This document shows positions 1 to 51,280 of a stretch of 51,280 nt of DNA, in pieces. This DNA comes from a virus. Its lineage: Duplodnaviria; Caudoviricetes. Both the position numbers and the translations under genes were made by a program. Each line of letters starts with the position of its first letter. Positions within the stretch are counted from its first letter, which is position 1. The notes under the pieces are model-generated. The model had not been told where the DNA came from. It searched no databases and saw nothing but the letters and a program-made list of their open reading frames with translations. Location of the stretch: positions 1 through 51,280 of IMG/VR virus record IMGVR_UViG_3300032327_000957, one strand, 5' to 3'.

Positions 1-1
1 A

Positions 2-478
2 TGTTTTAGAGTATTAAAAAAAGGAGGGTATTTAATTATATTTTATGATATATGGAAATGTAATGATATAAAAATAAGTGCTGATAAATTAGGATTTAAA
101 CAACCTAGAGTATGTAGTTGGGTTAAAACTAACCCAACCCCAATTAATTCAAAAGTTAATTATTTATCTAATGCGGTAGAATATTTTTTTACCTTTACAA
201 AAGGAAGTAATCCTACTTTTAATTCTAAATATGATAATGGTATTTATACATATCCTCTTTGTCATGGAAAAGAAAGAGTTCATCCTACTCAAAAACCATT
301 AAAATTAATTTTAGATTTAGTGGAAAAACATTCAAAAGAAGGGGATGTTATTTTAGATCCGTTTGCGGGTTCAGGGACAACGGGAGAAGCAGCTAAAATA
401 ATAAATAGAGATTATATCTTAATAGAAAAAGAAATAGAATATTATAATTTATGTAATAATAGACTAAACAAAATATAA
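2..478 (+). CDS. Site-specific DNA methyltransferase (N6-adenine/N4-cytosine, beta class), 5'-truncated by window edge
   Basis: My translation of frame 2: CFRVLKKGGYLIIF...HPTQKPLKL...VILDPFAGSGTT (SAM-binding motif I), stop TAA at 476-478; not in ORF track. Confidence 0.9.
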   Translation, partial: CFRVLKKGGYLIIFYDIWKCNDIKISADKLGFKQPRVCSWVKTNPTPINSKVNYLSNAVEYFFTFTKGSNPTFNSKYDNGIYTYPLCHGKERVHPTQKPLKLILDLVEKHSKEGDVILDPFAGSGTTGEAAKIINRDYILIEKEIEYYNLCNNRLNKI

Positions 479-509
479 AACAATTATATAATAAAAAAAA
501 CAAAAAAAT

Positions 510-911
510 ATGATAACTATCAAAAACAGTCAGTTAAGTCAAGACACAGTAACTGCTTTAAATGCTATTATTGATTTAGATATAAAAGCAGGAGAAGCTT
601 TTAAATTAATGAGAATGTTAAAAGATTTATCTTCTATTATTGAAGATAAAACAAAATTAGAAAAAAGAATCTTTGAAAAATATGTTGAGAGAGATTCTAC
701 AGGAAATCCAGTTGAAGCTGTGGATAATGAAGGTAAGGTTATTCCAAATGCAGTTAAAATAACTGATACTTTTTCTTTTAACAAAGAAATGGAGGAATTA
801 ATGAGTGTAGAAAATACATTAAGTCATGATAAATTAAATTTTGATGATTTAAATCTTAATTCAAATGTTAAAGTTAAGGATTTACTTAAAATTGATTTCT
901 TATTTAATTAA
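510..911 (+). CDS. Hypothetical protein, possibly tail-fibre-associated
   Basis: 133-aa ORF with upstream promoter-like motif and downstream terminator. Confidence 0.5.
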   Translation: MITIKNSQLSQDTVTALNAIIDLDIKAGEAFKLMRMLKDLSSIIEDKTKLEKRIFEKYVERDSTGNPVEAVDNEGKVIPNAVKITDTFSFNKEMEELMSVENTLSHDKLNFDDLNLNSNVKVKDLLKIDFLFN

Positions 912-945
912 AAAAAAGTTTCTACGAAAGTAGAAACTTTTTTTT
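910..945 (+). terminator. Rho-independent terminator
   Basis: AAAAAAAGTTTCTAC-GAAA-GTAGAAACTTTTTTTT hairpin. Confidence 0.85.
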
Positions 946-994
946 GTGCCTAATTGTTTTTAATATATATAATATATAAAATAAAAATAAATTA

Positions 995-2455
995 ATGCTT
1001 ACATTTAGTAGTTATAAAAATACTCGCTATGAATCTAGTAATTTATCAGGCGTAGATGATTTTATTCAAAAAATACCTGATAATACTAATAATTTAATAA
1101 CCCCTAGAAATTTAAGAGATGCTATTTATACCACATGGATAAATAATGTTTTTAAACAAACAACTGCATCAGGTAGTTATTATATTGGATTAGATTCTGA
1201 TAGTGCTAGTAGTATTTTAACTAATCCATTTTATTTTGGTAAAAGAAACTATTTAGGTAGTAATGTAATGAACTCTACTTTATTAAATAATGGTACAGAC
1301 GTATTCTTTTTTAATAATAAACCAGATACAGTTACTCAAAGTACTATAGTTACATTTTTAGCAGGAAATCCAACTTTATTTAATACAGCTCCTTATATAA
1401 TAACTGCTGCTACAAACTCAGGATTAGATATTAGTGTTATTAATCCAAATGGAAATGTTAATTTAACAGCAGCTTCAAATAGTAGTATTTATTTAAATGG
1501 TTATAAGTTTCCTTCAATAAGTTCTACTGGTTCAGTTGGACAAGCTTTAATATTAGGTTCTAATAATATAGTAAGTTGGCAAAATGTAAGTAGTAATTTT
1601 GCTTATAATAATCCTAAAATTTCTACCTCAGCAGTTGGTGGTATTCCATCTGGAATTTCATTTAGTAATAGAAGTGTTTCAGATATGTTTGATCAAATGT
1701 TTTATCCAAACATTGCTCCTATTATGTATGCATTTAGTATTACATATACGGGAGTTTCTGGTACACATACACCTGGTAATTTTTATACAAGATCATCTGT
1801 TGGTTCATCAACCCCAATTGAAATAGGAAGTTTAACAGGATCTATAACTTATAGTGTGACTATACAACCAAAAAGTTCTCCTGTAACTTACGCTACTTTT
1901 TCAGGATCTGGTACCGATGGAGGTTATATACAAAGCCAAGTAGTAGGAGGTATAACAGATATTTTAACTTTATCAGGTACTGTTTTACCTGTTCCTAATC
2001 CAAACACTGCATCATATACATATAATGTATATGTTAAAGATAGCTTGGGAGCTCTATCAAATACATTATCAACTAATATACAAAGTTATTATCCTTATTA
2101 TTATTACAGATCAACAACTTTATATACAGCTAATCAAATAGCAAGTTGGGTATCAGTAGGAGGGACTGTATCAAAAGTTGTTACTAATACAAATAGTACA
2201 ATAAGTGTAAATCCAGGATTTGTAAATCCAAATAATGAATATCTATATTTAGTATCCCCACGTTCTTTAAGTACTTGGTCAAACCCCCTACTATCTAGTG
2301 ATACAGCAGACATGGTAGGAGAACGTGGAACCTATTATTTGACATCTATTTCAATAACACCAACATCAAATTACTGGATAAAAACTTATTATATATATAT
2401 TTCTAGAACCCCAATAACTAAATCAAATGTTGGTTCAGGTTATAATTATAATTAA
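995..2455 (+). CDS. Virion structural / tail-fibre-like protein
   Basis: 486 aa, Ser/Thr/Asn/Gly-rich beta-strand composition, upstream of S74 fibre gene, TAATATATA motif at 961. Confidence 0.55.
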   Translation: MLTFSSYKNTRYESSNLSGVDDFIQKIPDNTNNLITPRNLRDAIYTTWINNVFKQTTASGSYYIGLDSDSASSILTNPFYFGKRNYLGSNVMNSTLLNNGTDVFFFNNKPDTVTQSTIVTFLAGNPTLFNTAPYIITAATNSGLDISVINPNGNVNLTAASNSSIYLNGYKFPSISSTGSVGQALILGSNNIVSWQNVSSNFAYNNPKISTSAVGGIPSGISFSNRSVSDMFDQMFYPNIAPIMYAFSITYTGVSGTHTPGNFYTRSSVGSSTPIEIGSLTGSITYSVTIQPKSSPVTYATFSGSGTDGGYIQSQVVGGITDILTLSGTVLPVPNPNTASYTYNVYVKDSLGALSNTLSTNIQSYYPYYYYRSTTLYTANQIASWVSVGGTVSKVVTNTNSTISVNPGFVNPNNEYLYLVSPRSLSTWSNPLLSSDTADMVGERGTYYLTSISITPTSNYWIKTYYIYISRTPITKSNVGSGYNYN

Positions 2456-2474
2456 AAATAAAAATAAATAAAAA

Positions 2475-4373
2475 ATGGCAATAGTTTATTCAAGTAATAT
2501 AATAGCAGGAGTTCCATTACCTTTAGATGGTTATTACTACAATGATATAATACCATATACTACAACAGCATCAGTTTGTTCTTCTATAACTTTCAGTAGT
2601 AGGTATATTGGTATGACTGTATTAATAGGAACATCAAGCACAAGGCCATACCCACAAGAATATTGGTGGCAAAATGGGACTTCTGATTCACAATTAGTCT
2701 TAAAACAATCATTAGCAACAGGTAATATAACAGGATCTGCTTCTACAGGTTATGTAGCCTTATGGACAGGAACCACAAGTGTGGGTTATAGTCCTAGTTT
2801 ATATTGGAATAGTGGTATAAATGGGTTATTAGTAGGTAGTGCTTTTTCTTCAGGTACTTATTCATTACAAGTTTATGGTGATGCTTATTTTAGAAGTAAT
2901 GCTACTAATAGTATTGGAATTAATATTTCACATGGATCCCCTAGTAATAGTGGAGTAGCTATATATTCTAATACATATAAATCTGCTTTTGGGTTTTTTA
3001 ATTTAACTGCACAGTCTTTTATTAGAGGTTCTGTCGCAGGTGGAGGTACACTTTTATCAATTGAAGATACAAATTCTGATGGTAATGGTATAAATCCATT
3101 AACTATCACATCAAAACCACCAACTGGTGATGGATTTACTAGTTCTTTTAATTTCTTAACATTCGGTGTATTTCCTGAGTTTGGAACTATAGCTAATGGA
3201 GCTTCAATAAATCAGCAATATTATTATAGAGATTACCCTACGTATTCCGCAAGTTCGTCAAATCCAAATGCATATAGACAATTAGGGTTATATGGGATGA
3301 TATATGAATCAGGTACATTTAGTTTTGAAAATACATCATTTAGATGGAAATTATCTAATAATGGTAGCGTAAGGGACTATATGAAATTAAATACTGATGG
3401 TTTAATGATTAGATCTACCGTTAGTCGTGGAACATATAGTCTTCAAGTAAATGGTAGTACCATAATAAGTGGGACTTCTAATAGTGGTGGAACGATAGTA
3501 CCATCTTTTGTAGGTAGTGCTGCTTTAGTTTTAGATGGAAATAGTGCATGTGGTATATATTCGGCACTAAGTTCTGGTTTTCAATTTTTTAATCAATCAT
3601 CAGGATGTATAATTAATGGAGATGCTCAAACATTATTAGATATACAACATAGAAGTAATAATCCAGGTAAATATGGGTTAATGTTAAGATCATTTCCTGT
3701 AAATAATACAAGTGGTTCTGTGGGTAATTATAATTTATTAACATTTCTAAGCTCACCTTCTCCTAGTGCTTCATCTATGTTTTTAACTGGATCATCATTA
3801 GGGCAATCTTATAATGCGTTTGATCCAAATACATTAACATATTCTTATATGGGTAATTTTGGATGTTATATGGATAGTAATACATTTAATTCAATAAGTA
3901 CTAGTTTTAGATGGTCAACCTCAAATGCTGGAAGTTTTTCTAATAACATGATACTAAGAGGATATGGGGTTGGTAAATCTCAATTATTAATTGGTTATGG
4001 AACAAGTCAAGGAACATATAGTTTACAAGTTAATGGTAATGCTTATTTTTCAGAAAATATATCAGCTAGTGGTTCTATAACTGCTCAAACAGGTGGTTTT
4101 GATTCTGATTTTAGATTAAAATCTGATATAGTTTATAACCCTATAATAAAAGGAATTGATTCTATTAAATCTGCTTCTTATGTAATTGGTGGTAATTCTC
4201 ATATAGGTTATATAGCACAAGATGTTGAAGGTATTGTACCAAGTTCTATAATTATAAAAGAGGATGGTTATTTAGCACTAAATTATAACGAAGTTTTAGT
4301 AGCAAAAGTAGCTTACTTAGAAAATAAAGTAAAAGAACTTTATGATATAATAGAAAGAAATGGATTAAAATAA
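2475..4373 (+). CDS. Tail fibre with C-terminal peptidase S74 intramolecular chaperone
   Basis: C-terminal SDFRLKSDI...GYIAQDVE...coiled coil; three internal GTYSLQVxG repeats. Confidence 0.85.
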   Translation: MAIVYSSNIIAGVPLPLDGYYYNDIIPYTTTASVCSSITFSSRYIGMTVLIGTSSTRPYPQEYWWQNGTSDSQLVLKQSLATGNITGSASTGYVALWTGTTSVGYSPSLYWNSGINGLLVGSAFSSGTYSLQVYGDAYFRSNATNSIGINISHGSPSNSGVAIYSNTYKSAFGFFNLTAQSFIRGSVAGGGTLLSIEDTNSDGNGINPLTITSKPPTGDGFTSSFNFLTFGVFPEFGTIANGASINQQYYYRDYPTYSASSSNPNAYRQLGLYGMIYESGTFSFENTSFRWKLSNNGSVRDYMKLNTDGLMIRSTVSRGTYSLQVNGSTIISGTSNSGGTIVPSFVGSAALVLDGNSACGIYSALSSGFQFFNQSSGCIINGDAQTLLDIQHRSNNPGKYGLMLRSFPVNNTSGSVGNYNLLTFLSSPSPSASSMFLTGSSLGQSYNAFDPNTLTYSYMGNFGCYMDSNTFNSISTSFRWSTSNAGSFSNNMILRGYGVGKSQLLIGYGTSQGTYSLQVNGNAYFSENISASGSITAQTGGFDSDFRLKSDIVYNPIIKGIDSIKSASYVIGGNSHIGYIAQDVEGIVPSSIIIKEDGYLALNYNEVLVAKVAYLENKVKELYDIIERNGLK

Positions 4374-4400
4374 AAAAAGGAGCTTAAAGCTCCTTTTTTT
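4372..4400. terminator. Bidirectional terminator between convergent genes
   Basis: AAAAAAAGGAGCT-TAA-AGCTCCTTTTTTT. Confidence 0.85.
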
Positions 4401-5076
4401 ATTTCTTACTCTTAAACCAATAATTAAAATAAATAAAATTATCTCCTGTTAAATTAAAAAACTTATTATTATATTCAATTGTGATTGAATTTTCCATAGA
4501 ACGTATAACCTTAATATCAGAACCTTCTTTTAATAAGAGGTCTTCTCCTGTTATATTATTAGTGCATAAAATTTGAGACTTTAATAAAATATATTCCCCT
4601 ATCTCAGGTTTTAACCAAGCCTTTATAGTCTTAATTATTAAACCCTCAACCTTAACTCTCCATTCTTTACTCTGAACAAGATCATGGTCTTTAAATATCT
4701 CAGATACTAATCTTGGTAAAGGATTTAATATGTTTTTAACAACTCCAAAATATTCTTTATCATGAACTAAAAATGATATATAAGCATCATAATTAACTCT
4801 ATCATTTGAAGTGATTCTTAATATTTTTAATTTATCTACATTTTGTTCTTCAAGAGAAAGCATAGATCTTAATGATCTAAATGTAGATGATGTAGTTAAG
4901 TTCTTAACAATACCTTCTAAATTAGATATAGCAGTTCTAACCCTATCTAAATGTTTATCAAATGCATTTATACTTAATTGAGGGTTTTCAACTGCTACTG
5001 CCATTTGAGAAGTATCAGGATTCATCCTTTGTGAATTAAATTCTGTAAACTCTAAAATTAATCTATTTTTTGCCAT
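4399..5076 (-). CDS. Hypothetical phage protein (leader-motif family)
   Basis: 225-aa ORF, N-terminus LILEFTEFNS. Confidence 0.6.
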   Translation of the reverse strand: MAKNRLILEFTEFNSQRMNPDTSQMAVAVENPQLSINAFDKHLDRVRTAISNLEGIVKNLTTSSTFRSLRSMLSLEEQNVDKLKILRITSNDRVNYDAYISFLVHDKEYFGVVKNILNPLPRLVSEIFKDHDLVQSKEWRVKVEGLIIKTIKAWLKPEIGEYILLKSQILCTNNITGEDLLLKEGSDIKVIRSMENSITIEYNNKFFNLTGDNFIYFNYWFKSKK

Positions 5077-5086
5077 AATTATTATT

Positions 5087-5100
5087 TAATATATATATTA
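5087..5100. promoter_or_regulatory. Palindromic double TAATATATA motif, putative late promoter serving divergent genes
   Basis: TAATATATATATTA between starts at 5076(-) and 5118(+); motif recurs upstream of about 16 genes. Confidence 0.6.
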
Positions 5101-5117
5101 AAATAAAATTTTCAAAA

Positions 5118-5423
5118 ATGAGAATTAAAAAATTTAATGAATTAAATACTGCTTTAATATCTAATGATAAAGTTAGAGAACTGACAGAAAAATTATCTAA
5201 TCTATCAAGTGATTTTCATACTAATATGGATACTATTGTTAATGTGATTAATGATATTGAATCTTTTGTAGATGATAAGAGTGATAAAAATAATCAAATT
5301 GATGATTCTTATTTAGAATTAAAGTCAGTAAAAAGTAAGTTAAAAGATATAATTAATTCTATTGATAAATCAATATCTAATTTAGATAATTATGTTGATA
5401 AAGGTAGTTCTTATATGTACTAA
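5118..5423 (+). CDS. Hypothetical coiled-coil protein (leader-motif family)
   Basis: 101 aa, starts MRIKKFNELN. Confidence 0.6.
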   Translation: MRIKKFNELNTALISNDKVRELTEKLSNLSSDFHTNMDTIVNVINDIESFVDDKSDKNNQIDDSYLELKSVKSKLKDIINSIDKSISNLDNYVDKGSSYMY

Positions 5424-5441
5424 TAAAAAATAAAAATAAAC

Positions 5442-5957
5442 ATGAAAAAATTTACACAAATTAAAAAGATAAATGAGGATAATGAAATTATTCCTGCATT
5501 TAACCCTAGTGAGATTTATAAAAAAATTGCTGCTATAAAACCAAGTAACTTAATAGAAGAGCCCGCAGTAGTTGAAAAAACAGATGTTGTCAAATTCCTT
5601 TCAAAGATTTTTGAAACTCGTGAAATGAGTCATAAATATCATTTACAAGTTAAAGGCGATATGGGTTCTTATGCAGCACATGTTGCATTAGGAGCTTATT
5701 ATGAAGGTGTTCAGGAACTAGTGGATACATTAGTGGAAGTTTATCAAGGACAATATGAAATAGTTGAGGGATATGATATAATTGATACAAGTATTACTCA
5801 AACAAAAGAAAGGATTGCTTATTTCCAAGAATCCGTAGCATTTGTTCGTGAAACTAGAATATGTATTCCTCAAGAAGATACACATTTACATAATATAATT
5901 GATGAGATTGTTGCTCTTTTATATAGAACATTATATAAATTAAAATACAATAGATAA
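5442..5957 (+). CDS. Ferritin/Dps-like four-helix protein (phage DUF5856-like)
   Basis: HKYHLQ...SYAAHVALGAYYE...DTLVEVYQG...TLYKLK pattern. Confidence 0.65.
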   Translation: MKKFTQIKKINEDNEIIPAFNPSEIYKKIAAIKPSNLIEEPAVVEKTDVVKFLSKIFETREMSHKYHLQVKGDMGSYAAHVALGAYYEGVQELVDTLVEVYQGQYEIVEGYDIIDTSITQTKERIAYFQESVAFVRETRICIPQEDTHLHNIIDEIVALLYRTLYKLKYNR

Positions 5958-5958
5958 T

Positions 5959-5990
5959 AAAAAAACCCGATACTTAGTATCGGGTTTTTT
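5959..5990. terminator. Bidirectional terminator
   Basis: AAAAAACCCGATAC-TTA-GTATCGGGTTTTTT. Confidence 0.85.
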
Positions 5991-5993
5991 ATT

Positions 5994-6398
5994 TTAAAAC
6001 TTTCCTTTTAAAGAATTAAATATAGTATCTCCTTCATAAGTTTTTCTTGCTTGATGATAAAATTCAAATTTATCATCTTCTGATACTTCATTATCATCAA
6101 ATTTTTCTTTCCAAGCTCTTTGAATTTTTTCTTCGGGAGAAAGTTCTTTAGGCATTTTTCTAAACATATCAGGAATATCTATCAATTTATTCTCATTAAG
6201 ATTATCATCAAATTCGTTAATTTCTTCAATATTATTGATTATATGACTATCATAATCATCTATTCCTTCTATTATAGAATCTGATTTATACCCTGCTTCT
6301 CCTTCATTTTCAGCATCAATTTTTAATACTAAATACGATGATACTTTATATTTTTTTGAACTTTCGTTTTGTTCTACTAGCTTTGTAAAAGTATTCAT
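5994..6398 (-). CDS. Hypothetical protein
   Basis: 134-aa acidic ORF preceded by TAATATATA motif (6419-6427, minus). Confidence 0.55.
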   Translation of the reverse strand: MNTFTKLVEQNESSKKYKVSSYLVLKIDAENEGEAGYKSDSIIEGIDDYDSHIINNIEEINEFDDNLNENKLIDIPDMFRKMPKELSPEEKIQRAWKEKFDDNEVSEDDKFEFYHQARKTYEGDTIFNSLKGKF

Positions 6399-6438
6399 TT
6401 TATGAATTTATTTTAATGTATATATTAAAATAAATAAA

Positions 6439-7119
6439 TTAGGATTTTTGTGTTTTAATTACCTCATCTATCAATCCATAACTTACAGCTTCATCAGCAG
6501 ATAACCATAAATCACGGTCAGCATCTTTCTTAATTATTTCAGGATCTTTATCACAAAACTCACCTAATAAGGTGAATAATAATTCATTCACTTTTTCCCA
6601 TTCTTGCCAAGTGATTTTAGCATCTAAGATATGCCCACCTGCACCACCTGATGATTGGTGTATCATTGATCTTGAAAATCTTAAAGAAGATCTTTTACCT
6701 TTTGTACCTGCACCTAAAAGTACTGCCCCCATTGAAGCACACATTCCTGTATTTATTGTTTGTATATCAGATTTTATATACTGCATTACATCTACAATAG
6801 ATAATCCAGATTTAACTGAACCTCCAGGACTATCAATATGCATTATAATATCCTTTGGATTTTTTGGATCTGTTGAATCTAAATACATTAACTGTGCTTG
6901 AACAATTGTGCTCATGTGGTCATTTACAGGTCCTGCTAACCAAAGCATTCTGTCTCTCATTAATCTTGAGAAGATATCCATTTGAGTTACTCTCATTTCT
7001 CTTTCTTCTAAGATATAAGGTGTCATGCTGCTCTCTATACCTTTTTCATAGTAATCTAAGTTTAGAGAACTAATGCCATTAGACATGGCGTACTTTACAA
7101 AATCATTTTGTCTGTTCAT
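6439..7119 (-). CDS. clpP: ATP-dependent Clp protease proteolytic subunit
   Basis: DIFSRLMRDR, IDSPGGSV, GMCASMGAVLL (catalytic Ser), MIHQ (His), DRDLWLSADEAVSYGLID. Confidence 0.97.
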   Translation of the reverse strand: MNRQNDFVKYAMSNGISSLNLDYYEKGIESSMTPYILEEREMRVTQMDIFSRLMRDRMLWLAGPVNDHMSTIVQAQLMYLDSTDPKNPKDIIMHIDSPGGSVKSGLSIVDVMQYIKSDIQTINTGMCASMGAVLLGAGTKGKRSSLRFSRSMIHQSSGGAGGHILDAKITWQEWEKVNELLFTLLGEFCDKDPEIIKKDADRDLWLSADEAVSYGLIDEVIKTQKS

Positions 7120-7175
7120 GTTTTTTTATATTTATTTTTTTAATATATACAAATATACTAAAAAAAATTAATAAT

Positions 7176-7445
7176 ATGATAAAAAAATTTTATGAGTTCA
7201 GAAGCGGACCTGACACCGAAGTAGAAGAACCAATAACAAGACCTATAACTAAACCTATTGCCCCTTCATTTCCAAATCCATATGAAGATAGTGAGGATGA
7301 AGATGATGACCTTGATATAAAACCAGATTTTAAACCTCAACCAAAATTAGAAGATGATAATTTCATAATAGATAAATTAAAAGAAGTTCTTAAAGAAAAA
7401 GGAATGACTTTGGAAGATTTATATCAAATGTGTATAAACTTATAA
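7176..7445 (+). CDS. Hypothetical protein (leader-motif family)
   Basis: 89 aa, starts MIKKFYEF, Pro-rich and acidic. Confidence 0.5.
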   Translation: MIKKFYEFRSGPDTEVEEPITRPITKPIAPSFPNPYEDSEDEDDDLDIKPDFKPQPKLEDDNFIIDKLKEVLKEKGMTLEDLYQMCINL

Positions 7446-7459
7446 AAATATAATTAAAA

Positions 7460-9133
7460 ATGATATACAAAAAATTTAAAAAATTTTTAGAGGAAGTTGA
7501 TTTAACTGCATACACAGGTGGTGAGCCTTCTAATCCAGGATTACCTAAAGAATTTTTTAGTTCTTTAAACGAACCTTCAAAAAGTAAATTAGTTAGTGGT
7601 TATGCAGCAAATGAACTAACATATAAAGGTTTAGAAAATAAAAAAGATGAAATAAATTCTTCTTTAGAAGAAGTTGCTAAAGAAGTAATTAAAGAATATT
7701 ATAGTGATTTCTTTACTCAAAAAAATATTTCATTAGATATTAAAATTTCTTCAGGTGTAGATATACAAAATTTTTATGACCAAAATAAAACAGTTAAAGA
7801 AGCAGATTTTGATTATATAAAAAATTTAAAAGACGATGATATAGAAGATATTGATGAAATAGATGATATAGAACAAGTTGATGATTATGATGATGAAGTA
7901 ATTGATGATGAAGAATTTGATAATGATGATATTAAATTTGATGAAAGTTTAGTTAATGAAAATAAGTTAACTAAGTTAGCTATTCATAAAATGAAACTTA
8001 TTAATAATATAGTTCAAGGAGAAGGTTTAAATACAAAAGCATTAATTAATTTACCATCTACAAAAGATAAATTAATTAATCTTTATAAAAAATACGAATC
8101 AGAAACTTCAGCAACTAATAGAGTAGTATCACTTATACAGATATTTAATGACTTTGCTAATCATATGAAAAGAATTGATTGGGAAAGAGGCGATAGTTCT
8201 AGACCAAACTCAATTCCTTTTGGTTCTGCTTATGGAGCATGTGCAGTTGATATAGGTAAAGATAAACCTAAATTGAGTGATAATAATCCATCTTCTACAC
8301 AAGATGATGATGATATAGTATTTGAAAGTTTAATTCTTGAATCTAATAAACCACAAATAATTATAAAATCTAGAGGAATAGACTTTGCTATGTTATTACA
8401 TGAAACAGTAAAAGGAGTTTATAGTTTAGCTTATTCTAACGCTTTTAAAGATGAGAATTTAGTTAAAAAATTAGCTATTGCTACAGGTGGTATTGCGGAT
8501 GAAACTCAAGATTTTAAATATGGTCCTATAATAGCAGAAGATTTAATGAGTTTTGTTAATGATTCTATAGATAAAAATAAAAATAATATTGAAATTGAAA
8601 AATATGCTAGTATTCGTCTTTATACATATAGATTTTTATGTGAATTAGAATCAGAAGAATTCTTAAAAGTTTTTAAAGGTATATTATATAAAGCTACTAA
8701 ACTTAGATTAGAGAAAAGACATAAAAATAAAGATTTTGTTATTAGTGAAGATACTGAAGATTATATTTTATATTCTGAAAACAAAGTTAATAATATAGTT
8801 AATCAAGTTATTAATAAATTAATAAATAAAGAAAATAAAAAACAAGAAAAAGAGAATAAAAAAAGAGAGTGGGATGAATATCAAAGACAATTAAAAGAAT
8901 GGGAAGAATATGAAAAAAATAAAAAAACTTCTACACCTTCTAAAATAGAAGTAGAAGAAGTTGAGGAAGAAGATAGATCTAAATGGACTAAAAATGATTA
9001 TAATGATGCTATTAATATAGCATTAGAAAATGATGATATTCCAAGACTAACTTTATTATCAAATGAGATGAGAAATAAAAAAATGTATGAGAGTGTTTAT
9101 ACAAATTTTAAAAATTTTAAAAAATTAATATAA
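7460..9133 (+). CDS. Hypothetical protein with acidic tract and coiled coil
   Basis: 557 aa; D/E-rich linker; LLHETVKG HExx motif. Confidence 0.6.
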   Translation: MIYKKFKKFLEEVDLTAYTGGEPSNPGLPKEFFSSLNEPSKSKLVSGYAANELTYKGLENKKDEINSSLEEVAKEVIKEYYSDFFTQKNISLDIKISSGVDIQNFYDQNKTVKEADFDYIKNLKDDDIEDIDEIDDIEQVDDYDDEVIDDEEFDNDDIKFDESLVNENKLTKLAIHKMKLINNIVQGEGLNTKALINLPSTKDKLINLYKKYESETSATNRVVSLIQIFNDFANHMKRIDWERGDSSRPNSIPFGSAYGACAVDIGKDKPKLSDNNPSSTQDDDDIVFESLILESNKPQIIIKSRGIDFAMLLHETVKGVYSLAYSNAFKDENLVKKLAIATGGIADETQDFKYGPIIAEDLMSFVNDSIDKNKNNIEIEKYASIRLYTYRFLCELESEEFLKVFKGILYKATKLRLEKRHKNKDFVISEDTEDYILYSENKVNNIVNQVINKLINKENKKQEKENKKREWDEYQRQLKEWEEYEKNKKTSTPSKIEVEEVEEEDRSKWTKNDYNDAINIALENDDIPRLTLLSNEMRNKKMYESVYTNFKNFKKLI

Positions 9134-9134
9134 A

Positions 9135-11978
9135 ATGAGATTTATTAAAAAAATAGAGGAATATAAGCTTCAATTAATAAATGAAGCTTTTGCTATAAGC
9201 AAAAAAAACATTGACTCATTAATTGAAACATATTATGATAAATATAATTCATTTAGCGGGGAAATTATAACGATAGTTAATAAATATATTTTTAAAAATA
9301 TGTTGGAAAGTTCTTTAATAAAGAAATACACTATAAATGGAGTTTTAGATAAAGAAGGATTTAACCAAGAACTTAAGAAAATAGTTGATTCAACAAGTTC
9401 TGAGAATATCGCAGAAAATATAAAAACTGCTTCTAAAGAAATGGTTAATAAATCTATAAATGAGTTTATTTATAATAATATATTAAAAATACTTACTATT
9501 AGAAAAAGAAAGGATGAAGTATTAAGTGATATTGATTCTATAACAACAAATATTTTAGCTCCTTTTTTTATTAAGTTTTATCTTACTGAAAATATCTCAA
9601 AAGATGAATTACAATCATTTTTTGATTCATTAAAAACATTAGATTATAAATCAGACTATTTTAGATTTTTAGATTTTAATAAGTTTAAGAATGTATCATA
9701 TAAATTATTTAAAGAGTTATATGATTTTTTAATTTTAAGAGTTAAAGGAGATGGAGATAAAAATGATAACTATGATTTCAAAACTAAAAGTGGTAGTATA
9801 CTATCTTATTCATTAATAGATTATATAGGAAAAGAAACTAAAGAAAATTGTCCTTCTTGGTGGCCTTTTGAGTCTTCTGCACCTTTTAAGCCAGCACCAA
9901 AGGAATATAATTTATCAGATTTTGTAATTAATATTTTAAATAAATCTAATTTATTTAAAGATTCTAATAATTTAACAGATGAGGATATGCATCATCTAAC
10001 TGAAATAATAGGAGATAAATTAACAGAACTAAGTCCTTTAATTAAAATAGCTAAATTTGTTAAACTAATTCCTGTATTTATAAATAAAAATAAAGCTAAT
10101 GGGGTAGAAGGGGAAGAAGTTAATTTAAAATCTTTATTTTTTAATTTAAAAAATAAAGATTTACAAAATCAAACATCACAAGTAGCAGAAACAAATTATA
10201 GAAAAGGTAATTCCGAAAAAAGTAAAGATATAACTAGAAAAGCTCTTAGACATAGAAATATAGAAAAAATTTTAGAAGATTCTGAAGATGTACTTGGATC
10301 TATTGTACCTACTACGCCAGATACCACTTTAGAAGAAATTGATGATATTAATAGAAAATTTGGAAAAAAACAAGGAGTTGAAATTTTATGGCAAGATGAA
10401 GATAAATTAATAACTCAAGTTAATTCTTATGATGCTAATTATATTCTAAATGGAGCAGGAACTAAATATCCGGATCAAAAAAGATCTGACCACTGTATAG
10501 CTTGGCCTAATGGGAAAGGATATTGGGATAGTTATGTTGGATCAGATGGACCTGCTAGTGGAAGGGAATATAGATTACAATTTTATATTTATGATTTCAC
10601 TCGTGAAGCGAGAAAAAGTAATAAATGGACTATTGGTATTAGTTTAGGATTATCAAAAAAACTTGTATCAGGAGGATGTCAAGATTCTAAAAATGGTTAT
10701 ATTAGTGATAATGAATTAAAAAATTTCTTTAAACAAGAGGATATACCTTTTTTTGAAGTTTTAGATAAAGTAGATCCAAATGATGAGGGTACTAAATATG
10801 AGGGCATGACTTTATTTGAAAAGCATGTGGCTATTAAACAAAAACAAATAGAAACTAATTTAAAAATTAAATCTGGTAATCTTACTATTGAAGAAATTGA
10901 AGAAGTTTTAGCAGAAGGAGCTGATATTAATGCTTATGGTGGGGTTTTAATAAGAAAATCTATTAATGATTTTGAAAGAGTTAAATATTTAATAACAAAA
11001 GGAGCCTCTATTCAATATTTATTTGATGATGTAGATAATATTATTAAAGCTAGAAACTTTGAATTATTAAAGTTTTTAATTAATAATGGACTTGATCTTA
11101 GTAACTATAGAATATCAGCTGATGTAGTTAAAGACTATGATATATTTAAAATAATAACGGATAGTTGGAAACAAGATTTTACTTCAGAAAATATATCTGA
11201 TGATATATTTAATAATATTACAGATATAAGAATACTATTTTTACTTTATAATAAAGGTTATGATTTTAAAAAAGCGATTGGAGTAGATACTCCAGGAAAG
11301 TTAAGAACTACTAAATTTATTGATAATAATCAAGATAATTATCCTGTAATTAAATTTTTATTTGATAAAGTCCTTCCAAAATATTCGTCTAATAATCCTT
11401 ATAATATATTTCCAATTAATATAGATGTTTATCATTTATTTATTTTAAATGGATATCCTATAAATTATCAAGATTCTACTTGTTTATTTAATTTTACAAA
11501 AATATATTCAAATTATAAAGATAATAACAAATATAAAGATAATTTGGATAATATATTAAATTCATTTATTACTGAAGAAATTATATACAAAGAAAGTTGC
11601 ACAACATGTGATGGGTACGGCGTAGTAAAACAAAATAAATGCTCTACTTGTGAAGGAACAGGGTTATCTGATAAATTAAATAAATATAAATCATACTTAG
11701 ATAAAAATGGCAATTTATTTATTTCTAGTCCTTATAGTAAGTTGCTACATGATCCTCAATTTTCTGAAAAGTTTTTTAATGTATTAGTTAAACTAAAAAC
11801 AATTGGTGTAAATATTGATATTGACTTATTTGAAGAATATATAGATATATTAGATGAAGATGATATTCTTAAAAAGAAAGATATATTAAGAAAAGTATTT
11901 AGTCTTTATTCTGATGATCTAAAAGATAAAAATTATTCAGATTTATTATCACAATTACAGAAATTAGGACTTGTCTAA
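9135..11978 (+). CDS. Large protein with ankyrin-like repeats and DnaJ-type zinc finger
   Basis: 947 aa; LAEGADINA, YLITKGASI, FLINNGLDL, LYNKGYDF repeats; CTTCDGYG...CSTCEGTG. Confidence 0.65.
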   Translation: MRFIKKIEEYKLQLINEAFAISKKNIDSLIETYYDKYNSFSGEIITIVNKYIFKNMLESSLIKKYTINGVLDKEGFNQELKKIVDSTSSENIAENIKTASKEMVNKSINEFIYNNILKILTIRKRKDEVLSDIDSITTNILAPFFIKFYLTENISKDELQSFFDSLKTLDYKSDYFRFLDFNKFKNVSYKLFKELYDFLILRVKGDGDKNDNYDFKTKSGSILSYSLIDYIGKETKENCPSWWPFESSAPFKPAPKEYNLSDFVINILNKSNLFKDSNNLTDEDMHHLTEIIGDKLTELSPLIKIAKFVKLIPVFINKNKANGVEGEEVNLKSLFFNLKNKDLQNQTSQVAETNYRKGNSEKSKDITRKALRHRNIEKILEDSEDVLGSIVPTTPDTTLEEIDDINRKFGKKQGVEILWQDEDKLITQVNSYDANYILNGAGTKYPDQKRSDHCIAWPNGKGYWDSYVGSDGPASGREYRLQFYIYDFTREARKSNKWTIGISLGLSKKLVSGGCQDSKNGYISDNELKNFFKQEDIPFFEVLDKVDPNDEGTKYEGMTLFEKHVAIKQKQIETNLKIKSGNLTIEEIEEVLAEGADINAYGGVLIRKSINDFERVKYLITKGASIQYLFDDVDNIIKARNFELLKFLINNGLDLSNYRISADVVKDYDIFKIITDSWKQDFTSENISDDIFNNITDIRILFLLYNKGYDFKKAIGVDTPGKLRTTKFIDNNQDNYPVIKFLFDKVLPKYSSNNPYNIFPINIDVYHLFILNGYPINYQDSTCLFNFTKIYSNYKDNNKYKDNLDNILNSFITEEIIYKESCTTCDGYGVVKQNKCSTCEGTGLSDKLNKYKSYLDKNGNLFISSPYSKLLHDPQFSEKFFNVLVKLKTIGVNIDIDLFEEYIDILDEDDILKKKDILRKVFSLYSDDLKDKNYSDLLSQLQKLGLV

Positions 11979-12015
11979 AATAAAATAACCTCTTTTTAAG
12001 AGGTTATTTTATTTT
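11977..12015. terminator. Bidirectional terminator
   Basis: AAAATAAAATAACCTCTT-TTT-AAGAGGTTATTTTATTTT. Confidence 0.75.
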
Positions 12016-12951
12016 TAGATATATTGTTATTTCATTATTTATAGCTTCAACTCTATATAGAAAATTAGTAGACCATTTATAATTTTTAAACCAATTTTTA
12101 AACTCTTCTTTAAACTTAACTAAATAATCACTATCTACAATACCATCTGACCATTTACCATGAGATTTATACTTAACCAAAAAATGATTATTATCAAACT
12201 TAATATCAGGATCCTTACCTAAAAACTTTTCTATATCTTTTTTTAATTTAGAAAATAATAGAATGTGGTCATATGTAAAATGAATTAAATGCTTTTTGAA
12301 ATTTAAAAATGATAATGAATCTAATGTTAATAACCAATCAAAATTGGACTTAGTAACCTTAAATACACCTAAGTTTTTATTGGTCTCTGAAATTATACCA
12401 TACTCAAAATTCATGTCTGTATTAAGCCCGTAATACAAATGACACTCATTTTTAGTATAATCTAATTTATCTGATATATGTTCTAATGATTTAAAACGAC
12501 TATTAATAACCGATTTTAGTATAATACTATCAATATTTTCATAATGAATATAAAATAAATAGTTTTTCGGACATTTATTCCAATTAACTTCAATTTCTTT
12601 TAATCCAAGTGATGTAATTAATTTTAAAAATGATTTAAATATGTTTTTACCTCCCACAGCAACTTCTGAAATTATTTGTTCTGATATTTTAACAAGACCT
12701 GATACTTCAGTATCTTTTTCATCTTCACCTTTTGATTTAACTTTTAAGATTCTATCCAATAATTGGTTAGCTTCAAAATGGTCTAAGGTATTTATAGCAT
12801 TTGCTAATCTTATATCTGTATCTTTATTATCTAAATAATTAGATACTAACATTAGTAAGTATTCATCATCGCCTACTAAATCTTCTATGTATTCTCCAAT
12901 AGAATTATATTTTTGATTTTCTTTAAATAGTGAAAATTTTCTTAATATCAT
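12004..12951 (-). CDS. Hypothetical protein (leader-motif family)
   Basis: 315 aa, starts MILRKFSLFKENQ. Confidence 0.6.
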   Translation of the reverse strand: MILRKFSLFKENQKYNSIGEYIEDLVGDDEYLLMLVSNYLDNKDTDIRLANAINTLDHFEANQLLDRILKVKSKGEDEKDTEVSGLVKISEQIISEVAVGGKNIFKSFLKLITSLGLKEIEVNWNKCPKNYLFYIHYENIDSIILKSVINSRFKSLEHISDKLDYTKNECHLYYGLNTDMNFEYGIISETNKNLGVFKVTKSNFDWLLTLDSLSFLNFKKHLIHFTYDHILLFSKLKKDIEKFLGKDPDIKFDNNHFLVKYKSHGKWSDGIVDSDYLVKFKEEFKNWFKNYKWSTNFLYRVEAINNEITIYLKIK

Positions 12952-12955
12952 GAAT

Positions 12956-13378
12956 CTATATATTAATTATTTTTTCTAGCTTTTTATCTCTAATAAAGAT
13001 ACCGACCTTCGGATCTAATTCTATTATTTGATCAACCATATTTTGACATTCTTTAATACAATATTCTTTTGTTCTATACATAGAATGATACATAGGATAT
13101 GTAGGTGTAAAATCATGGCTATGAGCGCAGTCAAAACCAAAAACATCATAATCATCCCAAACTCCGGTATAAGTTATTCCACCATGAACATCAATAATGT
13201 CTGTATTATCTATTTTGACACCTACATAAGTAGGTATTTTACAATACCCACAAAGAGCACCTACTAAATTTCTTTTTAGAACACAAGGTATGTCTCTATA
13301 AACAAACTCCATTAAATCTCCTTCATTTTTTATTACTTTTTGAATCTCTACTGCTTCTTTAAGATTTGTTATTAACAT
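12956..13378 (-). CDS. Conserved phage hypothetical protein
   Basis: LCGY...DVHGGITY...FGFDCAH pattern; C-terminal RDKKLEKII. Confidence 0.65.
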   Translation of the reverse strand: MLITNLKEAVEIQKVIKNEGDLMEFVYRDIPCVLKRNLVGALCGYCKIPTYVGVKIDNTDIIDVHGGITYTGVWDDYDVFGFDCAHSHDFTPTYPMYHSMYRTKEYCIKECQNMVDQIIELDPKVGIFIRDKKLEKIINI

Positions 13379-13425
13379 GTTACGTTTTTTATTTAATATA
13401 TAAATGTATAAAAAAATTAATTAAT

Positions 13426-13746
13426 ATGGAAAAAATTAATTCTTGGAAAAAATTTAACGAAAACCAAACTGCTAATGATATTAAAAATATGTTTGCTTCT
13501 TTTGGACAATCATCAGAATTAGGAAAGATTAGTAAAATTATACAGCTTTTAATTCAAAAAAGAGATAGCGAAGTTTATTCTTGGGGTAATCAAAAAACAA
13601 TAGATGGTATAAAAAAATATATTAACCAAATACCAAAAGAAAAATTAGAAATTCTAAGTAAAAAAAGTAGTTCTGAAATTCAGAAAATTTTTCAAAACTC
13701 TTTACAAGATTTATACAACTATCTTGATAAAGAAGGTTGTTTTTAA
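13426..13746 (+). CDS. Hypothetical protein (leader-motif family)
   Basis: Start moved to ATG 13426 (MEKINSWKKFNE), downstream of TAATATATA at 13394. Confidence 0.55.
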   Translation: MEKINSWKKFNENQTANDIKNMFASFGQSSELGKISKIIQLLIQKRDSEVYSWGNQKTIDGIKKYINQIPKEKLEILSKKSSSEIQKIFQNSLQDLYNYLDKEGCF

Positions 13747-14144
13747 AAAACTTTAATTAGCTTAAAAACGAATTGAAATTTATTCAATACATTTGGATTA
13801 TATGATATATAATCTTCATTCCAACCTTCTAATAAAGACCATTCTTCATTAGAAATATTTTTTACAGGATAAGATGATTTAATAACAAAGCATAGCAGTT
13901 TCTCTACTATGCCTGTTTTTGTAAATACCACATAAGTTCCACTACTATATTTTTCATTTCTTGTAGTGGCGGTTCTAAGTCCTGCTTTAATTGCGTCAAA
14001 AGTTGTATAGATATTTCTATCTAACAACTCTTGACGAAAATATCCTATACTATTTTGACCAAAAGTAATTTTTCCATGTTCATAGTTCATGGATAATTCT
14101 ATGGCATTGGAGTAAGGATTGTAGCCTTCATCCCAAGGAAACAT
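13743..14144 (-). CDS. Hypothetical protein, possibly ASCH/PUA-like
   Basis: 133 aa; AIKAGLRTATTR resembles the ASCH GxKxxTxR motif. Confidence 0.4.
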   Translation of the reverse strand: MFPWDEGYNPYSNAIELSMNYEHGKITFGQNSIGYFRQELLDRNIYTTFDAIKAGLRTATTRNEKYSSGTYVVFTKTGIVEKLLCFVIKSSYPVKNISNEEWSLLEGWNEDYISYNPNVLNKFQFVFKLIKVF

Positions 14145-14146
14145 AA

Positions 14147-14353
14147 TTAGGATCTTTTTTCTTTTACATACTTCTTTTTCTCTTTTGGAGTTTCATCAGT
14201 ATCTACTTTTGCTAATTTTTCAGCTTTGTTAATGTCTCTTACAAATTTTTTCCACTCAGATTTTGGAGCAAAATTCCATCCTGATTTTACTTTTACATCT
14301 GCTTCTAAATCTTCTACTCTTTGGTAAACTTCGTTTTTTACGATTGTTTTCAT
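14147..14353 (-). CDS. Small hypothetical protein
   Basis: 68 aa, co-oriented in greA operon. Confidence 0.5.
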   Translation of the reverse strand: MKTIVKNEVYQRVEDLEADVKVKSGWNFAPKSEWKKFVRDINKAEKLAKVDTDETPKEKKKYVKEKRS

Positions 14354-14370
14354 GTTATCTATTTTTGTTT

Positions 14371-14847
14371 TTAATTAATTACGTTTATGTCTAAAATTTC
14401 TAAATCCATTTTTCCAATAGGCACATCTATTGTAGCGATATCTCCTACGATTTTACCAATAAGTCCTTTTCCAATTGGTGAATTAAAAGATATTTTACCT
14501 TCTTTTATATTTACTTCATTTTCAGGAACTATAGAAAATGTTTGTTCTTTTTTAATCTTTTGATTAAAAACTCTTACTCGTGTAAGTAATTGAACAGATG
14601 AATTATCTACATTATCAGAACTTATGATAATACATTTTGCTATTTTTTGTTCTAATTCAATAATCTTTTTATTTAGATTATCTATATTTTCTTTTGCGGA
14701 TTCAAACTCCGCGTTTTCTGATATATCTCCTTTATCTCTAGCTTCCATCATCATTTGGGCAGCTTCTCTAAGATCTATACCTTTTAACTTCTTTAATTCA
14801 GTTTGCATACTATGGAAGCCTTCCTTAGTTACTAGTAATTTACTCAT
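14371..14847 (-). CDS. greA: Transcription elongation factor GreA
   Basis: EARDKGDISENAEF acidic tip; ISFNSPIGKGLIGK C-domain. Confidence 0.96.
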   Translation of the reverse strand: MSKLLVTKEGFHSMQTELKKLKGIDLREAAQMMMEARDKGDISENAEFESAKENIDNLNKKIIELEQKIAKCIIISSDNVDNSSVQLLTRVRVFNQKIKKEQTFSIVPENEVNIKEGKISFNSPIGKGLIGKIVGDIATIDVPIGKMDLEILDINVIN

Positions 14848-14984
14848 TTTTTAATTTAATTTTGTGTTAATATATAATAAATCTTTAAAATGTTTTTAAT
14901 TAATACATTTTTTATTTTTTACCATTTTTTTCATATACAAATATAATAAAAATTTTTAAAATAAAAAAAATTAATATATATGTT

Positions 14985-15827
14985 ATGAAACATATTAAAA
15001 CTTACGAAAATTTTAATCTTAACGAAACAATTCATCCAACAAAAGCTTATACTGATTTAGAATCACTAGGAACAATTTTAAATAATAAAAGAAAAATATG
15101 TAGTATAATTAAAAATGAAGATTTATTAAAAGTAGCTAAATATTGTAATTTAGAAATTATAGAAGTTCCTAAAGAAGACGGTAATACTGAATCTTGTATT
15201 ATATACACAAAGGATAATGAAAAAAATGCTAAAGAATTAGAAAAGATAGCATTAAAATATGGGGGTTATTATGCTTGGTATGCAACAGATGAAGATATTC
15301 ATAGAATCGGAACTTTATTAGAATATGATGAACCAGAAATTCAAAAATATTTAAAATCAATTAGAAAGAAAAAGAAAGAAGAAGGTATTGAAAACACCGA
15401 AAAATCTGCTCAAGAATATTCAGAAAAAATTAGAAAACATAAAAAAGAAAATAATATTAAATCTATTACGGAATATTTTATTAAAACTTACGAAAATTTC
15501 AATGATAATGATAATATCAACTCTTCTAATACTACACCAATTGACCCTGTATTAAAATCTCAAGTAACCAAATATGTAGAAGAACAATTAGGAAGCCAAA
15601 ATTTTCACGAAATATTTGATATTATAGGAATTGATATGCCTCAAACATTAGAAGGCGAAGAATTTGAAGAAAAAATGGACTTAGCTAAAGAAAAAGCTAT
15701 TGACTATTTTATGAGAAATCCCGAAAGAATGCAAATAGATACTCCAACAGAATTTAGAACCTTTAATGTTGGTAGAGATAATCCTATACCTACCACAAAT
15801 AATATAGGCGGTGTTATAAGAAACTAA
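14985..15827 (+). CDS. Hypothetical protein with duplicated leader motif
   Basis: 280 aa; IKTYENFN occurs at N-terminus and again 162 codons later. Confidence 0.65.
   Translation: MKHIKTYENFNLNETIHPTKAYTDLESLGTILNNKRKICSIIKNEDLLKVAKYCNLEIIEVPKEDGNTESCIIYTKDNEKNAKELEKIALKYGGYYAWYATDEDIHRIGTLLEYDEPEIQKYLKSIRKKKKEEGIENTEKSAQEYSEKIRKHKKENNIKSITEYFIKTYENFNDNDNINSSNTTPIDPVLKSQVTKYVEEQLGSQNFHEIFDIIGIDMPQTLEGEEFEEKMDLAKEKAIDYFMRNPERMQIDTPTEFRTFNVGRDNPIPTTNNIGGVIRN
14993..15499 (+). repeat. Exact 21-nt direct repeat pair TATTAAAACTTACGAAAATTT
   Basis: Copies at 14993-15013 and 15479-15499, 486 nt apart (in frame). Confidence 0.85.
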
Positions 15828-15853
15828 AAAATGTTCCCTAAAGGAACATTTTT
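15826..15853. terminator. Bidirectional terminator
   Basis: AAAAATGTTCC-CTAAA-GGAACATTTTT. Confidence 0.75.
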
Positions 15854-16896
15854 AAAGAAGATAATGATTTACTTAAGATATATTCGATATCTTCAATTTG
15901 CTCATAACGAATACGAATTAAATCAATATAATTATTTTCACAATAATCGTTTTTAATATTATCATTTATTTTTGTTTTTTTAAATGCTTCTTCACCACCA
16001 AAATATGACAATGCTTTATAATGTTGAATTCCATCAAATTCTATACAAATTCTTAATGAAGGTATATAAAAATCAAATGGTAAACAAAATATATTTTTAC
16101 AATCTTCAAATTTTTTTTGTCTTTCAAAGACAATATTATTTTCAGTTAAAAATTTATTAATCTTTTTCTCTCCTTTTGATTCATTGCATAGAGAACATCC
16201 ATTACCTTGTAAATGTGAATTCGGAATTTGACTAAAATCTCCATGTATAGGACAAGTTATTATTATCTTAGTTTTAGTATTTATGTAATTAGACTTATCA
16301 TATATAAATTTATTATCATGAATTATATTAGATTCTAATATGAATTTTTTAGTTGAATTAACTCTATTTAATCCTTCTGGATGGCATATTAAATGAGATT
16401 CTGGAGATTGTTCAAACATCTCATTAGTTTTATTAAAAATAATTTTTACTTTTTCTTTACAGTTTTTATATTCCACTAAAGAGTAATCAAATTCATCTTT
16501 CCAAATTTTTTTTGCTTTATGAATAAAGTATTCTTGGTTCATATTTAACTCAGGTGCATAATTTAAATGAGAATTTGCTATTTGTTCAAATACTATTCCT
16601 TCATATTTTATTTTTATTTTTTTTAAAGCTCCTTTATAATTAGTTAATGAATAGTCGTACTTATTCCCCCATTTAATTTTTGCTTCTTTTATAAATTCTT
16701 CTGATGTTTTTAATGGTGTATTTTTTTCTGGACATCTTCCTAATAAAATATGTTTTACTACTTTTTGTTTATATAATACATTATTATATAATATTTCTAT
16801 AGTATCATTTGATAATATTTTATCTTTCAAATTTAAATACTCATATTTATAACCATGCATTTCATGCGCTCTATCTAAAAATTCTTGCTTTGTCAT
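15838..16896 (-). CDS. Putative homing endonuclease: repeated DUF723-like units plus C-terminal Vsr/PD-(D/E)XK-like nuclease
   Basis: Four FIxxAxxxxxxxYDYS-type repeats, CPIHG zinc motif, LPFDFYIP...IEFDGIQHY. Confidence 0.75.
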   Translation of the reverse strand: MTKQEFLDRAHEMHGYKYEYLNLKDKILSNDTIEILYNNVLYKQKVVKHILLGRCPEKNTPLKTSEEFIKEAKIKWGNKYDYSLTNYKGALKKIKIKYEGIVFEQIANSHLNYAPELNMNQEYFIHKAKKIWKDEFDYSLVEYKNCKEKVKIIFNKTNEMFEQSPESHLICHPEGLNRVNSTKKFILESNIIHDNKFIYDKSNYINTKTKIIITCPIHGDFSQIPNSHLQGNGCSLCNESKGEKKINKFLTENNIVFERQKKFEDCKNIFCLPFDFYIPSLRICIEFDGIQHYKALSYFGGEEAFKKTKINDNIKNDYCENNYIDLIRIRYEQIEDIEYILSKSLSSLKMFL

Positions 16897-17019
16897 TTTT
16901 TATTTTTATATATTATATATTTAATACCCCCTTTTAATAATTCTTTTAATAAAAAATAAAATAATTTGAAAGGGAGCAATAAAAAAATTATATATACTTT
17001 ATAAAAATAATTATTAAAA

Positions 17020-18237
17020 ATGGCAAAAGCAGCAAAAGAAGTTAAAAAATTTGAGTTTAGTAAAATTGGAACTGTATTAGATAATATAGGAAAAACTATT
17101 CCTATTCAAATTGAGAAAGAAATTAAAGAAAGAAAATTTTTATCAACAGGTGTTTATTTATTAGATGCTTGTTTATCCGGAAAACTATTAGGAGGTGGTA
17201 TATCAACAAATCGTATAAGTTGCGTAGCAGGTGAAAGCGGAGCAGGTAAGTCATTTATTTGCTATTCTGTTGCAAAGAATGCTCAAAAATCTGGATATTC
17301 AGTAATTTATATTGATACCGAGCAAAGTATAGATTTACAAGATTTACCTAATTATGGAATTGATAATTCGTTAGAAAAGTTTAGGTTAGTTCGTTCTAAT
17401 AAAGTAGAAGATGTTAATATGTTATTAACTCAACTATTAGATGAACTTAAAGATCAAAAATTAGCAGGATTTGAATTACCAAAATTATTAATCGTTATTG
17501 ATTCGTTAGGTCAAATGGCTTCTAATAAAGAAAAAGAAGACTTATTGGCTGGTAATATTAAACAAGATATGACCAAAGCAAAAGCATTAGGATCTATGTT
17601 TAGAAGTATTAATACAGATTTAGGATTTTTAGATATACCACTTTTAGTTGCTAACCAAACATACCAAACAATGGATTTATTCAGTCAAGAAAAATTACGA
17701 GGTGGGAATGGTCTTTTATATTCTGCTTCAGTTATAGGAATGATGTCAAAATCAAAATTAAAGGACTCTAATGTTGATGAAATGGATTTAGGAGCATCAG
17801 GAATAAGTGTTTTATTTAAATGTATTAAAAACCGTTTAGCAAAACCTAAAAAAATTCGCTTTGATATATCATTTGTAAATGGTATGAACCCTTATACAGG
17901 TTTAGAAGCTTTTTGTCGTCCTGAATATTTCAATCAAATAGGAATTGCACAAGGTAAATCGGAAGTTGATAAAAAAACAGGAGAATTTACATTTACTCCT
18001 GGAGGAACTCGTTGGTATGTAAGACATTTAGATAAATCTTTTACTTTACAAAAACTATTCAATTCTGATGTTTTTACATCAGATATATTAAATAAAATGG
18101 AACCTATTGTAAATGAATATTTTAGATTTAAATCTTTGGATGAATTGGATGAAGTTAATAAAAAATTTGAAGAAATAATTGAGGATGATGAAAGAGATGC
18201 AGATGATTTGAATGCAGAAGATTTATTTGGTGAATAA
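17020..18237 (+). CDS. uvsX: RecA-like recombinase (T4 UvsX type)
   Basis: STG motif, Walker A GESGAGKS, YIDTEQ, Walker B IVIDSLG, VANQ, RGGNGLLYSAS. Confidence 0.92.
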   Translation: MAKAAKEVKKFEFSKIGTVLDNIGKTIPIQIEKEIKERKFLSTGVYLLDACLSGKLLGGGISTNRISCVAGESGAGKSFICYSVAKNAQKSGYSVIYIDTEQSIDLQDLPNYGIDNSLEKFRLVRSNKVEDVNMLLTQLLDELKDQKLAGFELPKLLIVIDSLGQMASNKEKEDLLAGNIKQDMTKAKALGSMFRSINTDLGFLDIPLLVANQTYQTMDLFSQEKLRGGNGLLYSASVIGMMSKSKLKDSNVDEMDLGASGISVLFKCIKNRLAKPKKIRFDISFVNGMNPYTGLEAFCRPEYFNQIGIAQGKSEVDKKTGEFTFTPGGTRWYVRHLDKSFTLQKLFNSDVFTSDILNKMEPIVNEYFRFKSLDELDEVNKKFEEIIEDDERDADDLNAEDLFGE

Positions 18238-18256
18238 ATCTTTTTAGATAAAAAAG

Positions 18257-18289
18257 AAAAAAGTTGATTTTTTTAAATCAACTTTTTTT
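18257..18289 (+). terminator. Hairpin/terminator after uvsX
   Basis: AAAAAAGTTGATTT-TTTT-AAATCAACTTTTTT. Confidence 0.55.
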
Positions 18290-18291
18290 AT

Positions 18292-18299
18292 TATATTTG
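18292..18299 (+). promoter_or_regulatory. Bacteroidota sigma-A -7 element upstream of infC
   Basis: TATATTTG matches TAnnTTTG; no clean -33 TTTG. Confidence 0.55.
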
Positions 18300-18328
18300 C
18301 TATATAAAAAAACAAAAATTAAAAAAAA

Positions 18329-18844
18329 TTGGCAAAAAAAACTAGAAAACACAAAATTAACGGAGAAGTTAGATTTGATAGAGTTCGTCTTGTTAAAGAT
18401 GGAATACAAACAATCGTATCATCTTATGAAGCTTTTAAAATGGCAGAAGCAGAAGGATTGGATTTAATTCTTATTTCAGAAACTGCTAATCCACCTGTTG
18501 TTAGAATAGAAGATTATCAAAAATTTCTATATGATATAGAAAAAGCTGAGAAAGAAAAAAAGAAAAATTCAACTAAGACTGAGATGAAAGAAATTCAACT
18601 TAGTCCAAATATTGCTGAAAATGATTTATTAACTAAAGCAAAAAAAGCCAAAGAATTTTTAGAAGAACACGATAAAGTTAAATGTGTAATTACCCTAAAA
18701 GGTAGACAAAGAACTATGCCTGCTGCCGGTGAATTGGTAATGTTAAAATTTGCTGAAACATTAAGTGAGTATGGACTTCCTGAAACCCTTCCAAAAATGG
18801 AAGGTAATAAATGGTTAATGATTCTTAAACCAAAAAAGAAATAA
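18329..18844 (+). CDS. infC: Translation initiation factor IF-3 (TTG start)
   Basis: INGEVRFDRVRLV, AEAEGLDLILI...PPVVRIEDYQKF, KEIQLSPNI...KVKC..KGR. Confidence 0.93.
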   Translation: MAKKTRKHKINGEVRFDRVRLVKDGIQTIVSSYEAFKMAEAEGLDLILISETANPPVVRIEDYQKFLYDIEKAEKEKKKNSTKTEMKEIQLSPNIAENDLLTKAKKAKEFLEEHDKVKCVITLKGRQRTMPAAGELVMLKFAETLSEYGLPETLPKMEGNKWLMILKPKKK

Positions 18845-19203
18845 TGGAAAGATTTAGAGAACGTATAGAATTATATACTACTTTTATCTTAGAAAAGAAA
18901 GTTTCTGATATTCCTTACTATACCAAAATGATTTATGAAAATCATAGAATAATTAAATTGTTAGAAAGTCATTTAATGACCCCTGAGATTTTTTCAAAAT
19001 ATAAACATAATTATAAATGGGATATTAGTCTTTATTTAAAAAATGTTATTTGGTGTTGTGATTATTGTTTAAAAGAATTTTCATCAGAAAGACCAGATAG
19101 AACTTGGGATGTAGAATATTGTCCTGAGTGTGATAATGTTCTAACTTATAGAACAGGTGGTGGTCAAGGAGATCCATTTAATTATACTTTTAAGTTTAAG
19201 TAA
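18844..19203 (+). CDS. Zinc-ribbon hypothetical protein
   Basis: CDYC...CPEC; start overlaps infC stop. Confidence 0.55.
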   Translation: MERFRERIELYTTFILEKKVSDIPYYTKMIYENHRIIKLLESHLMTPEIFSKYKHNYKWDISLYLKNVIWCCDYCLKEFSSERPDRTWDVEYCPECDNVLTYRTGGGQGDPFNYTFKFK

Positions 19204-19247
19204 ACTTTTTCTATAATTATTCTATATTAAAAAAGAAATATATTTAT

Positions 19248-19736
19248 ATGAAAATAGTTATTAAACCATCAGATATAGTTAAAAGAGGGTTATGGGATAC
19301 ATATGTGTATTATGTAGTTGGTTCTGAAAAAGAATCAGAAAAGATTTTAGCAGAAGATAAAGAATTCGAATTAAGTGAAAGAAATGGTATAGTTATTGGA
19401 TTATTAAAAGTAATGGAAACTGATAATTTAATTCATAGATTTAATGACTATTTCATTCATTTTTTGAGTATTAAATCAATGAAAGACGGTGATGAGATTT
19501 TAGTAAAAAAGAAATCAGTTGAATTAGCTATTTCTAATTTTAGAGATAAGTTTCCTTCACATTGGAATTGTGAACTAAATTGGAAAATGGCTTTAAAAGA
19601 TTTAGATGTTTATTTAAATGATTTATCACTAAAGATAGAAAAATTAGAATTACTTAAATTAACATTAAAAAATATTAATTACGAATTTTATTATTCAAAT
19701 AATGTTAAGAAACTATTAAATTTTAATAATTATTAA
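19248..19736 (+). CDS. Hypothetical protein
   Basis: 162-aa ORF with upstream AAAC-N16 motif. Confidence 0.55.
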   Translation: MKIVIKPSDIVKRGLWDTYVYYVVGSEKESEKILAEDKEFELSERNGIVIGLLKVMETDNLIHRFNDYFIHFLSIKSMKDGDEILVKKKSVELAISNFRDKFPSHWNCELNWKMALKDLDVYLNDLSLKIEKLELLKLTLKNINYEFYYSNNVKKLLNFNNY

Positions 19737-20113
19737 ATATACTTATTAATAATATTATATAATTCTTCTTTAGATTTCTTACTACATTCTAATTCTTTAC
19801 CATCAACAAAAACAGATATAACTAAATTGGTTCTTAATAAATAATCTTCACAATAAAGAACTACTTTTACATTAGTAATTTTAAAATCATCTTTTGTTGG
19901 AGTGGTTGTGAAAAATGTTATAGTTTGGAATTTTTGTAATACATGATCTATTTGAAATTTTTTAACAGGTTTAATTGGATTATGTATTACTTTTATATTT
20001 TTTGGAGGACACTTTGTATTTAAAGAGTTAATAACTGTTAGCATTATACTTTCGTCTTTAAATAACATTTTATTCACTAAGTTTTTTTCATTAAATGATT
20101 GTAAATGTTTCAT
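19733..20113 (-). CDS. Hypothetical protein (leader-motif family)
   Basis: 126 aa, starts MKHLQSFNE. Confidence 0.55.
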   Translation of the reverse strand: MKHLQSFNEKNLVNKMLFKDESIMLTVINSLNTKCPPKNIKVIHNPIKPVKKFQIDHVLQKFQTITFFTTTPTKDDFKITNVKVVLYCEDYLLRTNLVISVFVDGKELECSKKSKEELYNIINKYI

Positions 20114-20115
20114 AT

Positions 20116-20466
20116 TTATTTTGTTTTTTCGTATATAAATAGCTTATTAAAATAACCAAATTTGGTATTCATTATTTCTAATATATCTTTATATGTTTTA
20201 TCTAATCCATAGCTACTTATATCATTCCAACAATTATCTCTATATGAGATTTCTTTCATTGAAAATGTTTGAAACCATTTTTTATAATCTAAAGAAAATT
20301 CTTTTTTTGGATTCCTTGCTTCAAACATCTTTATTAAAGATTTTAATGCGGATTGATCATTAGCTATGGATAATTTATGACCCTTCCACAATAACTTATA
20401 TTCCAATAATTTATTGGAAAAAATAATCTCCTTATCACTAAATTCATTAACCACTATATAGTCCAT
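20116..20466 (-). CDS. Hypothetical protein
   Basis: 116-aa ORF preceded by TAATATATA (20493-20501, minus). Confidence 0.5.
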   Translation of the reverse strand: MDYIVVNEFSDKEIIFSNKLLEYKLLWKGHKLSIANDQSALKSLIKMFEARNPKKEFSLDYKKWFQTFSMKEISYRDNCWNDISSYGLDKTYKDILEIMNTKFGYFNKLFIYEKTK

Positions 20467-20529
20467 AATAAAACTTTATTAATATATAATTATATATATT
20501 AAGTATTTTAAACAAAAAAAAATTAAAAA

Positions 20530-21381
20530 ATGAGAAAAGATTATTACAACATTTTAAGCATTGATAAGTCTGCTTCTACAGAAGATATTAAAAAGGCTTA
20601 TCGAAAGTTGGCAATGACCCACCATCCTGATAAAGGTGGAGATGAAGCAAAGTTTAAAGAAATAACTGAGGCTTATGAAATTTTATCAGATAATGATAAA
20701 AAGTTTAAATATGATAACAATATAGGAGATAATCCTTTTGGAGGAGGTAATCCTTTTGGAAATGGTAATCCTTTTGGAGGAGGTTTTAATGTAGATGATA
20801 TATTCTCCCATTTTTTTAATCAACAAAGGATTAGAAAAGGGGGTGATTTAAGAATTAAACTTATATTAAATATTAATGAAATTATTAATGGTTGTAATAG
20901 AACTATTAAATATCCAAGAAATATTGTTAAAAATAACACTGTTATAACAGCAGAAGATACTGTTGAAATTAATTTTCCAGCAGGTGTTGGAACGGGTATG
21001 ACATTAAACATGCCTGGTAAAGGTAATGAAATATTAGATGGACAACCAGGTGATCTTCATGTAATAATTGAAGAAGAACAATATACTGAGTTTTCAAGAA
21101 TTAATTCTGATTTAGTATATGAAAGAAAATTAAGTATTACTGATTTTGTATTAGGTACTAATTTTGATATAAATGCACCAACTGGTAAAATACAAGTAAC
21201 GGTTCCCGCAGGAACAGAAGTTGGTAGTAAACAAATTTTTAATGGGAAAGGAATTCCTGTTATAGATATGGGAGGAAATGTAAGGGGTAGAGGAAGTATT
21301 GTTGTTATTTTTTCAATAGAGATTCCAAAAACTTTAACTCCTGAAAAGAAAGCAATTTTTGAACAATTAAAAAATATATAA
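20530..21381 (+). CDS. dnaJ: DnaJ/Hsp40 co-chaperone, class B (no zinc finger)
   Basis: J-domain with HPD (HHPDKGG), G/F region, C-terminal domain GDLHV. Confidence 0.93.
20731..20784 (+). repeat. Three tandem 18-nt repeats encoding NPFG(G/N)G in DnaJ G/F linker
   Basis: AATCCTTTTGGA(GGA/AAT)GGT x3. Confidence 0.85.
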
Positions 21382-21686
21382 TGAAGTACGAAATTAAAAT
21401 TGAATTTACTGACGAACCTAAACTTAAAGAAATAGTACATAATACCTATTTTGGTGAAGAAGGAAATGGTAAAATTTTAAAAAACAAAGATGAATTTTTC
21501 TTTCCTAACGAAGATTCTAATTCAATAATCCTAAAAGGATTAAATAATATGACTGTTAGAGTTATAAATAATAATCAAATAGATGGATTTTTAAGATGTT
21601 CTGTTAGAGAAGAAGAAAATGGAATCTATTTAACTCCGTGTAATATCTATTGTATAGTAGATAATGGCAAATATTCTTTTTATTAA
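21381..21686 (+). CDS. Hypothetical protein
   Basis: 101 aa, start overlaps dnaJ stop. Confidence 0.55.
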   Translation: MKYEIKIEFTDEPKLKEIVHNTYFGEEGNGKILKNKDEFFFPNEDSNSIILKGLNNMTVRVINNNQIDGFLRCSVREEENGIYLTPCNIYCIVDNGKYSFY

Positions 21687-21692
21687 TAAATT

Positions 21693-22640
21693 ATGTATAT
21701 GAAAAAATTTGATTACAAGGACATTAACCTAGTCCCAAAAAAATGTATTGTAGATAGCCGTTCTGAATGTGATACAAGCTTAAAATTAGGTAATTTTACA
21801 TTTAAGATGCCAATAGTTCCATCAAATATGGAATCAGTTATTAACGAAGACTTATGTATAAAATTAGCAGAAGCAGGTCATTTTTATATAATGCATCGCT
21901 TTGATAATGATATGTTTGAATTTCATAAAATGATGAAATCAAGACTATTAGTATCATCTATTTCTATGGGGGTAAATGAAGATGCTTATCAATTAGTAGA
22001 TAAATTTGTAGATAACGATACTTATCCTGATTTTATTACGATTGATATTGCTCATGGACACTCTGTTAAAATGAAAGATATGATAAAATATATAAAAGCT
22101 AATTTACCAGGTTCTTTTATTATAGCAGGTAATGTATCAACTCCCGAAGGAGTTTCTGATTTAGAATCTTGGGGAGCTCATGCTACAAAAGTTGGGATTG
22201 CACCAGGTGCTTTTTGTTCTACCGCAATGAATACAGGATTTGGATCTCGTGGTTGTCAAGCATCAGTTATTAAAGAATGTGCGACAGTTGCTACTAAACC
22301 AATTATAGCGGATGGTGGAATTAGGGAACCAGGTGATATTGCTAAATCACTTGTTTTAGGTGCTACTTGTGTAATGATTGGTGGTATGTTAGGTGGATTT
22401 TTAGATTCTCCAGGGGAAACTATTTATACAACAGAAGGTTCATTTAAAGAAATGTGGGGTTCTGCATCTAACAGACAAAGTGGAAAAACTTCAAGAATTG
22501 AGGGTATCTCTAAAAGAGTTCCATTAAAGAATAAAACTTTTTTAGAAGAGTATAAGTTTTTAACAGAATGTTTACAAAGTTCTATATCATATGGAGGTGG
22601 TAAAGATTTAAAGTGTTTTCTAAATGTATATTATATATAA
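21693..22640 (+). CDS. guaC: GMP reductase
   Basis: SRSECDT, ITIDIAHGHS, IAGNV, KVGIAPGAFCST, IIADGGIR, LQSSISYGGG; no CBS domains. Confidence 0.9.
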   Translation: MYMKKFDYKDINLVPKKCIVDSRSECDTSLKLGNFTFKMPIVPSNMESVINEDLCIKLAEAGHFYIMHRFDNDMFEFHKMMKSRLLVSSISMGVNEDAYQLVDKFVDNDTYPDFITIDIAHGHSVKMKDMIKYIKANLPGSFIIAGNVSTPEGVSDLESWGAHATKVGIAPGAFCSTAMNTGFGSRGCQASVIKECATVATKPIIADGGIREPGDIAKSLVLGATCVMIGGMLGGFLDSPGETIYTTEGSFKEMWGSASNRQSGKTSRIEGISKRVPLKNKTFLEEYKFLTECLQSSISYGGGKDLKCFLNVYYI

Positions 22641-23005
22641 TGTTTTTACCTATTTCAATAAATGAAAGAATAAATTTTATTAAATCGATAGGACCTTTAT
22701 CCTTGTCAGATGAAATTATAAAAAAATTAGCTAATAATAGAAATATTTATTATAGTTGTAATAGTAGAGTTTGTAGTTTACTGTATATAAAAGATAATAA
22801 AGGGATAACAATATCACATTTATGTAAGGTTTATAATTATGATATTAATATAAATCAACCATTTATTATATATGAAGTTTATGAGACATATTTAAGAGGA
22901 TTTTTTGTAGACGATTATATGAATGAAATAAATTATAAAGAATATATAATGAAATATGGTTATCATAGAGGTAAACTAATATCAGAAATATTAGATAATG
23001 AATAA
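22640..23005 (+). CDS. Hypothetical protein
   Basis: ATG at 22640 overlapping guaC stop; C-terminal RGKLISEIL. Confidence 0.5.
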   Translation: MFLPISINERINFIKSIGPLSLSDEIIKKLANNRNIYYSCNSRVCSLLYIKDNKGITISHLCKVYNYDININQPFIIYEVYETYLRGFFVDDYMNEINYKEYIMKYGYHRGKLISEILDNE

Positions 23006-23372
23006 AAATAAAATTATGATTAAAGAAAAATTAGAAAAAGAAGTATCTGATATAATAAAAATGTTAGGAACTCCAAAAGAAATAGAAGATCTATTGCGTA
23101 TTCTTAATATAAATATAGAACATTATAAAGGATTATTACCTAGATTTATAAATAATGGCTATCCCTTATTTATAGGAGATCCATTTAAAAGATCAAGTGA
23201 TATTTTCTTTCAAATAGAAACATCATGGTTAACTTTATCCCCTCCTGATGAGTGGTCAAGCATATTAAGAGCATATTCACAAACATTTAATATACATGAT
23301 ATATTTACTAAAGAATATATAGAAACTTCAGGTATTTTAAGAAATGCTAAAATTGATTATTTATTAAAATAA
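22998..23372 (+). CDS. Hypothetical protein
   Basis: 124 aa; C-terminal RNAKIDYLL. Confidence 0.5.
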   Translation: MNKNKIMIKEKLEKEVSDIIKMLGTPKEIEDLLRILNINIEHYKGLLPRFINNGYPLFIGDPFKRSSDIFFQIETSWLTLSPPDEWSSILRAYSQTFNIHDIFTKEYIETSGILRNAKIDYLLK

Positions 23373-23396
23373 AAAACACCCAAAAGGGTGTTTTTT
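23371..23396. terminator. Bidirectional terminator
   Basis: AAAAAACACCC-AAAA-GGGTGTTTTTT. Confidence 0.85.
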
Positions 23397-24675
23397 ATGC
23401 ATATTTCCATTTATATCCACCAGCAGTTTTTCTTTTACCACTTAAACAATGATTTATATTGTTTATATTATTCTCTCTTTCTGCTTCACTAATAGAATTA
23501 TATGTTTTTATATAATTATTTAATAAATCATATTGATTAATTGTTTTTTTATTATGTTTGTTATTAACATATTTATCTACAAAAGTTTCTTTATATTTCC
23601 ATATATAATTATTTGAAGATTTAATTTTATTATTGCAACAAGCACTAATTCTACTTGAATTAGAATTAGTTAATTTTGCAGCTTCTGCTATTGAATTAAA
23701 CTCTTTAATTTTATTTCCTAATAAATCATATTGAATAACTAATTTTATTTTATTATTTTTATATTCAATAGGAGATTTATCTTCACTATATTTCCATGTA
23801 AATCCTCCTGAAGATTTATTTTTTATTTGAATATTTATATTTGTTACTTTTTCTGCCTCCGCAATTGATTTATATGTTTTTATATAATTTCCTGATAAAT
23901 CATATTGATTAACTGATTTTAATTTTTCACTAATTAAATTATCTAAACCCAAATCAAATAATTCATCTTTATATCTCCATATAAAACCACCAGCAGTTTT
24001 TAACTCACCTCTACAACAATGAGCTACATTACCAAATCCTTTTATATCAGATAATGTATCCCATTCTTTAATTAAATTACCAAATAAATCATATTGAAGA
24101 ACCACTTTTTTTGGATTAGTTGATAATTGCTCTTTCCAAGATTCTTTATCTTTTTGTATATTACACTTTTTAAGATTTGTAAATATAGTTTTTTTAGAAA
24201 CTTCTAATTCTTCCGATAACTCAGGCATAGATAGATTCTCTATAATATATTTTTGATATAATAAATCTTTATCTAAAATAATTCTTGGAACACTTTTTGA
24301 AGGATTGTTAGAATAATATTCTTTTAATGATTTGGAAACATTTTGCTTTCTTTCTTCTGAAGCTTTAAATCCATTATGCCCATCTCCACCATTTGTAGAA
24401 TTTACCAGATTAAATCCCCAAGATTTAATTAAACATATCCAATATTGTTCCCAAAATTGCCATTCAGATTCTAAAACTTCATCTAAAATCTCTATATTCG
24501 GTTTAATCCCTTTTAATATTAATGAATTAATCCAATTATGTTTATGAGTTTTTCTTTCAGATCTCATACTTTCTCTTATATGAGAGCTTAATCTTTGTAT
24601 AGGATAACTTGTTTTTCCAACATATCTTATGTTTCCTAACTCATCTGATAATGAATAAATAAATGTTGTTTTCAT
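23395..24675 (-). CDS. GIY-YIG homing endonuclease with four NUMOD1-like DNA-binding repeats
   Basis: FIYSL...RYVGKT...R...E...N; four QYDLxGNxIKx repeats each ending in a WKY/WRY strand. Confidence 0.88.
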   Translation of the reverse strand: MKTTFIYSLSDELGNIRYVGKTSYPIQRLSSHIRESMRSERKTHKHNWINSLILKGIKPNIEILDEVLESEWQFWEQYWICLIKSWGFNLVNSTNGGDGHNGFKASEERKQNVSKSLKEYYSNNPSKSVPRIILDKDLLYQKYIIENLSMPELSEELEVSKKTIFTNLKKCNIQKDKESWKEQLSTNPKKVVLQYDLFGNLIKEWDTLSDIKGFGNVAHCCRGELKTAGGFIWRYKDELFDLGLDNLISEKLKSVNQYDLSGNYIKTYKSIAEAEKVTNINIQIKNKSSGGFTWKYSEDKSPIEYKNNKIKLVIQYDLLGNKIKEFNSIAEAAKLTNSNSSRISACCNNKIKSSNNYIWKYKETFVDKYVNNKHNKKTINQYDLLNNYIKTYNSISEAERENNINNINHCLSGKRKTAGGYKWKYA

Positions 24676-24720
24676 AATATATTTTTCTTTTTATAGAATT
24701 ATATATTAAAAAGTAAGGCC

Positions 24721-25512
24721 TTATCTTTTGCAAGAAAAAAACCATGCAGAATTGCTCATACCTTTTATATCCGTCTCAACTTCAGTCATTTCTTCCTTAC
24801 CTTCAGTAACTAATGCAGCTGCATTATATTTAACACCACCTGGTAAGTTAAAATCTAATCTACCTAATAAATTACCTAATTGTCTTTTAGACCAACCTGT
24901 TATATATTTAATAAAATATGGATCTGTATATAAATGTTCTGCTGGTATATTAGCATATGCTTCTAATACTAAATCAGTATCTACACTTGTTAATACATTT
25001 AATCTTCTCATATCATAATTATATTGGAATCTAACTGTATATTTATTTAATTGATTTAACATATCTGACATTGAATCAATTAATACTTTATAAATACCCA
25101 ATTCACCAATTGTTGTTACATAAGATGATAAATAAGGTTGGTTAGTAACCCCTAAATTAACTGATAAATTAGGAGTATTAAGACCTAATGAATATAAATT
25201 CACATTGCGAATTTCATAAATCCAGTTAATAGATTGTATTTCTTCTGGTAATGTTATATATCCATAAGCAGAATAATCTTGGTGACTAAAACATTCTTTT
25301 CTAACAACATAATAAACTTTTGAAACTGCATACATATAGTTTTGATAAAACCACTTTTTAGCTCTAGTTTCTACAAATCTTATTATCTCACTATCAGGTA
25401 ATGTTTTTGGTAAAGCAAATCCAACAGTTATATCTTGTTGTATTTGATCTACTAATTCTTCTATTGTATATGCGTTGTAGCTTGGTTGATATGATCTATC
25501 ATTTGGATTCAT
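24721..25512 (-). CDS. Head-tail neck protein (T4 gp13-like)
   Basis: C-terminal KRQLGNLLGRLDFNLPGGVKYNA typical of gp13; TAATATATA upstream. Confidence 0.7.
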   Translation of the reverse strand: MNPNDRSYQPSYNAYTIEELVDQIQQDITVGFALPKTLPDSEIIRFVETRAKKWFYQNYMYAVSKVYYVVRKECFSHQDYSAYGYITLPEEIQSINWIYEIRNVNLYSLGLNTPNLSVNLGVTNQPYLSSYVTTIGELGIYKVLIDSMSDMLNQLNKYTVRFQYNYDMRRLNVLTSVDTDLVLEAYANIPAEHLYTDPYFIKYITGWSKRQLGNLLGRLDFNLPGGVKYNAAALVTEGKEEMTEVETDIKGMSNSAWFFSCKR

Positions 25513-25594
25513 ATTAGTTAGTATTTTTTTATAAAGTATATATTAAATAATACTTTACGAAATTAATATATACATCATAAAAACATATACTATA

Positions 25595-26032
25595 ATGGAT
25601 AATATAAAAGACTTTTTAGAATTTATAAATGAAGATACCTCAGCAGTTGGTGGACCATCAGTTGGAGGTGGAGACGGTGGAGGTGGAGGAGAAGCTTATG
25701 GTAATGCCGCAACTTTAGGTATGGGTCCTGTGGTAAGTGCTCAGCCTTCATCATTTGCAGGAACTACAATTGGTTCAGATTGGACAAGAGGTGGTGGAAC
25801 TATAGGTTCGGGAGATGTTAATGCAAATACTAGAAAAAACCCTTATATGAAACAAGGTGCTAAATTTGGAAATAAAAAAACTAAAAATCACGGATCTACT
25901 AGAGGTAAAAAAATGAGATCAGTAGGTTTTGATGTTAAACAATTAGCTCCAAAAAAAGCAGGTAAAGTTCTTAACTTTGACGATTTTCAAAAGAAAAATA
26001 CAGAAACAGTAACTAAGGTTAAAGATTTCTAA
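25595..26032 (+). CDS. Gly-rich hypothetical protein (leader-motif family)
   Basis: Starts MDNIKDFLEFINED; low-complexity Gly stretch, basic tail. Confidence 0.6.
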   Translation: MDNIKDFLEFINEDTSAVGGPSVGGGDGGGGGEAYGNAATLGMGPVVSAQPSSFAGTTIGSDWTRGGGTIGSGDVNANTRKNPYMKQGAKFGNKKTKNHGSTRGKKMRSVGFDVKQLAPKKAGKVLNFDDFQKKNTETVTKVKDF

Positions 26033-26083
26033 TAAACTTTTCAATTTTTATTGATATATTATTTTAAATAATAATAAATATCT

Positions 26084-26611
26084 ATGAAAAAATATGAATC
26101 TATGATAATTTGCGGTCCATCTGCATCAGGAAAAAATGTATTATTAGAATATTGTATAAAAGCTGGTCTTCCATACTCACCTAAAATAACTACTAGACCA
26201 AAAAGAAATGGTGAAACTAATGGTATAGATTATATCTATACTGATAATCAAGATTTTGAAGAAATGTTAATGCATGGTATGATTAAAACCTATCAAAAGT
26301 TTTTTATTGATGGTGATATATGGTATTATGGTATATCCAAAGAAAATTTTGATACTAATCAAGTATTCATTATGACTCCACATGAAATAAAATCCCTATC
26401 AAAAGATGATAAGGATAAATGTTATATCGTTTATTTAGATATAAATGAAGATATAAGAAAATCAAGAATAGAAAAAAGATATGATTCTAATGACTCTGTT
26501 ATGAGAAGAATATTAGCAGATAGAGTTGATTTTGATAACTTTATTGAGTATGATTTAAAAATAAGTGATGCAGATTTTGATGCAGAATTTATTTTTTCCT
26601 TAATGAATTAA
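26084..26611 (+). CDS. gmk: Guanylate kinase-like nucleotide kinase
   Basis: GPSASGK P-loop, TTRPKRNGETNGIDY, WYYG. Confidence 0.85.
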   Translation: MKKYESMIICGPSASGKNVLLEYCIKAGLPYSPKITTRPKRNGETNGIDYIYTDNQDFEEMLMHGMIKTYQKFFIDGDIWYYGISKENFDTNQVFIMTPHEIKSLSKDDKDKCYIVYLDINEDIRKSRIEKRYDSNDSVMRRILADRVDFDNFIEYDLKISDADFDAEFIFSLMN

Positions 26612-27300
26612 GGTTCTCTATATATTTTACTTCCTTCTTTTATTGAAAGTCCTTTAAGTTGACCATTTATAGAATCACATATTTCTTCAGCAGAAGAAAC
26701 TGTGTTTTCTAGAATGGTTAATATTATGTTTAATATTGAATAAACTTTTAATAAGTTTTGATCTGAATCATAAAAATCCGAATTACAAATGCCTTCTAAT
26801 AAATCAATTGTTAAATTAATATTATCATTGATTTTATTTTTCATCTTTTCAATTATAATAGGTGGAATACCTATATTCTTCATCTCATTCTCATATTCAT
26901 AAATTGTATCATTTATTAATTTTAGAATACTTTTCCATAATTCACCTTGATCCATTCTTTCATATATTTTAGAATTAATATATGAAAGAGTACATTCTTT
27001 ATGCTTTTTAAGATAAATAGTTAAATATTTTCTAAATATAATAGTTCTATATTCTGTTGAAAATATTAATGTAGGTATTTTAGAATTAATCCATAAATCA
27101 ATATAATTGAATAGATTATGATTTAAAATATCTGTTTCTCTAACTTTCTTTTTTGAATGAAACTTATCAAATACACTTTTAAAAAAATGTAAAAATAAAG
27201 GACTTTTTGATATTATATATAATAGTATCAATAACATAGTTATTAATGAGCTTTTAACCCCATATTTAGATAGTAAAGTTAGAAAATCTTGTAATGTCAT
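26608..27300 (-). CDS. Membrane-anchored protein, holin-like candidate
   Basis: Single N-terminal hydrophobic helix LITMLLILLYII plus soluble domain; late-type motif upstream. Confidence 0.35.
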   Translation of the reverse strand: MTLQDFLTLLSKYGVKSSLITMLLILLYIISKSPLFLHFFKSVFDKFHSKKKVRETDILNHNLFNYIDLWINSKIPTLIFSTEYRTIIFRKYLTIYLKKHKECTLSYINSKIYERMDQGELWKSILKLINDTIYEYENEMKNIGIPPIIIEKMKNKINDNINLTIDLLEGICNSDFYDSDQNLLKVYSILNIILTILENTVSSAEEICDSINGQLKGLSIKEGSKIYREP

Positions 27301-27400
27301 TTTTTTAATAATTTAATTTATATATTAAAAATGGAATTCTAAAAATGGTATATATGTAAATATATTATTTTTATATATAATAAAAATATATAATCAACAA

Positions 27401-29110
27401 ATGTTTAGTGAAATTACTTTTAGTAAAGTTAAAGCAGAAATTCAAGCATACTTACAAAGTACATATAATAAAGCAGGTGTTTTATTTACTCCCGCTTCTC
27501 CTTATGGACAAATATTATCAGTAATTGAAAATCTTTTTCAACTTTCTATTTTATATTTAAAAAATGTAATAAAAAATGTTAGCCTTTTAGATAAAACTTC
27601 TATAAACGAAAGAATGATAAAAAATTCAGCTATATTAGCAGGACATTTACCAACAAGAGCTATAAGTGCATCAGGAACATTAAAATTGTCATTAAATTCT
27701 ACTACAGTTATTCAAAATGATATATCAGGTGGTAAAATAACTTTATACAATAAGCAAACTCTAAAAAATAAAACTAATGGTTTATATTACTCAGTAAATT
27801 TAGGAGTAGATAAGCAATTATATAATATAAATAATTCAAGTACTATTTATATACAATTAGTTCAAGGTAGATGGTCAAAAACAACTTTTACTGGCGATGG
27901 AACAATTAGTCAATCTTTTACTGTAACATTAAGAGGTGTTCAAGAGGTTGAAAACTTTAATTATGAAGTATTAGTTAATGGAACTATATGGGAAACCAAA
28001 ACTGCAATAACAGATTTATTACCCAATGAAAATTCTTGTGTTCTTAGATCAGGTATTGATGGTGGGATTGATATTCTTTTTGGTAATAGTGATTTTGGTG
28101 GTATTCCTCCTCTTTCTTCAACAATTGAAGTGTATTATATATCAAGCGATGGACAAAATGGTAATATATTTAGAAGAACTCAAAATGATTGGATTTTTGT
28201 TGATAGTGCTACTGATGGTTTAGGTAATAGTATTGATTTAACAAAGTATTTTAATGTAGATATTTATACAGATATAAACTTTGGTGCAAACGCAGAAGAT
28301 ATATTATTTACAAAAAGTATTGTTCCAGTTAGTTCAAACAATTTTGTTGTTGGTACAGTTCAGCAATTTGCCTATCAAATTAAAAAATTAGGAGTTTTTT
28401 CTCATGTTAATGCTTACTTAAAAAATGGTGTAGTTTATATAATTGCAGTTCCTAATATCAATTTATTCAAAAATTCTAATAGTAGTTATTTTAATATAAG
28501 TTTATCTGCATTTATGTTAGATAATTATGAAAAAAGTAAAATAATAAAATACTTACAATCAGGTGGTAATATTCTTTTATCACAAAAATTAGTTATTGAT
28601 ACTCCAGTTTTATCATTATATGTTATTAACGTATTTATTATTACTTATAGTGATTCAGTGATGGATAATGTTAATTCTGAAATAATTAATGCTTTATCTA
28701 CATATTTTTTAAGTTTAAGTTCAACTGATGCTATTAATGGTAGAATACCTGTTAGTACTATAATTTCTATATTATCTGCTATTAATGATATTAATTCAGT
28801 TAATATTTCATTTGTTAGTAAGAAAAATGAAGACTATCATAGTGCAGCTATAATAGCTGATCAAAATAGAAGAAATCAATATGCAGATCCTACATTATTA
28901 AGTGTAAGTAGACCATCTTTAATGTATAATCCTAATACAACGTTAGGTCTAGATCACTCATTAGGAGATATACTATTCGAACCAAATGAAGTTCCTGTTA
29001 TAAGAGGTGGATGGTATGATAGAAATACTAATTACTACTCCGATGATATAAATAGTAATGTGTTGAAAACTGTTAATATTGTTAATATAGGAACAGTTCA
29101 AAGAAATTAA
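27401..29110 (+). CDS. Baseplate wedge subunit (T4 gp6-like)
   Basis: AILAGHLPTRAISASG, QLVQG, FTGDG, ILFGNSDFGGIPP...IEVYYISSDG pattern. Confidence 0.8.
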   Translation: MFSEITFSKVKAEIQAYLQSTYNKAGVLFTPASPYGQILSVIENLFQLSILYLKNVIKNVSLLDKTSINERMIKNSAILAGHLPTRAISASGTLKLSLNSTTVIQNDISGGKITLYNKQTLKNKTNGLYYSVNLGVDKQLYNINNSSTIYIQLVQGRWSKTTFTGDGTISQSFTVTLRGVQEVENFNYEVLVNGTIWETKTAITDLLPNENSCVLRSGIDGGIDILFGNSDFGGIPPLSSTIEVYYISSDGQNGNIFRRTQNDWIFVDSATDGLGNSIDLTKYFNVDIYTDINFGANAEDILFTKSIVPVSSNNFVVGTVQQFAYQIKKLGVFSHVNAYLKNGVVYIIAVPNINLFKNSNSSYFNISLSAFMLDNYEKSKIIKYLQSGGNILLSQKLVIDTPVLSLYVINVFIITYSDSVMDNVNSEIINALSTYFLSLSSTDAINGRIPVSTIISILSAINDINSVNISFVSKKNEDYHSAAIIADQNRRNQYADPTLLSVSRPSLMYNPNTTLGLDHSLGDILFEPNEVPVIRGGWYDRNTNYYSDDINSNVLKTVNIVNIGTVQRN

Positions 29111-29126
29111 AATAAATATATAAAAT

Positions 29127-29381
29127 ATGTTATTAGAAGATAAGGAAATACCAGAATTATTTAATATGAAACATCTAAATGATGATTTTGTAGGATATGT
29201 TGATTATGAGAATAAAATATTAAATAAGTCATTATCATCTTATTTATATAATAATAATTTAATGAGTTATTTTCTAAATGCTTGTAATAAGTTAGTTAGT
29301 TTGTTATTTGATCAACATAATATAATTAAAAATTGGAATCATTTTGTAGTTGATAAATATTATTATAAACATACTAATTAA
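29127..29381 (+). CDS. Small hypothetical, probably baseplate-associated
   Basis: 84 aa directly after gp6-like gene. Confidence 0.45.
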   Translation: MLLEDKEIPELFNMKHLNDDFVGYVDYENKILNKSLSSYLYNNNLMSYFLNACNKLVSLLFDQHNIIKNWNHFVVDKYYYKHTN

Positions 29382-29441
29382 AATAAACAAAAAACTAAAT
29401 ATACAATTTAATATATATTGTATATTAAAATAAATCATAAT

Positions 29442-30146
29442 ATGGATAAACCAAATAAAAGTAAAATAGCAAGTTTTAAGAAATTCTCGGAACTTAATAA
29501 ATCAGGAAAGATTTCTGAAGAGAAAGATTCAGTTTCTAAAATGCAATTAGGTGAAGATAAATTACCTATGAACCCTAATTTACCTATCAAAAGTACAAAA
29601 AAACCAGTTAGAGCAAATACTAAATATCTTAAACCTAAACATGGAGAAGAACTTGATTTAACTATACCCGAAGATAGTTCTTTAGAACTAGAAGAAGATG
29701 TTTTAGGAGATGAAGAAGTAGTTGATATTAAAACAGATATAAATACAGAAGATGTAAAAGAAAATAAAAAAGTAGAGTTTATTGGAAAAGTAGCTAAATT
29801 ACCAAAAGGAGTAAAAGCAGCTAATGGATTTAACTTTTTAGAATCTATAAAAATATCAAAAAGTTCTATTTGGTATCTAATGGTAGAACGTCAAGATAAC
29901 GAATTACAAATGGTTAAATATAATCATAAACAAGGTGTAGATCTTAATAAGTTTATTACTGGTTTAAAGAAATATTATTCTGAAAAGTATTCTAGTAATC
30001 CTCAAGTTTTAGAAAAGATTAAAAATATAGTAGTTGATGGAAATGATAAGTTTTCAATGGTAAAAAATATACCTACAATAGAATTGGAAGGTAAAAAAAT
30101 GATATCACGAATAACAGAAGATTTAATTAAATTATTAAGTAAATAA
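29442..30146 (+). CDS. Hypothetical protein (leader-motif family)
   Basis: ATG at 29442 after TAATATATA at 29409; IASFKKFSELN. Confidence 0.55.
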   Translation: MDKPNKSKIASFKKFSELNKSGKISEEKDSVSKMQLGEDKLPMNPNLPIKSTKKPVRANTKYLKPKHGEELDLTIPEDSSLELEEDVLGDEEVVDIKTDINTEDVKENKKVEFIGKVAKLPKGVKAANGFNFLESIKISKSSIWYLMVERQDNELQMVKYNHKQGVDLNKFITGLKKYYSEKYSSNPQVLEKIKNIVVDGNDKFSMVKNIPTIELEGKKMISRITEDLIKLLSK

Positions 30147-30175
30147 AAAAACCCGAACTTAGTTCGGGTTTTTTT
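30145..30175. terminator. Bidirectional terminator
   Basis: AAAAAAACCCGAAC-TTA-GTTCGGGTTTTTTT; same family as the 5959 hairpin. Confidence 0.85.
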
Positions 30176-30956
30176 ATTCATCATCATCGAAAGTTTGTTC
30201 AAAAGTACATAATAAAGAAGATATATCGTCTTTTATTACAATAAAAGTTTCAAATAATAAAAATTCTACTCCATCAGTTTCCATATTTATATTACTTAAA
30301 TATTTCTTAGTAAAGAATAATTGACTATTTTTAGAATTAACATTATCTACTTCAATTTCCCATTTACCTGTTTCATATAAAGTAACAATTCCATCTTTAA
30401 TATTAATATTAAAGATTTTTTCTTCCGAATTTATAGAACTTAATTTCTTAATTGAAATCAAATCTTCTATAGATACATTAAATCTAGATTTTGCTTTAGT
30501 TGGATTAAATCTACTTTCTATTGCTTCATAAGAAATATCTTTAATCTTAGAATCCTCTCCACCTACATATGATAATTTCAATTTATTATTTATAAATTGA
30601 CAAGATCTGACTTGACAAACTTCATTTTCAATTTCTCTAAAATTTAAATCCATTTTAACATCATATTCTAAATTCATTATTTTTAAATTCTTAATAAATT
30701 TATTAGTAGATACTAAAATGAAATGGTATTCTTTATCATCAACTCCGTCAATATATTCCGATGTATCTAAGTTAAAATACTTCATAGCTAAAATTGAGCC
30801 TGTATTATCATCCGTAGTTGATACTACAGAATACATAAATATTTTTTCTGATGTTATTTTTAATTTCAGAACATCATCAATATTTGATAGTTCGTTAAGT
30901 TTTTGTATAAAATCTGTAAAATTGTCTTTTTTTATTTTTAGTGATATTTTAGCCAT
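30174..30956 (-). CDS. Putative DNA polymerase sliding clamp (gp45/PCNA-like)
   Basis: 260 aa with two-domain beta-alpha-beta pattern and acidic tail; no diagnostic motif. Confidence 0.45.
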   Translation of the reverse strand: MAKISLKIKKDNFTDFIQKLNELSNIDDVLKLKITSEKIFMYSVVSTTDDNTGSILAMKYFNLDTSEYIDGVDDKEYHFILVSTNKFIKNLKIMNLEYDVKMDLNFREIENEVCQVRSCQFINNKLKLSYVGGEDSKIKDISYEAIESRFNPTKAKSRFNVSIEDLISIKKLSSINSEEKIFNINIKDGIVTLYETGKWEIEVDNVNSKNSQLFFTKKYLSNINMETDGVEFLLFETFIVIKDDISSLLCTFEQTFDDDE

Positions 30957-30968
30957 ATTATTATAATT

Positions 30969-31256
30969 TTAATAATTATTAAGTTTTTTCTTTAGTAATT
31001 CGGTTGTTATTTTAATTTCATTATCTATATCAGTTATATTATCTAATATAGTCTGTATTTTAAATTCTCTAATAAATGATTGAGGGATTAGTTTTCCCCA
31101 TCTTCTAGTTTTAGGTGCTTTATACTCTATAAAAATAGTTTCACTAAGTTTAGTTATTCTAATTATTTCTGTATTAATTTTTGGTTCAATTAAAGAATAT
31201 TTTAATCCCATTAATATTTCTAATTTAGAAAGGTCTCCTATTATTTCAAACTTCAT
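30969..31256 (-). CDS. Hypothetical protein
   Basis: 95 aa; contains REFKIQTIL. Confidence 0.45.
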   Translation of the reverse strand: MKFEIIGDLSKLEILMGLKYSLIEPKINTEIIRITKLSETIFIEYKAPKTRRWGKLIPQSFIREFKIQTILDNITDIDNEIKITTELLKKKLNNY

Positions 31257-31317
31257 TTTTATTTTTTTATTATATAAAAAATTATTATGTTTGTTTTATA
31301 AATTAATATATAATGTC

Positions 31318-32064
31318 ATGATAAAGATTAAATCTCTTTTTATTAGTGATATACATTTGGGTAATCCTAATTCTCAACCTGAGAAATTATTAGAAGTATT
31401 TAAAAAATATGAGTTTGAAAATCTATTTATAATAGGTGATTTTATAGATTTAACTTTCTTAAAAAGAAAGTATTATTGGAATCAAAATCATTCAACAGTA
31501 ATACAAAAAGTTCTTCGTTATGATAGAAAAGGTATTAATGTTGTTTATATCTTAGGAAATCATGATCATTATTTAAGAACTTTAATTGAGAATTCTTCAT
31601 TAGGAGAAGTTAAATCAATTAAATTAGGAAATATAGTTATATGTGATGAATATATTTATCAAACAATTAGTAATGAAAAAATATACATGACACATGGGGA
31701 TTGTTTTGATGGCTTTATAAGGGTTCATCCTTTTTTATATTGGTTGGGGGATACTGCTTATGAGTTTTCTATAAAAATAAATAAAATTTATAATTTTATT
31801 AGAAAAATTTTTGGATTAGAGTATTGGAGTTTATCAGCATACTTAAAAATTCATGTTAAAAGTATTTTAAGCTTCTTATCCGAGTACAAAAAAATTTCTC
31901 AGGAAAAGCTTAAAAATGAAAAATGTGATTCGTTAATGATGGGACATATACATAGTCCTTCTTTAGATAAAGGAAATTACTACAATTGTGGGGATTTTGT
32001 AGAGGCATGTTCTTATATTATAGAAGATTTAGAAGGAAATTTAGAATTAAAATATTGTAAATAA
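31318..32064 (+). CDS. Calcineurin-like metallophosphoesterase (LpxH / UDP-2,3-diacylglucosamine hydrolase-like)
   Basis: SDIHLG, GDFID, GNHD, HGD, GHIH, NCGDF motifs. Confidence 0.85.
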   Translation: MIKIKSLFISDIHLGNPNSQPEKLLEVFKKYEFENLFIIGDFIDLTFLKRKYYWNQNHSTVIQKVLRYDRKGINVVYILGNHDHYLRTLIENSSLGEVKSIKLGNIVICDEYIYQTISNEKIYMTHGDCFDGFIRVHPFLYWLGDTAYEFSIKINKIYNFIRKIFGLEYWSLSAYLKIHVKSILSFLSEYKKISQEKLKNEKCDSLMMGHIHSPSLDKGNYYNCGDFVEACSYIIEDLEGNLELKYCK

Positions 32065-32089
32065 TATACTTTAAAAAATAATAAACATC

Positions 32090-33049
32090 ATGAAAATTCT
32101 CTATGGAATAAATGGGACAGGAAATGGGCATATAACTAAATCATTGAGTATTATTTCAAACTTAAACAAATTAGGTTATAAAAATATAGATATTCTTATC
32201 TCAGGTAATAATCACTCATTAAACATACCTTTTAAATACAAATTTCATGGATTTTCACTTAAATATAATCAATATGGATCTATTGATTATATAAAAACAT
32301 TTAAAGATTTAAAACCTTTTCAATTCTTAAAAGACTTAAAATTAGACTTATCTAAGTATGACAAAATCATTACTGATTTTGAACCAATTACAGCATGGGC
32401 TTGTAAAAAACAAAATATAGATTGTTTAGGTATATCGCATCAATATTCATTTACATCTGATAAATCTCCACGTCCAAAAAATAAAAGTTATTTTGGTGAG
32501 TTTATTCTTAAAAATATGGCTCCAGTAAGTAATGAAATAGGGCTTCATTTTAAAAAATATGATGATAATATTTTATATCCTATCATAAGAGATGAGATTA
32601 TGTATTCAAAGCCAACAAAAGGTGGAGTTTATACAGTTTATTTACCATCTTATTCATTGAATAAGTTATTACCTATTTTATCTAAATATAATGCTGTTTT
32701 TGAGATTTTTTCAAAAGAAATTAATACAACTAAGATATATAGAAACTGTATTTTAAAACCAAACTCAATAAAAGATTTTACAAAATCTTTTATAAATTGT
32801 AGAGGAATTATAACTTCTGCAGGATTTGAAACTCCTTCTGAAGCAATGTTTATGAAAAAGAAATTAATGTGTATTCCTATATTAGGACAATATGAACAAT
32901 TATGTAATGCAGAATCTCTGAAAGAGTTAGGGGTTATGGTTAAATATGATTTATCAGAATTAGATACTTTTATTCATAATAAACCTAAGTATAAGTTTGA
33001 ATGGGAAGATCCTATGAAAGATGTTATTAAAACTATTTTAACGACCTAA
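32090..33049 (+). CDS. GT-B glycosyltransferase (MJ1255/VC2487-like)
   Basis: MKILYGINGTGNGH, ITDFEP, AGFETPSEA, GQYEQLCNA. Confidence 0.85.
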   Translation: MKILYGINGTGNGHITKSLSIISNLNKLGYKNIDILISGNNHSLNIPFKYKFHGFSLKYNQYGSIDYIKTFKDLKPFQFLKDLKLDLSKYDKIITDFEPITAWACKKQNIDCLGISHQYSFTSDKSPRPKNKSYFGEFILKNMAPVSNEIGLHFKKYDDNILYPIIRDEIMYSKPTKGGVYTVYLPSYSLNKLLPILSKYNAVFEIFSKEINTTKIYRNCILKPNSIKDFTKSFINCRGIITSAGFETPSEAMFMKKKLMCIPILGQYEQLCNAESLKELGVMVKYDLSELDTFIHNKPKYKFEWEDPMKDVIKTILTT

Positions 33050-33523
33050 ATAATTCATTAAATCAATAATATTCTTGATTGCATAACTAAATGAATCTAA
33101 ATTTTTTGAACATGACCTAAGAAATTCTATATGATTTTCAATTAGTTCTAATGTTCTTTGATTTTCTGCTATATGACCTTCAATTAACATTATTTTTTCA
33201 CCTGTATTAGTTTTTAATGGAGAAGAAACTGCATACAATATAAATTTATCTTGTTTTAATCTTTTAAGGTGGGTATCTTCTTTTGATCTCTTAGATAAGA
33301 AAAGAGATATTTGTTCCATAATTATTTGTTTATATGAAAGAGCTAGTGCTTGGTTTTCCATGATACAATCAGGACTTGTTAATTTTTCTTTAAGAACATC
33401 AAATAGAGGATTGATTTTTCCATTCCATTCATTCATTCTTGTTTGAAAGAAGTCTTCCATTGCTTGGTTCTTTTCAGAGCATTTTTTAATTCTATCTAAT
33501 TCTTCTTGAGTATATAAATTCAT
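33038..33523 (-). CDS. Putative recombination mediator (UvsY-like)
   Basis: 161-aa helical protein ending SFSYAIKNIIDL, like the UvsY C-terminus; UvsX and UvsW present. Confidence 0.5.
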   Translation of the reverse strand: MNLYTQEELDRIKKCSEKNQAMEDFFQTRMNEWNGKINPLFDVLKEKLTSPDCIMENQALALSYKQIIMEQISLFLSKRSKEDTHLKRLKQDKFILYAVSSPLKTNTGEKIMLIEGHIAENQRTLELIENHIEFLRSCSKNLDSFSYAIKNIIDLMNYLGR

Positions 33524-33547
33524 AACATTATATATTTATATTTAAAT

Positions 33548-33578
33548 TTTGTTATTACAATTTTTTTATTTATCTTTG
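33548..33578 (+). promoter_or_regulatory. Bacteroidota sigma-A promoter (-33/-7)
   Basis: TTTG (33548) - 19 nt - TATCTTTG (33571), 15 nt before the AlaRS-like start. Confidence 0.75.
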
Positions 33579-33593
33579 TAAAAATATAAAAAT

Positions 33594-34436
33594 ATGAATG
33601 TAAAAGAAAAATATAAAGAATATTGCCTATCAAAAGGAATTAATTTTGAATTGATTGATAAAGTTAATTCATATGATAATACCACTATTTTTTGTCCTGC
33701 TGGAATGCAAAAGTTTAAAGATAAATTTAAAGATTTGGATTATACAGGAACGGAAGCTAATATACAAAGTTGTATTAGAATGAATGATTTTGAAGAAATT
33801 GGAGATAGTTCCCATTTATTATATTTTAATATGATCGGATTATTTAGTTTTCGTCAAATGTCTATTCAAGAAGCTATTGATTTTTGGTGTGATTTTTTGA
33901 TAAATCAGTTAGACTTAAAAATTGGTTATATAACAATCCATAAAGATAAATACGATGAATGGAAACATTTTTATTCTAAATGGAATCTACAAACTAGGAT
34001 TAGTGAAGATTGTATTTGGTCAGATGGTGAAATAGGCGGTTATTGTACTGAGTTTTTTATTAATGATATAGAAATAGGAAATATAGTTAATCCGTTAGGA
34101 ACATCAATTGATGTAGGCTTCGGTTTAGAGAGGATTGAGATGTTTGTGAATAATAAAGTAATTGATAAAGAAACTACTTTAAGAGAATCTATATTAAAAA
34201 TTATTGATAGTGGATTTATTCCATCAAATACAAAAGGTGGATATGTATTAAGAAAGCTTCTTAGGGAAGCTTTCAAATTAAACATTCATATAGACCATGA
34301 GTTTTATGATGCTGAAGTTAAAAGACAAACTAAAATAGTAGAAAGATACAATCGCTTAAAAGATAAGCACAAAGATATGCCTAAAGAATGGTGGTATGAT
34401 ACTCATGGTATTATTATAGATGATTTAAGTTTTTAA
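33594..34436 (+). CDS. Miniature alanyl-tRNA synthetase-like protein (aminoacylation module only)
   Basis: FCPAGMQKFK, QSCIRMND, HLLYFNMIGLFSF, EIGNIV, IDVGFGLERI, PSNTKGGYVLRKLLR, YDTHG; only 280 aa. Confidence 0.88.
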   Translation: MNVKEKYKEYCLSKGINFELIDKVNSYDNTTIFCPAGMQKFKDKFKDLDYTGTEANIQSCIRMNDFEEIGDSSHLLYFNMIGLFSFRQMSIQEAIDFWCDFLINQLDLKIGYITIHKDKYDEWKHFYSKWNLQTRISEDCIWSDGEIGGYCTEFFINDIEIGNIVNPLGTSIDVGFGLERIEMFVNNKVIDKETTLRESILKIIDSGFIPSNTKGGYVLRKLLREAFKLNIHIDHEFYDAEVKRQTKIVERYNRLKDKHKDMPKEWWYDTHGIIIDDLSF

Positions 34437-34478
34437 AGAATGAGTAATTTTTTATATATAAAAATAAAAAAATTATAT

Positions 34479-34970
34479 ATGACACAATTATCAAAAAATT
34501 TATCCTTACAAGAGGTTACTAATTCAGATACTGCTAAAAGATTAGGAATATCTAATACCCCAACAGGAAAACATTTAGAAAATCTAAAATTAGTAGCAGA
34601 AAATGTTTTCCAAAAAATAAGAGACCATTTTGGCAAACCTATAAATGTATCTTCAGGTTATAGATCAGCTGCCTTAAATGAAGCTACACCTGGTTCATCT
34701 GCAACTTCTCAACATTCAACAGGAGAAGCATTAGATCTTGATATGGATTCCATAAATAATGGAGTAACAAATAGAATGATTTTTGAATATATCAAAGATA
34801 ACTTAAAATTTGACCAATTAATAGCAGAATATCCAGAAAATGGAAATCCTAGTTGGGTTCATGTAAGTTATTCTTCTAGTGGAAAACAAAGAAATCAAAT
34901 CTTAGTTTGTAAAAGAAAAAATGGAAGTCCTAGTTATAGTCCATTTGCTAGTTTAAATGATTTAAAATAA
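34479..34970 (+). CDS. Peptidase M15 family (D-Ala-D-Ala metallopeptidase; endolysin-like)
   Basis: SSGYRS, SQHSTGEALD, WVHVS zinc-binding motifs. Confidence 0.88.
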   Translation: MTQLSKNLSLQEVTNSDTAKRLGISNTPTGKHLENLKLVAENVFQKIRDHFGKPINVSSGYRSAALNEATPGSSATSQHSTGEALDLDMDSINNGVTNRMIFEYIKDNLKFDQLIAEYPENGNPSWVHVSYSSSGKQRNQILVCKRKNGSPSYSPFASLNDLK

Positions 34971-34996
34971 AAAAAAGAGGCGAAAGCCTCTTTTTT
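34969..34996. terminator. Bidirectional terminator
   Basis: AAAAAAGAGGC-GAAA-GCCTCTTTTTT. Confidence 0.88.
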
Positions 34997-35561
34997 AATT
35001 TATCTTAGCATATACATCACATAAACTTTTTTCATTTCTTAAAAACATTGTATATATAAGGTCATAGCCTTTTTTAGTATAATCTATATTTTCTTTTAAA
35101 CTTCTATCTTGTTTTAAGAATATGTAATCATAATCATTATTATTCATAGCATCTAATAATTTAGATGCTATTTTATTATTTCTAAATTCTGATTTAACAG
35201 ATATAGCTTCTAATTCAATTCCTTTTAAATTATCAAATTTATTTATATCTTGATAATATTCGATTCTAAAACTAGGATCATGTTGTTTAAATTTTTCAAT
35301 ATCTTTTGAAATTTCACTTTCATAACATATAGCAGCACCTAATGGATAATTAGTATCATCTAAAGCTATTAATGATAATTTAGGATTTCCTTTATCTCTA
35401 ATATCTTTAAAAATATAATTGTATGGAACTTGTGGTAAAGATTTATGTAATTCTTCTGTACATAAAGTAACTGCGTCTAAGTACTCTTTATTATCTAAGT
35501 TAGATTTTACATTAAAAAATTTATTTGATTGAAAGTCTTCAAAAAGTCTTATATATTTCAT
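34995..35561 (-). CDS. GNAT family acetyltransferase with leader motif
   Basis: ISVKSEFRNNKIASKLL (motif A), YTKKGY; starts MKYIRLFEDF. Confidence 0.7.
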   Translation of the reverse strand: MKYIRLFEDFQSNKFFNVKSNLDNKEYLDAVTLCTEELHKSLPQVPYNYIFKDIRDKGNPKLSLIALDDTNYPLGAAICYESEISKDIEKFKQHDPSFRIEYYQDINKFDNLKGIELEAISVKSEFRNNKIASKLLDAMNNNDYDYIFLKQDRSLKENIDYTKKGYDLIYTMFLRNEKSLCDVYAKIN

Positions 35562-35569
35562 ATTTTTAA

Positions 35570-36229
35570 TTATTTTTCAATACTATTTGCTTTTTCCCAA
35601 ATATCTCTTAAAGTAGGATATTTACTAATATCATTTACTACATATTCTTCAGCACCTCCGTATAACTGATAATCTGCTCCTGTAAATGATATTATATTTT
35701 TATTTTTTATATTAGCGTAATATAACATTATTGGAACTAATGCATCTGTTATTTTACAATTTTTACAAGCATCCTTAAAGTTTATATGTTTTCTTAGACA
35801 TATAAACACAAATTTTTCTACATCTATGATGTCATCATTAATTTCAATTGTATCAACACCATATTTTGAAAAATATGGTGTATAAACTTTTTTAATTATT
35901 TTCTTTAAATCTTTATTATCCTCAAAGTATTCTCTAAGGTCATTAAAAACATAATTATCAAAGTATAATAAATCTTTATAATCATAAATGATACCATTCA
36001 CATCATCACCATATTCTCTAGCATGACCAATATAGTCAGCCATAAAACATTGATTAAATAATATACGATCATATGGATCACTACCCCCACGATATAGTAT
36101 ATTATATTTAAATACTAATGAATCTGTTTTATTTAAAAAAGTATCATAATCATTTCCTTTAGCTATTTTATAAAAAGGGTCTAAGTTAAGATTATTTAAG
36201 AAGGTTTCAAAAAGTCTTATATATCTCAT
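35570..36229 (-). CDS. Hypothetical protein with leader motif; possible ADP-ribosyltransferase-like fold
   Basis: Starts MRYIRLFETF; LYRG...AREYG...EEYVV pattern. Confidence 0.45.
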   Translation of the reverse strand: MRYIRLFETFLNNLNLDPFYKIAKGNDYDTFLNKTDSLVFKYNILYRGGSDPYDRILFNQCFMADYIGHAREYGDDVNGIIYDYKDLLYFDNYVFNDLREYFEDNKDLKKIIKKVYTPYFSKYGVDTIEINDDIIDVEKFVFICLRKHINFKDACKNCKITDALVPIMLYYANIKNKNIISFTGADYQLYGGAEEYVVNDISKYPTLRDIWEKANSIEK

Positions 36230-36289
36230 AATTATAGTATATTATATATATCATGATCTTGCATGAATTCAAATTTTTTACTTATCAAT

Positions 36290-37174
36290 TTATATCTTCT
36301 TATCAAAAATATAAACATCAAACATTTTATTACCTTTAACACCTTTAATATTTTTTAAATCACTACCTGATATGGAATCGAGAGTTTTAAATACCCCTAA
36401 ATTTTTACCTTTTTCATCAATTAGTTTTGCGGTATTTCCAGGTCTTCCCATAGCTCCTAATATAACAATATATTGATTACCATAAACACTTTTTAAGAAA
36501 GATATTCTAACATTTGCTATATCCTTAACATTATTTAAATAAGGACATTCTAATGGTTCATCCATATTTAATTTAGTTCCTGTTGATTTAACTTTTACTG
36601 ATACAAAAGCATTTTTTTGATCATCTAATACAATCTTTTCTTTATTTTGTATTTCTTCTGATTTAACCAAACTTTGTTGATTTCTTCTTATTTCATTAAA
36701 ATCTGCTTTAGCAATTATACCACCCTTCATTCCTTTATCATTCATATTATATCCACTTGGAGGAAGTCTATAAAACGAACCTGTGAATGTAATTGAGAGA
36801 ACTCTGTCTAATCTAAACATTCTCCATATTTTCTCAACATGTCTATTGTTAGATATAGACCAACCTTTTAAGTGATAACCTCTTATTAATATATTACCTA
36901 TACTTGATTTTCCTATAACAAGAGGATATATTACTCTTTCATGCCCTTTTGGGGCATTATCTTTTTTACCTTTGTAAGTTACTAAGAATATCATACCATA
37001 TTTTATGGCTTTTTCTATTAATTCTTGAGTTGGTTTAATAGGTTTATTAACTTCTATTCCTTCTATACCATTATTGTTTTTTAATTGAAAACGAGGTATA
37101 TACTCAGTATCTTCATTGATTTTTTGGTATAAAATGTATTCAACAGGTTTTATGTTTATATTAAATAAGTTCAT
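36290..37174 (-). CDS. WYL-domain protein
   Basis: ERVIYPLVIG...LIRGY...WRMFRLDRV. Confidence 0.7.
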   Translation of the reverse strand: MNLFNINIKPVEYILYQKINEDTEYIPRFQLKNNNGIEGIEVNKPIKPTQELIEKAIKYGMIFLVTYKGKKDNAPKGHERVIYPLVIGKSSIGNILIRGYHLKGWSISNNRHVEKIWRMFRLDRVLSITFTGSFYRLPPSGYNMNDKGMKGGIIAKADFNEIRRNQQSLVKSEEIQNKEKIVLDDQKNAFVSVKVKSTGTKLNMDEPLECPYLNNVKDIANVRISFLKSVYGNQYIVILGAMGRPGNTAKLIDEKGKNLGVFKTLDSISGSDLKNIKGVKGNKMFDVYIFDKKI

Positions 37175-37240
37175 ATTTTGTATATATTAAAATCTAAACA
37201 TTTAATTATAATAATATATAATAGAAAAATAAATACTTTA

Positions 37241-38968
37241 ATGAAGTTTAGGTATGATAAAAACACTGAAAAATTGATAGTAAGTGATTCAACAAGAACC
37301 GAATATCATCAAATAAAAATTTGGTTAGAAAGACACGTAAAAGGTTACCGTTTCATGCCTGCATTTAAAATGGGAGTATGGAATGGGAAAGAATCATATT
37401 TTGATGATGGTAAGGTTAATATGGGACTATGGAAAGAATGTTTAAAGGCTTGTAAAGAAATAGGAGTTAAATTTGAAATAGAAAATAAAGAAGAATTTCC
37501 TTTAGATAGAGATATAAATATAGATGATTTAGTCGATTTTTGTGATGATTTTTTTCAAAATCATCAAGTAAGAAATAAAGAAGGTCAATGGATAGATTTT
37601 AGACCTCATGATTATCAAGTAGATACTGCTTTTAAGATTCTTAAAAATAGATATTGTATGGCAGAAGTAGCTACATCAGGTGGTAAATCTTTAGTTATTG
37701 CTTTAGTTATATTTTATATACTTAAAAATGTAAATCCTGATGCTAAATTTTTGATTATAGTTCCTTCTATAACATTAGTAACACAATTTTATGATGATAT
37801 TATTTCATATTATTATGGACAAAATAATATACAAAATTCATTTGATTATACTTATGAAATAGAATTAGAAAATGGTGATGTTATTATGAAAAATCCTAAT
37901 GATAAAATCACTATTGATAAAAAAGGAGAAATTGATGTAATTAAATTAACAGATAAACATAAAATAGATGGGATTGCTATTAAAAGAATTATTAAAAATA
38001 AATTAGATAAACCTTTAAGAATAGAAGAAATAATGAGTGATAAACCTAGAAAATTTTCAGGAGTAGAAAGCCCTAATATTTATATTGGTTGTTATCAATC
38101 ATTAGAAAAATGGCCTAAATCTTTCTTTCAACAATTTTATATGGTTGCTTGTGATGAAGCACATGGTTCAAAATCAACTACCGTTAAAGCAATTTTGAAA
38201 AAAACATTTGGAGCAGCTCATATTAGATATGGGGTATCAGGTACATTCCCGTCTGATGATACATTAGAAATATTAACTATTCAATCAGTATTAGGTCCAA
38301 AAGTAACACAAATTGATGCGGATACATTAGTTAAAAGAGGTAATATAACTCCGATGAGTATTAAGGTACTTTTATTAAATCATGATGATAAGAATTTTAA
38401 TACTTCATTAAATATAGCAAAAAGATCAGGAATTGGTAAAGATGTTTTTAATTTTGAAAAACAATGGATACAAAATTCAGAAAAGAGATTGAATTTTATT
38501 TATAAAATAATAGAAAAGTGTGAAGCAAATACATTGATATTATTTCATACTATAGAATATGGGCATAAGATTTTAGATAAAATAAAAACTATTAGTGGTA
38601 AAGATTTTTATTATATTGATGGAGAAATAAATAATAAGAGTAGAGAAGAGATTAAAAAACAAATGGAAATTACAAAAGATAATGTAAAAGTTCTTGTGGC
38701 TTCATATGGAACTCTTTCAACAGGTGTATCAATAAATGCAATTACTAATGTTATATTTGCGGATTCATTTAAGTCAGAACAGATTGTAATTCAATCAATA
38801 GGTAGGGCTTTAAGAAAACATGAAGATAAGAAAGTAGCAAATATATTTGATTTAGTTGATATATTTGATTCTTCTATGAGTAATATATTATATAAACATT
38901 TTTTAGAGCGAGAAGGTTTTTATAAAAAGCGTAAATATCCGTATAAGATAGTTAAAATTAACTTATAA
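37241..38968 (+). CDS. uvsW: SF2 DNA helicase (T4 UvsW-like)
   Basis: DYQ, ATSGGKS, IVPSITLVTQ, DEAH, GVSGT, STGVSI, QSIGRALR; start probably ATG 37241. Confidence 0.92.
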   Translation: MKFRYDKNTEKLIVSDSTRTEYHQIKIWLERHVKGYRFMPAFKMGVWNGKESYFDDGKVNMGLWKECLKACKEIGVKFEIENKEEFPLDRDINIDDLVDFCDDFFQNHQVRNKEGQWIDFRPHDYQVDTAFKILKNRYCMAEVATSGGKSLVIALVIFYILKNVNPDAKFLIIVPSITLVTQFYDDIISYYYGQNNIQNSFDYTYEIELENGDVIMKNPNDKITIDKKGEIDVIKLTDKHKIDGIAIKRIIKNKLDKPLRIEEIMSDKPRKFSGVESPNIYIGCYQSLEKWPKSFFQQFYMVACDEAHGSKSTTVKAILKKTFGAAHIRYGVSGTFPSDDTLEILTIQSVLGPKVTQIDADTLVKRGNITPMSIKVLLLNHDDKNFNTSLNIAKRSGIGKDVFNFEKQWIQNSEKRLNFIYKIIEKCEANTLILFHTIEYGHKILDKIKTISGKDFYYIDGEINNKSREEIKKQMEITKDNVKVLVASYGTLSTGVSINAITNVIFADSFKSEQIVIQSIGRALRKHEDKKVANIFDLVDIFDSSMSNILYKHFLEREGFYKKRKYPYKIVKINL

Positions 38969-38993
38969 AAAATCCCCTTAAAGGGGATTTTTT
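38967..38993. terminator. Bidirectional terminator
   Basis: AAAAAATCCCCT-TAA-AGGGGATTTTTT. Confidence 0.85.
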
Positions 38994-40389
38994 ATTTTAA
39001 AGGGGCTTTGAAATAATATAACATCCACGAATCTCCACCTTTTGAATTATATACAAAATTACATGAATAGTTTTGTATATTGTCAGTTGACCATTTATGT
39101 CCATTTGAACCTGTAGGAATACCTGCGTTAAATATTTGGGTATGTCCATATATAGCATATGATTCACTAGATCCATCTAATCCATAATAAGCAACAACAT
39201 CTCCAATATCATAATCTTTTGATAAAAATGACTTAATCGTACTTTTATTAACAACCCCTATATTAGTTTGTACATATCCTAAAGCTTTTAAACTATTAAA
39301 ATAACCTTGATCTCTAGCATTACCACCAGCAGCTAAGTAAGCTCCTTCATGAGGTGTTTTACCTCTTAAAATATTAACATAATTATATGCAGTATTGTAG
39401 GTAAATCTTGAACATCTACCGTGCTTTTCACCTTTGGATAAAGTAGCAGCAACCGCATATTTTATGGCGTCTTTTTGAGTAAGTGAAGCTGTTCCTATGA
39501 ATGGTAATGTTCCAAATTCTGGACTAGCATATTTAGATGGATCATTTTTATCAATTGATGCTGGATTTTTTTCTAATTGCTCAGATGGGGTATATGAACT
39601 TTGAGGACTATAATCTGTTGGTTTTGTTGTTGTTAAAACTTCACCAACATTTGTTGTATAACTATCTCCAAATTGCTTGACATAAGGTCTTGCTTGGGAT
39701 AGTATTTGTTCGTTTTTTGCGGTTTTAACATGGTTTGATAAAAACTTATCTCTTAGATCTTTATACTGTTGTAAGCAATCTATAAAAGAAGGATTAGCAA
39801 TTACTGGTGCACCTAAGTTTCCTAAATAAGGACCACCATTAGAACCTAATAAATTATCAACTAAAGTATCAAACCAACTCATCCAAGTGTCACCTAATAC
39901 TGCACTTTCATCCGCATCTTTTGAGCCAAGAGTTATTACAGATTTAGGATCTCTTAAATTTAATAATATATTACCGTAAGGATCTAAATTAATATTAGTA
40001 TATTCATGGTCTATTTTTAAACCATCACTGTTAGTTCTATAGATTTGGGTAGAGTGATCTAAGAATATAGATTTAAAACTAGCATAATCATCTGCACTAA
40101 GGGCTTTCAATTTATTTTCTAAATTTATATTATAATGTTCTGCATAGATATATTCAGGTAACTTATCATCTCCATCTTGAAATACAACCGAAACAATCTT
40201 TCCTATATCAGGTACATTGTACTCATTTCCATTAAGATCTTTGAAAGGACTTGCCCAAGGAATATTTTCTTTGCTTAATTCATCATATACTTTTATTACT
40301 CTAGCTTTTACTCTACCAAATCTATTGGGATCATTATTGTTTTCAACAACCCCAACAAATATTTTATCTTTTAATTCTTCTCTTATCAT
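38992..40389 (-). CDS. Baseplate spike (gp5 OB-fold) with C-terminal Cys-His peptidoglycan amidase-like domain
   Basis: GVVENNNDPNRFGRVKARV...IPWA...VPDIG; C-terminal GRCSRF...YGHTQIF. Confidence 0.8.
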   Translation of the reverse strand: MIREELKDKIFVGVVENNNDPNRFGRVKARVIKVYDELSKENIPWASPFKDLNGNEYNVPDIGKIVSVVFQDGDDKLPEYIYAEHYNINLENKLKALSADDYASFKSIFLDHSTQIYRTNSDGLKIDHEYTNINLDPYGNILLNLRDPKSVITLGSKDADESAVLGDTWMSWFDTLVDNLLGSNGGPYLGNLGAPVIANPSFIDCLQQYKDLRDKFLSNHVKTAKNEQILSQARPYVKQFGDSYTTNVGEVLTTTKPTDYSPQSSYTPSEQLEKNPASIDKNDPSKYASPEFGTLPFIGTASLTQKDAIKYAVAATLSKGEKHGRCSRFTYNTAYNYVNILRGKTPHEGAYLAAGGNARDQGYFNSLKALGYVQTNIGVVNKSTIKSFLSKDYDIGDVVAYYGLDGSSESYAIYGHTQIFNAGIPTGSNGHKWSTDNIQNYSCNFVYNSKGGDSWMLYYFKAPLK

Positions 40390-40428
40390 AAATTATATAT
40401 TATATAAAATCTTTTCCTTATATAATAA

Positions 40429-42741
40429 TTATAGGTTAAGTCCTAAACTACCACCTAATGACAATCCTCCAGGTCCTAGTGATAAATTACCACCTAATGA
40501 TAATCCACCTATAGAAAATCCTCCATTTAGACTAAGACCAAATCTATCATAATATACATTATCATCTCCTAGATTAATATAAGCAGATCCACTTAAAAAA
40601 GGAGAATTAAATCCAAATCCTATAATAGGTATTATATCAGGTAATAAAAATACATTTTCAGCATATATAGAATTTCTGGTATTAGTGTTTGCTAAAACTC
40701 TAACATCTTGTCCATATGTTCCTTTTACAATAACATTGTCTATTGTGCTATTAGCTATATATTGACCAAATGGATTTGTATTATAAATATCAGTTTCATT
40801 ATAAACTGAACTATATACATTTGTGTTTACTTTTTGGTTACTATCTTTTGAATCTCCTGCTGCAATTTTTGAATTAAGATTACTAATCATACTTAGTTTT
40901 GAACTATCGTATAATTGTTTAATATCATCCTTCATTTTACTAGTTATATTAGGTTGAATTATAGTTGCAGATACAGTTGAACGAATTCTGCTTAATTCAA
41001 AATTAGCAATATCCATTTCATACGGTAATTTACCTCTTGGATTGTTTAAGGGGTTAGAAACTTTATCAGGTGTATTACCAAAATCACCTATTTTGCCTGA
41101 TATATTTCTTTTCCCATATGTATTAGCACTTGATCCACTGGAAATCCTTGAAGGACTATTCGAAGCGCCAATTGGAAATACCCCTCCATAAACGTTTAAT
41201 TTACCATTATCAATTGATTTTTCATTAAATTGTAAAGAATTAGGATTATTACCATCCCCTAATGTTATATTTTTAGGATTATATGTACTCATTTTAACAT
41301 TAGAATACTTATAAGTAAAAGAAATATTTACTCCTTCATCTAATGGTTTAATTGCAGACATATCTATAGAATCTCCGTGTGACATTTTATCAAAAACAAA
41401 CTGACATTCATATAAAAAATATGTATATTTATTAGGAATATCCGCTATAACTTTATCTCCTATAACCCTATTATAATGTCTAGTTTCACTAACTGTTATT
41501 TCTAAATCAAATCTTAATAAATTATCAGGTATCATTTTTTTACCACTTCTTCTAGACCAACTTAAAGTTTTATATAACATTATTAAAGCACCTGATGATA
41601 GGTTAGTATCTTCATTTAGTGTTAAAGTAATCATATCTGTTCCATAATTAATAAAATTATCTTTACCATCAAATCCATTCTTTTCTATTAATTTATCTAA
41701 TCCAGTTATTTTTTTCAAATAATATGGTGTTTTATTAAAATTATTACCTGTTCTACTATTTGTAAAATCTGATAAATCAGTTTTTGTATAAATATTATTA
41801 TTAATAATTTTGCTATACCAATTATCCATATCAGTAAAATTATTATTATAATCAACTCTTGTAGTTTTTCTTAATTCATCTCTAACTATTTCTAATTCAA
41901 ATAAAGAAAAGAAACTATAAAAAAATTGATAATATGTAATTAATCTTGTTTTTAAATCAGTCATTTTTGAATACTTATACAAAAAATCAGGTATAGCACC
42001 ATTAAAAAGAGGTGATGTTTGTGATACTATTGCTAATTGATACCCAAAAACAACAGGATCTTGATTATTAAGAGTTGTTTGATATTGGGCAAAATTTATA
42101 TTTGTTAATCTTCTATCATTCTTATCATTATCTATCGAAAAACCTCTAGTAAATGTATATTGAGGAGCTAATTTATTTATTATATGTTCATCAGGAAATT
42201 CTAAGTAATTATTACTTATATTTACATCTAAATCAGTTGCATTAGTATAAGAATATGGATTTTCTAAAGAACCTTCATGTCCAGGATATAATTTTAAATT
42301 ACCATTTGAACCTTTAAAAGCATAATTTTGAAATGGTTCATTAATCCAACCTCTTTCTTTCTCAAAACCTGTTTCAGATGACATTAAGTCAGTTTGATAA
42401 AAACCTTCCGGAGCCATAAATCCGGTTTCATCTGATCCACTTTTATCTTCATCATATAATCCTCCTGTATTAGCAGAATTATCATTATCAAAATATTTAC
42501 GCCAATTATTAATTTCAAAAATTGAACCATTTGTATCTCCATAAAATAAACCAGTTCTTTTAAATTTTTCTTGCAATTTAGGTACGCCAGCATTTGGCTT
42601 ACTTGCTTCAGCTATAACTGGATCAATTTTAGGATTTAAATCATGAGATGGCTGAGGATTTAATGTTTGTGCTGAAGCAGGTGGTATAGACATACCTCCA
42701 CTAATAGGTGCTGAAATTGGTGAAGTAACATTATCTGCCAT
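40429..42741 (-). CDS. Virion structural protein (baseplate/tail cluster)
   Basis: 770 aa within baseplate operon, TAATATATA upstream; Gly-Leu repeats at C-terminus. Confidence 0.5.
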   Translation of the reverse strand: MADNVTSPISAPISGGMSIPPASAQTLNPQPSHDLNPKIDPVIAEASKPNAGVPKLQEKFKRTGLFYGDTNGSIFEINNWRKYFDNDNSANTGGLYDEDKSGSDETGFMAPEGFYQTDLMSSETGFEKERGWINEPFQNYAFKGSNGNLKLYPGHEGSLENPYSYTNATDLDVNISNNYLEFPDEHIINKLAPQYTFTRGFSIDNDKNDRRLTNINFAQYQTTLNNQDPVVFGYQLAIVSQTSPLFNGAIPDFLYKYSKMTDLKTRLITYYQFFYSFFSLFELEIVRDELRKTTRVDYNNNFTDMDNWYSKIINNNIYTKTDLSDFTNSRTGNNFNKTPYYLKKITGLDKLIEKNGFDGKDNFINYGTDMITLTLNEDTNLSSGALIMLYKTLSWSRRSGKKMIPDNLLRFDLEITVSETRHYNRVIGDKVIADIPNKYTYFLYECQFVFDKMSHGDSIDMSAIKPLDEGVNISFTYKYSNVKMSTYNPKNITLGDGNNPNSLQFNEKSIDNGKLNVYGGVFPIGASNSPSRISSGSSANTYGKRNISGKIGDFGNTPDKVSNPLNNPRGKLPYEMDIANFELSRIRSTVSATIIQPNITSKMKDDIKQLYDSSKLSMISNLNSKIAAGDSKDSNQKVNTNVYSSVYNETDIYNTNPFGQYIANSTIDNVIVKGTYGQDVRVLANTNTRNSIYAENVFLLPDIIPIIGFGFNSPFLSGSAYINLGDDNVYYDRFGLSLNGGFSIGGLSLGGNLSLGPGGLSLGGSLGLNL

Positions 42742-42793
42742 ATTGATAAAACTTTTTTATTATATATTAAATAAAATACATTGCTATTAAATA

Positions 42794-45724
42794 TTATGCA
42801 TATTGAGGTCCAAAAACTTTATTTTTGATATTACCACCCCCCTGAGCTATAAGGTGATTTCCATAATTTATTCTATCTAATAAACATAGTCTAACAAGTT
42901 GATCGTAATTTTGCGTTTGTGTTAAATGTCTTAAATAACTATGTGCAAAATTTTTAAAAAAAGTATATCCATTATAACCAGCATATATAAAATGAAATCT
43001 TAATCTAGCGTCTTTTTCTAAAAATGTAATTTGTGATGAATTAAAATAAATTTTAGAATATTTTAAATACCTATTATACATAAAATTAAAAGAATACTTT
43101 TTAGCTAAAGGAGTAAAAGGACAATTATTAGGAGGATTATATTCCCAATTACAAGTCATAAAACTTACTTTTTGACCTGGCAAATTTGCTACTTTATAAG
43201 CATCTACTAAATTCCATAATTTATTAAAATTATCTTTATCTTCTTTACCACCATCATTATTACTTCTATCTATCCCATAAATAGTCTCACCACTATTATT
43301 AAATGATCCAATACCATTATATGGATTTCCTTTTGAATTTCTTGGTACTGGTCTTCTAAATTGGTTTGGAGGAAATGGAAGTCTTTTAGGGTCATATGTA
43401 CCTAATCCTAATGCTTGAATGTCTATTCTACAATCCCATGTATATCCACCTTCAATAAAATTAGAAATATAATAAAAAATATCTTCATTAGTTCCAGATG
43501 CTTTTAAATACTTACCATTAGTTGGGGGTACAATTGGGATATTATTTGCCCCTGCTTGAGTGTTAGAATAATCAACTAAAGCAGGTGATCCTGTAGTTTG
43601 TTCATTTGGTTCTGGATTTTGGGTATTCTCAGCTACTTCTTTTTTATAATTAGTATTTGTATTATTTTTTTCAGCTTCTAATTCCTCTTTAGATAATTCT
43701 AATTCTCTTTTTATTAAACGAAAATTTTGAATGAATGTATTATTAGAATATACATATTCTATACCAATCAATAACCATTCTCCACTTAATCTAGTATTAG
43801 TCATACTATCATCACCTCCCATAGGAGATTTATTACTTAATATAAGATTAACTTTTTGAAACTGATAAAGGTTAAAATTTGGATTGCTCATTTCAATATT
43901 AATCTCAATCTTACCTAAATCAGTTATATTCTTCCAATTATTTATTTTTGTATAGAAATAGTTATCATGCACATTTGATGTATCTAACTTACCTAAATAA
44001 TGATGATTTTGATTATTATTGACATTATCTGTTGAATTTGGATCACTAGGATCTCCCTTTAAAATAATCTTACTATTTTCATTCTTAGTTATGGAATCAA
44101 TTTTAAAACTAACTAATTGCTTTTTATTTCTATCATAAAAAGCAGTATTTTGTATATATCCCGTTTCTGCACTTATTTCAGCAGATCTATTTATTATCTT
44201 AAATTTAGAGAAGTAATTGTTTGATTGTAACATTGATTCGTCATTTGTTAAAACTAAAGGCTGAACATCTATTTTAGCACTATTATCATTTGCACTTTCT
44301 AATCCTGTTGTATTAATTCCATGTTGATCAGTTATATCTCTATCCATTTCTTTCTCTATATCAATATAGTTAAAGCATTGATAGTAATCAATATAACCTG
44401 CTAAAAAAGTTTTATCTGATATATAAGATCTTTCAACAATTGACTCAATAAAATCTAAAAATCTTTCCCCATTCTGTAACCAATTCATTGTATCATTTGA
44501 ATCAGTTATATTACTATTAAACCCAATACCTATATCAGTACATATTTGTTTAAGAGCTTTATAAGATGTAGAATCTGAGTAATTTTTATAACCTTTATTA
44601 TATAATTTAGATGATTGTAATATACCATCTATCATCATTGATCCATCATTATTATTAAAATTCATGATACTAAAATCTAATATTATAGATTTTAAATTAT
44701 TAGAACGAGAACTAATAAATATTTTAATTTTTGTATCATCTAATGGAAACCCTTTACTTTTTATTGTACCACTAGAATCTCTAAAATTAAGTTTTATACA
44801 AGGTATAAAACCATCATTATATAATGAGAAATAATCAATCGTTGAATTATCAATTAATAATGAATTATAGTAAATAACAGGAGAAAAACCTGAACCTCTT
44901 ATAAACTCACTTTGATAATCTGGATCATTCGGAGTTTGTATTTTTATATTTGTTGCTTGTTCGTCAGGTTTAGTTTCATTTACATTTGCTGTCTTATCTA
45001 CTTGGTTTTGAGGGTTAGTATCAGCACTATCAGGTAATGTATCCTGAGTTGTAGACTCAACAATAGGATCTACTGGTTTTTTTATAGTAATTGTTTGCGT
45101 ATATGTAGCCGATAAATTATCAGATGATAATGTAGTTAGTACTATATTATATGTACCTTCAGTTGTATATGTTTTATTAGGTTCTTTAAGAAAAGATTTT
45201 TCTCCATCCCCAAAATCATATTGATATTTTACACTGTTTTTTGACTCATCAACAATTTTTATATCAGTTGGAAATTTATTAGGATCGTAGTTTATTTTAA
45301 AGCTAGGAATAGGTGGATTTGGTTTAGGTATATCTTTAAGAGCTATTGTTATATGATAGTTATCATCTACTTCATTTGGTTTATTAACATGTCCAGTGCT
45401 AATGTTTGTAATAACAGAATATAAAGCATTGTATTTTTTATAATTATCTATTATACCATTAAATACTTTATTAACAAAATTCTGTATTGGCTCAGAATTT
45501 TGTTTATTATAAGTATCTAATTCTATAACTAATTGATAAGTCAATTCTGTAGTATCATCTGATGTTTTTCTAATTAATGACACATCAATAAATTTATCAT
45601 TATAAGTATCTAAATAATTCTCAATACTATTTAATAAATTAGTATTTCCTATTTTATACTCATTATAATCATTTACCGAACCTTTATAAACAAAACATTT
45701 TATATATATAACATAATAAACCAT
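42794..45724 (-). CDS. Baseplate hub-like protein with PKD domain and C-terminal GH108-like lysozyme domain
   Basis: YDFGDG...TYTTEGTYNIVLT (PKD); LSGEWLLIGIEY hub C-terminus; IEGGY...GETIYGIDR. Confidence 0.65.
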   Translation of the reverse strand: MVYYVIYIKCFVYKGSVNDYNEYKIGNTNLLNSIENYLDTYNDKFIDVSLIRKTSDDTTELTYQLVIELDTYNKQNSEPIQNFVNKVFNGIIDNYKKYNALYSVITNISTGHVNKPNEVDDNYHITIALKDIPKPNPPIPSFKINYDPNKFPTDIKIVDESKNSVKYQYDFGDGEKSFLKEPNKTYTTEGTYNIVLTTLSSDNLSATYTQTITIKKPVDPIVESTTQDTLPDSADTNPQNQVDKTANVNETKPDEQATNIKIQTPNDPDYQSEFIRGSGFSPVIYYNSLLIDNSTIDYFSLYNDGFIPCIKLNFRDSSGTIKSKGFPLDDTKIKIFISSRSNNLKSIILDFSIMNFNNNDGSMMIDGILQSSKLYNKGYKNYSDSTSYKALKQICTDIGIGFNSNITDSNDTMNWLQNGERFLDFIESIVERSYISDKTFLAGYIDYYQCFNYIDIEKEMDRDITDQHGINTTGLESANDNSAKIDVQPLVLTNDESMLQSNNYFSKFKIINRSAEISAETGYIQNTAFYDRNKKQLVSFKIDSITKNENSKIILKGDPSDPNSTDNVNNNQNHHYLGKLDTSNVHDNYFYTKINNWKNITDLGKIEINIEMSNPNFNLYQFQKVNLILSNKSPMGGDDSMTNTRLSGEWLLIGIEYVYSNNTFIQNFRLIKRELELSKEELEAEKNNTNTNYKKEVAENTQNPEPNEQTTGSPALVDYSNTQAGANNIPIVPPTNGKYLKASGTNEDIFYYISNFIEGGYTWDCRIDIQALGLGTYDPKRLPFPPNQFRRPVPRNSKGNPYNGIGSFNNSGETIYGIDRSNNDGGKEDKDNFNKLWNLVDAYKVANLPGQKVSFMTCNWEYNPPNNCPFTPLAKKYSFNFMYNRYLKYSKIYFNSSQITFLEKDARLRFHFIYAGYNGYTFFKNFAHSYLRHLTQTQNYDQLVRLCLLDRINYGNHLIAQGGGNIKNKVFGPQYA

Positions 45725-45729
45725 AGTAA

Positions 45730-46194
45730 TTAATTATTTCCTAATATTATTGTATTTCCACTAATTGCTGCTGGAGGTCCTCCTGCTTCATTAAATGTTG
45801 GTGGAAATGAGTACCCATTTGATACATAAACTTGCCTTGCTGGGTCAACTTGAGTTTTCTTATTTGTATTTAATAAACCTAAACTAACTGTATCTACTTT
45901 AGATACAGTTATTTCTATTGAATTTAATGTAGTTGGATTTATCCATTTAATATAATCTCCACTCATTAAATTTAATGGATTGTCAATATCATTTAAATTT
46001 AGTAAATAATCAACACTATCCACATTATTATATATAGCATAACTAACTAAATCAGCTCTCATTTCTTCTTCATCAGAAAGAACAAAATAAGTAGATGGTA
46101 AGTTAGGAACAAACTTAAGGTTATTTTGTGTTAAGTCATATAAATTCCCTTGCTTAAGGTCTCTTTTTAATAAATCTAAATCATTAATATTCAT
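45730..46194 (-). CDS. Baseplate wedge protein (gp53-like, LysM fold)
   Basis: EMRADLVSYAIY...LLNLNDIDNPLNLMSGD. Confidence 0.75.
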   Translation of the reverse strand: MNINDLDLLKRDLKQGNLYDLTQNNLKFVPNLPSTYFVLSDEEEMRADLVSYAIYNNVDSVDYLLNLNDIDNPLNLMSGDYIKWINPTTLNSIEITVSKVDTVSLGLLNTNKKTQVDPARQVYVSNGYSFPPTFNEAGGPPAAISGNTIILGNN

Positions 46195-46199
46195 TTTTA

Positions 46200-48182
46200 T
46201 TATTTATTTTTTTTACCACTATTTGGATCAACTTCAAAAAACTTCTTAGCAGGAGCACTAAGCGGTTTTGCTGGATTTGTGCCTACCATATTCCAAGTAA
46301 CTGTACCATTTAAGTCAGAACCTTTTGTATATGTTTTAAGCCATGTTTGTACACCTGTTGCTTCATCCACCGCAGTTATAGATTTATCAATATATTTCAA
46401 TCCTAAACCTGCCATTTTTGCTTTTATATCATTTACAATAGGGTCTAAGTTTTTAGCATCAGTATTAGAAGCTGCATTTAAGTTTGCTGCATTTGTCGCA
46501 TTTGCACCTATGATTTCTTCTGCTACAATTGTAGCATCGTTAGCTATTTTACTGCTATTTATTGTTAAGAAATCAATACCATTTTCATATCCTTTTGCTA
46601 CAGCATATGTTCTTTCTTTACCACAATTTAGTTTTTGAAATATTTCTTGACCTCCTAAATTTCTTGCACTTGTAAAATCAACATCTAATGTTATACTTGA
46701 TGGTAAGTCATTAAAAGATAATACATTACCTAAAGTCATTTTAACTTTATCTGCTATCATATCTCCTGACGAAAATATAGGGTGTTTTGGGTTTCCAATA
46801 GTTATATGCCAAGGTCCAGATGGTGTACCTGTTAATGAATTAATTACACCTATAATTTTAACTTTATATTTATTAATAATAGAACTTATACCTTTTGTTA
46901 TAGTATCTAATATTTTATTTCCAATAGCATTTAAACTAACATCCCCTTTAACTATAGCTGTTGCTGCTGATAATAATTGATTAGCCATAGTTTTTAAAGC
47001 TTCAACAATAGCAGTAACAAAATCTTTTATAGCACTTAATAATTGACTACCATCACCTGAACTTATTTTATCAACAAATTCTTTTAATTTGCCTCCTAAG
47101 TTTCCAGTAAAATTAAAAGAAGATACTGATGTACCAAATGTAAGAGCATTTGCTATTATAGAATAATATGCAAATGCAGGATCTATACCATACACATATT
47201 TTTGTTCATACTCAACTTTCATACTTACTTTAAATACTCCATTTACCCCATTAAAAGCATCTTTACCATCTCTTGCTACACTTCTTCTTTTAGATTGCCT
47301 AATTAAATTAGGATTACCTTGAGGTAGTGATGTATAATCCACTTTGGATTGTTCAGTACCTGCTAATTTATTTAAAACGTTATATTGAAAAACTTCTGTA
47401 AAACCAGGTAAAGGCACAATACCACCACCTGCGGCTAAAGCACTACCCCAATCGGTAGGGTTATCTGTTTTACTTATATTAGTTGTTAAATCTTTACCAA
47501 TTCCATTTAATATATCAACAAAACTAGCATCTGATTCTTCCCATTTTTCTGAAAAATCAATACTAATAAAATCTTCACCATCTTTAACCCATGATACTAA
47601 TTTAGAAATTGGTTTAGCATTTTTAGATACACTATTTGTTAAATCATCATAAATTCCAAATTGAAACCTTCTAGCAATAATTAATCTATTGTTTGTATAA
47701 ACCCCTAGATTTTTAAGAAAGATAAAATCCATTTCATTTAATTCAATAGATGAATTACCACTTTTTTTAGACCAATCTATTAAATCTAAGGTACTTATAT
47801 CATAAGTTGAATCATTATATGAATCAATAATCCTATTTTTATAAATATTTGAATCAAAACCATTTTCATTTATAGATTTAAACGGTATTATATTAGTGTT
47901 TTTAAATAAAGATTTAACACTCTCTAATTCATCAATATTACCACCTTGTTGAATTGTATATCCTTGATTAGTATTATCATATACAAACCCACCTAAAGGA
48001 GAACCTCCCATTAATGGAGATAATCTATCTCCGCTTTTTGGGTTTGCTTTTGGATTCTCTGCATCAACCTTGTTACCGTTTATATCTAATTTAAATTTCC
48101 TTTGATCAGGTGAACTAAATTCTACATTTGTATTTGGTTTAGGTGCTGATTTAGGAGCTGGTGTATTAGTAGGATTTGCCAT
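46200..48182 (-). CDS. Virion structural protein (baseplate/tail-tube initiator candidate)
   Basis: 660 aa upstream of gp53-like gene; PWHITIGNP...DLPS. Confidence 0.5.
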   Translation of the reverse strand: MANPTNTPAPKSAPKPNTNVEFSSPDQRKFKLDINGNKVDAENPKANPKSGDRLSPLMGGSPLGGFVYDNTNQGYTIQQGGNIDELESVKSLFKNTNIIPFKSINENGFDSNIYKNRIIDSYNDSTYDISTLDLIDWSKKSGNSSIELNEMDFIFLKNLGVYTNNRLIIARRFQFGIYDDLTNSVSKNAKPISKLVSWVKDGEDFISIDFSEKWEESDASFVDILNGIGKDLTTNISKTDNPTDWGSALAAGGGIVPLPGFTEVFQYNVLNKLAGTEQSKVDYTSLPQGNPNLIRQSKRRSVARDGKDAFNGVNGVFKVSMKVEYEQKYVYGIDPAFAYYSIIANALTFGTSVSSFNFTGNLGGKLKEFVDKISSGDGSQLLSAIKDFVTAIVEALKTMANQLLSAATAIVKGDVSLNAIGNKILDTITKGISSIINKYKVKIIGVINSLTGTPSGPWHITIGNPKHPIFSSGDMIADKVKMTLGNVLSFNDLPSSITLDVDFTSARNLGGQEIFQKLNCGKERTYAVAKGYENGIDFLTINSSKIANDATIVAEEIIGANATNAANLNAASNTDAKNLDPIVNDIKAKMAGLGLKYIDKSITAVDEATGVQTWLKTYTKGSDLNGTVTWNMVGTNPAKPLSAPAKKFFEVDPNSGKKNK

Positions 48183-48199
48183 TTTTATTTTTTTATTTT

Positions 48200-48589
48200 T
48201 TAATAATCTCTGATTATTTGTGAATTGGAAAACTTAGTTAAATTTCCTAAAGCATCCTGTAATAAATCATTATCTTTTCTAAACTCATTATAAAAAATAA
48301 GAATATTAAAGTCATTCTCATTTAGAATTTTTTTAATATTCAAAAGTTTCTCAATAGAAAAATCATGTTCAAAATCAGGAATATAATAAATATCTTTATT
48401 CTTTTCTATCGCTTGTTGTATTTTATTAAATACTAGTATTTTAAGATACGTCCTTTCTGAATCATAATCTAATCCTTCTTCTTCTGATATTTTTTTAATA
48501 TCTATGATATATTTATTCCTTATTTTATTTACTTTAACGTACTTTTGGAATTTTTTTATCTGTTTAACATATACTACAAAAAACTGCAT
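48200..48589 (-). CDS. Hypothetical protein
   Basis: 129-aa ORF preceded by TAATATATA (48613-48621, minus). Confidence 0.5.
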   Translation of the reverse strand: MQFFVVYVKQIKKFQKYVKVNKIRNKYIIDIKKISEEEGLDYDSERTYLKILVFNKIQQAIEKNKDIYYIPDFEHDFSIEKLLNIKKILNENDFNILIFYNEFRKDNDLLQDALGNLTKFSNSQIIRDY

Positions 48590-48689
48590 CTAATTAAATT
48601 ATTTTAATATATTATATATTAATAATAAACCTTTCTTATTTAAACTTTTTATTTTATTAAAATATAATATTTATAAAATAAAGAAAAAA

Positions 48690-49241
48690 ATGAGCAAATT
48701 AATCTGTATTGTAGGAGCTCCCAGCTCAGGTAAATCAACCTTAGCCGCATCTATTCACTACCAACTTAAAAAGAAAGGTCTTAATTCCATATTTGTTACC
48801 GAAGCAGCCACCGATTATATAGCCGAATGGGGTATACCAAATACACCAATAGATCAAATGGTTATTTTCTATAAACAACTAAATAGAGAAAAAATGTATT
48901 TAGGTTCTAAAGATTATATTATATGTGATTCTTCCTCTATATTAAACTACTTCTATTTTAGGTCCTTATATCCTAAGAAATTATCTAATAAAGATGTTGC
49001 TGCTATAAATCATTTACAAAAAGAAATTCTTAAAAATATAAATCAATGGTATAAAATATATTATATCCCACCCATTTTAGATAATGTTGAAGATGGAATA
49101 CGATTCCAAAACAAAGACGAAATAGCAAGATTGGATAATGTAATACGAGATTATTTAATTTTAGAAAATATAGATCATACTGATCTATCAGATATTAATA
49201 TAGATGAACGTTGTAAATACATTTTCAAAGATATTGTATAA
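48690..49241 (+). CDS. NadR/AAA_28-like P-loop nucleotide kinase
   Basis: GAPSSGKST, VTEAA, IICDS, EDGIR. Confidence 0.75.
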   Translation: MSKLICIVGAPSSGKSTLAASIHYQLKKKGLNSIFVTEAATDYIAEWGIPNTPIDQMVIFYKQLNREKMYLGSKDYIICDSSSILNYFYFRSLYPKKLSNKDVAAINHLQKEILKNINQWYKIYYIPPILDNVEDGIRFQNKDEIARLDNVIRDYLILENIDHTDLSDINIDERCKYIFKDIV

Positions 49242-50127
49242 TAATTTGTTCCTTAAATTCTTTGAAATCTTTATTTCTTTTTGAAGAATTTAAGGAACGT
49301 TTTGTTATACACAAATTACTTATACAACTTATCTCTTCAGCTTTAATTTCTTTGTAGAACCCTTCGTAAATAGATATTTTATGATCTATAGTTGGATATT
49401 TTTTGTTATCATAATTTAAATTTAAATAATCTTTTATATATTCTCTATCATAAAAATCATAACCATCCCAATCTTCATATAATTTATTTTTAACTCTTTT
49501 AGTTAATTTTCTTACTTCTTTTTTATAATTAGAAAACTCTATCAAATATTTATCATAAAATTTTTTGATTTCTTCATCTGAGTATCTTAATTTTGGGTCT
49601 TCTATATCGTTTTTAGTTGAAATAAAATTTAAATTAGTAAATTTTATACTACCACTATTTACAAAACCATTATTTATATTATTTCTTAGTTCCCAAAAAT
49701 TAGAAGTACCATATTTTTCTTCCATTATATTTTTTCTTAATTCTTTATTAGATTCTAATAATAAATTTGTTTTTACCCCATATTTATTTGTAAATTTTTC
49801 TGCCATTATTTCTTTTGCTTCTTTTAACTCCATCCAGTTATTAACCCCATAAATTTTTTGAGATGTTATCACGGCTTTCTGTCTAGAACATTTTTTACAA
49901 GAATAAAATCCATGATTATTTTTATTCTTGATATATTTTCCATATTGAATATAATTTTCACTACTACATATTTTACATATTGCAGTTATTTTTACATGTG
50001 AACTTAATGGTAAGTCATATATATTTATATCTAATTTTTCAAATATATTAGCATTATATCCTAGTTTTATATAATGATTTCTATTTACACTAGTTATATT
50101 TACTGATATGGTATTTTCTTTAATCAT
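49225..50127 (-). CDS. HNH homing endonuclease-like protein
   Basis: CxxC pairs, YGV/YGT repeats, C-terminal TIDHKISI...NLCITKRSLNSSK; start probably ATG 50127. Confidence 0.75.
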   Translation of the reverse strand: MIKENTISVNITSVNRNHYIKLGYNANIFEKLDINIYDLPLSSHVKITAICKICSSENYIQYGKYIKNKNNHGFYSCKKCSRQKAVITSQKIYGVNNWMELKEAKEIMAEKFTNKYGVKTNLLLESNKELRKNIMEEKYGTSNFWELRNNINNGFVNSGSIKFTNLNFISTKNDIEDPKLRYSDEEIKKFYDKYLIEFSNYKKEVRKLTKRVKNKLYEDWDGYDFYDREYIKDYLNLNYDNKKYPTIDHKISIYEGFYKEIKAEEISCISNLCITKRSLNSSKRNKDFKEFKEQIIIQYL

Positions 50128-50183
50128 AAACTTTTTTATTATTTTAATATACAATATTATATTAAAAATAAAATATAAGTTTT

Positions 50184-51280
50184 ATGACTAAAGACGAAAA
50201 AATTAAAAAATTAGATTCGTTAAGAGCTAAAGCTTTTGAAGTGAAAAAAGAAGTGGAGTATTATAACGCCCTTCAATTAGCTTTGAAGCTGGTTCTTAAC
50301 GGTGCCAACCCCCAGTGGGTGTAAATCTACTGGGGGAAAAGAGGTTCTTACGGAGCATTAGCTACGAATTATTTTGTATTATTCAACAATAATGTAGCTG
50401 GCTCGATTACTGCTCATGGTAGAGAAGTAATCCAATTAATGGAAAAAGCAAATGACCATTATTGGTATAATATGTGGCATTTAGATACTGAATTACATGA
50501 AAAGTTAAATCTTAAAAATGTAAGACAAATAGATAAATCTTATCCAGTAAGTATTTATTGTGATACGGATAGTCTTTTTGCCTCATTCCAACCTGCAATG
50601 GATCATTGTGAATGGCAACATATGTATTCAAGTGGATTAGATTTTATCATGGATTTAGATAAGAATAGAATTGCTCAATATTTTATTGATGAATTAGATG
50701 AATATGGTAAAAAGTATGGGGTTGAAAATAAACATGATTTCGAATTAGAAAGAATTTCTGAATCTATAATTAGTATGGCAAAGAAGAAATATATACAACA
50801 TATTGTATATGAAGATGGTATTCCTTATGATAGATTTAATTATATTTATCCAAAAGGAGTTGAGTTGATTAGATCATCTACACCTTTATTTGCAAGAGAA
50901 AAGATTGTAGACATTGTTAAGTATTTATTTAAAAATCCTGATACATTTAACATTAAAGAATTACTTAAATTGGTTAAAGGTTTAAGAAAAGAATTTGATT
51001 TATGTGTTCCTGATAGAATTGATGATATAGCTTTACAATCTTCATGTACTAACTATGATAGAGATGTTAAAAATGATAAAAATAAGTTGGAGTTTGAAAC
51101 AGGTACTCACTTTGCTGTTAAAGCAGCGGCTTATCATAATTTCTTATTATATAAGCATAAAGATTTACAGGCTAAATATGAGTTTATAAAAGGTGGTAGT
51201 AAGATTAAGTATTATTATACTGATAATGCTGAACAACCAATATTTGCTTATTTAAGAGATCAGTTTCCGATTGAGTTTGC
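50184..51280 (+). CDS. Family B DNA polymerase, C-terminal half (gp43B-like), interrupted by a 42-nt stop-containing insertion; runs off window end
   Basis: My translation: MTKDEK...QLALKLVLNG[ANPQWV*IYWGKRG]SYGA...ITAHGR...YCDTDS (50556)...KKKY...KGVELIRSSTP, all in one frame; absent from ORF track. Confidence 0.93.
50301..50345 (+). other. Candidate programmed ribosomal bypass (coding gap) element
   Basis: GGT(50301)...GGT(50343) matched codons; hairpin CCCCCAGTGGGT-GTAA-ATCTACTGGGGG (50309-50336) with in-frame TAA at 50322. Confidence 0.7.

Follow-up and report, generated by a model that had tools for sequence, protein, structure and literature searches.

The C-terminal half of a DNA polymerase gene in a large phage is interrupted, inside catalytic motif B, by a 42-nt insert that is likely a programmed ribosomal bypass element, carried into polB by a neighboring putative homing endonuclease. 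The feature is real, selected and mobile. It lies near the end of a 51,280-nt sequence (here called the window; positions refer to it unless another contig is named), a 51-kb large-phage fragment of ~25% G+C with an estimated completeness of 9%. A preliminary description of the window had proposed that ribosomes leave the message at Gly40 and land on a second GGT. Its positions for the start codon (ATG 50184), both GGT codons, the 42-nt gap and the in-frame TAA all agree with the sequence (Table 1), and the downstream frame is, as it stated, open to the end of the window and includes YCDTDS. Both proposed sites also fit the comparative data from a family of related inserts, from which we infer the hop itself. 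That description did not recognize the gene as one half of a natural split PolB, nor the mobile family of elements at many codons and in a second class of genes, the adjacent putative homing endonuclease, or the long stem as the principal upstream structure.

Table 1. Features of the polB region in the window, and codon pairs of the terminase elements
Feature	Position	Strand	Remark
P-loop kinase gene (AAA_28 / thymidylate-kinase-like)	48690..49241	+	Profile matches
Putative free-standing HNH-type homing endonuclease, divergent from polB	49225..50154	-	Likely start ATG 50127
PolB C-terminal half, 5' coding block	50184..50303	+	Codons 1-40; ends K-L-V-L-N-G of motif B
Upstream stem	50217..50302	+	3' arm ends inside take-off codon (includes its GG); predicted driver of hop
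Predicted take-off codon GGT	50301..50303	+	Gly40
Coding gap, 42 nt	50304..50345	+	5-nt spacer, hairpin, 6-nt purine spacer, landing codon
C-run/G-run hairpin	50309..50336	+	12 bp, GUAA loop; arms 50309-50320/50325-50336
In-frame TAA	50322..50324	+	Seventh codon after take-off, in hairpin loop
Predicted landing codon GGT	50343..50345	+	
PolB C-terminal half, 3' coding block	50346..51280	+	S-Y-G and YCDTDS; runs off window end
TerL element L300			Take-off GGC, landing GGC; 62% G+C locus
TerL element L304			TCG to TCA
TerL element L316			GGT to GGC
TerL element L319			GGG to GGA
TerL element L324 (=L220)			GGA to GGA
TerL element L341			GCG to GCA
TerL element L289			CGG to CGA

The polymerase gene and its insert

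The gene at 50184, whose 3' block matches PF00136 (E = 1.1e-10) as well as PHROG 1918 and 262, encodes the C-terminal portion of a family B polymerase that is naturally split in two. Intact homologs have the same start Met, with the motif B Lys as residue 35, and in four large relatives the N-terminal half is a separate gene elsewhere. The nearest records in the annotated phage set come from 635- to 642-kb uncultured phages and show 65 to 69% identity. The polymerase P0001, 94% identical over exon 2, has a continuous motif B without the insert, and L074 and L163 are likewise close relatives that lack it. No cultured phage showed more than 34% identity to the P0001 polymerase, and a PDB sequence search gave 0 matches; the predicted model of P0001 best matched RB69 gp43, with a low TM score, and was poor across residues 28 to 63. 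No tRNA genes were found in the window. Host-like genes at 6439-7119, 14371-14847, 17020-18237, 18329-18844, 20530-21381, 21693-22640 and 33594-34436 encode what we take, from their translations, to be relatives of ClpP, GreA, RecA, IF-3, DnaJ, GMP reductase and a short alanyl-tRNA synthetase.

The insert has a G+C content of 55%, more than twice that of the window, and equally GC-rich 42-mers account for 78 of 51,239. The GC-rich insert with a 12-bp stem and GUAA loop was correctly described at the outset: the stem is present in both the MFE and the centroid structures (z = -2.6; 2 of 200 shuffles equaled it), and at -22.6 kcal/mol the hairpin is the strongest in the window, the next reaching -18.4 (44-nt windows of at least 40% G+C, both strands). 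The loop is indeed a GNRA tetraloop, but an incidental one, as hairpin loop sequence and length vary across the family; a T-loop reading was rejected on the same free variation. The codon after take-off, GCC, is rare here (12 of 437 Ala codons in long ORFs), and between take-off and 50360 the sole other GGT or GGC sits in the stem (50318). An Rfam scan of the window returned 0 families, and no terminator-like site was found around the insert. An 8-nt direct repeat occurs at 50291-50298 and 50343-50350, 52 nt apart and in different frames; a deletion between its copies would shift the frame, and the repeat is probably forced by the stem and the protein.

The insert is not unique to the window and recurs in independent lake assemblies. 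It is present in two IMG/VR contigs (L003 and L004) with 2 changes, both in the unpaired 5' spacer, and it is spanned by contigs of sequencing runs X2, X4 and X19 (lake or freshwater), with no deletion listed; run X1, which may be the source sample, was left out of this count. These contigs rule out the assembly artifact that the preliminary description had named as a way to be wrong. The window and L004 have 1 difference in the 120 nt of codons 1 to 40 and 2 in the 42 nt of the insert, and the downstream block shows a dS of 0.21 and a dN/dS of 0.145. A dead or misassembled allele, in a phage that uses another polymerase, is very improbable. Since the contig is only 9% complete, the same genome could hold a second polB copy; against this reading stand the same insert in independent assemblies, the purifying selection downstream between two insert carriers, the one anatomy shared by 65 diverged inserts, and two near-complete relatives without a second copy. 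Each of the latter, G001 and G002 (98% complete), has one intact N-terminal half and one C-terminal half, which is interrupted, so that the hop product would be needed if the phage uses its own polymerase. The pseudogene reading therefore fails at the level of the family.

The same polymerase gene contains, in L004 (2174-4849 of that contig) and also in L003, a split intein at the YCDTD/S site. In L004 a free-standing 367-aa ORF lies between the halves, and Pfam Intein_splicing matches both pieces; the intein joint is found at window position 50570 in runs X2 and X4. The arrangement resembles the "fractured gene" layout as presented in PMC2677866, and the L004 polymerase would require a hop plus trans-splicing.

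A family of inserts in polymerase and terminase genes

The family set was collected with a DNA pattern for the conserved downstream peptide, which matched 46 viral and at least 120 metagenome loci. A total of 169 loci were examined, including L003, L004 and the window; 12 were too short, a few off-target or distant ones were removed by score, and some of the 169 are one contig fetched twice. Among the matches listed there were at least 65 distinct single-insert alleles (97 loci), 2 double-insert alleles and 36 intact alleles. The insert sites, again among the matches listed, are six motif B codons: Ala33 (5 alleles), Leu34 (22), Val37 (7), Gly40 (2), Ser41 (2) and Tyr42 (27), with the Gly40 site found only in the window's lineage. 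The double-insert alleles carry elements at Val and Tyr (L116) and at Leu and Tyr (L172), in tandem, five and eight codons apart. Presence and absence of the insert among orthologs, matched flanking codons and stem covariation, all foreseen in the preliminary description, are seen across the family.

The inserts are 36 to 49 nt long and represent all three frames (22, 24 and 19 alleles), so that 43 of the 65 shift the frame. This bears on whether the stop is simply read through, with the polymerase tolerating 14 extra residues in motif B. The window insert, in frame and with a single stop, would allow it, but the frame-shifting majority of the family would not; TAA is moreover the main stop in the window, ending 41 of 44 long ORFs, and the K-x3-N-x2-Y-G spacing is fixed among intact homologs. 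Readthrough had been disfavored from the beginning, and we regard it as extremely unlikely. Every insert contains an in-frame stop, at codon +2 in 44 alleles, +1 in 8 and +5 to +11 in 13. That a late stop sets the element apart from T4 gene 60 was likewise borne out, the stop adjoining take-off only in the 8 alleles with a stop at +1.

The distances within the element are narrowly constrained. The first CCC follows the 5' block's final codon by 6 nt in 51 of 65 alleles and by 5 to 7 nt in all 65. The gap stem begins 4 to 6 nt past take-off in 50 alleles (5 nt in the window), and in the other 15 it reaches, in MFE structures, to within 2 nt of the take-off codon or covers it. On the far side, 49 of 65 alleles have the landing triplet 5 to 7 nt past the end of the stem. 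Where the stem is extended at its base the allele is longer, and most such alleles of at least 44 nt retain a tail of 4 to 7 nt, which indicates that the landing position follows the base of the stem more closely than it follows the G-run. Gene 60 has a mini Shine-Dalgarno sequence 5 to 7 nt ahead of landing; here the distance from the end of the G-run to landing has a median of 9 nt and grows to 12 to 17 nt in alleles with long stems, in which the end of the stem is the better guide to landing. Stem positions 5 to 9 are paired in 61 to 65 of the 65 alleles, through many pair types, compared with shuffled maxima of 39 to 57, in a count that took the register from each allele's own fold and left relatedness in.

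Elements of the same build, at least seven alleles, split Walker A motifs of the large terminase (TerL) in smaller phages (31- to 41-kb phages and fragments). Among 81 matches to the terminase pattern, 10 loci (6 alleles) proved to be elements; the others were native Walker A motifs or chance. In G006, G008 and G010 (96 to 100% complete) the single TerL is the interrupted one. An upstream stem that reaches as far as take-off is present in six of the seven alleles (z = -2.2 to -5.0, mononucleotide shuffles); L300 lacks one but has a long gap stem. Most TerL elements have an HNH/NUMOD4 gene just upstream. Four of five upstream ORFs scanned matched HNH_3, one of them at 24.6 bits against a cut-off of 24.8, and the upstream gene of L324 is the small terminase. 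Cultured relatives of L324, with up to 44% identity, infect Flavobacterium and other Bacteroidota, a weak hint that Bacteroidota may be the host group; the closest cultured terminase checked, that of Flavobacterium phage Fpv11, is intact. PolB and the three kinds of TerL N terminus have no obvious peptide in common, which suggests that a nascent-peptide signal may not be needed.

Further pattern searches were made in other sequence sets. A generic viral-contig pattern recovered, among the matches listed, two PolB loci, the terminase elements L220 and L289, and others that look like chance. Among the ~120 matches listed from bacterial genomes, all chance-like, there was no element. Two of five large phage records contain the PolB element, and no convincing second element was found in those five with a pattern that demanded T-R-R before the C-run and that missed an L019-type allele.

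Codon pairs, upstream stems and the proposed hop

The triplet preceding the codon at which decoding would resume encodes the same amino acid as the take-off codon in 47 of 65 alleles, and in 37 of 38 outside the Tyr site, always in codon phase. In 41 of these 47 pairs the third base changes, with a constant direction: CTT or CTC becomes CTA, GTT becomes GTA, TCG becomes TCA, TAT becomes TAC and GCC becomes GCT. All 22 inserts at Leu34 have CTT or CTC followed by CTA, whereas codon usage at the insert positions is mixed in intact alleles, with TTA, for example, in 13 of 36 at Leu34. The wobble-changed pairs point to one tRNA that would read both codons, and we infer that the shift is nearly always toward the triplet best paired by a U34 or G34 anticodon. 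Target-site duplication alone was rejected as the source of the matched codons, given third bases that differ in a fixed direction, and take-off one codon later was rejected as well, since that codon varies and has no motif-preserving matching landing site. Non-cognate landing is seen in 17 of 27 alleles at Tyr42, 16 of which keep the middle A, and in one Ala allele. The codon after take-off is sense in 57 of 65 alleles, the window included, and is TTT or GTT in 32. With a sense codon usually in the A site, the aid that a stop or hungry codon gives in known cases is missing, and take-off would have to beat normal decoding. In many Leu34-site alleles (for example L013, L019 and L021) an out-of-frame ATG overlaps the landing codon just past the G-run, and a short junk ORF could begin there.

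Two further readings are affected by these codons. If translation ended in the insert and restarted downstream, two peptides would have to assemble; the polymerase is already split into two genes, the G-run could serve as a ribosome-binding site, and gene callers have annotated many homologs with a start just downstream. The first in-frame ATG is that at 50439, however, and a product begun there loses Ser-Tyr-Gly, as had been pointed out earlier, while the landing triplets (CTA, GTA, TAC and similar) are not start codons. Restart is accordingly a most improbable account. Removal of the hairpin from the mRNA with ligation of the ends, as a protein-assisted mini-intron, is also unlikely, if less so. 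It would suit the junction-to-stem distance fixed at 5 to 7 nt, the non-cognate landings at Tyr42, which would not trouble a splicing enzyme, and the GT..AG register available for the window allele. No register, however, gives the alleles a common boundary dinucleotide; 2 of 65 (the window allele and L003) allow GT..AG, and 5 of 65 allow a U...G register like that of group I. Boundaries and core of the group I, group II or spliceosomal type are absent, in keeping with the empty Rfam scan of the window, and the insert is too short for a self-splicing intron. Splicing also leaves unexplained the upstream stem ending at the take-off codon and the codon-phased synonymous pairs with an altered third base, and such pairs argue for translation, since a mechanism that cuts RNA has no use for them.

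The upstream stem lies in coding sequence. The preliminary description had drawn a hairpin at 50271-50288; such a pairing is possible, but the 5' exon folds preferentially into the longer stem listed in Table 1 (z = -4.4, with 0 of 200 shuffles as good, and -3.8 against synonymous resampling). Across the family, the median z of this stem is -4.0 in insert alleles (n = 65) and -0.8 in intact ones (n = 36; P = 1.6e-8), and the insert-less L074 and L163 are without it (z = +2.5 and +1.0). Alleles with Ala, Leu or Val inserts have a strong stem (medians of -5.0 to -5.4), and those with Tyr inserts a weak one (-1.7). In eight alleles with long gap stems the median is -0.8 and several have no upstream stem, as if one strong stem can substitute for the other. 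The synonymous codons upstream thus appear to be selected for a long stem with a 3' arm ending at or inside the take-off codon. Such a stem can close only as the mRNA exits the ribosome, which fits the "driver" model of gene 60 discussed in 10.1101/2024.12.09.627546.

In the bypass model that we favor, a ribosome with the Gly40 peptidyl-tRNA in its P site would stall when the G-C-rich hairpin, 5 to 7 nt downstream, meets the mRNA entry tunnel. The tRNA would release its codon, and the upstream stem, zipping as the mRNA exits, would pull the ribosome forward until the tRNA re-pairs on the second GGT, ~6 nt past the hairpin base. Decoding would restart at Ser41 to give an intact motif B, and the in-frame stop would serve mainly to clear ribosomes in which the hop fails. 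The insert would also shield its allele from the endonuclease, so that both would spread together by homing. A bolder generalization, which we put forward only tentatively, is that the element is a portable, gene-independent hop module of ~40 nt that works at nearly any codon without an A-site stop or hungry codon or a special nascent peptide, with landing set mainly by distance from the hairpin base and re-pairing optional, and that widely serves homing endonucleases of large and small phages as an intron substitute in conserved polymerase and terminase motifs.

Endonuclease association and comparison with known bypass systems

The endonuclease ORF next to polB matches PHROG 12131 homing endonuclease (E = 5e-8) and PHROG 1035 endonuclease VII (E = 3.5e-4), with weak HNH leads in Atlas; profile matches are modest overall, and the predicted fold is uninformative (pLDDT 37). 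Its dN/dS against L004 is 0.13. Of the insert alleles, 30 of 50 have an endonuclease-like ORF no more than 150 nt upstream, compared with 2 of 29 intact alleles (Fisher P = 3e-6), a count of alleles with at least 300 nt of flank that used a profile from the same loci, ignored relatedness and missed shortened ORFs on both sides (L076 and L097). The adjacent ORFs either form one divergent family with a C-terminal D-H-K...N-L...N motif or are GIY-YIG-like; 20 of the 50 insert alleles have no recognized adjacent endonuclease. Two more free-standing endonuclease-like ORFs, with PHROG HNH and intron-encoded nuclease matches, occur in the window at 15838-16896 (-) and 23395-24675 (-).

Comparison with L074, the nearest insert-less relative, suggests how the element arrived. 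There, only 38 nt separate the kinase gene from polB, which follows it, and no endonuclease intervenes. Codons 1 to 44 of the window differ from L074 at 32 of 132 nt, and codons 45 to 114 at only 11 of 210, a pattern consistent with the endonuclease ORF, the diverged codons 1 to 44 and the insert having been gained together; the kinase gene, which directly abuts polB in L074, would mark the left edge of the acquired cassette. Such a gain parallels the MobA cassette of Manning and Atkins (10.1101/2022.08.31.505936). On a 3'-block tree (a quick method, 57 rows of at least 200 aa, L003, L074 and L163 left out), the insert site is unclustered: the seven states need 28 changes, compared with 29.6 when labels are shuffled, and polymerases that are almost identical can have different inserts or lack one.

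Documented natural cases of bypass are few in the literature cited here, namely T4 gene 60 and its homologs, yeast mitochondrial byps and a Streptomyces phage terminase. In gene 60 and MobA (10.1101/2022.08.31.505936; Wills et al., 10.1101/2024.12.09.627546; review PMC7026636), as here, a noncoding gap lies in an essential phage gene, close to where the second half of a split protein begins. The codons for take-off and landing match or are wobble variants (GGT/GGT here, and such pairs in the 47 family members noted above), and the same wobble pairs occur in gene 60 homologs according to Manning and Atkins (10.1101/2022.08.31.505936). A predicted 5' stem-loop upstream of take-off, a gap stem-loop, an in-frame stop in the gap, an adjacent HNH (sometimes GIY-YIG-like) endonuclease, putative here, and recent repeated spread complete the likeness. 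The differences are considerable. The elements described here target motif B of PolB and Walker A of TerL, where the gene 60 target is Topo2L; the start Met is as in insert-less homologs, with no NTE or CTE peptide added; and six codons in a ten-codon stretch are used, compared with one site, plus or minus one codon, in gene 60. Take-off occurs where the upstream stem has its 3' end, 5 to 7 nt before the core of the gap hairpin, whereas the take-off codon of gene 60 lies within the 5' arm of its take-off stem-loop, a codon that only the minority of long-stem alleles here swallow. The next codon is usually sense and common, where the gene 60 type has a stop or rare codon; in the window it is rare, and with the stop at +7 the immediate stop of gene 60 is lacking. 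Landing occurs ~6 nt past the stem base without a long unstructured gap and is often non-cognate at Tyr. The element works like gene 60 but fails three of its defining features, and is a new variant, not a member of the MobA elements.

The byps of Magnusiomyces capitatus, as described in 10.1101/2022.08.31.505936, PMC5009743 and PMC7026636, are also short hairpin inserts (27 to 55 nt) that move between sites and genes, occur in any frame and several per gene, and tolerate imperfect landing matches (PMC5009743). Byps, however, need an unused A-site codon and relaxed mitochondrial ribosomes, whereas the phage elements are read by bacterial ribosomes with the standard code and have a usual sense A-site codon, an upstream stem in host codons and endonucleases as travel partners. 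In Streptomyces phage Hau3, by the account in PMC10732093, an insert in the large terminase gene likewise has a 5' stem-loop as proposed stimulator, but the gaps are of 10 nt, begin with the rare UUA and are proposed to be regulatory, there is no such C-run/G-run hairpin, and the position in the terminase is another. A 10- to 12-bp hairpin a few nucleotides 3' of the recoding site also recalls -1 frameshift stimulators (PMC8861025 and PMC5009743): the dnaX hairpin is given as 11 bp with a 5-nt spacer (PMC8861025), and the spacer of 3' stimulators at the entry tunnel as 6 to 9 nt (PMC5009743). Unlike -1 frameshifting, there is no slippery heptamer, the frame change is 0, +1 or +2, and 36 to 49 nt are skipped. 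In a literature search that lay mostly outside subscription papers, we found neither this type of element nor any bypass insert in motif B of phage PolB described; the word "polymerase" is absent from the text of 10.1101/2022.08.31.505936, whose supplements could bear on that absence.

The 65 motif B variants and seven TerL variants are versions in which evolution has varied spacers, stems and landing codons. They allow tests of pairing in the exiting mRNA as driver, of what determines the landing site, and of the need for the stop and the nascent peptide. They would also represent a third route, beside introns and inteins, for homing endonucleases into catalytic motifs. Lastly, the inserts offer an explanation for the shortened or nonsense N termini in many large-phage polymerase annotations. 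Database proteins in which a short nonsense N terminus is joined to motif B (P0011, P0020, P0029, P0034, P0039, P0042, P0059, P0072, P0086 and P0110) are probably gene calls that start inside such inserts.
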